A DNA stretch of 64,000 bases, from assembly GCA_951406725.2 (NCBI GenBank), contig OX597834.1, positions 19,964,001 through 20,028,000 of the forward strand, in the 5' to 3' direction. The stretch comes from Octopus vulgaris (lineage: Eukaryota). Shown piece by piece: positions 1 through 64,000 of this stretch. A program made the translations under genes and the position numbers. Position 1 is the stretch's first letter. Every line of letters starts with the position of its first letter. Under the pieces are notes generated by a model, which was given only the letters and a program-made list of their open reading frames with translations, was not told the origin of the DNA and searched no databases.

Positions 1-188
1 TAACACCTACACCATCATCACCAACCCCACCATGCCCACCATTCCTTTTACCATCAACATCCCCACCATACCAATACCCACATATACCAATAGCTCTCCT
101 CCACAAAGCCACCACCATCGTTACCACCATGATTTCAACTGCTATTGTTGCTGCTGCTGCTGCTGGTATTTTACATGCCATTTGCATT

Positions 189-240
<52 letters not shown>

Positions 241-444
241 CCTCTCTCCACATAGTGATGACAGTAAGTGATGCTCCGGGTGAAGTCAGGACCATAACAA
301 GGAATTATCTCCTCCACCACCAGCAGCAGCACCACCACCAACAGCATCACCACCATCACCATCAGTGGTGAATGGTTCTTTTACATGTTGGATTTTTGAA
401 GACATCCTGTCAGTTTGTCTCTGCCTCTCTCTCTCTCTCTCTCT

Positions 445-538
<94 letters not shown>

Positions 539-618
539 GTATATGTGTGTGTGCATGTGTGTGTGTTCTGTTCACACATATTAATACATAGGTATGCACA
601 TACACATAACATGTATGC

Positions 619-657
<39 letters not shown>

Positions 658-737
658 GAAACAGACAGACAGAAGCATATATGGATATTTGTATGTATGT
701 GTGTGTGTATAAATATATATATATATATATGTATATA

Positions 738-852
738 TATCACCGTGACCGACCAGGCTATCAGATGTTGCTACACATTGCTGGTTACAATGCACTTTGC
801 ATTGTTTTAGCCTTCAAATGACGCCACCCCGCTGGCTAAGCGAGCAGGCCAG
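738..852 (-). mobile_element. 3' fragment of another SINE family (second copy ~58535-58700)
   Basis: ccaggctatcagatgttg...gcattgttttagccttcaaatgacgccaccccgctggctaagcgagcaggcc recurs at ~58550-58645. Confidence 0.7.
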
Positions 853-925
853 TATATATATATATATATATAATGTATGTATGTACATAGGCATTGAGTG
901 TTTGAAGTATTGTACAGATATTGTA

Positions 926-1090
926 TATTGACAAAAAGGAGGCAATCAGAATTTTGGAGAATCCATTATTACTGCTTTCGTTCGTTTACGAACTCATCGA
1001 GATTTTGATTTTACCTTGATGAGTTCATAAACTAGCGAAAGTGCTAATAGAGGATTATCTAAAACTCTGACTGCCTCCTTTGCCTCAATA
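926..1090. repeat. Imperfect ~75-bp inverted repeat with decayed hammerhead-like motifs in both arms
   Basis: tattgacaaaaaggaggcaatcag...aactcatcgag pairs with cttgatgagttc...ctgactgcctcctttgcctcaata. The arms read (T)YGATGA-GTTCG(taaa)CGAAC-GAAAG on the minus strand and TTGATGA-G...C-GAAAG on the plus strand. Confidence 0.7.
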
Positions 1091-1106
1091 TATATATGCA
1101 TATATA

Positions 1107-1148
<42 letters not shown>

Positions 1149-1521
1149 GGACACACACGCACACAGAAATAGACCGTTACTTACACGCATGCACACATAC
1201 ACATAGATACACATGTATGCTTATGTATTTATCAATAAACACCTCCATCTCTGTATTAATTTCACCCCATATCTCTTCCATCATTCTTTTTTATTCTTTA
1301 ATCTAAATAGACTTTAAAATCCCTTTAAATAAACCTGCCTCACTTTTCTTAGTTTACCCACTCTCTCTCTCTCTCTCTCTCTCTATCTCCTGCTCTCCGT
1401 CCTCTATGCCAAAGCCCCTTTTCTCTCTCCATCTCTTTGTGTGTGTCTTTCTCTCTCTCTCTCTCTATCTGTCTTTCTCACTTTCTCTCTCTCTCTTTCT
1501 TTATCTCTCTATCTATCTATC

Positions 1522-1552
<31 letters not shown>

Positions 1553-2109
1553 CTTTCTCTCATTCTCTCTCTCTCTCTCTCTCTCTCACTGTTTATCTAT
1601 CTATCTTTCTCACCCCTTTCTCTGTCTTTCTCTCTTTCTCTCTTTCTATCTATCTATCTATCTTTCTACCTCCCTCCTTCCCTCTTTCTTTCTCTTTCTC
1701 TCACACTATCTATCTATCTATCTGTTTATCTATCTATCTATCCCTCTTTTCTCTCTCTCTCACCCACTCTCTCTCTCTCTCTATCTATCTCTTTCTTCCA
1801 ACTTCTTTACTCTTCCCCCACCATCTCCCTCTTTGTCTTCCATGTCATTCCTCATATCTCTCTAAATCTTTCTTTTCCCCCTTCCACTTCACTCCTCCCC
1901 CACCACCACCACCACCACCACTCTATCTCTCCTTCTTTATATTTTCCTCCTTATTTCTTATAAGCCTTATCGTTTTCCTTCTCACTTCCCTCATTATTTC
2001 ATTTCTCTTTCATTACACTCTCTCCCTGCTCCCCACCTCAACACCCTACTACCAACCTCATATTTCCTCTTCACACCACTATTCTTCTTATCATCATCAT
2101 CATCATCAC

Positions 2110-2160
<51 letters not shown>

Positions 2161-3456
2161 CATCATCATCATCATTTTTATTTCCACTTTTCTCACTTCT
2201 TTCCTCTTCATCTTTGATGTAAATCCACCCCACCCCCCGCCCCCACACGCACACACAAATTGTATACTGTCCTTGTAATGTCCCCCAAATTTAATGCCCC
2301 TTTGGCAAATAAAAGAAATCATCACTATTACCATCATCATCACCATCATCACCATCATCACCATCATCACCATCATCGCCATCATCAACAATGATTTCTT
2401 TTCTTCTTGAGGTTCTTTTTTCTCTCAAGACAAAATTTCCTTCTATCTTTCTTTCTTTTACATTTTCTTTCTTTCTTTCTCTCATTCTTTCTGCTTTCTT
2501 CTTCTCCACACCCTCTTTCCCTACGCACGTACCGTTTTCTCGCTTTCTTTCTCTCTGACCCTTTTAAACCTTAAACTCACCCTTAAAAGGCTTACCTTTC
2601 CTCATTTCCATATTTCACTCTCTCATGCAAGTCCTCAATTATATTCTGTCTGTCTCTTCACCTCTCCCCTCTCCCCGTCCTTCTTTCTCCCTCTTTCTCC
2701 AACGTATAGACAGACAGGCAGACAAGCAGATAGATAGATAGGTAGATAGATAGATACACACACACACACACAAGCATATACATATACTTATATTTAGATA
2801 GATATATCCATAGAGGGAGTGAGAGAGTGTGACAGAGAGACAAATAGATTGGTAGAGAAATATATAGATAGAAAGATAGATAGATAGGTAGATAGATAGG
2901 TAGATAGATAGATAGATAGGTAGGTAGGTAGGTAGGTAGGTAGGTAGGTAGGTAGGTAGGTAGGTAGGTTGGTAGGTAGGTAAATGGATAGAAAAATAGA
3001 TAGATAGATAGATAGACAGACAGATGGACCGGTAGATAGATAGATAGATATAGATATAAAGATTGATAGACAGATAGATAGATAGTTAGAGATACATAAA
3101 TACACATATATAAGTGTGTGTGTGTAGTGTATATATATTTATATACATGCATACATACATATATATATATATATATATAATTCATTTATGCTATATACAT
3201 CATAAACACACACACACACACACACATATTTATATATATCTCTATCTCTCCTGCTTGCACCATCTCTTCTCTCTCTCTCTCTCTCCCTCTCCCTTTATTT
3301 CTCCTATCTTTCCCTGTTTCTTCTTCATCTTCTCCATCTCATATTTCCAAGTGCCCATCCAGTCTCACTCTCCTCGCTCCACCTTATCTACTCTCCCTTT
3401 CCCTCTCTCTCTCTCTCCTCCATCTCTTCCTCTCTCTCTCTCTCTCTCTCTCTCTC

Positions 3457-3523
<67 letters not shown>

Positions 3524-4572
3524 CCGCTTCCGCTTCTCCAACTGCCCCCTTCGCTACCATCCAGCCTCACACCACTGCCTCTTGTTGCTAGACCGACCAA
3601 GTCACACAAACGACACTAGTCACAACTCACTCCACCTGGTTTGACTGTTTCTTTCATTAAAACTACGCAGTCAGCCTGACCACAGTATCATCAGCTTATC
3701 ACACACACACATACACACACACACACACACACGTGTACTAAATCAATCACATAGTCTGACTTACATACAAACACACATATGAAAGTACACACACTCTCAC
3801 ACACATGCACATATAAATGCATACGCGCACACATGCAAGTGTACAAATACACATATACACACACTAACTTTAACTTTTGCAAATACATGCGTTTGATCAC
3901 ACGCACACATGCATATATTTATTTATGAATATACATACACACACACGCATATATTTATGTGTGAATATACATTTGCACATACGCACACATATTTGTTATA
4001 TGAATATATATATGGACACATATACATATATTTATGTATGAATATGCATAAATATACACACACACACACATGTATATTTATGTATACACATGCACATATA
4101 CATATTTATGCATGAATACACACACACACATATTTATGTATAGATATACATATGCATGCACACATACATATATTTATATATGAATACACATACACACACA
4201 TATTTATGGATAAATATAAATACGCATGCACACACATGTATTTATGATTGAATATACATACATATATACACACACACATGTATTTATGTATACATATGCA
4301 TATGCATGCACACACACATATATTTCTGTGTGAATATACAAACACACATATACATCCATATTTATGTATGAATATACATACGCACACACATATTTAAGTA
4401 TGAATCTACACACACAAAGTTACATATTCACGCAATTACATATACACACACAATAAAATGTACACGCACTGACACAGATACACATATGCATACATACTCT
4501 CATTGGTATTCATAACAACAGAAACTTAAACACACACACATATTCGCAAACACTATCACACACATACACATA

Positions 4573-4701
<129 letters not shown>

Positions 4702-5559
4702 ATGCATGTATGTACAGACACATTCATTTTATACATATAAAGTGCATACATATGCACTCACTTTATATATGCACACATACTATAAACACACACACACACA
4801 TGCACACATGTGCTTGCAAAGACTCATTCAGACATTATTCGGCTATATAGATATAGATGCATTCCTCACATATGTACATACATGCACATGCATACACACA
4901 CACAGACAAACATGCAGCACACATACACAGACACAAACTCACAGACTTTTACACACATACATGCATGAATACATATGCATAGCATATATACACTCACTCA
5001 CATAGATGCTTGGTACATACAAACACACACACATACATACACACAGATGCATAATGTACACATGCACACGTACACTCACATAGTGCATAGTAAACACACA
5101 CACACACAGAGTCACATTCACATATACATAGATGCATAGGACACTCTTATACATACAGAACACCTACAGGAACACACACATATATAGGTGCATTGTACAT
5201 ACACACATGCACACACACTTGCACAAACACGCATATATAGATGCATATATATGGCTCAAACACACACACACAAACACACATACACATACAAACATGCTCA
5301 CACATACATAGAGGCATAGGACACTCACACACATACAAACATACACATACATACACTTGCACAGACACACATATATAGGTGTATTGCACATACACACATG
5401 CACACACACGCTTGCACAGACATGCATATATAGATGCAAATATACAGTACATACACACACACACACACACACATAAACACATACACATACAGACATGTTC
5501 GCACATACATAGAGTCATAGGACACACACACACATACAGACACACACGCACAGATGCAT

Positions 5560-6115
5560 GCAGACAGCATCACATTGCTGTGCATCCGTTGGCAGCGGTG
5601 CTGTCTCTTTCTCTCTCTCCCTCTGTCAGCAGCATCAATGTAAGCGGCAGCAGCAGCAGCAGCAGCAGTGATCGTAGTAGTAATAGTAGTAGTAGTAGTA
5701 GTAGTAGTAACAGTAGTAGCAGTAGTTGCCGAAGAAGGTAGGTTGGTGTGGCAAAGGCGTAAAAGACTGCAAAGACGGCAAGGCGACAAGGGAGGGGGAA
5801 GTCGGCAAGGGAAGGCGGCGGGTAAAAAGGTAAACCAAGCGCACGCTGATGATTCTGTCGTGGTTTACAGCCGGCAACAGGCAGTTTATTTTGCGCGTCG
5901 CACGCCTGTTGAATGAACATGTGTTCATGTTTTATTCCGTCGGTGCACGGCTGCATCGAGTTATTTTCCCGGGTGCACTCTATGTAGCGAGTTCAACGTG
6001 ATAAACCAATGACACCCGGTGCATTGCAGCTGACGGTGCCTTCTGTCGCGCAGCGCACCTCTGGGACTGTGACCGACGCCAGCATCGGTCACACATCGGA
6101 CATCCTCGTACATGT
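5560..6115 (+). promoter_or_regulatory. CpG-rich island; candidate promoter / non-coding first exon
   Basis: Unique sequence with many CpGs in an otherwise CpG-poor window, 3 kb upstream of the coding exon. Donor-like sites are GAAG|GTAGGT (~5737) and AAAG|GTAAAC (~5829). Confidence 0.45.
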
Positions 6116-7262
6116 TATTCTGACCATTCTACCATATTACGTGTTAATCTTCCTCACGCTCTCCTTCCACTTTATCTCTCTACTCTGGCTCCGTCTCCAT
6201 CAACTTCAAAGTCTCTCTCACCTCATCTTCCCAAGATATTTTCCTTCTCTCTTCTTCCTCAGACCATTCACCTTTCCAAAGTCTCCTCTGTTTTTCCTCT
6301 TATTTTTATTTATTTCATCCGATAACTTCTATTCTTGACATCCACTTCAAAATAGAAAACTAACCATTTTTGTTTTCATTTTTTTTCCTTCTTTGCTCTT
6401 TGTTTAATTTCCTTCTATCTTTCCTCTTTCCAAAAAGTCCTTCCTTCACACTTCTACGTCTCATATAAACTAAACACTCCCCCTCTCTCTCTCTCATACA
6501 TAATCCCTCTCTCAGTCTAATTATCTCACTACTGTCTCTTTGCCTCTTTCTCTCTTTCTATCCCTCTGTTTGTCTCTTTCTCACTCACACAGACTCTCTC
6601 CCCTTCTCTCTCTCTCTCTGTCGTGGCTCTAGCTATCTCACTGCCTCTGTCTGTTTTCCTCTCACTTACACTCACATTCTCTTTCTCTCTCTTTCAAATT
6701 CTACTCCCCCTTTCACTCATATCTCCCTTTCATACACACACAAGTTTGTCTACTTTCACTATCTTTCCTTCTCTCATACACTCTGTCTTCCTTTCTCTCT
6801 TTCACTAAAGTTCCACTTCTTCTTCCACTCACTTCTATCTTTCACTAATTCATCTACTTTCACTTTCTTTTTTACACTTCCTCTTTCCTCTTGCTCTAAA
6901 CTCATATTTCTTCTACTCATCTCTCCATTTCTCACAAGTTCATTCACCTTCACCCACTCACTCTCTTATTTCCCTCTCTCACACTCTATTATTCTATCTT
7001 TCATTCTCACCAAACTCTTTCTCTTTTTATCCATATCTTCATTTCACCCTTAAAAAACCTTTTCTTTTTACTCATCTCTACTTCTCTTCTTCTGTGCACC
7101 CTTCTCTCTCTCTCTCTCTGTCACACACATATCTCTTTTCTAATTCTTTAAAACTCATCACTCTCCCCCACTTCATCCATAGACCATACATCTGTAACTC
7201 CCTCTTTTATCCATCCAGTCATCCATCCATCTATCTATCCATCCATCAATCCATCCATCCAT

Positions 7263-7352
<90 letters not shown>

Positions 7353-8149
7353 ATCTCTGTGTGTGTTTCTCTTGGTGTATACATACACATATATATATAT
7401 ATACATGCATATAGAAAGACAGTTAGATAATAGATGGAGGGATAGAGAAGATAGACAGCTCTTAAACTAATTTCTCAGTAAATTATCCACCCGATCTCTT
7501 TAAGTCTTCCATCTACCTGTTGTCACTAAATTCCCATTCTCTTCCTTCATCAAACAATCACTTTCTCTCTTCATTCATCTATCTATCTATCTCTACATTA
7601 CTTCTCTCTCTCTCTCTCTCTCTTCTCTCAATCTATCTATTTATCTCTCTGTCTACTTACCTAACAACATAACTTCTGTACAAGATTTATCACATCATCC
7701 ACCTATACCTACCTATTAACCTATCTAGCTATCTGTCTGTCTATTTGTCTATCCCATACCTAAACGAACCAGATAGTTGCTAGCCATCTATCCATCAACT
7801 GACTATTCATTCATCATCGTTTTTTTTATATTTATCTCCTCGTTTTTTTAAATCTTTCTCTCCCTCACTTTCTCCCCCATTCTGTCTGTCTCTAAGTTTA
7901 TCTATCTCCACATACAAGTACATACACACACAAGAACTCACATACATACATATATGTGCATGCATGTGTGTATGTGTGCATGTGTATGTAAATATGTATG
8001 TATATATATGCCTATAATTTTCATCCCTTGAATTTTTTTTCTTTCTCTCAGTCAATCCATCTAACTTTTCTTTATCCGTAAAAATATACGCAAAACTCTT
8101 ATTTTTCTATATCACCCCCCAGCTGTTTCTATATACATCCATCTATCCA

Positions 8150-8185
<36 letters not shown>

Positions 8186-8246
8186 TCAGTCTATCTATCT
8201 ATCTGCCTATCTATTTCTTTATATATATATATATATATATATATAC

Positions 8247-8293
<47 letters not shown>

Positions 8294-8902
8294 CACTCCC
8301 ACACATACCCACACACACACACAAACACACACACACATACCTATCTGTCCATGTAATCCTTCTCCTCAACCTCTCCCCGTTCTCTTTTCTTCCTGTCCCT
8401 TACACTCGCTCCCTCTTCTGATCCATTCACTCATCTCTCCGTCTCCCCGTTCATCCATTCATCCTTCCCCTGCTCTCCCCTTTCACACTTTGCTTCCTAT
8501 ATCCATTCAGACTCTCAGCCTCTGCTTGCTCCTTTATTCTTCCTCTCCTCTTTCTTCTTCTTTGTCACCACCACCACCACCACCACCACCACCGCCGCCG
8601 CCACCACTACCATCATCGTCATCATCATATTTGTCATCAACAGTTTCTTTATTTACTTCTTCTTTGTAACCCCCTTTCTCTCTTTCTCTCTCTCTCTCTC
8701 TCTTCTTCTTTTGCTTGCTCGCTTCGTCTCCCTACCATAAACACACACATAAACATACATAAACATATACATACAGGCACATAAACACATATGTAATAAA
8801 TGCATACACATACACACGGAAACCTGGATTTTACCTTTTTTTCCATTGGAAAGTTTTTTATCATCCTCAAACAAAAACAACAACAACAACAGCAACAATA
8901 AT

Positions 8903-8959
<57 letters not shown>

Positions 8960-9100
8960 GGCTGCCGTTTCGGTGTTGATGGCAGTGTTTACGGAATACA
9001 ACAACGGTGGAACCGTCTTCTGTACTTGTGGCATTTATAGGAATTACATTGACTGCTGCTCGCGGACGAAGTGACGCTTGGTGTTCACGACCCGGCCAAG

Positions 9101-9319
9101 ATGACCACAAGTGTCCAACAACAACAGCAGCAGCAGCAACAGCAGCAACAACAACAACAGCAACAATCGCAAAAGGAGGGTAAACAGGGGTCCAGTCGGA
9201 TACCTGTGGCACGAGTAAATAGCAGTGGCAGCTGGGACACTATACTACCTGAGGACCTCGACGACGCTTTACACCCACCCCTCGCTGACGACTCAGGGGC
9301 CACCACGGATAGAGCTCAG
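9101..9319 (+). CDS. Putative first coding exon (73 codons, phase 0) of an unidentified gene; polyQ N-terminus with SxIP-like motif
   Basis: ATG in good context (gccaagATGa). The frame reads MTTSV-(Q)17-SQKEGKQGSSRIPVARVNSSGSWDTILPEDLDDALHPPLADDSGATTDRAQ, with mixed CAA/CAG codons and complex, GC-richer sequence. It ends at a consensus donor CTCAG|GTAAGA (9319/9320). A possible upstream acceptor is ttctgtacttgtggcatttatag| at 9040/9041. The family was not recognised. Confidence 0.72.
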
Positions 9320-10014
9320 GTAAGAACTGTAGAACTTGACCCTGCAACCTCCCACCCCATGACACTATCCTCTGACCTCTTAATTCATCCATCCACCCGT
9401 GCATCCATTCTCCGATTTTCAGATTTTTTTCCCCCACCCTCAACACGGAACTTGCTGTCCCATTTTACTTTCCAGATTCGAAGTTTATATATGTTTGGCG
9501 TGATATAAATCCGGTTGATTTGGTTTGTGTGTATACCTGTGTACATGTGCATATGTGTGTGGTGTGGGCGGGTGGTAGGAAAGGAGTGAGAGGGGAAAGT
9601 GCAGGGGGAAGAGAGGTCAAAGGTCGACTCTAGTAATAAATGTTTGATTCTGCCGTGGCAGGGAGGTAATATAGATCTGTACGCTCCTGGCTGATGTATT
9701 CCAACTCACTTATCCCATAACTCTTCACTGCTGCTGGACAGAAACTTTTCTTTACACACACAGACACAAACACACACACACACACACACACGCACACATG
9801 TACACATGCACACGCATGTATGTATGCATGTAGCTGTATGTGGAAATGTGTTTATATCTCTATGTTTCTATGCGTATCTTACATCATGTGCTCTCAATAT
9901 GTAACTTTAACGTCATTTAAAAGTTAACATACAATATTTCTGTATTTCTATATTTTTATCCTGTATCTTATACATGATATACCATATATATATTATATAT
10001 AATATACATATAGG

Positions 10015-10050
<36 letters not shown>

Positions 10051-10265
10051 TACATATATATATATATTATGTATCTATATTATAAATATATTATATGTAG
10101 TATATATACTATACATACATTTAATAGTTTTGTTTATATACTATATATCTATAATATGTATGCATAATATACATACACTCACACACATATGCATACATAC
10201 ATACACACACATATACATTCATACATACATACACACATACATACATACATACATACATACATACA

Positions 10266-10301
<36 letters not shown>

Positions 10302-10428
10302 TGTGTGTATGTCTGTGTGTACATACATGCAATCATACATACACAGATTAACATATACACACATACAAACACATATATAATTCTATTGTTATTATATTTT
10401 ATTGTTATGCACTTATACACCATTTCAA

Positions 10429-10462
<34 letters not shown>

Positions 10463-10649
10463 TTACAAAATATATATTATTATTAAAGTAATTTTCTTTT
10501 TTATCCTTGTAATACTGTTTGTGGATTTGAATGTTTTCTGTATGTATTGCCCTCAACTTACATGGATATTATTACTCAATAATAATGATAATAACAATAT
10601 AATAATGATAATGATAATGTAAATGGCAATAATAGTTGTAGTAGTTTCA

Positions 10650-11199
10650 CATTTTTATACAGCAAGGCCAGAAATTTTAAGGGAACTTCAACCACAGTGT
10701 ACAACTGGTGGGTATTTCATTGACCCTGGAGCCACAAAAAGCAACAATAATTATAATCTTTTCTATTAAAGGCACAAAGCCTGATGATGATAATAATAGT
10801 AATGATGATGATGGTTTCAAAATTTGGCACAGGCCCACAATTTTGCAGGGAAAGGGAAAGCTAATTTCATCTACCCCAGAGCTCAACTGGTATTTATTTC
10901 ATTAACCCCTGAAAGGCTCAAGGACAAAGTAAACCTTTGTGGGATTTGAACTCAGTGTGTGAAGGTGGACTAAATAGTGCTAAGCATTTCAGCAAGCATG
11001 CTAACAATTCTGCCACCTAACCAGCTACAATAACAATAATAATGATGATGATAATAATAATAATAATGGTTTCAAATTTTGCCACAAGGACAGTCATTTT
11101 AGGGGAGGAGGACTAGTCCATTACATCAACCCCCAGTGTTACACTGGTACTTAATTTATTGACCCCAAAAGGGCGAAAGGCAAAGTTGACCTCAACTGA

Positions 11200-11245
<46 letters not shown>

Positions 11246-11726
11246 GTGATGATGATGATGATAACCCTTTCAGCTATAAGCACAAGGCCTGAAATTGTGG
11301 GGCAGGGAACTAGTTGATTATATCGACCCCAGTGTTTCACTGGTACTTTATTTAACGGCCTTGAAAGGATGAAAGGCGAAGTTGACCTCAGCAGAATTTA
11401 ATAATAACAATAATAATAACAAATGAATTTCTAATGTTACACGTGAACTATCAGGTGTACTTAATTTCTATGATGTCATCAGCATCATTTCCTTGTACCA
11501 AAGAAGACAATTTCCATGTAAATTTGTGGTGTTCATGCTTTCCGCTGGAGCATTAAAGAAATGAATGGAACCATTGTGAATAAGACCAGGTAATAATAAC
11601 ATTGTTTTACTGGTCCCAGAATAAAGGAAGGCTAAAGTCAGCCTAGAGTGGAATTTGAACCACAGAATGTAGAGGAATTTCAGAAAATGCTTTCAAGATA
11701 GCACCAACAATAACAACAGCAACAAC

Positions 11727-11767
<41 letters not shown>

Positions 11768-12560
11768 TAATAACAATAGTTTCTGGTGTAGGCACAAGGC
11801 CAGCAATTTTGAGGAGTGGCTATTAGTTGATAACATTGACTCCAGTATTTCACTGGTATTCTAGTTTATTAACATTGAAGGGAAGAAAATTAAAGTGAAC
11901 CACTGCAGGATTTGAACTCCAGATATTAAGAAGGCATGAGGCCAAAAGTTCTGAGGAGAGGCTGTCTGTCGATTACATCGACCCCAGAGTTTCACTGGTA
12001 CTGGGGTACTTTATTTTATCGATACCAGAAGGAGAAAACAGCAAAGCTGACTTTGGCTGGATTTGAACCCAGAATGTAAAGAAAGAGCTGGACCAAATTC
12101 TGTTAGGCAATTTGGTATTTTTTTTTTCCCCTGTGTTCTAACAAATCTGCCAGCTCACAACCTTAGATATAACAACAACAACAGCAATAATATTAATGTG
12201 GTGATGACGATGGAGGTGGTGATGCTGGTGGTGGTGGTGATGGTGATGGTGATGATGATGATGGTGGTGGTGGTGGTGGTGGTGGTGGTGATTTATATTT
12301 GCCTCGAGGGAGCTTTACAAATATGGTAGAAAGGTGTTACATTGAATCAATCATGTAAAAAAAGTAAAAAAAAAAAAGAAAGCAAGAAACAAACATAGAA
12401 TTAATAATAATAATGATGATGATGATGATGAGGATGATTCTTTCTAATTTTTGGCACAAGGCCAGCAATTTTGAGGGGAAGTGCAAGTTGGGCACATCAG
12501 CCACCCAGTGCTCAACGGGTACTTATTTTACCCACCCCAAAAAGATGAAAGGCATCTGAT
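10650..12560 (-). mobile_element. Cluster of about seven partial Nin/Deu-type SINE copies separated by (TAA)n/(TGA)n
   Basis: Repeated ggcacaaggcc...accccagtg...ctggtactta...gaaaggcaaagttgacc segments, all in the same orientation. Confidence 0.78.
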
Positions 12561-13017
12561 GATGATGATGATGATTTTTTTTATTAGCCACAGGGGCACA
12601 GTTGAAGGGGGACATAAAAGCAATGAATGAAAGGTCTTTAAACACCATGTGTATGCGTGAGTGTGTGCATGTGTACACATATGTGTGTTTGTGGGCATCA
12701 GAGTGCATGTGTGTGTGCATGTGCATGTGTGTGTGCATGTGTGTGCATGTGTGTGCATGCATGTGTGCATGTGTATGTGTGTGTATGTATGGGCATGAGA
12801 GAGTGTGTATGTGTGTGTGTGCAGATATGTGTGTGTGCAGATATGTGTGCGTGCATGTGGGTGTGTGAGTGTGTGTATTTAATTCACTTCATGTGCTTGC
12901 ATGGTAGTTGTTTCATCAACCCTTGGATGAGTAGCAAGACAGGGTTGTTCTTGGTGGGATTTGAACTCAAAACATGTACTGGTATTGGTGGTAGGGTCAA
13001 TAAATAAACACTGATTT

Positions 13018-13051
<34 letters not shown>

Positions 13052-13605
13052 CACATATAGACAGGCACACACACACACATGCACATACATATGAAATATT
13101 CATAACAATATATAAATACATTTAACAGTGTCCAATCTTTTGAATTATTACATTATACCAATGATGATGATGATGATGATGATAATAATATATTAATAAT
13201 GGGGGTGCTAATTTCGAAATTGATGAAAAGACTACTACTGTATAACATGATTCCATCACAAATTTGTTTCTGTGTTTGTGTGTGTTTGTGTGTGTGTGCG
13301 TATGTGTGGTTGTGTGTACAGACTGAACGACAGACGAAAAAAGAGAGAAAAAGACAGACACTGAGAGAGACATGGCTCACACATATGGTAGACAGTTTCT
13401 CATATATACATGTGTACATGTACATACACACACCCACACATACACACACACACATATTTATATATATAAACACACACACACACACATATACATAATGGAG
13501 AAATTGAACAAAATGCATAAATAAATGATGATTAAATCACCGGCACAGTTTTGATTAGTTAGGTAGATAGATAGATACATTCATAGACACACACATGCAC
13601 ATAGC

Positions 13606-13637
<32 letters not shown>

Positions 13638-14569
13638 ATGCATGCAGTCATACATGCTTGTATGTGCGTATATATGTGTGCATGTAATATTATACACGTG
13701 CATACATTCATAATGTGTGTATGAAAACATGCACACACACACACACACACATATATATATAAGCACAAACACACAGAAGTGCGTGTAGGTATTTCTTATT
13801 GCATAAACGCACTCTCTTTAAATGCAGAATACAATGCCACCACGCATGCAACAGATGCTAAAGTTAAGCTCACATGTGCACTACCTGTTGCACCGAGTAA
13901 ATTTCTTCCCTGCGCAGCCACATGCACATATGTTTGCCCATACCTACTGACACACATGCACACATACACTCACACACATGCACACACACACACACACACA
14001 CATGCACACACGTGTCTGCTGTATATTTCTATGAACCTGCGTTTACGAACATTAACAGCCAGCCTGCCTGCCTGCTTTTCACTTCAGCATCTCGCAATCT
14101 CTAACTCCATTCTGCATCCGCTCGTTTCTATCTCCCTCGCCTCACTTCTCTCTCCATCTTTCTCTCTCTTTCGCTCTGTCTCCCTCTTCTTCAATCTAGC
14201 GGTATGTGCCAAGAATTCGATAGACACGTGGTTAACAGACACACTTCACACCTCTTGCTTTTTTGCTTCGTATTATGGTTTGTTTTATGAAAAATAAATA
14301 AAAAGGCTGTTCATTCTTTTAAAATTTGTTTTGCCTGTGTTTTAAGAGTCCAATTTTCTGCTTGTGAAAGAAGGGGTTGATGCAGGAGTATTAATAGAAT
14401 GTATTGCTAGGAATATGACAATCTAAAGGACCAGTTATAAGCAGCATGGCTTCGTTAGTATCAATAATACAACAATAGAATATAATCATAATAAAAACGA
14501 TGATTTCAAAAAATAATAATGATGACAATATCGGTGCTGCCGCTGCTACTGTTGCTGCTGCTGATGATG

Positions 14570-14786
14570 ATTTCAAATTTTGCCACAAGGGCAGCAATTT
14601 CAGAGGTGGGGATTTGGCAATTACATCGACCCCCCCCCCAACCGTATTCATCTGGTACTTATTTTATCGACCTTCCCACAAAAGGATGAAAAGCAAAGTT
14701 GACATCACGGGAATTTGAACTCAGACTGCAAAGACAGGCAAAATGTTGCTGAGCATTTTGACCAGCATACTAGCAATACGGCCAGA

Positions 14787-14821
<35 letters not shown>

Positions 14822-15020
14822 TAATATTAATAATAATAATAATGATAATAATAATAATAATAATAATAATGGCTTCTAATCTAGGCTGAAGGCCAGCAGT
14901 TTTGAGGGGATGGGGTTAGCTGAAACTATTCCCCTCAGTATTTGACTAGTATAATATTTTAATAACTCCTACAAATAGAAAACCAAGGATGGCCTTGGTG
15001 GAATTTGAACTCAAAACACA
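14570..15020 (-). mobile_element. Two Nin/Deu-type SINE copies (another at ~15608-15726)
   Basis: Same diagnostic segments as 56358-56587. Confidence 0.72.
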
Positions 15021-15216
15021 AAGAACCATATTAATTAATAATAACAATAATAATAATAATGATGATAATAATGATAATAATAATAATAATGATAATGATA
15101 ATAATAATAAGATTGGAACCTGGTGCCACCCCCTGGCTTACCAGTTTTCCAGTCAAACCATCCAACCCATGCCAGCATGGAAAGTGGACGTTAAATGAAT
15201 AATAATAGTAATGATA

Positions 15217-15575
15217 ATAACAAGAGCTCAAATCTCCACCAAGGCAACACAAACGTCCTCTCAACGATTAGCCAGAGGTGTTTTTTAAAATGAGAATATC
15301 TGAAATAAACTCAACTGCTCTCACAAACGAGAATACTGAAAATGAACCTGACTGCTCTGAAAAACTAACTGGAAAAACAGGGAAAATAATCCAGAATCCT
15401 TGTCTGGTACTGGATCGATCATGAAATCTAATTAGGTTGTGCCGGTCATGACGCCAAACATCTCTGAAAGTTTCATCCAAATCCATCCAGTGGTTCTTGA
15501 GATATCTTGCCCATGGACAAACAAGCAAACAAACAAACATTATTGAAAACAATACCTCTGCCTAAGGCAGAGGTT
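15217..15575 (+). mobile_element. Helentron/Helitron-associated non-autonomous element
   Basis: aagtttcatccaaatccatccagtggttcttgagata, then (CAAA)n, then the terminal hairpin acctctgcc-taa-ggcagaggt, as in HINE-type elements. Confidence 0.6.
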
Positions 15576-17658
15576 GTAGTAGTAGTAGTAGTAGTAGTAG
15601 TAGTAATCCTTTCTACTGGAAGCAGAAGGCCTCAAATTTGGAGGAACGGATTAAGTCGATTATATCGACCCCAGTGCGCAACTGGTACTTATTTAATTAA
15701 CCCTGAAAGGATGAAAGGCAAAGTCATTTAATAAAGGTTGTAATAACAATGACTTCTTTTCATTGGGCACAAACCAGGAGGGCTCAAAAATGTGAGATCA
15801 GGGTCAAGATGAAATGCAAAAAACACCAAAAAAAAAACACAAGAGGTAGTGGGAAATAAAAGGCTGACAACAATGGCAACAAGAATAAAGATGAGACGCA
15901 TTGATAAAAGGATAACACTAAATAATCCTGCAATGGACTGGTGTCCCATCCAATGGGAGACAAATGCACCATGACAACTGAGAAAGTGGCCCTTTGGGTT
16001 TAGAGCATTCAGGAAGGTACAACTCATTCTTACCAGCTGAATGGACTGAAGCAATGTGAAATAAAGTGTCTTGCTCAAGGACAGCTCCTATCAAACTGTC
16101 CAGCGCATGCTAGCATTGGAAATGGACGTTAAATGATTATGATGATGGTGAACTAGTAATAACAATATAAAACAATATGACAATGATAGATACCCAAAAT
16201 ATAACAGAGTGCTAGTGGTAGCTGTGGAGGTAACCATATAGTGTGACTCAGGGTACCTTACATATAACCGTTGGGTACCTTGACATGGACACAGTGCCTA
16301 GGGACAACTCACAGTACTGTATAATACACTGGTTATACACTCATATGGGTCCATTTAACCATACCAACTTTATCTCAGATACCTCACCAAACTTTCTAAA
16401 ATTTACTCAAACACTGCAATCCACTTCCTTTCTGCGCTTATATTCCACTCCAAGGGGTACTTGAAGAAGTTGATGAGGACTCAGTTTGAAATGGAGGGAG
16501 GAGAAGAAGGGGGAGAAAAAAAAAAACGATCTCTTCCTTAAACATTTGCAATTGTGTTTCTTCCCCTCACAGCTTCATTCATCACAAACACCAGTCACAG
16601 GATGGCAACCTGTTCTTCTTCCTTGCCAACGGAAGACGTGGGTCGATATTCTCGATAGACTCGCTTAATAGCCAGATCCGTCCTGCACGTGATAACAGCT
16701 GTTTGACATTAACTTACAAATCAGTAATGCACAGACACCAAACGACTGTGTACCGGTCGATTACATCATCCCACGTGCTTCTCTCAGACTGATTCAGTCA
16801 CTGTTGGTTCCAACACTCTCATGCTTCTGAAGGAATTTATTCCAAACAGTCAAAGCGTCCACTTCTTATTGCGCAGTTTTGGTTAAGGACTTTTGGAAAC
16901 TGTCTAGATTCTTTTTTTATTTATATTTTCAAAAGTTTTTGTTTACCATGGTAATAAGGTATTAAATTTGAAATGGGAGTGATGTGGCCACCAAGCTTAC
17001 TAATTCCACTTAAGATATTTGGGACTTTATTTTGTAGGCCTTGGAAATATGAAAGCACGAAGGGGACTCGGACATAATTCAAATTAATAGTGATGATGAG
17101 GATGATGATGATGATGATGTTGAGGATGATGATGATGATGATGATGATGATGTTGAGGATGGGTTATGTGTGTGTGTGTACATGTGTGTGTTTATACATA
17201 TGTGTGTGTTTGTGTTGTGTACATATATGTACATGCATATCTACCTATCTTTCTATCTACCCATCTGTCTGTCTGTCCTTCTATGTATGTATTTGTTTAT
17301 CTGCCTATCTATCTACCCATATATCTATCTATTTATCAATCTCTCTCTCTCTTTATCTCTCTCAGTATACACACACACACAAACAGACACACACACACTC
17401 ATAAGAATATGTCTTGTATGTACATGTGTGTGTGTGTGCTACTCATGACATAAGGAGTGGAATTTTATGAATGCCTGTTTAACTCTTGCTTCTCCTCCCA
17501 CAAGGTGTGACAATGACTGCTTCTTTAAGAAAACTTGTACTTTATTCTCTCCATCCTTCATTATATTATTCTGCCACTTTCTATACATATATATTTCTCC
17601 CTAACTACCTATCTCTCTCTTTCTCTCTCCTTCTGTACACACACACACACACACACAC

Positions 17659-17699
<41 letters not shown>

Positions 17700-17971
17700 T
17701 ATATATGTATATATATGTAATGTCTGTCTTCATGTGTATAATTATTTTATATTATATGTGTATATTTTGTATATGGTATATATATCATATTATATTTCTA
17801 TATATGCCATGTACCTTTCTGTTAAGTGTGAAAACCACAACAATTACATCATAGGGTCATGAGAACTCTTTGAAAGACACACACACATACACATGCAAGC
17901 ACACATGTACATACATACATACATACATGCATACATACATACATACATACATACATACATACATACATACA

Positions 17972-18007
<36 letters not shown>

Positions 18008-18018
18008 TATATATACTG

Positions 18019-18420
18019 GTACAGGCATGGTCATGTGGTAAGAAGTTTGCTTACCAGCCACATGGTTACTGGTTCAGTCCCTCTGATATAGCTTCAGGCT
18101 GATATCAATGCCTTATAAATGCATTTGGTTGAAGGAAACTGAAAGAAGCCCGTCATATATATATATTAATTATGTGTGTGTGTGTATGCGTGTGTTTATG
18201 TCTGTGCCTGTGTTTGTTTCCTCCCCCTCACCACCACCACTTAACAACCGTTGTTGGTGTGTTTACGACCCTGTGACTTAGCAGTGCAGCAATAGAGACC
18301 GATAGTATAAGTACCAGGCATAAAAGAAAAATAAGTGCTGGGGTTGATTCATTTCACTAAAAGTTCTTCAACGTGGTGCCCCAGCTTGGCCACAGTCTTA
18401 TGACTAAAGCAAATAACATA
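18019..18420 (+). mobile_element. CORE-type SINE, diverged copy
   Basis: Homology to 52882-53300, with an internal deletion. Confidence 0.8.
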
Positions 18421-19357
18421 CAAACGATAACATTGTTACATGCTTGATACAGAGTATTGAAAACTGATCTCACACAACATAAATCTTACTTTTAAACGAG
18501 CAAATAATTTCAGACAAGGAAGTCTCTATGTGGTCACTCATTCTGCTAGAAATAACAGTTACATCTCTCTCTCAATCTACCCTCATCCCACCCCTTATGT
18601 TTAAAAAAATATAGTGATCCTTAATATCATGTGTGGAATTAAATAATTCCTATGAGAATAAGCAGGATGGTCATGACTGGAATACTTTGGAATTTCTGGA
18701 TTATAAATCCAGTCAAAGCTGGCCTGGTGTTAAACAACAACATGTGTGTGTGTGTGTTGATTTCACATGTGGCAGCAAGTGTTTATACATAGATATGTAG
18801 CAATTTGTAATAAACTCGATAAAATATTTCCATATTGTTTGTGAGAGAGAGAGAGTGTGTGTGTGTGTGTGTGCGCATGAAAGTCTGGGTATGTTCGTGT
18901 AATGATGCACGCATATGTGTGTGTATGTGTGAAAGTATCTTCTTCGAATAATGTGTGTGAGTGCATGTTTAGTGAGCATTTGTATGTATGTACATGTAAT
19001 AATGTGTGTGTGTGTGTGTGTGTGTGAAATTGCATAGGTTTTTAAAAGCTATAAATGAATGTTTGTGTGGATATGTAGGTGTGTTCATGTGACGGTGTGT
19101 GTATGCATGTGTCATATATCACGTGTGTATGTGCATAGGTATGTAAATGTAATCACGTGTGTATGTATAGATATATAGGGACACTCATATAATCACATGT
19201 GTGTGTGTGTGTTTGCGTGTGTAAGAAATGGCATAGGGTTTTTCAAGCCTTCATGAATGTGCATAGATGTATAAACATGTTCCTGTAATGATGTGTGTAT
19301 GTGTGTATCGTATAATCTCGTATGCGTGTATAGGTGTGTATATGTAATTACATGTGT

Positions 19358-19461
<104 letters not shown>

Positions 19462-19852
19462 GGTCATATAATCGCATGTGTATGTGTGTAATCAGATGGA
19501 TATGTGTGTTTGCCTCTATCTGGCCCAGTCAGTGGAGGTTATATAGACATGGACTTTTACATCATCTTGGCTTGAAACTATGTCTATCTTTCTATCTATC
19601 TATCTGTCTATGTATCTATCAGTCTTTCTATCTATGTCTCTATTACTCTTTCTATCAATCCCTATATACATATATATTATATATATATATCTATATATAT
19701 ATATATATATCATGTGTCTGCATGTGAGTGTATGTCTGTCTATCTGTCCATCTATCTAACTATATAAGTCTGCCTGTGTCTGTCTGTTCATCTGTTTGTA
19801 TCCGTCCATTGGACTCTCTGACCGTTCGTCTATTATTCTTTCTATCTATCTA

Positions 19853-19890
<38 letters not shown>

Positions 19891-20698
19891 CATCTTTCTA
19901 TCTCTCTATCTATCTATCTCACTCTCTATCTATTTATCTATCTAGCCATCCTTCCATCCATCCGTTCATCTATAATCTATCTGTGTGTGTATCACATACA
20001 CTCATGTGTATGTCATATACATTATATGCTTACATTTTCCTGAACCATACACATGCATGCACTAAACTCATACACATATACACACACATATTAACCTATA
20101 CACACACACACACTGCATACATGCACTTATATGATAACTTCATTTTATATACAATCCATAAAAGTTAATTTCATTCGACCAAAATTCTCCTCCACTTCAT
20201 CTTCCCTGCCATGTGGTAGGCTCTTTTATAAACTTATTTGAATATTCAACCAATTTCATAGCTACTAACCGTATTTACTTGAGATTTTCATCTACCAATA
20301 ATAGTAATACTTAAAATTCTAGATAACTGCATGGATGGAATTTTGAATAAATAGGGAAGCTTAATATGTGTATGAATGTGCATACATGAAGGCAAACACG
20401 TATTTATGTGTATTTGCATGTGTGTGTGTGTATGTGAATGTATATACATATATGCGTGTACTATATATGCACATATGTGATTAAACAGACAGACAGATAG
20501 ATAGATAGATAAGTTTCTTTATTGGCCACACAGGGCTGCACACAGATGGGACAAATTACAAGGTAGAGCTTTTCTTTTGTGGCATAGTTTTCAATCAAAA
20601 GGGATCGTAAAAGGAAAGAAAGAAAAAAAGGGAAAGAAACAAAAGAAAAGAAAAATGAAAAAAGAAGAAAAAAGGAAAAAAAGGAGGAGAGGAAAAAA

Positions 20699-20729
<31 letters not shown>

Positions 20730-21389
20730 TATAGATATAGCTTTTAATAGATTGTCCAGTGAGGGCTACAAACCGAAACTTCAAAATTACCACCACCCCC
20801 TTTTCTGTTAAAAAGTGCATTGTATATGCCTCTGTATCGGCATGCATATAATAATCTGGAAAATATTAGGTTTCAGCACTAATCTCTTGTTACAAATTTA
20901 CTGACCTTCATTAGTGGTGCATTGTAGAAATTCTTACCATTCTGTGCAATGTGTATCAATCGTAGCATTAATTTGGATCTATATATGTTGTGGTATTGAT
21001 CATAACTTGGTCTCGGTGCATGTTCGAAAATAGAAAATTTTGATGCCAAGTTTTGATAACAATCTTAATGTTCCAAAAATGAACTATGGTTTTTGGGAAT
21101 TCTCAAAGATATTTACATAAATACATACATGCATACACACACACACACTCACACACACACACACAAACACACCCACACACACACCCACACACACATACAC
21201 ACATACAAACTTATATGTACATATATACATGCAGATATATATAAACATTTAAATATGCATATGTGCTTGTGTGTATACATATATATATGCATATATACAT
21301 ACATGCATACATACATACATAAATATAAACTTCCATGCGTATATGTTTGTGTTTGTATACTTACATGTATATATGTATGTATATATGTT

Positions 21390-21424
<35 letters not shown>

Positions 21425-21528
21425 ATATGCATACATACAAGATTAAAAGGCTGAAACAATGCAACATGATTGGAATACAGAAGTAAAAACAGAACAACAG
21501 TAGTTTATGCGTACCCTTTATTTCTTCA

Positions 21529-21850
21529 GTGAAGGCACATGGTTAAATGGTTAGAGCACTTGGCTCACGATCATACATTTGTGTGCTCAATACCTGGAGG
21601 TGTACTGTATCCCTGAACAAAACAGTTATTTCACATTGGCCCAGTCCACTCAGCTGACAGAAATAAGTCGTTACTGTAATTCAGAGAGCCAGCCCTTTCA
21701 CATTTTGTCATGCTGAATCTCCCTGACAGCTACATTAAGGGTACGTGTGACTGGGGAGTGCTCTGCCACCCACATGTTAATTTCACAAGCTGGGTTTTCC
21801 AGTGATTGAACGAACTGGAACCTTTGCCATTGTGACTGATGGAGTCCAGA
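21529..21850 (+). mobile_element. tRNA-derived SINE with 10-bp TSD
   Basis: Head gtgaaggcacatggttaaatggttagagc; TSD tatttcttca at 21519-21528 and 21851-21860. Related pieces lie at ~27130-27430 (-), 39314-39385 and 56695-56850. Confidence 0.8.
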
Positions 21851-21874
21851 TATTTCTTCAATATTTCAAAGTTA

Positions 21875-22411
21875 GAAGGTGGCAGCCTGGCAGAATCATT
21901 AGCACACTGGGAAAAATGCTTAGCAGTATTTCATCTGTCTTTACATTCTGAGTTCAAATATCGTTGAGGTCAACTTTGCCTTTCATACTTTCGGAGTCAA
22001 TAAATTAAGTACAAGTTGCATACTGGCGTCGATCTAATTGACTGGCCCCCTCCCCCAAAATTTTGGGCCTTGTGCTTAGAGTTTTCTTTTCGCCCTTTTC
22101 AAGCCTAGCCAGGCTCATGGGCCCAGTTTCCCGGTTTCTGCGGCATATGTGTTCCTCCCAGCTGGACGGGATGCCAGTCCATCGCAGCATAACTCAAGAA
22201 ACAGGAACAAAGAGTGAGAGAAAGTTGGGGTGAAAGAGTACAACAGGGGTTGTCACCACCTCCTGCCGGAGCCATGTGGAGCTTTAGGTGTTTTTGCTCA
22301 ATAAACACACACAATGCCTGGTCTGGGAATCAAAACTGCAATCTTACGACCACGAGTCCGCTGCCCTAACCACTGAACCATTGCGCCTCCACTGTGCTTA
22401 GAATAGAAAAG
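21875..22411 (+). mobile_element. Nin/Deu-type SINE with 15-bp TSD, interrupted by a younger SINE
   Basis: TSD aatatttcaaagtta at 21860-21874 and 22412-22426. Confidence 0.85.
22081..22392 (-). mobile_element. tRNA-derived SINE with V-domain-like segment, 10-bp TSD
   Basis: Head gtggaggcgcaatggttcagtggttagggcagcggactc, segment gctgcgatggactggcatcccgtccag, and TSD tgtgcttaga at 22071-22080 and 22393-22402. Confidence 0.85.
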
Positions 22412-23513
22412 AATATTTCAAAGTTAAAGTTCTTCAATTTTTCAGAGTTTCCTCAGGTCACCTGGAGAAATGGGAGATGATGCGTAGCTGTTATCTCTTC
22501 TTCAATATTTCTTCAGTGAACTGGAACCCTCGTCATTCTGGTTGATGGAGTCCAGTTATTTCTTCAATATCAGAACTTTTCATCAGGTCACTTGAAAAAA
22601 TGGAAGACGATATGTTGCTGTTATCTTTTTTTCACCTGAGTTAGAAGATGGAGTATAGGCGTCTGAGAATCACTGCTCCTGGAGAAAAGAGAGATCTTAC
22701 AATGATAACGGCTGAAGTCAAAGAGTGCCAAGTACTCTTCTTTTGCATTCATTCTGCAATAAAATAAACATTATAAGTGAAAAGGAAAAAATCATTTTCT
22801 AATATTGTCCATCAGAAAATCAGTGATATTTAAGAGCGAAGTCTTCATTCCAACACATGAATGATTTCAGCTGAGAAAAATATTATTGATCAGTTTTTGT
22901 GATTATTCAAATATCAGCAGAAATGGTGAACCAATGTCAATGTGACCACAAGCATCAAAACAGTGGCATTGCAAACAAGGCTGATGAAGGGTTCAGAAAG
23001 AAAAGATCCTGTCTCGTTAAGCTTGATGGGAGTCAATCCTTTTTAAGGAACAATGGGTGAACCAAGATAAATATGAATGCGGCTGTTGTTGTTTAGCCCG
23101 TGGTCAACTGTGACAGAACAGACATGCAATCAAAAGCATTCCACCTCTGACCATTCCCTCCTTCTTGCAGGCATTGTACATCAAGAGGTACATTGGCCAA
23201 TGTATCCTTACCCTTTTTTAAGATAGTCAGTAATTGGAAATAGGTTTTCCAACTATTTCTAGCTGATTGAATGGCCATGTAGGGGCTCTGCCAGTGACTT
23301 GTAGTAAGTACAGTAATAGTAGTAGTTGTTGTTGTTGTTGTTGTTGTAGTTGTAGTAGTATATGTTGTTGTAGTAATAGTAGTAGTAGTAGTAGTAGTAG
23401 TAGTGGACTTGGTAGTTTTGGTTACTGTTGTAGTTGTGTTATATGTAAGCTGAGGAAATGGGGGTGCTTGTAACATATGCAGGTGTGTTAGTGTACATGT
23501 GTGTATGTATATG

Positions 23514-23544
<31 letters not shown>

Positions 23545-23626
23545 TCACACATTTATTTTTACATGCACTTATGTATACATTTATATATATATATGTATGT
23601 GTGTGTGCATATGTATGTGTGTGTGC

Positions 23627-23668
<42 letters not shown>

Positions 23669-23958
23669 ATATATATGCAGAACTTAAAAGATTTTCCAGA
23701 ATTAATTATTTTGAAATCAATTTTTGCCACCACCTTTCATGTGATATTTACTTTCATGCGTCAAATTGAATTTTTAAAACCTCAATTCACATCACAGCAG
23801 ATCAAATGTTGACATTGCTAACTAAGAAATGTTTAGATTGTCATGTTTCTCAGTCAACATCTATATTCCATTTCCAATTCTACAAGCCATTACCCAAACA
23901 CCATGCATTTCCAAACAACTGCCTATAATAAATATGATTCTTCAAAGTTGGCATGCTG

Positions 23959-24447
23959 TTAACCCTTTCGTTACCATATTTCTTTTGAGACGTTCTGTGT
24001 TTCTTTCAGTTAATTTTAAATATAACAAAGAATTTAGTAAAATAACTTGGTTATTATCATTAAGCTAGTGTTAGGAACATAAATTGTGACTAAGGTTTGG
24101 TGGAAGATTTTAATTCAGAACTTTTGAAAACAAGACATTTGTACTACAGGGCCATAGTTGGTTTCAAACAGGTTGGTATTAAAATCATTAAGAATTGTTT
24201 CTCTATTATATATTTTAACTCTTTTGTTTCCGTATTTCTGTTGAGATTTTCTGGGTTTCTTTCAGTTAATTTGAAATATAACAAAGAATTTAGTAAAATA
24301 ACTTAGTTATTATCATTCAGCTAGTGTTAGGAACATAAATTGTGACTAAGGTTTGGTGAAAGATTTTAATTCAGAACTTTTGCAAACAAGACATTTGTAC
24401 TACAGGGCCATAGTTGGTTTCAGCTGGATTGGTACCAAAAGGGTTAA
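23959..24447. mobile_element. Tandem dimer of a ~233-bp piggyBac-type MITE
   Basis: TTAA-ccctttcgttacc at the left end and ggtaccaaaaggg-TTAA at the right end, with two near-identical units at 23959-24191 and 24215-24447. Confidence 0.82.
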
Positions 24448-25893
24448 GGAAAAGGGTAGGTTTTTTATCAGGAGATAAGAGGACAGTTGCTGACACATGT
24501 TTCTGGTATACTAGTGGTCATGATTCTTGAGGTTATTTCCCCTTTTCCAATCAAGCTGGTCTTTATTGCCATTTGATAATTATGTTATATCATCTGGAGG
24601 CAGAGAAAATTTTAAAAGAATCGAGAATTTATGTTGTATGGTATTTGATGTACTTGTATTAGTCTATGTTCATATACATATCACTGGCCACTCCAGTTTA
24701 TTTCTCTTGGCTTTGTTTTCATTTAACTTATGCAAATCCCAAGGCCATAAATATATTATACTCTATTTGTATACGTCTATGCCCCATGGCTACTGGAAAC
24801 AGGACAACTGTCATGCTGATGATGCCTATTGGGGCTATTCTCTTATCTCCAGACAATATGCCTGTCCTTTTCAATGGCACATCAACATTGGCAACTCTTG
24901 ATTCTTGGGATTATCTCACCTTCTCATAAGGGGCTGTTCTCAATTGCCATTTAGTGATTGTGACACATCCTCCAGATGTCGAGATAATTTTAATAAACCA
25001 TCAATTTATGTTGTATGGTATTTGATGTACCTGTATTAATCCACGTCCGTGTACATGCCATTGGTCATTTTTAGTTATTTCTCTTGGCTTATTTTTGCTT
25101 AAACCATATCAATGATGAGCTGCCATATGTTGTTTCACATAGTCGTACATCAGACTTATATATCAGGCATGCATGTTGTTGTGTGGTTAAGAAACTTGCT
25201 TTCCAACCATGTGGTTTGGGGTTCAGTCCCACAGTGTGGCACCTTGAGTAACTTTTTTTTTCACTACACCTCTGGGTTGACCAAAGCCTTGTGAGAGGAT
25301 TTGGTAACATGAAACTGAAAGAAGCCCTTGTGTGTGTAACCTTGACTTAACATCATGTGATGCTTGCAAATGGGCATCATCATCATCGTCATCATACACA
25401 TAATGTGGTTTGTTTCCTGTTTTCCATGTAAAACATGTCTGACCATGCAGCAATATTATCTTACTTAGGAATACATGAGGGTTGGAAACAGGAAGGATAT
25501 CCAGTCAGGAAAAAAAATCTACCTTGGTGAATTCCATCCGACCCATACAAACATGGAAAAATGGATGTTAAAAGGATGAAGATGATGAAAAACAATGATG
25601 ATGACAAATCATCTGCTACTAGAAAAATACCCCAGAAACATTTGAAATGTTATGAACCAATAATCGATAGTCATCAGGGTTAAAATTGCAGTTAACCTTG
25701 CACCCTCACTCCGTCATCAAATGATTATGAATTGTAATTAGTCTTTGCTGAACATAAATAGTAAATTGTTTATTGATAGTATCTAAATTACATTACTATT
25801 GTTGGTGTGATGGGGGATAGGTGGGGGTCACATTTTATTACTGCAAAAGAGCTGAAGAACAATTTGAATAATGAATTCCTAGATTGTGTAGGG

Positions 25894-26405
25894 TTTAGGG
25901 TCTCATAATCTGAAAGGACCTCAAAAAGTTTTTCACTGTGTCAGGGTATTTATTTAGGGATAAGCTAAATAAATGACAATTTAGGGTCTCAAAATTTGAA
26001 GCAACCTCAAATAAACCTAGACTTGTTGGATTTAGGGATTAGTTGGGTAAGTTACTATTTAGGGTCTCACAATCTGAAGGGACTGTAAAAAGTCTAAGAC
26101 AGTGTCAGATTTAGGGATAAGCTAAACAAGTGACAACTTAGGATCTCAGAATTTGAAGCAACCTCAAATGCACTTAGACTTGTTGGATTTAGGAATAAAG
26201 TTAACAAGTTATAATTTAGGGTCTCACAATCAGAAGGGACCTCAAATAGACTTAAGCTGTGTCAGATTTATGGCTATGCAAAAGAAGCTACAATTTAGGA
26301 TGTCACAATCTGAAGGGACCTCAAATTTACCTAGACTGTGAGGGATTTATGAATAAGCTTAAACAAACTACAGTTTAGGGTCTTGCAATATGAAACCCCA
26401 AAATG
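25894..26405. repeat. ~79-bp minisatellite (about 6.5 units) with alternating unit types
   Basis: tttagggtctca recurs at about 25894, 25980, 26058, 26137, 26216, 26295 and 26373; an orphan unit lies at ~26770-26845. Confidence 0.85.
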
Positions 26406-27469
26406 TAATAGTATCAGGTCACTGAGTTTATTCTTCACATATCTAAATGAGATCTTTGATCTTGGAAGCAATGCTTTCTTTTGATTGAAATCTGATATGT
26501 ATTTTGATGGTCGTCTGTCTCTTCTCCATGCTTTAAAATTTAGCTTCCATTTTTTAATGCAAATATGTTTCTCTTGATTTGAAAGCTTTATCATTGGAAT
26601 CATTCAACAAAATTTCAAATTCTTACATTGTTTGTCCTTTCATATCTGTTTGTATGTGTGTGTGTGTGTTAAAGATCAGGGCAACTAAAAAAGAAAACAA
26701 AGCAAAAAAATAGACAAAATAGACAAAAAAGAAACAAAATAAACAAGGCAAAAAAAAAAACACAATAAAATAGACCTAGATAGACTGTGCCAGTTTTAGG
26801 GATAAACTTTTATTTAGGGACTCACAAACAGCAGGGATCTCAAAATGATTAAAAGGCATATATATTTTGCATTACAGTGAAATCCTCAAGTTAGCTTATT
26901 TCAGCAAGTGATCTTTTGGGTTGTATATAGCTTCAGGCCTCACCAAGTCTAATTCCAGAACTGGCCCTACATACACTGAGTTTGGGGTGGAAGAAAATAG
27001 AAATGGGATGGACCGGTCATACCTGGTGCACCTACGACTTTACTGTCTGCTTGATCAGCACCAATCTTTGGAAGATAGGCAGAACCAACAATATTTGCAA
27101 AACTAGTTCTTCATTGGTTATGATGATGAGGGTTTCAGTTTATTCAATCAATGGAGCAGCCTGCACATGGAATTAACATGCAAGTGGTTGAGCACACCAC
27201 AAGCACACGTGCCATTAACATAGTTTTCAGGGAGATTCAACATGACACAGGATATGACAAGGCTGGCCCTTTGAAATACAGGTACAACTCATTTTTGCCA
27301 GGTGACTGGATTGGAGCAATATGAAATAAGATGTCTTGCTCAAGGACACAATGCAACATAAAGAATTGAACTCACAACCCTTACAATTGTGATCTGAATA
27401 CCCTGACCACTAAGCCATGCACCTTCACTTAACAACCTCATAATACTAATGAAATAATTGTACACTGTG

Positions 27470-27695
27470 TTTAGGTGCACTACAACCACTCAGGTGTGCT
27501 ATGACTGCTCAGGTGTGCTACAGCTGCTCAAATGTGATACCACTGCTCAGGTGTGCTACAACTGCTCAGGTGTGCTACAACTGCTCAGGTGTGCTGCAAC
27601 TGCTCAGGTGTGCTGCAACTGCTCAGGTGCACTGCAACCGCTCAGGTGTGCTACGACTGCTCAGGTGTGCAATAACTCCTCAGGTGCACTACAGC
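27470..27695. repeat. 19-bp minisatellite (about 12 units), consensus ctgctcaggtgtgctacaa
   Basis: Direct tandem repetition; it explains ORFs 27458 and 27501. Confidence 0.92.
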
Positions 27696-28364
27696 AATTA
27701 CAACAGCAACAGTGACTAGCATATGTATTTTACTTCTCTTCTACTAAGCGCCATTTTCTTTCACATACAATGTTTACTTAAAGCTATTAACGTGGAATAA
27801 ATGCTTGAAGAAAAACTCTGACATTTTTCCAGGTAAACTTTTATTTATTGTTGTGCTTTTTGTTTTCTCGTTTATTTTATGATTTTGTATTGCAAAAGTC
27901 TCTTCAATATGTTTTATTGAATGAAATCATGCGATTGGATTTCCCCCTCCCCTCTCTGGTAGACATGTAAAAAACTTTTTCCAATGTTATTGATACAGCA
28001 TAACATTTCGTAATTATTCAAATCAATTTCACTTCAAACGAAATAATAACGAGGCTCAAAAATTGCAAAATTGTTTGTAAGTGTTTGGTATGGTGGGGGT
28101 GAAATCCTTCGAAGTTCTTAATTTGCAAGATGCTAATCATGTTGATTGATGTAATAACATTTTGTTTTTGCTTTTCCCTCATAGAAAAAGGTGAGGCAGA
28201 AAGAGATATATATCATGGTAGTGGTGAAGTTGGGGATGGGATAACGAGAATCACAACATTATTGATAAATCTATCTCAATATTAAATTCTAATCCATCTG
28301 CATATTGAATTGTATTCCACTGACCTTGAGTGTATGTATATATTATATATATATATATATATAT

Positions 28365-28573
28365 TCTTTTACTTGTTTCAGTCATTTGACTACGGCGATG
28401 CTGGAGCACCGCCTTTAGTCGAGCAAGTCGACCCCAGGACTTATTCTTTGTAAGCCCAGTACTTATTCTATCGGTCTCTTTTGCCGAACCGCTAAGTAAC
28501 GGGGACATAAACACACCAGCATCGGTTGTCAAGCAATGCTAGGGGGACAAACACAGACACACAAACACACACA

Positions 28574-28623
<50 letters not shown>

Positions 28624-28780
28624 TACAACAGGCTTCTTTTCCATTTCCATCTACCAAATCCACTCACAAGGCTTTGGTCGGCCCGAGGCTATAGTAGAAG
28701 ACACTTACCCAAGGTGCCACGCAGTGGGACTGAACCCAGAACCATGTGGTTGGTAAACAAGCTACTTACCACACAGTCAC
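28365..28780 (-). mobile_element. Same CORE-type SINE family, near full length
   Basis: Reverse-complement homology to 52882-53300. Confidence 0.88.
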
Positions 28781-29021
28781 ATGGGTAAATTGTCCCCATT
28801 TTATATTCTTAATTTCACACGTGTGCATTGTGTTTTTGATTTTGTCAACTTCACATCAATGAAATCTTGAGGCTATGAGATAATGCTGGATTACTTCAAG
28901 ACAATACGGATAATCTGACAGAGTAATCTGAATGCTAGAGGGATAAACTGAAGCCACTCTGGAAAATAATCCACTTTTACCATCATCATTCCAAACCTTT
29001 AACATGGATATGTGTAACTCT

Positions 29022-29248
29022 TCAACCCTTTAGCATTTAAACTGACCATAGCTGACCCGAATATTCTACATGTTATGTGTTCAAACTGGTCAGTTCTGGC
29101 CTCTCACGCATGCCGTACATAGTCATTCTAGAAATACACCATCACCTCATCAAAATCTTGAAGCTTAAAGATTAAGACAAGATTAATTCGAAATGATGTG
29201 GGTAAAAAATATTACCTTTTACAGAATAACCTGAATGTTAAATAGTTA
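29022..29248. mobile_element. Decayed piggyBac-type MITE (partial related copy ends ~28946)
   Basis: Termini aaccctttagcattt ... ctgaatgttaaatagtta. Confidence 0.55.
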
Positions 29249-30612
29249 TCGTCTTCTGAGCTTCTGTCATCTTCCCTAAACTGAAAAGCAAAAATGAGAT
29301 AAAGTGTGGCTTGAATACCTCCCCAGGAGGTCATGAGTCAAACCATTTAACCAATGCCTTGAACATGGTGAATCACTTTTGATGAAGAATTTGTTCGTTG
29401 TTGTAAATATGTTGGCTGGAACTGTTGATCTTTAGAATAATGACCTGGTCTTTGAAAACCTGAACAAATGGGAGACTAGAGTTGTAGGTTTGTAGATGTA
29501 TGTTCATGTGGTTGCAGTGTGTATAGTATGGCGGATAAAGACCAGTGTATACGCTTGTTAAAAGTTAGTTGTTGATGTGTATATATGTATGTGTGTGCAC
29601 ACAAACATATAAACACACACACACACACAAGTATGTATATATAAGCATATAAACACATGCACAAACACATGTTAATATATGTGATATATATATAGAGAGA
29701 GATAGATAGATAGATAGATGGATAGTAAATATATACATGCATACATATCCATATATATACATCATATATATTCACAAATAAAATATGTATATATAACAAA
29801 TATAAAATGCCCACACACATATATATCTATATAAACACATTTATACCCATAGATATGTTTATAAATATATGATATACATATACAGAAAAGATATATATAT
29901 TCACACACACACACACACACACATATATACATAAACATTACATTTATATTCATACATGAAATATTATATACACATACACAAAACACACACATGCACATAT
30001 ATGCAAGCATTGTCTGTAACAACAGCTTATAAACAATCCGTTTCGCTTGCAATCAACATCGAACTCAATTCTTAATCTAGATATCATCATCTCTCCAACT
30101 CTTTTTCAGTCCATCTCTTCCTCTTGCCTTTTCTCACTCTCCGTCAATTTCTCCCTCCTTCCCTCTCTCTTTCTCTGATCACTTTCTTTCTCCCTGAACC
30201 CATTTTAGTCAGTCTGTATTTTCCAAGTCTCATCTATAACCTTCATCACCCCACCTTTTATCCATTTTCTTTCCTACAACGTATTAATGGATCTTCCGCC
30301 AAGAAGGACCATGTTTCAAAACATAACAACAATATCTTGTTAAGTTGGCGTGTTTTCTTTGTTGTGTTGTAGTATATTATGGTATGTCACATTCAATTTC
30401 ATACTGTAACCTGCCAACTATTGAATATTGTAACATCATGAGTTGTTGTTTGTGAACTGTGTGTTGTGTACATCTATACACACATATTCATACCTATATA
30501 TATATATATATATATACATATACACACGTATACCTATACATGGCTATGTATATGTGAATATATAAATGTATGTATGTATGTACGTATATATATTTATATA
30601 TATATATATATA

Positions 30613-30823
30613 TTACGGAGATGTACTTGCATAGCAAGTGATTTGATCTGGGATTGTGTGCTGAAACGAAAACATTTGCAGCATGGAAGGTGTTTGTAAG
30701 CCATTTAAGAAACACACAAAAGCCGTTTGATTCACTTCAACATTTAAGTTTAATTTGTCAAAATATTTTCGTCGCTTTAAGACCGCAACCTGTTCACTGA
30801 CAAAAATCCATGCTGCATCCGTG

Positions 30824-30826
<3 letters not shown>
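30613..30826 (-). mobile_element. ~215-bp (TA)n-embedded element carrying the variant hammerhead (copy A)
   Basis: Closely matches the reverse complement of 58285-58498 along its length and is flanked by (TA)n. Confidence 0.75.
30754..30804 (-). ncRNA. Second copy of the G3-C8 hammerhead-like fold
   Basis: The reverse complement reads UUUGUCA-GUGAACA-G-GUUGC(ggucuuaaa)GCGAC-GAAA-AUAU-UU-UGACAAA. Confidence 0.62.
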
Positions 30827-30861
<35 letters not shown>

Positions 30862-30931
30862 TATGCATACCTATACATGGCTATGTATATGTGTATATAT
30901 AAATGTATATATGTATGTATATGTATGTATG

Positions 30932-30975
<44 letters not shown>

Positions 30976-31697
30976 GCACATACAAAAATGTACACATAGG
31001 CATTTGAATATATATGCATATGTATATATGAGATTGAGCATATATATATATGTGTGTGTGTATGAAAATATCTGCTTCCGTATGAATGTATGTGTGTGTG
31101 TGTACGCATGCATGTGTGTATGTTTTGTCTAATGGACATTTAATATTTGTACCTGATCAATAAAATCTAGTTTTTCAAAACCAAAATTATTCAAAGCTGT
31201 ATGAGAGCCCATTAGCATAGTACATTCCTCCAATGTTTTTCTCTTATATTCAACAATTTATTGGTGAATACAATGTGATCTACCATTTACTAAAAGTCTC
31301 AGAATCAAAACCTATCCTCGTCATCTTCAGTTCTTCATTCTTACCATTGTTAATGCCTTTGTATAAGTTCCATACAGATGTTTACCATATTGTTATATTC
31401 ATGTTCTACAAATTGATATAAAGCTTTATTGAGCAAAGTCTTTTACCACAATTCTTTATTCCTTCGTTGCCAAATATTGTAGGGCGGGCGTTAGTTTCGG
31501 AAGAGTTCTATTACGTTGAAACATACAATTGTACTGCTAATTATTTCAATATTTCTAATTATAATTCTGTTTTTAATTTTAATTTTCTTTCTTTTTTTTT
31601 TTTTTTTGATTTATTGTCTTTTTGTATTTTCTAAATCTTGAAAGAGAGATGTTGCTAGATCTGTGTTCACAATCAGCAGTTTGTATGTGTGTATGAG

Positions 31698-31737
<40 letters not shown>

Positions 31738-32236
31738 GTGTGTGAACATACATATTTTCATATATGTAGATGATATCTCATGGAAACATTTACCTCCTCT
31801 CTTTAAAGTAAAATTTGTTTCATTTAAACATAGATATATAAAAATTTGGGCATTTTCAAACTTCATTTATTTTTCCTCTCTATACATACATTGATACATA
31901 TGTGTGTATGTAAATATATGTGTGTATGTAAATATATGTGTGTATGTGTTTGCAAATATATATGTGTGTGTGTATGTAAATATATGTTTGTATGTGTGTG
32001 TTATCTGTTTTTAGCCTATTTCAGTCATTTGACTGTGGCCATGCTGGGGCACTGCCTTGAAGAATTTTAGTCAAATGAAATAACCTCCTGTACTTATTTG
32101 AAGCCTGGTAATTATTGTATCATTCTCTTTTGCTGAACTGCTAAGCTATAGGGACATAAACACACCAAAACTAGTTGCCAAGCAGTAGTGTGGTGGACAA
32201 ACATAGATGCAAAGAAAAACACACACACGCATACAT

Positions 32237-32273
<37 letters not shown>

Positions 32274-32511
32274 AATTCCTTGATATACGAGTTAATTCAT
32301 TCCCGGAGACTGCTGGTAAAGCAAAAACTCGTAAAGCAGAGCAATAATTTCCCATGGTAGCAATGTTGTAAATCATAATTCATTCCCAGAAAAATATTTT
32401 ACCCATAAAATTTATAATATTCATAAATAAATGACAATAAAACAACAGTAGAATGTAAAGAATATTTTATGTAAAAAAGAAAGTCAAGATCATTTATAAT
32501 AAAAAATATTC

Positions 32512-32708
32512 TTTTCTACTCTAGGCACAAGGCCCAAAATTTTTAAGGAGAGGGCCAGTTGATTAGATCGACCCTAGTACACAACTGGTACTTAATTTAT
32601 CGAACCCAAAAGAATGAAAGGCGAAGTCGACCCAGAACGTAAAAACAGATGAAATACTGTTAAGCATTTCACCTGGCGTGCTAACATTTCTGCCAGCTCG
32701 CTGCCTTA
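32512..32708 (-). mobile_element. Nin/Deu-type SINE
   Basis: Homology to 56358-56587 and 21875-22080. Confidence 0.8.
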
Positions 32709-32926
32709 TAATAAAAAATATTATTATTATAGTCATTTTGTGAATCACTTCCAATCACATTCAGATTCACACACACCATCACATTCCTTTCTAGAACTTG
32801 TCAAATAATAAGGAAGAAATAAAAGGATTTTTTCCCAAAATTCTGACGACTTTTTTCTAAATATATACACACACAGACACACACGCACAAACACACAGAC
32901 ATACATACACACAAATACACATACAT

Positions 32927-33097
32927 CAGTGCTCTGCAATCTTTTTCCACTTGTGGTACACATATTATTTTCAAAATTTGGTGGCATACCTTAACTAAAA
33001 GTATAAGAAAAAAATTACACTCAGATTGCTCTGTGGCACACCTAACATAGTCTTGTGACACAACAGTGTGCTGTGGCACACAGGTTGCACAGCACTG
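32927..33097. mobile_element. Small hAT-like MITE
   Basis: TIRs cagtgctctgcaatc / ggttgcacagcactg, with internal gtggcaca repeats; the TSD is not clean. Confidence 0.6.
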
Positions 33098-33672
33098 GTG
33101 TACATCACATGAACGTATGTTAATATTCATTTTTGTAACTATATATTTGTCCTGTCTACATCAGTGTCATTATGGTATGTCTTCTGCTTTAAAGAGATAA
33201 AGTAGTGATAATATCTTTCGGTTAATGTGAGTGTGTGGGCAGTTAAAAATATCATTCTCATCTAAACTTGGATAAAAGTGCATATCTATAACGTATTCTG
33301 GTGGAGCTAAAAAGACTATATATAAAAAACACATGCTTATTACGTATGCATATTCATGTAGAGATGTACACAGCATTCTTATATACATTTAGAGGTGTTT
33401 GATGTATGGTGTATAACGTTTGTGTGGGTGGTGATTATTGTGGTGACTATCTCTCTTTTTGATTTTGAACTTCAAATAAAATTTGAACTGAGATATGAAT
33501 CAGAGAATGTTGTTTCCTTAAAATCAAATGATGTACTTTAACAGAGTCTACCTATCTGTCTCTCTGTCTGTCTACCTGTCTGTCTGTATGTCTGTCTGTT
33601 TATCTGTCTATCTTTCTGTCTGTCTATCTAGCTATCTATCTATCTATCTATCCATCTATATGTCTATATATG

Positions 33673-33727
<55 letters not shown>

Positions 33728-33754
33728 ATATCTTTTTGATGTATGTATGTATTT

Positions 33755-34078
33755 ATGCCAGGTCACTTTCGAGTGCTACTGGTAACATGTAACCCAGTAC
33801 AACCTGTTGCATGGTCGGGTCGTCAGCAACTAAACTAGCAACCCCACCAAGCTTGCTTGGTGAGAAGGGTGTTTATTGTACACCTTGTGGGATGAAAAAC
33901 AAAATCCGTCAAAGGGTGGAGGAACTCTTGAGAGTCAACAGCCAGCCAATAAATGTCTTAAGGTTGTATCATGCGTGGGGACATAGAAATAATCGGACTG
34001 AATACCCAATTGCGCGGTTAAACCATTAGGAGTGAAGGACTCCTAGCCTTTGTTAGGGCATCCTTCTAGGAGAAGGTA
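33755..34078 (+). mobile_element. Probable RTE-type LINE 5' UTR fragment joined to a SINE 3' half
   Basis: Complex GC-richer segment ending in agggcatccttctaggagaaggt, resembling RTE leaders, with the internal hairpin caccaagc-tt-gcttggtg. The family assignment is from memory only. Confidence 0.4.
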
Positions 34079-34382
34079 GATGGAAACTGAAAGAAGCTTG
34101 TCGTATATATGTATATATATATATATATATGGATATATTTGTGTGTTTGGATATATTTGTGTGTTTGTGTCTGTGTTTGTCCCTCCAACATCTCTTGACA
34201 ATTGGTCTTGGTGTCTTTACATCCCTATAACTTAGTGCTTCTGCAATAGAGACCAACAGAATAAGTACCAGGCTTACAAAGAATAAGTCCAGGTGTTGGT
34301 TTCTTCAACTGAAAGGTGGTGCTCCAGCATGGCCACAGTCAAGATGACTGACACAAGTAAAAGAATAAAAGAGTATATATAT

Positions 34383-34759
34383 ATATTTTCCTAGTTAAGG
34401 CCAGTTTATGGGGTTTAACTTTATGGCATATCGTCAGACCCCAAGACCTGCTGGCCTATGATCTCTCTTCTAAAAACAATCCCTTTCAGTCCCAGGGCAG
34501 AGTTTTTCACAGAGACCATGTGGTTTCTTCCAAATAGCTGACCAGCGCAGCGCTTCTACATAATTTTACAGAGGCCACAGGTCCCTCATACATATGGAAC
34601 GATTCAATCTTGGATAATCCACCAAAAGAAAAAAGATAATTTAAAGAGGTCATAAGCCAACGGATCATGGGGTCTGACAATATGCCATAAAGTAAAACCC
34701 TTTATGGATGGGAAACCCTGGGTAACCCCATAATCTGGCCTTCAGCTGGAAAAAATATA
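34383..34759. mobile_element. MITE with long (~85 bp) imperfect TIRs
   Basis: aaggccagtttatggggtttaactttatggcatatcgtcagacccca...tatgatctct pairs with agaggtcataa...tggggtctgacaatatgccataaagt...ccccataatctggcctt; the right TIR has a ~28-bp insertion. Confidence 0.78.
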
Positions 34760-35119
34760 GTCTGCTCTGCTTCTTAGAGTGTGCTTCTTCTCTGGGTTTA
34801 TGTTTCTGTGTGTGTGTATCCATCTGTGTGTGTGTGTGTGTCTATCCATCTGTGTGTGTGTGGGAGTCTATCTGTCTATCTATCTATCAATCTGTCTGAC
34901 TCTTTATCTCTCTGTTCCGTTCTGTCAGTGTCTATCTCGGTATCTTAGTTACTCTACATTACTTACACCTTTCATACTCACCTGTAAAATATAGTTAAAT
35001 TACCTGTCAAACTTAAAATCAGCATTCATCATCCTCGTCATCCTCATCTTTATCATCCTCATCCTCATCATCATCCCTACCACTCTATAATCTACCTTAA
35101 TCGCAAATACAAGAAATCA

Positions 35120-35882
35120 TTCTTCTGTCTTTTCATTCTGAATTCAAATTCCACCAAAGTCGACTTTGTCTTTTATCCTTTTCAGGTCGATAAAGTGAGT
35201 ACCAGTGGCACCCTGGAGTTGATGTAATTGACTAGTCCCCTCTCCCAAAATTTTAAGACCTTTTGCCTTCAGGAGAAAGGATTATTATCATTGTTATTAT
35301 TATTATTATTATTATTATTGAAGGTGGAAAGCTGGCAGAGTCGTTACCATGCTGGGTGAAGTGCTTCGCAGTATATTATCTGTCACTACATTCTGAGTTC
35401 AAATTCTGCTGAGGTCGACTTCGCCTTTCATCCTTTTGGGGTTGATAAATTAAATACCAGTGAAAAACTGGGGTTGATATAATTGACTAGTTCCCTGTCA
35501 CAAACTTTCAGCCCTTGAGTCTTTGGGAGAAAAGATTATAATAATAATAATAATAATGATAATAATAATAATAATTATTATTATTATTATCATCATTATT
35601 ATTATTATAATTATTATTATTATTATTATTATCATCATTATTATTATTATTATTAAGGAAGTGAGCTAGCAGAATCGTCATCACACTGATGAAATGTTTA
35701 GTGGTATTTCATTCGTCACTACATTCTAGATTCAAATTCCACCGAGGTTGACTTTGCCTTTCATCCTTTCAGGGTCGATAAATTAAGCAGTAGTGAAACT
35801 CTGGGGGAGGGGGGGTCAATATAATTGGCTAGTCCCCTACCCCAAGATCTATGTATTTGTGCCCACAGCAGAAAGGATTATT
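35120..35882 (+). mobile_element. Three tandemly arranged Nin/Deu-type SINE copies, each ending in (ATT)n
   Basis: Copies at ~35120-35285, 35321-35538 and 35656-35882 share gtcgactttgcctttcatcctt..gggtcgataaa and end in agaaaggattattatt. Confidence 0.82.
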
Positions 35883-35888
35883 ATTATT

Positions 35889-35932
<44 letters not shown>

Positions 35933-35946
35933 TATTATTATTATTA

Positions 35947-35989
<43 letters not shown>

Positions 35990-36540
35990 CACCTCTACTA
36001 ATAGCACTACCATTATCATCATTGTCGTCATCATTATTATTGTTGTTATTATTATCATTATTATTCTTTTCCCTGAACATCTGATGTCCACTTCAGGTCC
36101 TCTTTCATTTCCCTTTCTACCTCTCACATCCGTTTGCTGTAAGGCTATGAACCCATCATAAATCAATAAGCACAGAATATGCTGGCTTCATTAAAAATAG
36201 TCGGGCTAGCCTAGCGGGTATACAATTTAGAGGCAAACCAGTTCGTTACGGATCTCTGAACATGGATGCAACACCCACTCATCGAACCCCCCCTTCGCTT
36301 CCCTTCCACCTTCCACCGTGTTGCACCCTCCATTTGCTTGTATTTCAAATGTTAATGGGACAAACGAGGACAAAGATCTATAATGGTTTGAACTCATAAG
36401 AAAGACAGATAGGTTTGATTGAACATGTGGACGTTCACAAGGTACACGTGCGTACACACACACAAATAAATACATGCAAATATATGCAAATATATACATA
36501 TGTGTGTGTGTGTATGTGTGTATATATATATTTACATATG

Positions 36541-36572
<32 letters not shown>

Positions 36573-36649
36573 CATGTATACTTATATCATATATATATAT
36601 ATATGTATATATATCATATATATATATATATATATATATGTAAATATAT

Positions 36650-36705
<56 letters not shown>

Positions 36706-37100
36706 GTAAATATATATATATGTATATATATATATACATATGTATACACATACATGTATATATACATATATATGTAGGTATGTACATATATGTATGTATA
36801 TACGCATATATTTATATATTATTCATATTATTACACACACACATATATATATGTACATACACACATGCATATATATACACACACACACGCTCATACACAC
36901 GCCCACACACATATATGCACACACAAAAATATTGCTAATATTGCTAGATATATGTGTGTGTGTGTATTCATTTATATATGTACATCTCTTAGGCTTACTT
37001 CCTTTTGCTCACCCCCCCCCCATGTAACATCAAGTGATGAGAGATTGCTTGGTGATGTATCACTTCTGTAGCAACAATGTGAATACTATTGGCAAGGAAG

Positions 37101-37138
<38 letters not shown>

Positions 37139-37174
37139 CTTTCTCTCACACTTTCTCTCATTATAAATATATTT

Positions 37175-37398
37175 ACAAGCAGATGCTGAAAAGTTCCTGG
37201 CTTTAAGGCTATCAAGAAAGACATGGTTGGAAGCCTAACATTCTGAGATGTTTTACAGGTCTTAGAAAAACTGAAGGACTTCTGCAATAAGAGAATAAAT
37301 CTGAGAAAGCAAATATATTGAGTAATATCATAATCAACTGATCGTCCTGCGTTTTCTTTTACCAAAAGCCAGGAAGGTTTCAGCACCACCTCCTTTAT
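37175..37398 (+). mobile_element. Non-autonomous mariner derivative
   Basis: TIRs tgctgaaaagttcctggcttt / aaagccaggaaggtttcagca. The internal remnant LEKLKDFCNKRINLR..YIE* resembles the mariner transposase C-terminus (W.KC....G.Y.E). Confidence 0.72.
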
Positions 37399-37614
37399 AT
37401 AAATATATATGTATGAATATATGAATGTATGTATATACATATGTATATGTGGATGTATATACAAGTGTGTATTTTTCACCAAAATCCAATTTCAGAGTTT
37501 CTCTCTTGGGATCTACCACATTGTAGTTTGTTCTGACACAACATCCACAATTAAGTGGAGATATATATTAATTCTGCCTCTGTTGCTAACATATATATGT
37601 TGCTAACACACACA

Positions 37615-37695
<81 letters not shown>

Positions 37696-37871
37696 GTAGA
37701 AACATTGCCAGATAAGACCGGAGCCTGGTGCAGCCTTCTGGCTTCCCAGATCCCCAGTCGAACCGTCCAACCCATGCTAGCATGGAGAACGGATGTTAAA
37801 CGATGATGATGATGATGATGATGGGCTTCTTTCAGTTTCCATCCACCAAATCTACCAAATATATATATATA

Positions 37872-38270
37872 GGAACAGGTGTGGCTGTGTGGTAAGAAGC
37901 TTGCTTCCCAACTACATAGTTCAAGGTTCAGTCCCACTGCATAGCACCTTGGGTAAGTGTCTTGTCTATAGTCTCAGGCCAACCAAAGCCTTGTGAGAGG
38001 ACTTGGTAGATGGAAACTGAAAGAAGCCAATTGTATATATATATATATGTATGTGTGCGTATGTGTGTGTGTGAGTCCCCCATCACTGCCTGACAACCGG
38101 TCTTGGTTTGTTTACATCCCCATAACTTAGCGATTCAGCAAAAGATACTGATAGAATAAGCACTAGTTTTTAAAAAAAAAAAATTCCTGGGATCGATATG
38201 TTCATCAAAAACCCATTCACAGCAGTGCCCCAGCATGGCCACAGCCTAATGACTGAATCAAGTAAAAGAT
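37872..38270 (+). mobile_element. CORE-type SINE copy
   Basis: Homology to 52882-53300. Confidence 0.82.
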
Positions 38271-38710
38271 TGAAGATGTGTGTGTGTGTACATAATGCAT
38301 ATTCATACATTTTCAAAACCACAATCATCACTACCATCATCATCCATCATCCATCATCATGTCCCCACCATCATCATCATCATCACCCTCATCATCACGA
38401 TCATTATCATCATCACAGTCATCATCCCCACCGCTTTACGTCTCTTTTTCTATGCCAGCATGGGTTAGACATGTTTTCACAGACCAACACATTTCTTATT
38501 TGGACTCCCTGCTATTTTCATCCCATGTTCCACTTCGACATATTATTTCTCTCCCTAACCCCAGATGCCCTTAAAAACCACACTGGAAACCATAAAAATA
38601 AAACTGATTAAATATATAATATGTTACAATTTCAAGTTTTCTTTTGCCATCCTCCATCTTTTTTATTGGTATTTGTTATTATTTAAAAAAATAATATAAT
38701 GAAACATTTA

Positions 38711-38743
<33 letters not shown>

Positions 38744-39519
38744 AGCTATACCTTGTCTTATTTGATTTATCTACATTTTTCAGTTAAATATAGATTTTGC
38801 ACAAGTTTTCCCCTTTGATCTTGTCTTATTAAACGCTTTGATCTGTCTTCTTCCACCGCATCAAAAGATATTCTTTGTGCATCCCCCCTCTCCCTCCTCC
38901 CTTTCCTATCCCTCCTTTCCCCCTCTCCCTATTGGTGTTTTCCCCCTCTTTCTTCTTCATCGACTTATTTCTTCGTCCCTTTCCGTCTTCCTCCTCTTCG
39001 AGTCCCACCTTCCTCGCCCCGTCCTCCTTCTCATCGTCGGTATTACTCCCAAATAAACCCCACCCCCCATTATCATCATCACCTTGGTTGTCATCATCAT
39101 CATCATCATCAACATCGTCCCCACCACGACCAGTCATCTCATCAATATCATCGTCATCATCATCGTCACCATCATCATCATTGTCATCATCATCGCCACG
39201 AACACCACCACCACATTCATCATAATCATCATCTGTCTCTACCACCACCACCACCGTCATGGTAATCATCATCATCTTCATCACCCCTATTGTCATCTCC
39301 ATCATTATCACATGTGAAGGCATGTGGCTCAGTGGTTAGAGCATCTAGCTTACGAACGTGAGGTTGTGAGTTCGAATCCTGCACCACCACCACCATCATT
39401 ATTATTTGGGAATTATTGTTATCAAGTATTGGGGTCAATATGATCACCACAACTTCTAGGTCTTCTACCTATAGCAGAAAGGATTAGTATTGTTATTGTT
39501 GTTGTTATTATAAGCCCTG

Positions 39520-39591
39520 TGCTCAGTAGAATAGTGGCAAGTGATCCCACTTATTACACAGGGAACTAAAGTTCGATTCCTAGCTGGAGAG
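39520..39591 (+). pseudogene. tRNA-Asp(GTC)-derived pseudogene
   Basis: 72-nt tgctcagtagaatagtggcaagtgatcccacttattacacagggaactaaagttcgattcctagctggagag is colinear with the animal tRNA-Asp sequence (TAGTATAGTGG, GTTCGATTCC). The anticodon arm and stems are disrupted, mainly by transitions. Confidence 0.65.
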
Positions 39592-39718
39592 GCATATGTT
39601 GTGTTTTAGGATTCATAAGAGAGTTTGACAAAATGTCTTGCAGTAATTTCCTTTATAACTTATCTCTCTTCTTCTATAATTTATCTCTCTTATATATATA
39701 TATGTGTGTGTGAGTGAG

Positions 39719-39769
<51 letters not shown>

Positions 39770-39782
39770 GTACATACATATG

Positions 39783-39813
<31 letters not shown>

Positions 39814-39884
39814 CTACATACATATATAGATAGATAGATAGATAGATAGACATATACATACATACACAAGCAAACAAAAATACA

Positions 39885-39915
<31 letters not shown>

Positions 39916-41059
39916 CCATATATATTATTTTAGTATATATACACATATACAAGTTCATATATGTATGTATGTATGTATCATGTATGTATGTATCATGTAC
40001 GCATATATATAAATATAGAAATATATATATATTCAAATAAATTATTTTTGTATATATACATATATTATACATATACATATATGCATACATAGATATAAGT
40101 GTGTATAGGTTTCTAACACACACACATATGTCTATATATCATATCAAAGATTGCAAACAAGTTAACTTACAACTTGAGATAGATAATATCTTTAATGGAA
40201 CATCCCTGGATTACTTATTCATTTGTTTATTTATTTAATTTTCAATTTATTTATTTTATTTATTTTGAAATGCTTGAGAAAAATTCCTGCAGTCAGTTTT
40301 ATGTTTGGTTGTTGTGTTGGTGTCATAGCTACAGTTGTTGTTGTTGTTGTTTTATCACACACACACACACAAACAGAGTCCGGTAAATAGTAGTAAATGT
40401 TTGTACACAGATGAAATATTACTAAATTAAATTAGCTTCTCTTGTTGTTTATGGGCAACGAGAGACTAATTAGTGTTATTAGTAGCTGTCTATATTTGTG
40501 TGTGTGTGTGTGTGCGTGTGCGTGTATGTGTGTGCGTGTATGTGTGTGTGTAGAATGTGTTTGTATGTGTTGTGTGAATCTATATGTATATAAATATATA
40601 AATTGATAGATAGATACATACATACATACACACATGCACAAATACATATAAATATGTATGTACATACCTACACACACAAGCACTCACACACACACACACA
40701 CACACACATACACACATAAGTGTGTATATATATATAGAGAGAGAGAGATAATTGTATATAAGTTTCTTTCTGTTTATTAGTATACTTTAGAACTTTGCAT
40801 TGAAATAATTTTGCATAAACAAATTCTGGTTCTGTTGCTAAGTTGCTACACAGACCCAAATAACATTTTCAATCTAGTCTGGCCTTGATTTCTACAAATG
40901 ACTAAATTTGTAGACATATCAAACCTCTACATACACAGATTCAAATCCTTCTTTGCCTGGTTTGCTTTTGATAACATCTATCATTGGCAGTATTTTGATA
41001 TTGGGACATAACTCATAACAGTTTTTGATTTATGTACCAGGACAACAATTTTGAGGATA

Positions 41060-41362
41060 CTGGTACTTATTCTATCAATCACTTTTGCTGAATTGCTAAG
41101 TTATGGGGTTATAAACAAACTAACACCAATTGTCAAGCAGTGGTGGGTGACAAACATTGACACACAAACGTACATTGATGGATATATATGTTTATATGTA
41201 TGACAAGCTTCTTTCAATTTCCATCTTCTAAATCTACTCACAAAGATTTTCTCAGCCTGAAGCTAGAGTAGGAGATACTGGCCCGAGGTGCCATATAGTG
41301 GGATTGAACCTAAAACCATGTGGTTGGGAAGCAAGCTTCTTACCACACAGCCATGCCTGCTC
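41060..41362 (-). mobile_element. CORE-type SINE copy
   Basis: Reverse-complement homology to 52882-53300. Confidence 0.75.
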
Positions 41363-41860
41363 CTATGTATACAGCAGAATGCAAATGAATTTGGGTTTGA
41401 TACCTTTTAGATTAGAGAATTTAAAAAAATAGAATTGAATGATAAACTACATACCTGACTGTTAGGAACAAAAATTAGGGGTACCATTATATTCAAGATG
41501 GCATTGTATTGCAATAAATATGCTGGGGTTTTGTTTTTGGCAGGGATAATGGGGTTAGAAGCAAAATGCCATTTAGCAGACATTTTACCATTTTTATCAA
41601 CATTCCTGATTGAACATTGCTTAGATTGTTCCAGAAGGAAGCAGATGCAAATCTTTTATAGATTTTTCTTTATGCATTTAAATACCATCATCTTGGAATA
41701 TGCACTGTCCAAGAGCTAACACATCACACTCCAATCTTAGACATAAATCTGTGAGGAAAACCAATTAAGTGCTTTGTTATGTAACGGCTTGAATTTCATT
41801 CTGCTATTTTGGGTCTTGTACAATGCAGCAAAGGTGTGTTTATAGACATACATACATATA

Positions 41861-41915
<55 letters not shown>

Positions 41916-41976
41916 ATATATATGTATATATGTATATATATATGTATATATATGTGTGTGTGTGTGTATATATATG

Positions 41977-42104
<128 letters not shown>

Positions 42105-42289
42105 AATGATGCAGATAAACATGCTATCTGCAACGCTATCTCCATACCATCTCACCTGGATTCCTTTTATAGGCACTCTTTACCCAGTGGACCTAGTTCT
42201 CAATAATAACATCAGAGTTTAAGTTCAAACTGTTTAAGCCCTACTTCGTGTTTTCTATATAGCGCATCTCTAGATCTCACCTGTTGAAA

Positions 42290-42331
<42 letters not shown>

Positions 42332-42714
42332 GCATATATGGGTGCAGGACGTCACCAACGGCACAAATAACATGTAACGCATAAACAAACAAGGAGAAAA
42401 TGAGTGAAATACGTAAACAACGAGAAAAAATAGAAAACAACACAAGTGAACACAGTAAAAGGACCCTTCATCTGTTGTCAGCTGTCTATCTATTCTTCAT
42501 ATCTATCTATGTATAATAGAAAGAAAAGGCTTTATAGCATGGGGTTGGTCCAGGGGTTCTTATAGCTGATTAAAAGATGTAAGCCTTATTTCTGTTGTTT
42601 TCTTCTCTACACACGCACATAAGTAAGTACGCATGGGTGGATTCATAAAGGTGCATGAATATTTCTGTGTGTGCACTTGTGTATGTAAGTATACCTATCT
42701 AACAACCTATTTCT

Positions 42715-42747
<33 letters not shown>

Positions 42748-43522
42748 CTTATATATCATCATCATCATCATTGTTTAACGTCCACTTTCCATGCTAGCAA
42801 GGGTTGGATGGATTGACTGGGGACCGGTGAACCAGATGGCTGCACCAGGATCCATTCTGATCTGGCAGAGTTTCTACAGCTGGATGCCCTTCCTAACGCT
42901 AACCACTCTGAGGGTGTAGTGGGTGCACAGACCGGACACCTTGCCTGAATTCTTGCATATATACACAAATGGAACAAAAACGCAATAGAGTACAATAAAA
43001 CATTTGGACAAATAGATGATACAAGGTGGACAAGAGAAACAACAATTAGAAGAACAGGCAAAAAAAGACGGGTCATTCATCGCCTTCTTTCTTCAGTCAA
43101 GTCCCAGAAGTCACATAACTATATATATATATAGTTAATTAAGTATATTCAGTGAGAATACAGTATACGGAATTTCAAATAACTGCTCTTGGTACAGAAA
43201 TGTCTAAAACCTTAAAGGCATTTAGAGATTACCTAATAATAATTATCAATTTTGGATTTCATTTCGAAGAAATGATCATAAGAGTTCTCAAACCTTTTAA
43301 ATAATCATACTTCATATATTCATCTATTAACACAATAGTATTTATATCTTATGGACATATATCTTAGGTGATTCTTTCATATAATTCTTCCTGCTCTTAC
43401 TTTATAACATATATATATATATATTAGACACACACACATGCATACACACACATGCATACACACACAATGCTATAATGAGCCTCAGAATAAATCTACAGAT
43501 TAGAGCTAACACTATATGTGTA

Positions 43523-43978
43523 ATCATCATCATCATCATCATCATTGTTTAGTGTCCACTTTCCATACTGGCATGGGTTGGACAGTTTGACTGAGGACTG
43601 GTGAGCCACATGGTTGCACCAGGCTCCAATCTGATCTGGCAGAGTTTCTACAGTTGGATGCTGTTCCTAATGCCAACCACTCTGAGAGTGTAGTGGGTGC
43701 TTTTACATTCCACCAGCATGATGGGCCAGTCAGGCAGTTCTGGCAACAGCCTCAATCAAATGGTGTTTTTTACATGCCACCTGCACAGGAGCCAGTCCAG
43801 TAGCACAGGCAATGACCTCGCTCGAATGTTGTCTTTCATATGCCACCGGCAGAGGTGCCAGTAGGGCGACGCTGGTAATGATCACACTCGAATGGTGCTT
43901 TTTATGTGCCACTGGCATGGGAACTAGTCAGTGGCCCTGGCAACGATCATGCTCGGATCATGCTCTTAGCACTCCACT
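43523..43978 (-). mobile_element. Meta-type SINE with internal tandem subrepeats
   Basis: Reverse complement of the 51030 family, plus four related ~65-bp units (tgccacc.gcac...gccagtc...ggcaa). Confidence 0.78.
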
Positions 43979-44586
43979 AGTCAAGTGGTGTAAATTTAAA
44001 TTAATTTATTACCCTGGACGTTTGTAAATGCTTTTTTTTTATTATTATATACACTCACATGATGGGCAAGAAGAGAGAAATTAGTTGGAGTAGTTCCAAC
44101 TTTAGCTGACCAACAACTAACAACCCTTCTCAAAATGTCCATGGGTGTACTATATTTACAACCACTATTTATTAAAAGTTTTATTAAATGGGATACACTG
44201 ATTTGCATAAATGATGCATTTGTGTGAAGTGATTCAATTAAATAAATCACTAATATATTAGCTATGTTTGTTTTCTTTACTGCAATACACCACACAATAA
44301 GCCTATCAATTTCAGCCAAGACTTTGTGCAGTAATTAATAAAAGATAATTAAATATTCTATAGAAATGGTCATTTGTAACTTTTCTGTGTATTGCCTTAA
44401 ATTAAGTTGGATTAATTTATATGTGTAGTGTTCTCTGAACATTATAACATTGATCAGATGTATATGTATATGTGTGCATATGTGTGTGTGCATGTGTATA
44501 CATAAGCGTATATATATAAGTGTATATATATATAAGTGTATATATATATATATATGTGTAACTATATAAGTGTATATATAAAAGTG

Positions 44587-44644
<58 letters not shown>

Positions 44645-45168
44645 ATTCATATTATATACACACACACACTCACAAACATACAAATATATGCCCATGCTCT
44701 TAACCACTACACCATATGCCCGTGGGCAAACAAGATGAGGACAAATATCCATCAAATGTAAATAATGTACATAATTCCACATCTCTTAAATATAGAACTG
44801 AATTATAACCTATTTGAATTTTTTTATAAATGTATATATGTGTGTGTATGTGTATGTGTGTGTGTGTACATCATCATCATTTAATATCCATATTCCATGC
44901 ATGCATGGGTAATTTGGTTGACAGGAGCCAGCCAGGTAGAAAATCTATCCAAGGCTACATTGTCTATTTTGGCAGAGATTTTACACCTGGATGCTCTTCC
45001 TAACACCAACCACACCGTAGAGTGGACCAAGTGCTTTTTGCACGGCACCAGCAAGTTTAGTAGAATGCCCGCAATTTCATTGGAGGTAATAAGTTGATTA
45101 CATCAATGGCAGAGGTTCACTGCTACTTATTTAGTAACCCCCAAAAGAATGAAAGGCAAAGTCAACCT

Positions 45169-45213
<45 letters not shown>

Positions 45214-45536
45214 AAAGTTTATAAACATGCATAAATTCAAATACATATATATTCGGTTGTTAGTTGTCGGAGCACTGCATCCTTCAAGACTTCCATGCTT
45301 CCTGAGATTCGCCAACACTACACCTGATTTTCTTCCCTCCATACACACACAAGCATGTTCACTTTCCAGACATTTCTACATTACTGCATGTACTTTATAT
45401 GCACTTTCTGACAAGTTGTGGTGCACCTGAGCACTGTATACAATAATTTCATTATTATTATTATATATATATATGTGTGTACCATTGGCAATTTTTTTCC
45501 TCTGTCTTCCCTTCTCTGGATCTTTCCTTCTCCTAT

Positions 45537-45571
45537 GTTTCCGACAAAGAGCTCCGCTCGAAACGTTAAAC
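45537..45571 (+). ncRNA. Degenerate minimal hammerhead-like fold in a short (TA)n-flanked element (~45478-45670)
   Basis: GUUU-CCGACAA-A-GAGC(ucc)GCUC-GAAA-CG-UU-AAAC. Stems I and II and the palindromic AACGUU are intact; the core deviates at positions 4 and 8. Confidence 0.5.
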
Positions 45572-45787
45572 CCTCCTTCTTTCCTTCTTTCCTGAGCGTC
45601 CAATAATACTATATTTGTTCCACGTCCTCGCGTTGTTGTGTTTTTTTGTGCTTTCTTGTTTGGATTAACTTTATATATATATATATATATTTATAAAATA
45701 TTATTAGAGACAAAACCACTATTTTGCAAAACAAACAAGGAAAGACTTAATCAATACATAAAATTTTAATAAATAGTCAAAAAACCG

Positions 45788-45830
45788 CCACTACAATTGT
45801 TTCTTGTCTTGATCGACAATCTTCAGGTGG
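45788..45830 (-). ncRNA. Mirror copy of the same minimal hammerhead ribozyme
   Basis: Exact reverse complement of 45877-45919, in the left arm of the palindrome. Confidence 0.72.
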
Positions 45831-45876
45831 ACTTCCAATAAGTCAGTTTCAAATTTGAAACTGACTTATTGGAAGT

Positions 45877-45919
45877 CCACCTGAAGATTGTCGATCAAGA
45901 CAAGAAACAATTGTAGTGG
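45877..45919 (+). ncRNA. Minimal type I hammerhead ribozyme (Penelope-like-element type), canonical core
   Basis: CCAC-CUGAAGA-UUGUC(gaucaa)GACAA-GAAA-CAAUUG-UA-GUGG. Stem I is CCAC/GUGG, the core is CUGANGA and GAAA, stem II has 5 bp, stem III is the self-complementary ACAAUUGU, and the cleavage triplet is GUA at 45913-45915. Confidence 0.8.
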
Positions 45920-46856
45920 CGGTTTTTTGACTATTTATTAAAATTTTATGTATTGATTAAGTCTTTCCTTGTTTGTTTTGCAAAATAGTGGTTTTGTCTC
46001 TAATAATATTTTATAATATTTTACTATAAAATTGGATTTAATCCTAAATCTGATTTTTTCCCTGTAAATTTGGATTTATTTCCTAATATTTATTATATAT
46101 ATATTTATATATATATATATATGATGGGCTTCTTTCAATTTCCGCCTACCAAATCCACTCACAAGGCTTTGGTCGGCCTGTGGCTATAATAGAAGACACT
46201 TGCCATGCTTACTAATCATGTGTTTAGTAAGCAAGCCACTTACCACACCACCACTCCTGCACCTACGAAGATACAATATTCAGAAGTACATTCTGAGAAG
46301 ATGTTTAGATATACAACAAATAACCGTAAAAAAGACAATTTTTCCCTTTTTTCCTGTTTTCAATGGCACTTTTTTCCTTTCTTTCCTTTCATTCTATTTT
46401 CCTTTCCTTCGAGACTTTTTCAAGTAAACGACAGGATAAAGAGCATCATTTAGTTAGTTCGTTCTTATATCTTTGCTTTTTAATTCTTGGGGATATTTGT
46501 TATTGCTGTTGTTGCCGTTGCTGTCGCTCGTGGTATTACTGTATTTGTTGTTGTTGTAGTTGTTGTTGATGAAATTCATCTTGAGAAATTAGGGGAAGAT
46601 TAATCCAAGAATTGACAGCAGAAGTCTTGCTACAAGAAGAAGTTTATCTTTTCGGACTGCAGGATATTACAGATTAAGTTCTGTTCTATACAAACATTTA
46701 AATAATAATAATAAGAAGAAGAAGAAGAAGAAAAAGAAGAAGAAGAAGAAGAAGGAAAATGATGATGACTTTTCTTATTTGCCTCCAGTGCAACGGATGA
46801 TGGAAACAATACAATGAAAGACATAAAATATAAGGATTTAGATCCACGGCAATTTT

Positions 46857-46918
<62 letters not shown>

Positions 46919-46954
46919 AAATGTAGAAAGTACACATGGTATACAACAAAAAAC

Positions 46955-46990
<36 letters not shown>

Positions 46991-47204
46991 CCTTTCTGCT
47001 ATAGGCACAAGGCCTGAATTCTGGGAGGTGGGGGCAAGTCGATTACATCAGCCCCAGTACTCAACTGGTACTTATTTTATTGAGCCCGAAATGATGAACG
47101 GCAAAGTCAACCTTGGCTGAATTTGAACTCAGAGCGTACCGATGGGCGAAATACTGCTAAGCATTCCATCTAGCATGCTAACGATTCTGCCAGCTTTCCA
47201 CCTT
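46991..47204 (-). mobile_element. Nin/Deu-type SINE, full length, in (TAA)n
   Basis: Homology as above. Confidence 0.82.
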
Positions 47205-48153
47205 AATAATAATAATAATAATACAAATAATAATAATTGCAAGAACAGTATAAGTAATAATTACAGCAGATAATGAAAGAACTGGTGGTTGTCATGTGGT
47301 TGTTGTTGCTGTTGCTGCTGGTGGTGATGGTGATGGTGGAATTAAAGGTGGTGGTGGTGCTGCTGCTGGTAGCAGTGGGGGTGGTGGTAGTGGTGGCGCT
47401 GGTGTTGGTGCTGATAGTAACAGCAGTAGCATTGGTGTTGGTGTTAGTGCTGGTACAGTTGGTGGTGTTGGTAGACCTGGTAGTGTTGGTTGTAGTGATT
47501 GTGGTGTTGGTGGTATGGGAAGCAGTGCTTATATCAATAGCAAGGCGACGGTGGTATAAATAAAGTCGATCGTACTTAAACATGGAAAAAGATGAGAGAT
47601 ATACTTAAAGTACCTTCAACGACGTAGTTACGATTTCATTCCTATTTCCTTGACGGTAAACTGGTGAGAACGGTGTTGAAAGCATTAATCTGTTGATAAC
47701 AAATCAATGGAGATGTACTGATAGATTCAGACACGGTTGGTCGTCATCGCATTTATTTGATTTTGTTAGATTTTAATCTTTCCATTTTGCTTGCTGATCC
47801 AGTCAACTGAGTATTAACTACAACTGTCTTCATTTGCATCTCCTTTCACCATCATCCGCTGATATTAATTATGTCTATCAGCATTTCTAAATCCTCGTTG
47901 TTGCTTATTGAAGTGAGCACGGGTACTTGGTTGTGTGGCTGAGATGTTGGCGAAGTTTGCTATGCATTCATGCGGATCGGAGGTTCGATTTGCCCGTACT
48001 TTATGCTGTGGTATGGTTTGGTGTTTAGAGCTAATGTTTCCTACCTTCTTAACCTCGGGTTGGCCAGTTTTGTTTTTGAGTGGAATAAGGTAAATGAAAA
48101 CTGAGCAGAATTCCATCATTTCTATTTATCTATCTATCTCACTATCTATCTCA

Positions 48154-48194
<41 letters not shown>

Positions 48195-48439
48195 CATTTA
48201 TCCATCTATTTATCTATCTATCTATCCATCCATCCATCCATGTATGTATGTATCTATCTATCTATCTATCTATCTATCCATCCATCTCTGTCTGTCTGTC
48301 TCTCTCTTTCTCTCTCTTTCTCTCTCTCCCCCTCTCTCTCTCCCTCTCTCTCTTTCTCTCTCTCTATGTATATGTATATATCAACCTGTGTATCTATCTA
48401 TCTTCCTGTCTATCTACTTACCTATCCATCTATATACAT

Positions 48440-48490
<51 letters not shown>

Positions 48491-48808
48491 TATAGGATAT
48501 GTGGTTATGAAGGTTGAAGGTTGCTTCTTCCTAGCCTTATGGTTTCCTAACCTTATGGCTTCAGTCCCATTGCATGACACCTGGGGCAAATGTATTTTAC
48601 TAATTAGCCTTAAGCTGACAAAGTCCTTGTTAATAGATGAAAACTGAAAGAAGCCCATCGTGTGTATGTTTGTGCCTTCTTAGTGGTAAACAAATGTCAT
48701 TCATTTCTGATATTCAGCAACAACATGTCTGGCCATGGGAAAATAGGGATTGAAATCACTATTGCTAGATCAAATGTGGAGCACCCTAACCACTAAGTCA
48801 ACCATCCT

Positions 48809-48847
<39 letters not shown>

Positions 48848-49019
48848 ATACACATGCATACGTATGTGCATGTGTGTCTATATACATATCAACATACACA
48901 AGCCAACACACAAATCTACACAAATGTAGATCACGGTACACACAGACACCTCCCTTTGTAGTGGTTCTTTGCAAGCACAGGCACATGGAGTAAAAGATGA
49001 CAGCATGCACTTGCATACA

Positions 49020-49053
<34 letters not shown>

Positions 49054-49969
49054 TGCACGTACATGTAGACGTACACTCAAGTGTGTACACGTTTCCGACT
49101 TGTTATCTCTGCTCTGTGTTCCTTCACTGATTTGGCCAATTAAAATTCCTGATAAAAACTGCGTTTCTATGTGACTCGGTTATAAAGTAATTATTGAATG
49201 GACAGAACTTGAGACCTTTGTCCTTCATTAGTAACAAATTTACTTTGTGAAGTGGTTTTTACACATGGTCATAGATACACACATACAAACAGACAGACAG
49301 ACATATATATACATACACACACACATAAATATATCAATGCATATATATATATATATGTCTAGATATCTATGTCTATCAATCTATCTATCGGTGTGTGTGT
49401 GTGTGTGAAACCAACGATAGAGATGGTAAACAGAATGCACGGGAAACTTTATTGCTCACAACAATCGTTTCAACACATCCTGAATGGATCCTGAATGGGG
49501 GAGAAACTATACAACTAGTTGTGGTACAACCCTCAGTGAAGATGCGTCTTGCCAGGTTGCATGTTATGAGCATATATATATATATATGTGTGTGCATGTG
49601 TAATATATATATATATATATATAGATATATAAATTTATAAGTATCATTTATAAGTATAAATTAATAATTTAAAAATTTTTTTAAATTTTAACTTTAAATT
49701 TAAATAATTTAAATTTTGAATTTTATATTTTATATATTTTGTATATTATATTAATTAATTTTATTTCTATGTTTTGATTTATGTTTTTCACTGTTTGATT
49801 TGCCTAATAGTCATTTTATCTCTAATTTAATATATATATATTTATACTGTAAAATTAGATTTAATCTTAAATCTAATTTTTCCCTGTAAGTTTGGATTTA
49901 CTCCCTAATATTATTATTATTATAAATAAATATATATAAATACAGTGTGCATTTAAACACATAAGAGAC

Positions 49970-50285
49970 TGATCAAAGCCTTGTAAGTTTATTTGGTAGA
50001 TAGAAACTGAATGAATCCCAACACATTGTATGAATATGTGTGTGCGAGTATGTGTGTGTATGTGTATGTGTGTGTGTCTGTGTGTTTCTATCTCCTCAAC
50101 AAATAGTGTTGGTGTGTTTTCATTCCTGAAACTTAGCAGTTCAGTAAAAAACACTAATAGAATAAGTACCAGGCTTTAAAAAAACATTAAGAAAAAAAAG
50201 AACTGGGATTGATTCCTTTCACTAAAAGGTCTTCAAGATAGTGCCCCAGTATGGCCGCAGTCTGATGAGGGAAACAAGTAACAGA
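49970..50285 (+). mobile_element. CORE-type SINE, 5'-truncated (further partial copies at ~25170-25330, 32010-32200, 34075-34372, 46125-46262, 48500-48660)
   Basis: Shared segments aaactgaaagaagcc, cttagcagttcagcaaaa and ccagcatggcc. Confidence 0.7.
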
Positions 50286-50631
50286 TAGAAGATGTGTGTG
50301 TGCGTGCATGCATTTGTGTCTCCTTGTTTAGATATGACACAATACACAGACATAAATGAGAATTGCTGTCAGACAGCTGGAATCTCTCTTTCCAATCTTC
50401 TGTGAAAACATGTTCAGCCATGGGGAAATATTATCGTGCTTGAAAATAAGCAAGAGTTTATGGCCAGAAGGACATTGTCCAGCCATGGAAAAGCTGCTTC
50501 AATGCATCCCATCCTAATGCTGCTGACATGGGGGAAAAATGTATTTTCTGTATCAAAAGACACTTGCTCAGAGTGCCACAGAGTGGAACTGAACCCGGAA
50601 CCATGTGATTGGGAAGCAAACTTTGCTATTT

Positions 50632-50706
<75 letters not shown>

Positions 50707-50762
50707 TCCAGAGTGTCGAATATCCAGTAATATCATATAATATATATATATATAATTCAGAG

Positions 50763-50859
50763 AAGAATACAGTGTACGTTCAAACACAAAAGAGATACCC
50801 GAAGAATAGGATAACTGACTCGGGTATCTCTTTTGTGTTTGAACGTACACTGTATTCTT
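50763..50859. repeat. Perfect 40-bp inverted repeat with 17-nt spacer inside a (TA)n-flanked element (~50755-50980)
   Basis: aagaatacagtgtacgttcaaacacaaaagagatacccga (50763-50802) is the exact reverse complement of 50820-50859. Confidence 0.85.
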
Positions 50860-50971
50860 TGCTGAACAATATGTAGTCTAATGACTAATTTTTTCTTTCT
50901 TGCTAGACTACTGGTAACTAAGAATTTTTCGGTGAATATTCTTGCTACCCTAAGATTTTAATTAATGATAA

Positions 50972-51009
<38 letters not shown>

Positions 51010-51029
51010 ACAATTATATATTATATGTG

Positions 51030-51276
51030 GCATGTAAATAACACCATTTGAGCGTGGCTGACACCAGTACCGCCTGACTGGCCCTCGTGCTGGTGACACG
51101 TAAAAGCACCCACTACACTCTCAGAGTGGTTGGCATTAGGAAGGGCATCCAGCTGTAGAAATTCTGCCAGATCAGATTGGAGCCTGGTGCAGCCGTCTGG
51201 TTTGCCAGTCCTCAGTCAAATCGTCCAACCCATGCTAGCATGGAAAGCGGACATTAACCGATGATGATGATGATGA
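51030..51276 (+). mobile_element. SINE with Meta-domain-like segment and RTE-type (GAT)n tail, 3' portion
   Basis: gtggttggcattaggaagggcatccagctgtagaaa...gcatggaaagcggacattaaccgatgatgatg. Further copies lie at ~37697-37822, 42757-42930 (-), 44870-45052 (-) and 57172-57330. Confidence 0.8.
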
Positions 51277-51840
51277 TACACATACATGCATATATATATA
51301 TGTGTGTGTATATATATATATCATTATATTACACACACACGTATATATTATATATATATGTAATATATGATATATGATATATATCTGATGCAATATGATA
51401 TCGGCAATCTATTTGCATGCTTCCATTACATGTCTCATACAACATTAACACTGTCATGTCATGTTTCATTCCTATTCTCCTGTAATATAATTAATCTAAT
51501 TACCAATGATGTTGATGTTGTTGTTGTTATTGCATGTTGTGGAGCCTCAACAGAAGACGAACAGCATACAGTGATCACTGGTATGGAGCAGTGAACTTAG
51601 TCACAAGCACTCCATTGTCTACTGCCACAGACTATCAAAGCTGATAGGCTATCTATGGAAAATATACCATGCGTATATGTGTGTGCATGTGGATGTATAT
51701 ATTATACAAATATATGTATGTGTGCGTCTGTGTGAGTATGTGTGTATATATATGTGTGTGTATAAGTGTCTGTGTGTTACTACAGATCTAGGTGTGTGTG
51801 TGTCTATGTGCATGTGTTTGTGTGTGTATGTGTGTGTACA

Positions 51841-51874
<34 letters not shown>

Positions 51875-52551
51875 AATGCATGTGTATATGTGTGTGCATG
51901 TGGATGTGTGTATTATACACATGTGTGTGTCTGTGTGAGTATGTGTATATATGTGTGTGTGTCTGTGCGAGTATGTGTATACATGTGTGTGTGTATAAAC
52001 ATCTGAGTGTTACTACAGGTGTGTGTGTCTCTCTGTGCATGTGGATGTGTGTATTATACACATACGTGTGTGTGTGTATGTGCGAGTATGTGTATACACG
52101 TGTGTGTGTATAAGCATCTGTGTGTTACTACAGGTCTAGGTATGTGTGTGTATATGTGTGTATATGTATGTGTGTGTACATTTGTGTACATATATAAATG
52201 TATGTTTATATGTATGCATACATATATTTTTATATATATGTCCAAGTGCGGATGTGTGTGTATTTATGTGCATGTATATATGTGAGTGAGTGTGTGTTTA
52301 AATATATATGTGCATGTGTTTGTATGTGTGTATATGTGAGTGTATAGGGACTGCCAGTGTAAAGTTGTGTATATATGCTTGTTTATGTGTATACATGAAA
52401 GTGTGTATAATACACGTAAATACATACGCACACACAAACACATACACACACACACACAGAGCAGTATGTACTGTATGGAAAGAAAGTGAGGAAGACAGCT
52501 TAACAGAAGAATCATAAATATTCTTATTATCATCATCATCACCATCGTCGC

Positions 52552-52596
<45 letters not shown>

Positions 52597-52621
52597 TATC
52601 ATTATTATTATCCTCTTTATT

Positions 52622-52845
52622 GGAGGCAGCAAGCTGGCAAGATTGTTACCATGCCAAATGCTTAGCATCATTTCATCCTGTCTTTACATTCTGAGTTCAA
52701 GTTCTGTTGAGGTCAGCTTTGTTTTCATCCTATCAGATTTGATAAAATAAGAACCAGTAGATCTGTTGGGGGTCAATGTAATCGACTTATCCCTGCCTCC
52801 CCACTCCCCACAATACTGCTGACTTGTGCCAAAAATTTGAAACCA
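52622..52845 (+). mobile_element. Nin/Deu-type SINE, diverged
   Basis: Homology as above. Confidence 0.72.
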
Positions 52846-52881
52846 TCATCATCATCATCATCATCATTATTATTATCATTA

Positions 52882-53046
52882 GGCACAGGAGAAGCTGTGT
52901 GGTAGGTAGCTTGCTTAGCAACCACATGGTTCTGGGTTCAGTCCCACTGCGTGACACCTTGGGCAAGTATCTTCCACTGTAGCCTCGGACCGACCAAAGC
53001 TTTGTGAGTGGATTTGGTAGACAGAAACTGAAAGAAGCTCGCCGTA

Positions 53047-53089
<43 letters not shown>

Positions 53090-53300
53090 GTGTGTGTGTC
53101 TGTGTTTGTCCCCCCACCATCACTTGACAACCAATGCTGGTGTGTTTACGTCCCTGTAACTTAGCGGTTCAGCAAAAGAAGACCAATAGAATAAGTACTA
53201 GGCTTACAAAGAATAAGTCCTGGGGTTTATTTGTTTGACTAAAGGCAGTGCTCCAGCATGGCCGCAGTCAAACGACTGAAACAAATAAACAAATAAAAGA
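52882..53300 (+). mobile_element. Full-length tRNA-derived SINE with CORE-like domain and internal (TG)n
   Basis: A/B-box head (gctgtgtggtag...ggttcagtccc), accttgggcaagt CORE-like segment, internal microsatellite and 3' end gcatggccgcagtcaaacgactgaaacaa. Many copies occur in the window. Confidence 0.88.
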
Positions 53301-53517
53301 AATCATTTAGCATTGTTTTACTACTCAGAGCTCTTGGTCTTACTTACTCTGGTTGATTCTGCGAGAATGGACAGCAACCTGTTGTCAGAGGTCTCACAGG
53401 GTCTCTTTCTGCAAATTATCAGCTTTGCTACTTGAATATTAACTTATTGTGGAAGACACTCAACACCCAAACTCCAATCTTGAAATCCCATTATTATTAT
53501 TATTATTATCATCATCA

Positions 53518-53554
<37 letters not shown>

Positions 53555-54087
53555 CATCATTGTTATTATTATCGACACATCTGTTTGAATGGCAGAATGC
53601 CCAGAGTCATCATATAACCGTAGCAGAACATCAAAGTCAGAATGAAGAGCCAGTGTCAATAATAGAGAGAGAGTGAGAGAGAGAGAGAGAGAGAGAGCCA
53701 ACAGCAGAGTGATGTCAGCGCTATTGGAGGGAAAGGATGTCACAGTGGAATAATACTGATGGAGACGACAAGATAGTGGGAAATATATATACATGTGTAT
53801 GTGTGTGTGTGTGTCTCACTGTATATAAATATAAACACACACACACATATATAGAGTAGATGAAACCATAGCAACTGAAGAAGGGGTTTTTTCTTTGTGT
53901 TAATTGTCCTGTACTCTATTTTTTTGTTGTTTAAAAAAATGTCCAGTTCCTTGGGTTTGTGTCTATGTTTTCGTTTCTCATTGTGTTCGACGTCTTTTTG
54001 GTGTCCTGTACTCATATATGTGTGTATATGTACATGTAGAGGTAGGTACGTACATATATGTTTATATACATGCATATGTTTTATTTA

Positions 54088-54134
<47 letters not shown>

Positions 54135-54365
54135 CATAGAAAGCAGTAGACCCTAAACAACGACAATGATGATATATAAATATACATATATATATATGTA
54201 TGTATGTATGTGTGTGTATATATATATGTGCATGTGTGTGTGTGTGTATGACATGTTATGGCCTGTCAGTTTTGGATGTAATGCATGAATAATACACTTA
54301 CTATGGAAATGCATGTAGAAATATCAATATTATCCGTTCATTTCATGTTGTGTATGTTTGCAAGT

Positions 54366-54397
<32 letters not shown>

Positions 54398-54484
54398 GCA
54401 TATACATATACATATATTTAGATAGATATATCTATAGAGCGAGTGAGAGAGTGTGACAGAGAGACAAATAGATTGGTAGAGAAA

Positions 54485-54493
54485 TATATAGAT

Positions 54494-54524
<31 letters not shown>

Positions 54525-54569
54525 AAGATAGATAGATAGATAGACAGATAGATAGATAGATAGATAGAT

Positions 54570-54625
<56 letters not shown>

Positions 54626-54660
54626 TGATAGAAAGATAGATAGATAGATAGATTGATAGG

Positions 54661-54729
<69 letters not shown>

Positions 54730-54774
54730 TGATAGATTGGTAGAAAGATAGATTGATAGATAGATAGATAGATA
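54485..54774. repeat. Long (GATA)n array
   Basis: Tetranucleotide repeat with few interruptions. Confidence 0.95.
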
Positions 54775-55301
54775 ATGTGATGAAACAGTTTGGTGACAAA
54801 GTGTCAAGTGATCAAATTGGAAGGAATATGCAGAAGAGAAAGACCAAGATAGACATAGCAAGAAATGATAGTGAAAGCTGATCTCTAGTGGCTGGACTTC
54901 ATGAGAGGTGATGACAATAGACTGTAACAAGTGGCAAAACTCAGTGATGAGGAAGACATAAGCTGACCCATCTTATACAAAGATGATGATAATGATGATG
55001 AGGATGATGGCGACGATGATAGCAATTATAATGTCAAAGATGAAAATGATTAAGATGATTAAGATGATGATGGTAGCTCAAGCAAGTATCTTCTATCATA
55101 ACCTAGGATGACTATTGTCTTGTGAATAAGTTTGATAGATGGAAACTGTGTGGAAGCCTGCCATATATATATATGTTTCTGTTGTGTGTGTATGTATGTT
55201 TGTATACAAATAGTTTATAGGATGGGCTTCTACATGGATTCTGTCAATTCTAAAACCAAATTTCACTTACAAGGTTTTGGTTGGTCTACAATTATTATTC
55301 G

Positions 55302-55332
<31 letters not shown>

Positions 55333-56357
55333 TTACTTGACCCCATTATTAGGCTACTGCCAGGCTGGGGTTCCACCTAGAAATTGGCCCCAGTACTCAT
55401 TTTTAAAAATTTAGTCCATATTCTTTCCCCCTTTTTTTTCCAATCTGCTAAGTTACAGAGACTGCCGACAGCAGTTGACAAGTAGTAGAAGAGGGAGAAA
55501 TACTAACACAAAGACATACACACATATACATACGTGTATATGAGAGGCTTCCACACAGTTTCCATTTACTAAATTCAACCACATTGGTCACCTAGGGCTT
55601 TAGTTGAAAGTACTTGTTGAAGATGTAGTAAATTGGGTTGGAACCCAAACAAAAGAATTGTCAAGTAAACTTCTAAAAACCATAACCATGCCTGAAGACA
55701 CTAAACCCAGGGAGCAACAAACTGGAACTGAACTCAGACCACTTAGTTGTAAAGTAAACAACTTAACCCCTTACAGTCGCATTTGTGCCATAGTGTCGTA
55801 ATATATTTCTGGGTGATAGACAAGACATTGTTTTGTGGATTGTTTTTGGTGCCACTGAAATAAACAATGAAAAGAACAAATATTTGTTTCCATGCACTGT
55901 GAGTAACAGACTTTTTATCAAAACATTTATCGATTTACCTCTGGAAAAAAAAAGGGGAAAAAAAAAACATTCTAGAATCAATTCCAACAACAAAGAAAAG
56001 TAAACAAAAAAAAAACTGAAGTATTTTTGTGATTTTATTTATTCTTTTATTTATTTGCATTTGATATCATCAATTATACATTGTGTAATTTGATTCTGTC
56101 GCTTGTCATCATAATTCACATGATGGTTCGGTCAGAAAAACACAAATCACTGAGCGATCTATGACCAAATTATGAACTAATAAAAAGCCACAAAGACAGA
56201 ATCGGTGAACTGTGACCAAAACAGCTATAATTAAATGGTTGGTTGAAAATACTGTCTGGCCAATGCATGTTTGTCTACAGAACTGTTTGTACTGTCCAAG
56301 CTGGTATAATAGCTTAGGGTCTGGGATGATGAAGATGAGGTGAAAAATCTTATATAT

Positions 56358-56587
56358 TTCTTTATTGCCCACAAGGGGCTAAACATAGAGGGGACAAACA
56401 AGGACAGACAAAGGGATTAAGTAGATTACATCGACTCCAGTGCGAAACTGGTACTTAATTTATCGACCCCGAAAGGATGAAAGGCAAAGTCGACCTCGGC
56501 AGGATTTGAACTTAGAACGTAACAGCAGACGAAATACGGCTACGCATCTCACCCAGCGTGCTAACGTTTCTGCCAGCTCGCCGCCTT
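56358..56587 (-). mobile_element. tRNA-derived SINE with Nin/Deu-like domain, young copy
   Basis: Reverse complement aaggcggcgagctggcagaaacgttagcacg...gccgaggtcgactttgcctttcatcctttcggggtcgataaattaagtaccag; CpGs are retained. Confidence 0.85.
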
Positions 56588-58226
56588 CGGTGAAAAATCT
56601 TATAGCGGGGTTTTTATCTCTGGTTAGAATGAAAGTAATTTTTTCTTCTTGTTGGTGTTGCTGTTGATGATGATGATTACCTTGATGGTGGTGATGACAA
56701 TGGTCAGAGTGTCAGACTTGCAATCATGAGGAAGGGAGTTCAAATCCTGGACTGGGCTGTGTGCTGTGTTCTTGAGCAAGACACTTTATTTCACATTGCT
56801 CCAGTTCACTCAGCTGTAGAACTGAGTCGCAACACCACTGGTGCCAAGCTTGTGTGTGTGTGTGTGTGAGTGTCGTGTTAATGTGTATGTTTGTGTTAGT
56901 AATGTGTGTGAGTGTTAGTCACATGTATACATTTATTGGTAATGCGTGTATATGCATTACCAGAATGTACTTTATTCAAGACACTCGCGGTTCCACCAAT
57001 ATTCTGCCTTGCACTGGTATTTTGGTTTATTGATCCTGAAAGAATGAAAGACAAAGCTGACCATCAACTTTAATGGGATTTGAACCTGAAGTGCAAAAAG
57101 GTGGACGAATTGCCGCAAATCTCCAATAGTTTTGCTAATCCACTGTTCTGGATCAGTGAATTGTCTTTATACTCACAGAGTGGTTGGCGTTAGGAAGGGC
57201 ATCCAGCTGTAGAAACACTGCCAGATCAGACTGGAGCCTGGTGCAGCCTCCTGGCTTCCCAGACCCCGGTCGAACCTTCCAACCCGTGCTAGCATGGAAA
57301 ACGGACATTAAACGATGATGAAGATGACGATGAATCCTGAAAGAATAAAAAGCTGAGTTGACCATAAATCTCAGTGAAACTCCAAGAGCAGAAAGCTGGA
57401 GGAAGCGCCACAAAGCATTTTATTCCAAACCCTAACAGTTCAACCACCAAGCAATGGGCCTTTTGCTTCATGACCCTCAAAAGAACAAACGGCAGAGTTC
57501 ACTGCTAACCACTGTAGGATTTGAACCCAAACAGCAGAAATCCAAAGTAAATACAAAACATTTGTCCTACACTCCAGCATTAGTGCCAATTCGATTCATG
57601 CATGTTCTATAAATGGCAAGAACAATATTAAAAATCAGAATGAGAAATATTGCTTAAACAGCTGAATCAATGGTTGTTGGCAAAAACTTCATGCTGTGTC
57701 CTGCTGTCAGAACATACAGTACACTACAGTAGAATTCAGTGGAATTTCTTCGTGTTTATTTCTGAATAAGCTCTGTCAATTCACTTGTCGACAAACGGCA
57801 TTAAAACTAAACTGATTAAAAACCAAGAGATTTATTGCATGAATATATTACCATTTTTAGATGTATTCCACTTTTAGAGACAGTCTGACCATGTTACATG
57901 TTTTCTATGCTTATTTAAACCAGCTTATCCATGTTCAATTCTCCTGGCATTTATTTTATTGAAGTGCTGATATTTGCGAAAAATAAAATTTAAATGGAAT
58001 CTCAGACAGGAAGAGCTTTGTGATTAACAAGTTCACTTGGCAGCCATATGCTTTCAAGTTCTGTCCCACTGCATGGTATCATAGAAATGCGTTTTACTAT
58101 ACCTCCTGGACAAGCAATGGTGGGGGAGTGAATTTCATAAATTAAAAACTGTGTGGAAGCCTGTCTTGTATATGTGTCTACATTTGTGTGTGTGTTTCTG
58201 TTTGTTGTTTTTTTACAACATCACAC

Positions 58227-58284
<58 letters not shown>

Positions 58285-58288
<4 letters not shown>

Positions 58289-58496
58289 CCAGATGCAGCA
58301 TGGAATTTTGTCAGTGAACAGGTCGTGGTCTCAAAGTGATGAAAATATTTTGACAAATTAAATTTAAATGTTGAAGTGAATCTAACGGTTTTTGTGTGTT
58401 TCTTAAATGGCTTATAAATACCTTCCACGCTGCAATTGTTTTTGTTCCAGCACACAATCTCAGATCAGGTCACTTGCTATGCAAGTACATCTCTGT

Positions 58497-58498
<2 letters not shown>
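58285..58498 (+). mobile_element. ~215-bp (TA)n-embedded element carrying the variant hammerhead (copy B)
   Basis: Homologous to 30613-30826, with a terminal hairpin ACTTGC-tat-GCAAGT, and flanked by (TA)n on both sides. Confidence 0.75.
58307..58357 (+). ncRNA. Hammerhead-like fold with G3-C8 swapped core
   Basis: UUUGUCA-GUGAACA-G-GUCGU(ggucucaaa)GUGAU-GAAA-AUAU-UU-UGACAAA: 7-bp stem I, 5-bp stem II (with GU pairs) and palindromic AAUAUU stem III. Confidence 0.6.
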
Positions 58499-58533
<35 letters not shown>

Positions 58534-58701
58534 TGTGATCACGTGACCAACTAGGCTATCAGATGTTGTTACACTGATCACACTGTGCTTTTGCATTGTT
58601 TTAGCCTTCAAATGATGCCACCCTGCTGGCTAGGTGAGCAGGCCAACATTCCTCCCCGATCAATGGAGGACTAGAACAACATGAAGTGAAGTGTTTTGAA
58701 T

Positions 58702-58927
58702 GTGGCAAGTTGGCAGAATTGTTAGCACATTGGGCGAAATGCTTGGTGGTATTTTGCCTGTCGCTAGGTTCTGAGTTCAAATTCTGCCAAGGCTAACATT
58801 GGCTTTCATGGCTGAGGTCAACTTTGCTTTTCATCCTTTTGGGGTCAATTAAATAAGTACCAGTTACGGACTGGGGTCAATGTAATCAACTTAATCCCTT
58901 CCTTGTGCTTCCAGTAGAAAGAACTAT
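58702..58927 (+). mobile_element. Nin/Deu-type SINE whose (ATT)n tail hosts the R4/Dong fragment
   Basis: Homology as above, with a small internal duplication of gaggtcaactttgc/ggctaacattggc. Confidence 0.78.
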
Positions 58928-58929
58928 CG

Positions 58930-58987
<58 letters not shown>

Positions 58988-59071
58988 CATCATTGCCTTT
59001 GCACAGCTTCTAATACTGGAGATGTACTGCAGTATCAGCTGTTCACTACCAGTGAACTAAGGTAACACCTC

Positions 59072-59419
59072 TTATTCTTCAAGCACCTTCCGGAGTATTG
59101 AAGCAGCTCTAACCAGTGCTGTTTTCTGCAAGTGCTCCTCCCCTTTTGCAGCCCCTATTTCTTCCACATACTTCTCAAGATTTTTGCTCACTGTTCCCAG
59201 GGATCCGACAGTTATTGGTACTACTCCTACCTTTTTCACCACCCACAACTGCTTAACTTCCCAAGCTAACCTGTCTTATCTCTCAACTTTTCTTTCTTCC
59301 TTATCGCATACCTTGTTGTCAGCTGGGCATGTTATATCTATGCTCCAGCATAGTTTGTTTTCTTTCTCAATTTAGACTATATTCGGCTTCCTATTCTTTA
59401 TCTCATGGTCGCACTGAAA
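59072..59419 (-). pseudogene. Decayed C-terminal restriction-like endonuclease domain of an R4/Dong-type non-LTR retrotransposon (5'-truncated)
   Basis: Translation: FQCDHEIKNRKPNIV*IEKENKLCWSIDITCPADNKVCDKEERKVER*DRLAWEVKQLWVVKKVGVVPITVGSLGTVSKNLEKYVEEIGAAKGEEHLQKTALVRAASILRKVLEE*. It matches the RLE motifs (R/K)PD, ID.xP, K..KY, VP..vG.LG and LQK..L...ILRKVL, with two in-frame stops. The 3' UTR runs to ~58994, and (TAA)n flanks both sides. Confidence 0.88.
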
Positions 59420-59434
59420 TTATTATTATTATTA

Positions 59435-59492
<58 letters not shown>

Positions 59493-60224
59493 CATCATCA
59501 TCATTTTCTTGTTCTTTGAAAGAGTTTATTTTTTTTTTGTAATTTCTCTTTCAGAAAATCTCATTCACTTATTTAGTTCAGTGACAAATGGTTTCTGTTT
59601 GTCTATTCTCTCATTAACAAAATGAATTTGCGATGTCCTAAAACCTGACGCACGCATTTATCCTCTTCAGGCTTTATTATCTCTGGATTGCTACGTAAAC
59701 AGAAATTTCATCAAAACTACTTCATTTGGAAAAGTATCATCATTATCATCTAATCACAAAAAACTTTTCTTTCTTATTTCCATTATCAAACTTTGACAGA
59801 ATATGTTATTATTGAAGAATATTACCACCAATGCAACCTCACCACCATTTCATACACACAAACATACAAATTTCAAAACAGATTGCATTGTACTTTTATT
59901 TGCCATATTATATCATTCTTGCTTCGAAAGTCATTTATTTTCTGTTGTAATATCTTTAAAGTGACCAGCATTAAATACATCTTTTCATTATATTAATTCG
60001 GATTGAGAAAAACAAAAAAAAAAAGAAGAACCAAATTAGTTCTTCGTAAATAGCCATATTAGATATCTTTGATGAATTCTTAAAAGTGTGGTTAGGAATC
60101 TTGAATAATTTTACATCGATATTTTTAAGGGATTCGGTACTTTTGTTATTAGTTTTAGCTTCTGCTTATATATAAATGTGTGTGCTTGTGTGTGTGTGTG
60201 TGTGTGTGCATGTATTGATATATG

Positions 60225-60271
<47 letters not shown>

Positions 60272-60280
60272 ATATATATG

Positions 60281-60347
<67 letters not shown>

Positions 60348-60404
60348 ATATATGTATATATATGTATATATATGTATATATATATATGTATATATATGTA
60401 TATA

Positions 60405-60452
<48 letters not shown>

Positions 60453-61122
60453 TTACATAGATGGATAATCTATGTGTGTATTTACGCATATGTGTAAATA
60501 TATGTACATATATGTGTGTGTGTGTGGTGTGTGTGTGTGTGTGTGCTTGCTCACTTGTTTCATTATCTTTAATTCCTTTTTATTTACAGTCAATCCAGAT
60601 ATTAATGGAAAATTTGTTGACTTCATCATAAAGAGATATGTCTTCCAAGTTAGAAATATAAATGTACTTACTGTTATTTTATTGTGTGTTTGTGTGTATG
60701 TGTGTGTATGTGTGTGTGTGTATGTGTGTATGTGTGTATGTATGTGTATGTGTGTGTGTATGTGTGTGAATCTGTGTAAATATATTCATTACTATTTCTG
60801 TATGTGTGTCATGTGATTGTCCATCAGAGAATCAATTATTCAGCAATATTTTACTCTCGTTAATCAGTATTTTAATCAAGCAACATAACCAAACGACATC
60901 GCCATCAACAAAATCATTATCATCATCTTCGTCTCCATCATCTTATTTATCATTGCCATGATCATCCCTGTCAGCTTATCTCTCATCACCACCACCATCA
61001 TAATCATCATCACCACCATCATCATCATCACTATCACCATCATCATCATCATCACCATCACTCCCCAGCAGCTTATTTATCATCATCATCGTCATCATCT
61101 TCATCCCCATCATTACTATCAC

Positions 61123-61181
<59 letters not shown>

Positions 61182-61561
61182 CCATCATCTTATTTATCAT
61201 CATCATCATCATTGTCACCACCATCATCGTTATGATGCCCAATAGCTTATTTATCATCATTGACATCATCATTGCCATCACCATTATCACAATCATGATC
61301 ATCCTCATTCCCATAATCATCATCATCCTCATGACCATCATCAGCATCATCTTTATCATCATAATCATCATCCTGACATGCTACTTTTCCATGCCTACAT
61401 ACTTATCAAGGCAAATTTTCTGTGACCAGATGCTCTGCCTGTCTCCAACTCTTCTCCGTTTCCAAAAATATACAACAGTGTTCCTAATACTCAAAATACA
61501 AACACCCCTTCAGGGATCTTCTGCAATCCTGTCTTTTAAACATGGCAAAATTCTTTCATTT

Positions 61562-61754
61562 TTTTTACTTGTTTCAGTCATTTGACTGCAGCCATGCTGC
61601 AGCAGCGCTTTGAGGGATCTTAGTCAAACAAATCGACTTCAGGACTTATTCTTTAAGCCTAGTACTTATTCTAGCAGTCTCAGTTACAGGTATGTAAATA
61701 CACCAACATCAATTATAAAGCAGTGATGAAGCAACAAACATACAAACACACTCA

Positions 61755-61845
<91 letters not shown>

Positions 61846-62195
61846 GTAGAATTCACAAAAAAACAAAAGACAAATACAGGTGGTGTAGAAAACAAACAGT
61901 TGTATTAGTATAATGCTCAGAAATTGAAAAAGTCTTTAATGTTTCGAGCCTATGCTCTTCTACAGAAAGGAACACAGAAAGAAACAAGGAGACAAAAAAT
62001 GTGTGTAGTGGCTAGCGATCTATCATGACGAATGCTGAACAGAAGGGTCACATGTACATATATATATATATAGGACAAGCTTCTTTCAGTTTCTGTATAC
62101 CAAATCCACTCACAAGGCTTTTGTTGGCCTGAGGCCATAGTAGAAGACACTTGTCCAAGGTCCCACACAGTGGGACTGAACCGAGGACCATGTGG
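61562..62195 (-). mobile_element. CORE-type SINE interrupted in its internal microsatellite by a hammerhead-bearing element
   Basis: The 3' half is at ~61562-61745 and the 5' half at ~62075-62195, with the insert at ~61842-62055 between them. Confidence 0.75.
61934..61969 (-). ncRNA. Degenerate minimal hammerhead-like fold in a short element (~61842-62055) nested in a SINE
   Basis: Reverse complement: CUUU-CUGUAGA-A-GAGC(auag)GCUC-GAAA-CA-UU-AAAG. It has the same GAGC/GCUC stem II as 45537-45571; the core has U at position 6. Confidence 0.5.
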
Positions 62196-62944
62196 ATTCC
62201 TTGATAGGTAAATCCTGAATTAGCTTCCTTGAATTTTATGCAGTTAGCTTGAATGCATTGTGTATAACACTGTAATAAAGATGTTTTGAGGATGTATATA
62301 CTCCATTCTTTTTTCTTATGTCTTGTATATACATATATGTGTGGTGGGTGGCATGTGTGTGAGTGCTGGCATTTATGTGTATGTATGCATGTGTGTGTGT
62401 GTGTGTGTGTGTGTGCACACACATATGTGTATTTGTATATATGTATATATATATATATGTACGTATGTATATATGTCTATGTAAATAATCACTAATATTA
62501 AGGACTTCAGTAAACTGGAAAATCTGATTTGCATAAGCAGTGCTTTGCCAACAGAGAGATCAGTTATTTAATTATGTATGCTCTCAGCAGTATATTCTCA
62601 ATAACATAACAATACAATAGATTACATCTGCTGCAGTAGCACAGTGAGAGTGTATCAACATTTGTTTAAATTGGGCCAATATATTTGATGACACATGCAG
62701 CGTCAGCTAAACTTCATATCATTACGATAGACATTACTTTATGGTACATTTATGTCATTAAAAACAAATCCTATTCCTACTTCATAGTTCAGTGATTATC
62801 TGTAAGAAAGGCAAATGTGAGAAACAAAATAAAAATAAAACAAAAAAAAAGAACAGTTATTCTAATAAGTAATCCATGTGCAAATCATTTGTTTTGATGT
62901 TGTTTTAATGAGTGAACTAAACATAAGCTGAGAATCATTAAAAA

Positions 62945-63321
62945 TAGAGCCGGATTTATAGGGTAATGAAGGGGGAAATTGCCCCAGGTCACTACAAGAT
63001 ATTGGGGGCCCCCTGCTATCTGCTATGAAATGTATGTAGCACTCAATACAGGGTGGCTCCACCTCTCAGCAGTCAGGCATGAAGAAGCTCTCTTTTGATA
63101 TACAAAGGTATCATCGCTTCTTAAAAAATGAAATGGATTTTCTTTTATGATAAATAACCATAGATTTTGCCACCTTAGAGACACCAATTAATTCAATTAA
63201 AATAATAAGATGGGTTTTGAGATTTAAATTCGGTAATTTTCCAAGATTTTAATTCGTGTGTATAACGGGCCCACTGAAATTGAAGTGACACACACACATC
63301 CATGGTTTAAATCCAGTCCTG
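62945..63321. mobile_element. Decayed DNA transposon with short TIRs
   Basis: agagccggattta / taaatccagtcctg termini, with subterminal gggcccc motifs. Confidence 0.5.
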
Positions 63322-64000
63322 ATTAAAGGTTGCCAGTTGACAAAGCAATACTTAGCCCAGTTGATGTGTTAGCTAATATAATACTTGTATTACTGAGAGT
63401 TTTATTTATTTATCTTTTATTTCTATTGTAATTTGTGAAAAATAGCAATCTCTGGCTTACCATATTTTACATGACTACAGTAACACTGGAATGTCTTTAA
63501 CAGTAATCTAGTCCAGAAGTTTACTTAAATTTTACTTAATGTTTACTTAAATTCCATGGCACATCAGTTCACTCAAAAGCCAAATTGGAAGGTAGAAACA
63601 ATGCCTGTAGAAAATCAGAATACTGGACAGAACAGCACCAAATTGTGATCTGCCATGGTACTTCAGTCTCCTGCAAAGCGAAATTGGCAGCAGCAGAAAT
63701 GATGTCAGAGGAAAATCAACACCGAAACTCTCTCAGATCCAGAAAAGTCAGCAAACAACTTGAGTAATGCCTGGATGATAAACTGCTTTCCATTAACATA
63801 GAATATTACAGCATTATTGAAAACATATAGTATACTTTAAACACACATACACACACTGATGACATATGTGTATATGTAACTGGGTGATGTATCTATACAG
63901 CTATGTTTTGCTCTCAGCAATATCCTATTGTTTTCCCATCACACTGGAAATATTGTTGTGTTTCAAAGTTTATGGTCATTAATCATTATTTTGATTTGGA

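Follow-up and report, generated by a model that had tools for sequence, protein, structure and literature searches.

A short repeat in the genome of Octopus vulgaris resembles a hammerhead ribozyme in which two core nucleotides have been exchanged. In the window analysed here (64,000 nucleotides of contig OX597834.1, assembly GCA_951406725.2, positions 19,964,001 to 20,028,000 of the forward strand), two copies of the repeat had been proposed to fold as type I hammerheads with G3 and C8 in place of C3 and G8, and the repeat had been attributed to a Penelope-derived or retrozyme-like element. The locus raises two questions: whether the exchange is a natural, compensated change in a ribozyme fold, and what kind of element carries it. 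The two copies are about 90% alike over ~208 nt and both lie inside TA microsatellites. Their features (PLE, Penelope-like element; pLTR, pseudo-LTR; cut site numbered as in the accessible text of PMC4209133) are as follows.

58291 to 58498, + strand: copy 1, a solo short PLE insertion (5' leader with the hammerhead and the first 31 ORF codons) that ends at the long tail end
30613 to 30820, - strand: copy 2, a solo short insertion of an intermediate subfamily, within a TA-rich microsatellite
58307 to 58357, + strand: minimal type I hammerhead fold of copy 1, with a 7-bp stem I, a 5-bp stem II and a palindromic stem III
30754 to 30804, - strand: minimal type I hammerhead fold of copy 2, with G3 at 30797, C8 at 30792 and U17 at 30761
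58314 to 58321, + strand: core box GUGAACA of copy 1, with G3 at 58314, C8 at 58319 and the inserted G at 58321
58307-58313 and 58351-58357, + strand: stem I of copy 1
58322-58326 and 58336-58340, + strand: stem II of copy 1
58341 to 58350, + strand: GAAA box (58341-58344), self-complementary AAUAUU (58344-58349) and U17 (58350) of copy 1
between 58350 and 58351, + strand: predicted cut site of copy 1
58407 to 58498, + strand: ORF start of copy 1 (ATG at 58407), with the family's two 3' ends at ~58438 (short) and 58498 (long), the PLE tail
58228 to 58285, no strand: (TA)n target, left flank of copy 1
58500 to 58531, no strand: (TA)n target, right flank of copy 1

The fold was borne out at these positions in both copies, which share the stems, the GUGAACA box with its extra G, the GAAA box, AAUAUU and U17. 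All seven stem I pairs are Watson-Crick in either copy, and the features of a minimal type I hammerhead (stems I and II, palindromic stem III, G10.1-C11.1, A15.1-U16.1, H17) were found, with the literal core CUGANGA replaced by GUGAACA. Stem II contains G-U wobbles, at three of five pairs in copy 1 and one of five in copy 2, and copy 1 has a G-U at 10.1-11.1 through decay. The stem II differences had been said to keep Watson-Crick or G-U pairing and possibly to be CpG transitions; we trace the wobbles to CpG decay after insertion, because the divergence at stem II CpG sites (14-15% of cells in family copies) resembles that at downstream CpG sites (11.7%). In the youngest subfamily all 12 of the 12 stem pairs are Watson-Crick.

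Folding energy alone would not reveal the hammerhead, since neither window copy is more stable than shuffled sequence (z +0.17 and -1.37). The hammerhead fold of copy 1 is predicted to lie 4.3 kcal/mol above the energy minimum, and a predicted ground state, 1.4 kcal/mol below the hammerhead fold, pairs G3 with U17. Helices I and II remain in the predicted fold of the complete leader. When two hammerheads were co-folded, no stable dimer through stem III emerged; the model lacks tertiary contacts and is little informative on this point. The expectation that canonical searches would miss the family proved correct: a CUGANGA descriptor fails by construction, and Rfam returned no hammerhead at E<=10 for either local stretch and none among the best 150 of 547 matches for the whole window. 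A metagenome pattern scan and a PDB search each gave 0 matches.

The repeat is far from the two-copy element that was originally described. A DNA search of the octopus's own genome (2.8 Gb) gave 3,350 first-look candidates, 40 of which were scored, and an exact 20-letter core pattern matched at least 6,861 times with G3 and 218 times with another base at position 3. In contigs from runs under four organism labels the core is the same, with no listed variant at position 3 or 8, contigs being prone to drop rare variants.

The insertions have the anatomy of PLEs. In 26 loci for which the core was the only selection criterion, every one of the 41 arms stops at either of two 3' sites ~58 nt apart (query 148-162 in 17 arms, 205-214 in 24), and 15 of the loci are inverted arm pairs; a partial inverted arm on the 5' side was seen in 13 of the first 30 loci. 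The inverted 5'-truncated copy with a tail is a PLE character, as are variable target-site duplications in AT-rich targets. Non-simple flanking duplications of at least 8 nt, with a mode of 12 nt, were present at 26 of 53 loci (a few are TA runs with one other letter), against 3.8 loci on average and at most 12 with shuffled flank pairs; 14 further loci of the 53 are insertions in pure (TA)n. Two loci, L091 and L092, are tandem duplications with units of 3.4 kb and 2.6 kb, each holding one repeat copy and flanking DNA.

Upstream extension was found in 998 copies, where a branch-point-like, pyrimidine-rich stretch ending in CAG lies just before the leader (L129:4195-4222). This stretch resembles the intron end beside the D. 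virilis Penelope hammerhead and may alternatively mark a transcription start. The search for a splice donor or a spliced junction for the leader was negative, and 51 copies without the acceptor-like sequence share no upstream exon. Many copies, in this family as in the family 3 described below, begin with an extra G (TG or TGAG), for which a copied cap may be a better explanation than splicing. The leader's 5' end (L129:4223-4228) is predicted to pair with the hexamer before the short 3' end (~4356-4361), a pairing that could bear on priming or on 5' inversions.

Longer copies, which the original prediction had suggested looking for, place the repeat within an autonomous element and bear out its Penelope origin. 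Several continue, over kilobases, into an ORF that encodes RT motifs, a cysteine linker and a GIY-YIG domain. One locus, L129, is a complete unit made up of an inverted truncated copy, a 5' pLTR, the ORF (broken there) and a 3' pLTR; the pLTRs flanking the ORF are 98.4% alike over 1,118 nt, and their hammerheads lie 4,261 nt apart. Another, L130, has 998 codons without a stop, containing DKSG, YVDD, CQSNCAVC, VYQIKC, YIGET, HAVDCH and NRKSEW. We take YVDD and DKSG to be the RT motifs; Pfam RVT_1 gave no match to this ORF, and GIY-YIG matched above the cut-off (E 1.6e-5). The cysteine linker between RT and endonuclease, CQSNCAVC at residue 869, fits both CX2-5CxxC and the narrower CX3CXXC. RT identity is also indicated by 6,852 database relatives of the L130 protein, the closest labelled a hypothetical protein of Octopus vulgaris itself and the others unnamed. 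The ORF starts inside the repeat, at window position 58407, ~57 nt past the predicted cut, so that its first 31 codons occupy the final 92 nt of the repeat. The repeat is the pLTR end plus the ORF-start tail of an autonomous Penelope-like element.

Other elements lie close to copies of the family. A second, different PLE with a Pfam RVT_1 match and GIY-YIG (L098:2427-4865, +), which we take from its motifs to be Poseidon-like, is directly beside one copy, and a canonical CUGAUGA minimal hammerhead of another family lies at L100 ~4115-4175 (-). Next to a further copy is what is presumably a Tc1-like transposase fragment of 239 codons (L099:5740-6456, -). In the window, copy 1 is directly followed by a presumably SINE-like repeat with an (ATT)n tail (58533-58920, +); 59072-59275 (-), with similar pieces at L097:3-464 and 998-1444, is taken to be the 3' end of a LINE ORF with a restriction-like endonuclease tail. 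A poly-glutamine run occurs in an open frame of ordinary composition (9053-9508, +), which is possibly a host exon.

The central question is whether G3 and C8 are a compensated pair. G3-C8 is the source state of the family, kept by all subfamilies including the youngest; both changes are transversions and lie outside CpG. Bases other than G at position 3 occur in 3.1% of matches (218), against 3.07% for neutral G decay (142 of 4,628 cells). Copies decay neutrally after insertion and so cannot show covariation; the informative level is that of the source elements. For the same reason core-versus-flank conservation among copies, which had been put forward as a check, is not a valid test of the ribozyme. 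When the comparison was run, the core was not clearly better kept (non-CpG divergence after insertion of 3.1% against 4.2% in the flank). Among 92 arms, loop II has non-CpG variants that reach 8% in 5 of its 8 columns; upstream and downstream the counts are 3 of 14 and 10 of 129 columns. Stem I has a single such variant (U-A to U-G), the core and stem II have none, and the excess conservation of core and stems over the downstream flank alone is not significant.

One minor allele stands out. G8 was found in 253 matches, or ~3.4% of the family, while C changes to G at a background rate of 0.43% (17 of 3,959); the first 100 of these matches comprise 93 G3/G8, five U3/G8 (one of them family 2, described below), one C3-G8 and one A3/G8. 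Other counts gave G8 in 2 of 66 cores in an independent sample, 1 of 100 core matches and 1 of 29 in the youngest subfamily. G8 was common to both arms in 3 of 7 inverted pairs, and shared changes at position 3 were seen in 0 of 10, which argues that the mismatched G8 was often already in the template. We considered G3/G8 as a basal lineage and rejected it: the G8 arms do not group into a clade, lack a diagnostic site of their own and, when compared within subfamilies, show no greater age. Taken together, their divergence is a little higher (3.4% against 2.3%, n=23 and 34, p 0.035). The change of C8 to G is about eight times commoner than background (L143-L171), and in family 3 U3-to-C reaches ~7%. 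In both families the minor allele is the canonical nucleotide and yet creates a mismatch; relic intermediates, conversion or an RT hot spot may be the cause.

Sister families provided the level of comparison that the copies could not. Family 2, found through a stray match, shares stems I and II with the G3-C8 family but has a different loop II, a different stem III and flanks that cannot be aligned; one locus (L233) joins its hammerhead to its ORF start. The sister ORFs, here and in family 3 below, are homologous to that of the G3-C8 family, with 34% identity over 154 aa for L248 (E 5e-23) and 46% over thumb plus endonuclease for L235. With positions 3 and 8 left free, 14 exact family 2 matches comprised ten U3/G8, three C3-G8 and one G3/G8, with C8 in none. 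Family 3, reached from the ORF start of family 2, gave 2,320 exact matches to its U3-A8 hammerhead pattern, the first 100 of which are U3-A8 in 92 cases, C3/A8 in seven and A3/A8 in one. It looks like an undescribed PLE family with the same short-copy anatomy (L255-L274, L364-L390).

A pattern with A or C at position 3 and G or U at position 8 gave 42 matches (C-G 21, A/G 11, A-U 8, C/U 2). Thirty loci were fetched from it; 11 represent a C3-G8 branch of family 3, and six are C3-G8 copies of family 2. Two old loci, at positions 1490-1545 (+) of both L370 and L371, have an A3-C7-U8 core with matching stems, and the remaining A-U matches either belong to decayed members of the G3-C8 family and of family 3 or are unplaced. 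Downstream, L370 resembles the G3-C8 family (equalled by 0-1 of 500 shuffles with three references) and not family 2; the flank similarity of L371 and L380 to the G3-C8 family is not significant. These two loci tentatively suggest A-U as a further natural 3:8 state in the clade, and there are hints, from one or two old copies, of a route from A-U through G-U to G-C.

Position 3 faces position 8 with G-C in the family studied here and with C-G, U-A and also U-G in its sisters. In 14 hand-picked rows, which are related and serve for description only, the two positions pair in all 14 (U-A 5, U-G 5, G-C 3, C-G 1), and U4, G5, A6, A9, the inserted G, G10.1 and A15.1 are invariant; stem II has a single two-sided change in these rows, C-G to U-A. 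The probability of chance complementarity at 3:8 across the three well-sampled families is a few percent. Since the sister families keep the fold and pair 3:8 otherwise, the swap looks truly compensated. The compensated C3G/G8C change that had been read from the two window copies is supported by these sister families and not by the window copies, and we regard it as likely.

Whether cleavage takes place is a separate matter. We aligned 95 arms from 87 stretches, selected by their 3' part alone among the first 100 of 5,471 matches. Forty-one start 16-30 nt before G3, 11 more do likewise save for a one-base-indel alignment artefact, nine start further upstream and the rest are scattered; a single arm, an internal deletion, starts within 3 nt of the predicted cut site, and no peak of 5' ends is seen there. 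As arms begin upstream of the cut site and practically never at it, the templates were uncut RNA. On comparative grounds we put retained self-cleavage of the G3-C8 hammerhead at somewhere between an even chance and likely.

How an uncut template and a maintained 3:8 pair may go together is suggested by the anole PLE described in PMC11167929. In the accessible text of that work, the PLE protein nicks AT-rich DNA and primes inside the RNA at two ORF-start sites that define the tail in vitro; its hammerhead cleaves only with protein and uncut RNA is the main template; insertion in vitro does not need the hammerhead; C3G and G8C each abolish cleavage and the double change partly rescues it. Partial rescue by C3G/G8C is likewise described for hammerheads including a PLE one (PMC11167929, PMC8495972, accessible parts). 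We favour, as the probable explanation, a PLE leader/tail repeat in which selection for a slow ribozyme, assisted by dimerisation or by protein, accounts for the G-C at 3:8. The transcript would start ~20 nt before G3, and the element protein, by analogy with the anole PLE, would nick AT-rich DNA and prime reverse transcription inside the RNA at the two ORF-start sites. Synthesis primed at the 5'-proximal sites would reach the uncut 5' terminus after copying ~150 or 208 nt, leaving solo copies; priming at the 3' copy of the sites would give long, mostly 5'-truncated elements. Slow cleavage, through a dimeric stem III (two pLTR hammerheads per transcript) or with protein help, would occasionally process read-through or tandem transcripts or down-regulate the element, and insertion would need no cleavage. 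According to the accessible text of PMC3884650, the active fold is the only one in which positions 3 and 8 pair, so upkeep of the pair would imply occasional cleavage. U17 may be permissive for G3-C8, though a wobble with G3 is predicted in the ground state, since G3-C8 reportedly fares worse with C17 (PMC3884650, same text).

The uncut templates could also mean that the leader keeps the fold for binding a protein or controlling translation, with a negligible cleavage rate and a 3:8 pair that only holds the tertiary shape. The propagation of mismatched alleles (G3/G8, and C3/A8 in family 3) and the persistence of helices I and II in the predicted whole-leader fold agree with this, as does the anole element, whose hammerhead cleaves only with protein and whose mutants still insert (PMC11167929, accessible text). 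Uncut templates are, however, expected of a ribozyme too, and G12, the pairing of position 8, A15.1-U16.1 and H17 are kept across families with ~35-45% protein identity; we consider a purely structural leader unlikely, if worth keeping in mind.

It is more improbable still that the hammerhead is a relic here, its two core mutations having drifted to fixation and being complementary by chance. Such a history would be in keeping with the existence of G3/G8 source templates, the lack of excess core conservation within the family and the small number of independent families, but 3:8 is complementary in each of the three well-sampled families as well as in the C3-G8 branch, and the nearest older relative found, L370, reads A3-U8. 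At the subfamily level loop II and the flanks changed, whereas a single A-to-G that keeps a wobble pair is the only difference in the two stems and the remainder of the core. That the repeat is a non-autonomous retrozyme, SINE or MITE with terminal inverted repeats is very improbable: short copies are indeed more numerous than long ones (the core matches 6,861 times, whereas 998 copies have upstream sequence and first-look RT candidates number 485), many loci resemble inverted repeats and the two ends share a 6-nt inverted match, but the repeat is directly continuous with the RT and GIY-YIG ORF on both sides, as L129 demonstrates, arm lengths are unequal and variable, duplications range from 8 to 14 nt in place of a fixed length, and no locus read contains head-to-tail arrays of the 208-nt unit. 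Both a DNA transposon, raised at the outset as a possible outcome, and the retrozyme-like part of the original prediction were dropped on this evidence, the copies being solo or inverted, with no ribozyme tandems of the kind that non-LTR retrozymes form without an autonomous ORF.

A slow, assisted ribozyme in a PLE leader is the reading carried forward here. The clade provides comparative evidence for selection on the active fold, in that 3:8 changes identity yet stays paired, and it offers matched natural constructs in near-identical scaffolds (C-G, U-G, U-A, G-C and the mismatched G/G and C/A). The solo 150/208-nt copies amount to a genomic read-out of internal priming on uncut RNA. In the octopus genome, at least two families, each with copies in the thousands, escape searches based on CUGANGA or Rfam, so calls of "hammerhead-less" PLEs need wider descriptors. 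A bolder reading, which we hold only tentatively and think somewhat less probable than its converse, is that one Penelope clade in one genome explored all four Watson-Crick 3:8 pairs and U-G, with G/G and C/A intermediates as propagated minor alleles; this would be compensatory evolution in a still-catalytic ribozyme core that is dispensable for insertion, and the first natural G3-C8 ribozyme in a eukaryote. The results are incremental for ribozyme structure and useful for the function of hammerheads in PLEs, an open question according to the accessible parts of PMC8557442 and PMC11167929.

Part of this picture is already known. Cervera and de la Pena (2014, PMC4209133, accessible text and Fig. 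S3) described minimal type I hammerheads in pLTRs of metazoan PLEs, and both the inserted nucleotide after A9 and natural 3:8 covariation (U3-A8) in PLE hammerheads are reported there, with U3-A8 cores in Schistosoma and U3/G8 cores in Saccoglossus. The octopus hammerheads share with that set the type I fold, the short palindromic stem III, the extra nucleotide between A9 and G10.1, G10.1-C11.1, a UH site that is often UU and the many solo and opposite-strand copies. They differ in that G3 occurs in 0 of the 56 representatives of Fig. S3 (53 CUGA, 3 UUGA), in the inserted base (G, against H in the consensus) and in having several 3:8 states in one clade and one genome. Natural U3-A8 is also reported in PMC3088659, the accessible part of which contains no G3-C8. 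In the literature we found G3-C8 hammerheads only as engineered mutants, and the variants of Lunse et al. 2017 and Arkhipova et al. 2017 may include a natural one; the G3-C8 family was not found in the literature on octopus PLE hammerheads. Among cephalopods, Rfam hammerheads have been counted in the giant squid (PMC6962438, accessible text).

By the features listed in the accessible text of PMC8557442 (Craig et al. 2021), the element would be a Neptune- or Nematis-type PLE. It shares with these EN+ elements a single ORF with a C-terminal GIY-YIG, the CX2-5CxxC linker, cysteines within the GIY-YIG core and a downstream H..CH, as well as pLTRs, the inverted 5'-truncated copy, the tail and (TA)n targets; the tail is ~58-60 nt long in the octopus family, against 30-40 in Neptune and Nematis. 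Animal non-LTR retrozymes (PMC7229834; bioRxiv 10.64898/2026.07.22.740005; accessible parts) are likewise short, non-coding type I hammerhead units from PLE pLTRs. They form tandem units with canonical hammerheads and circular RNA, whereas in the octopus an autonomous parent exists and its solo or inverted copies begin before the cut site. A further parallel is Poseidon_Ac of Anolis (Frangieh et al. 2024, PMC11167929, accessible text), which also has its hammerhead at the pLTR-ORF junction, two RT start sites, AT-rich targets and no sign of cut RNA ends. The ORF begins inside stem II in Poseidon_Ac and ~57 nt after the cut site in the octopus family, and C3G/G8C, an engineered partial-rescue mutant in the former, is the natural state of the latter.
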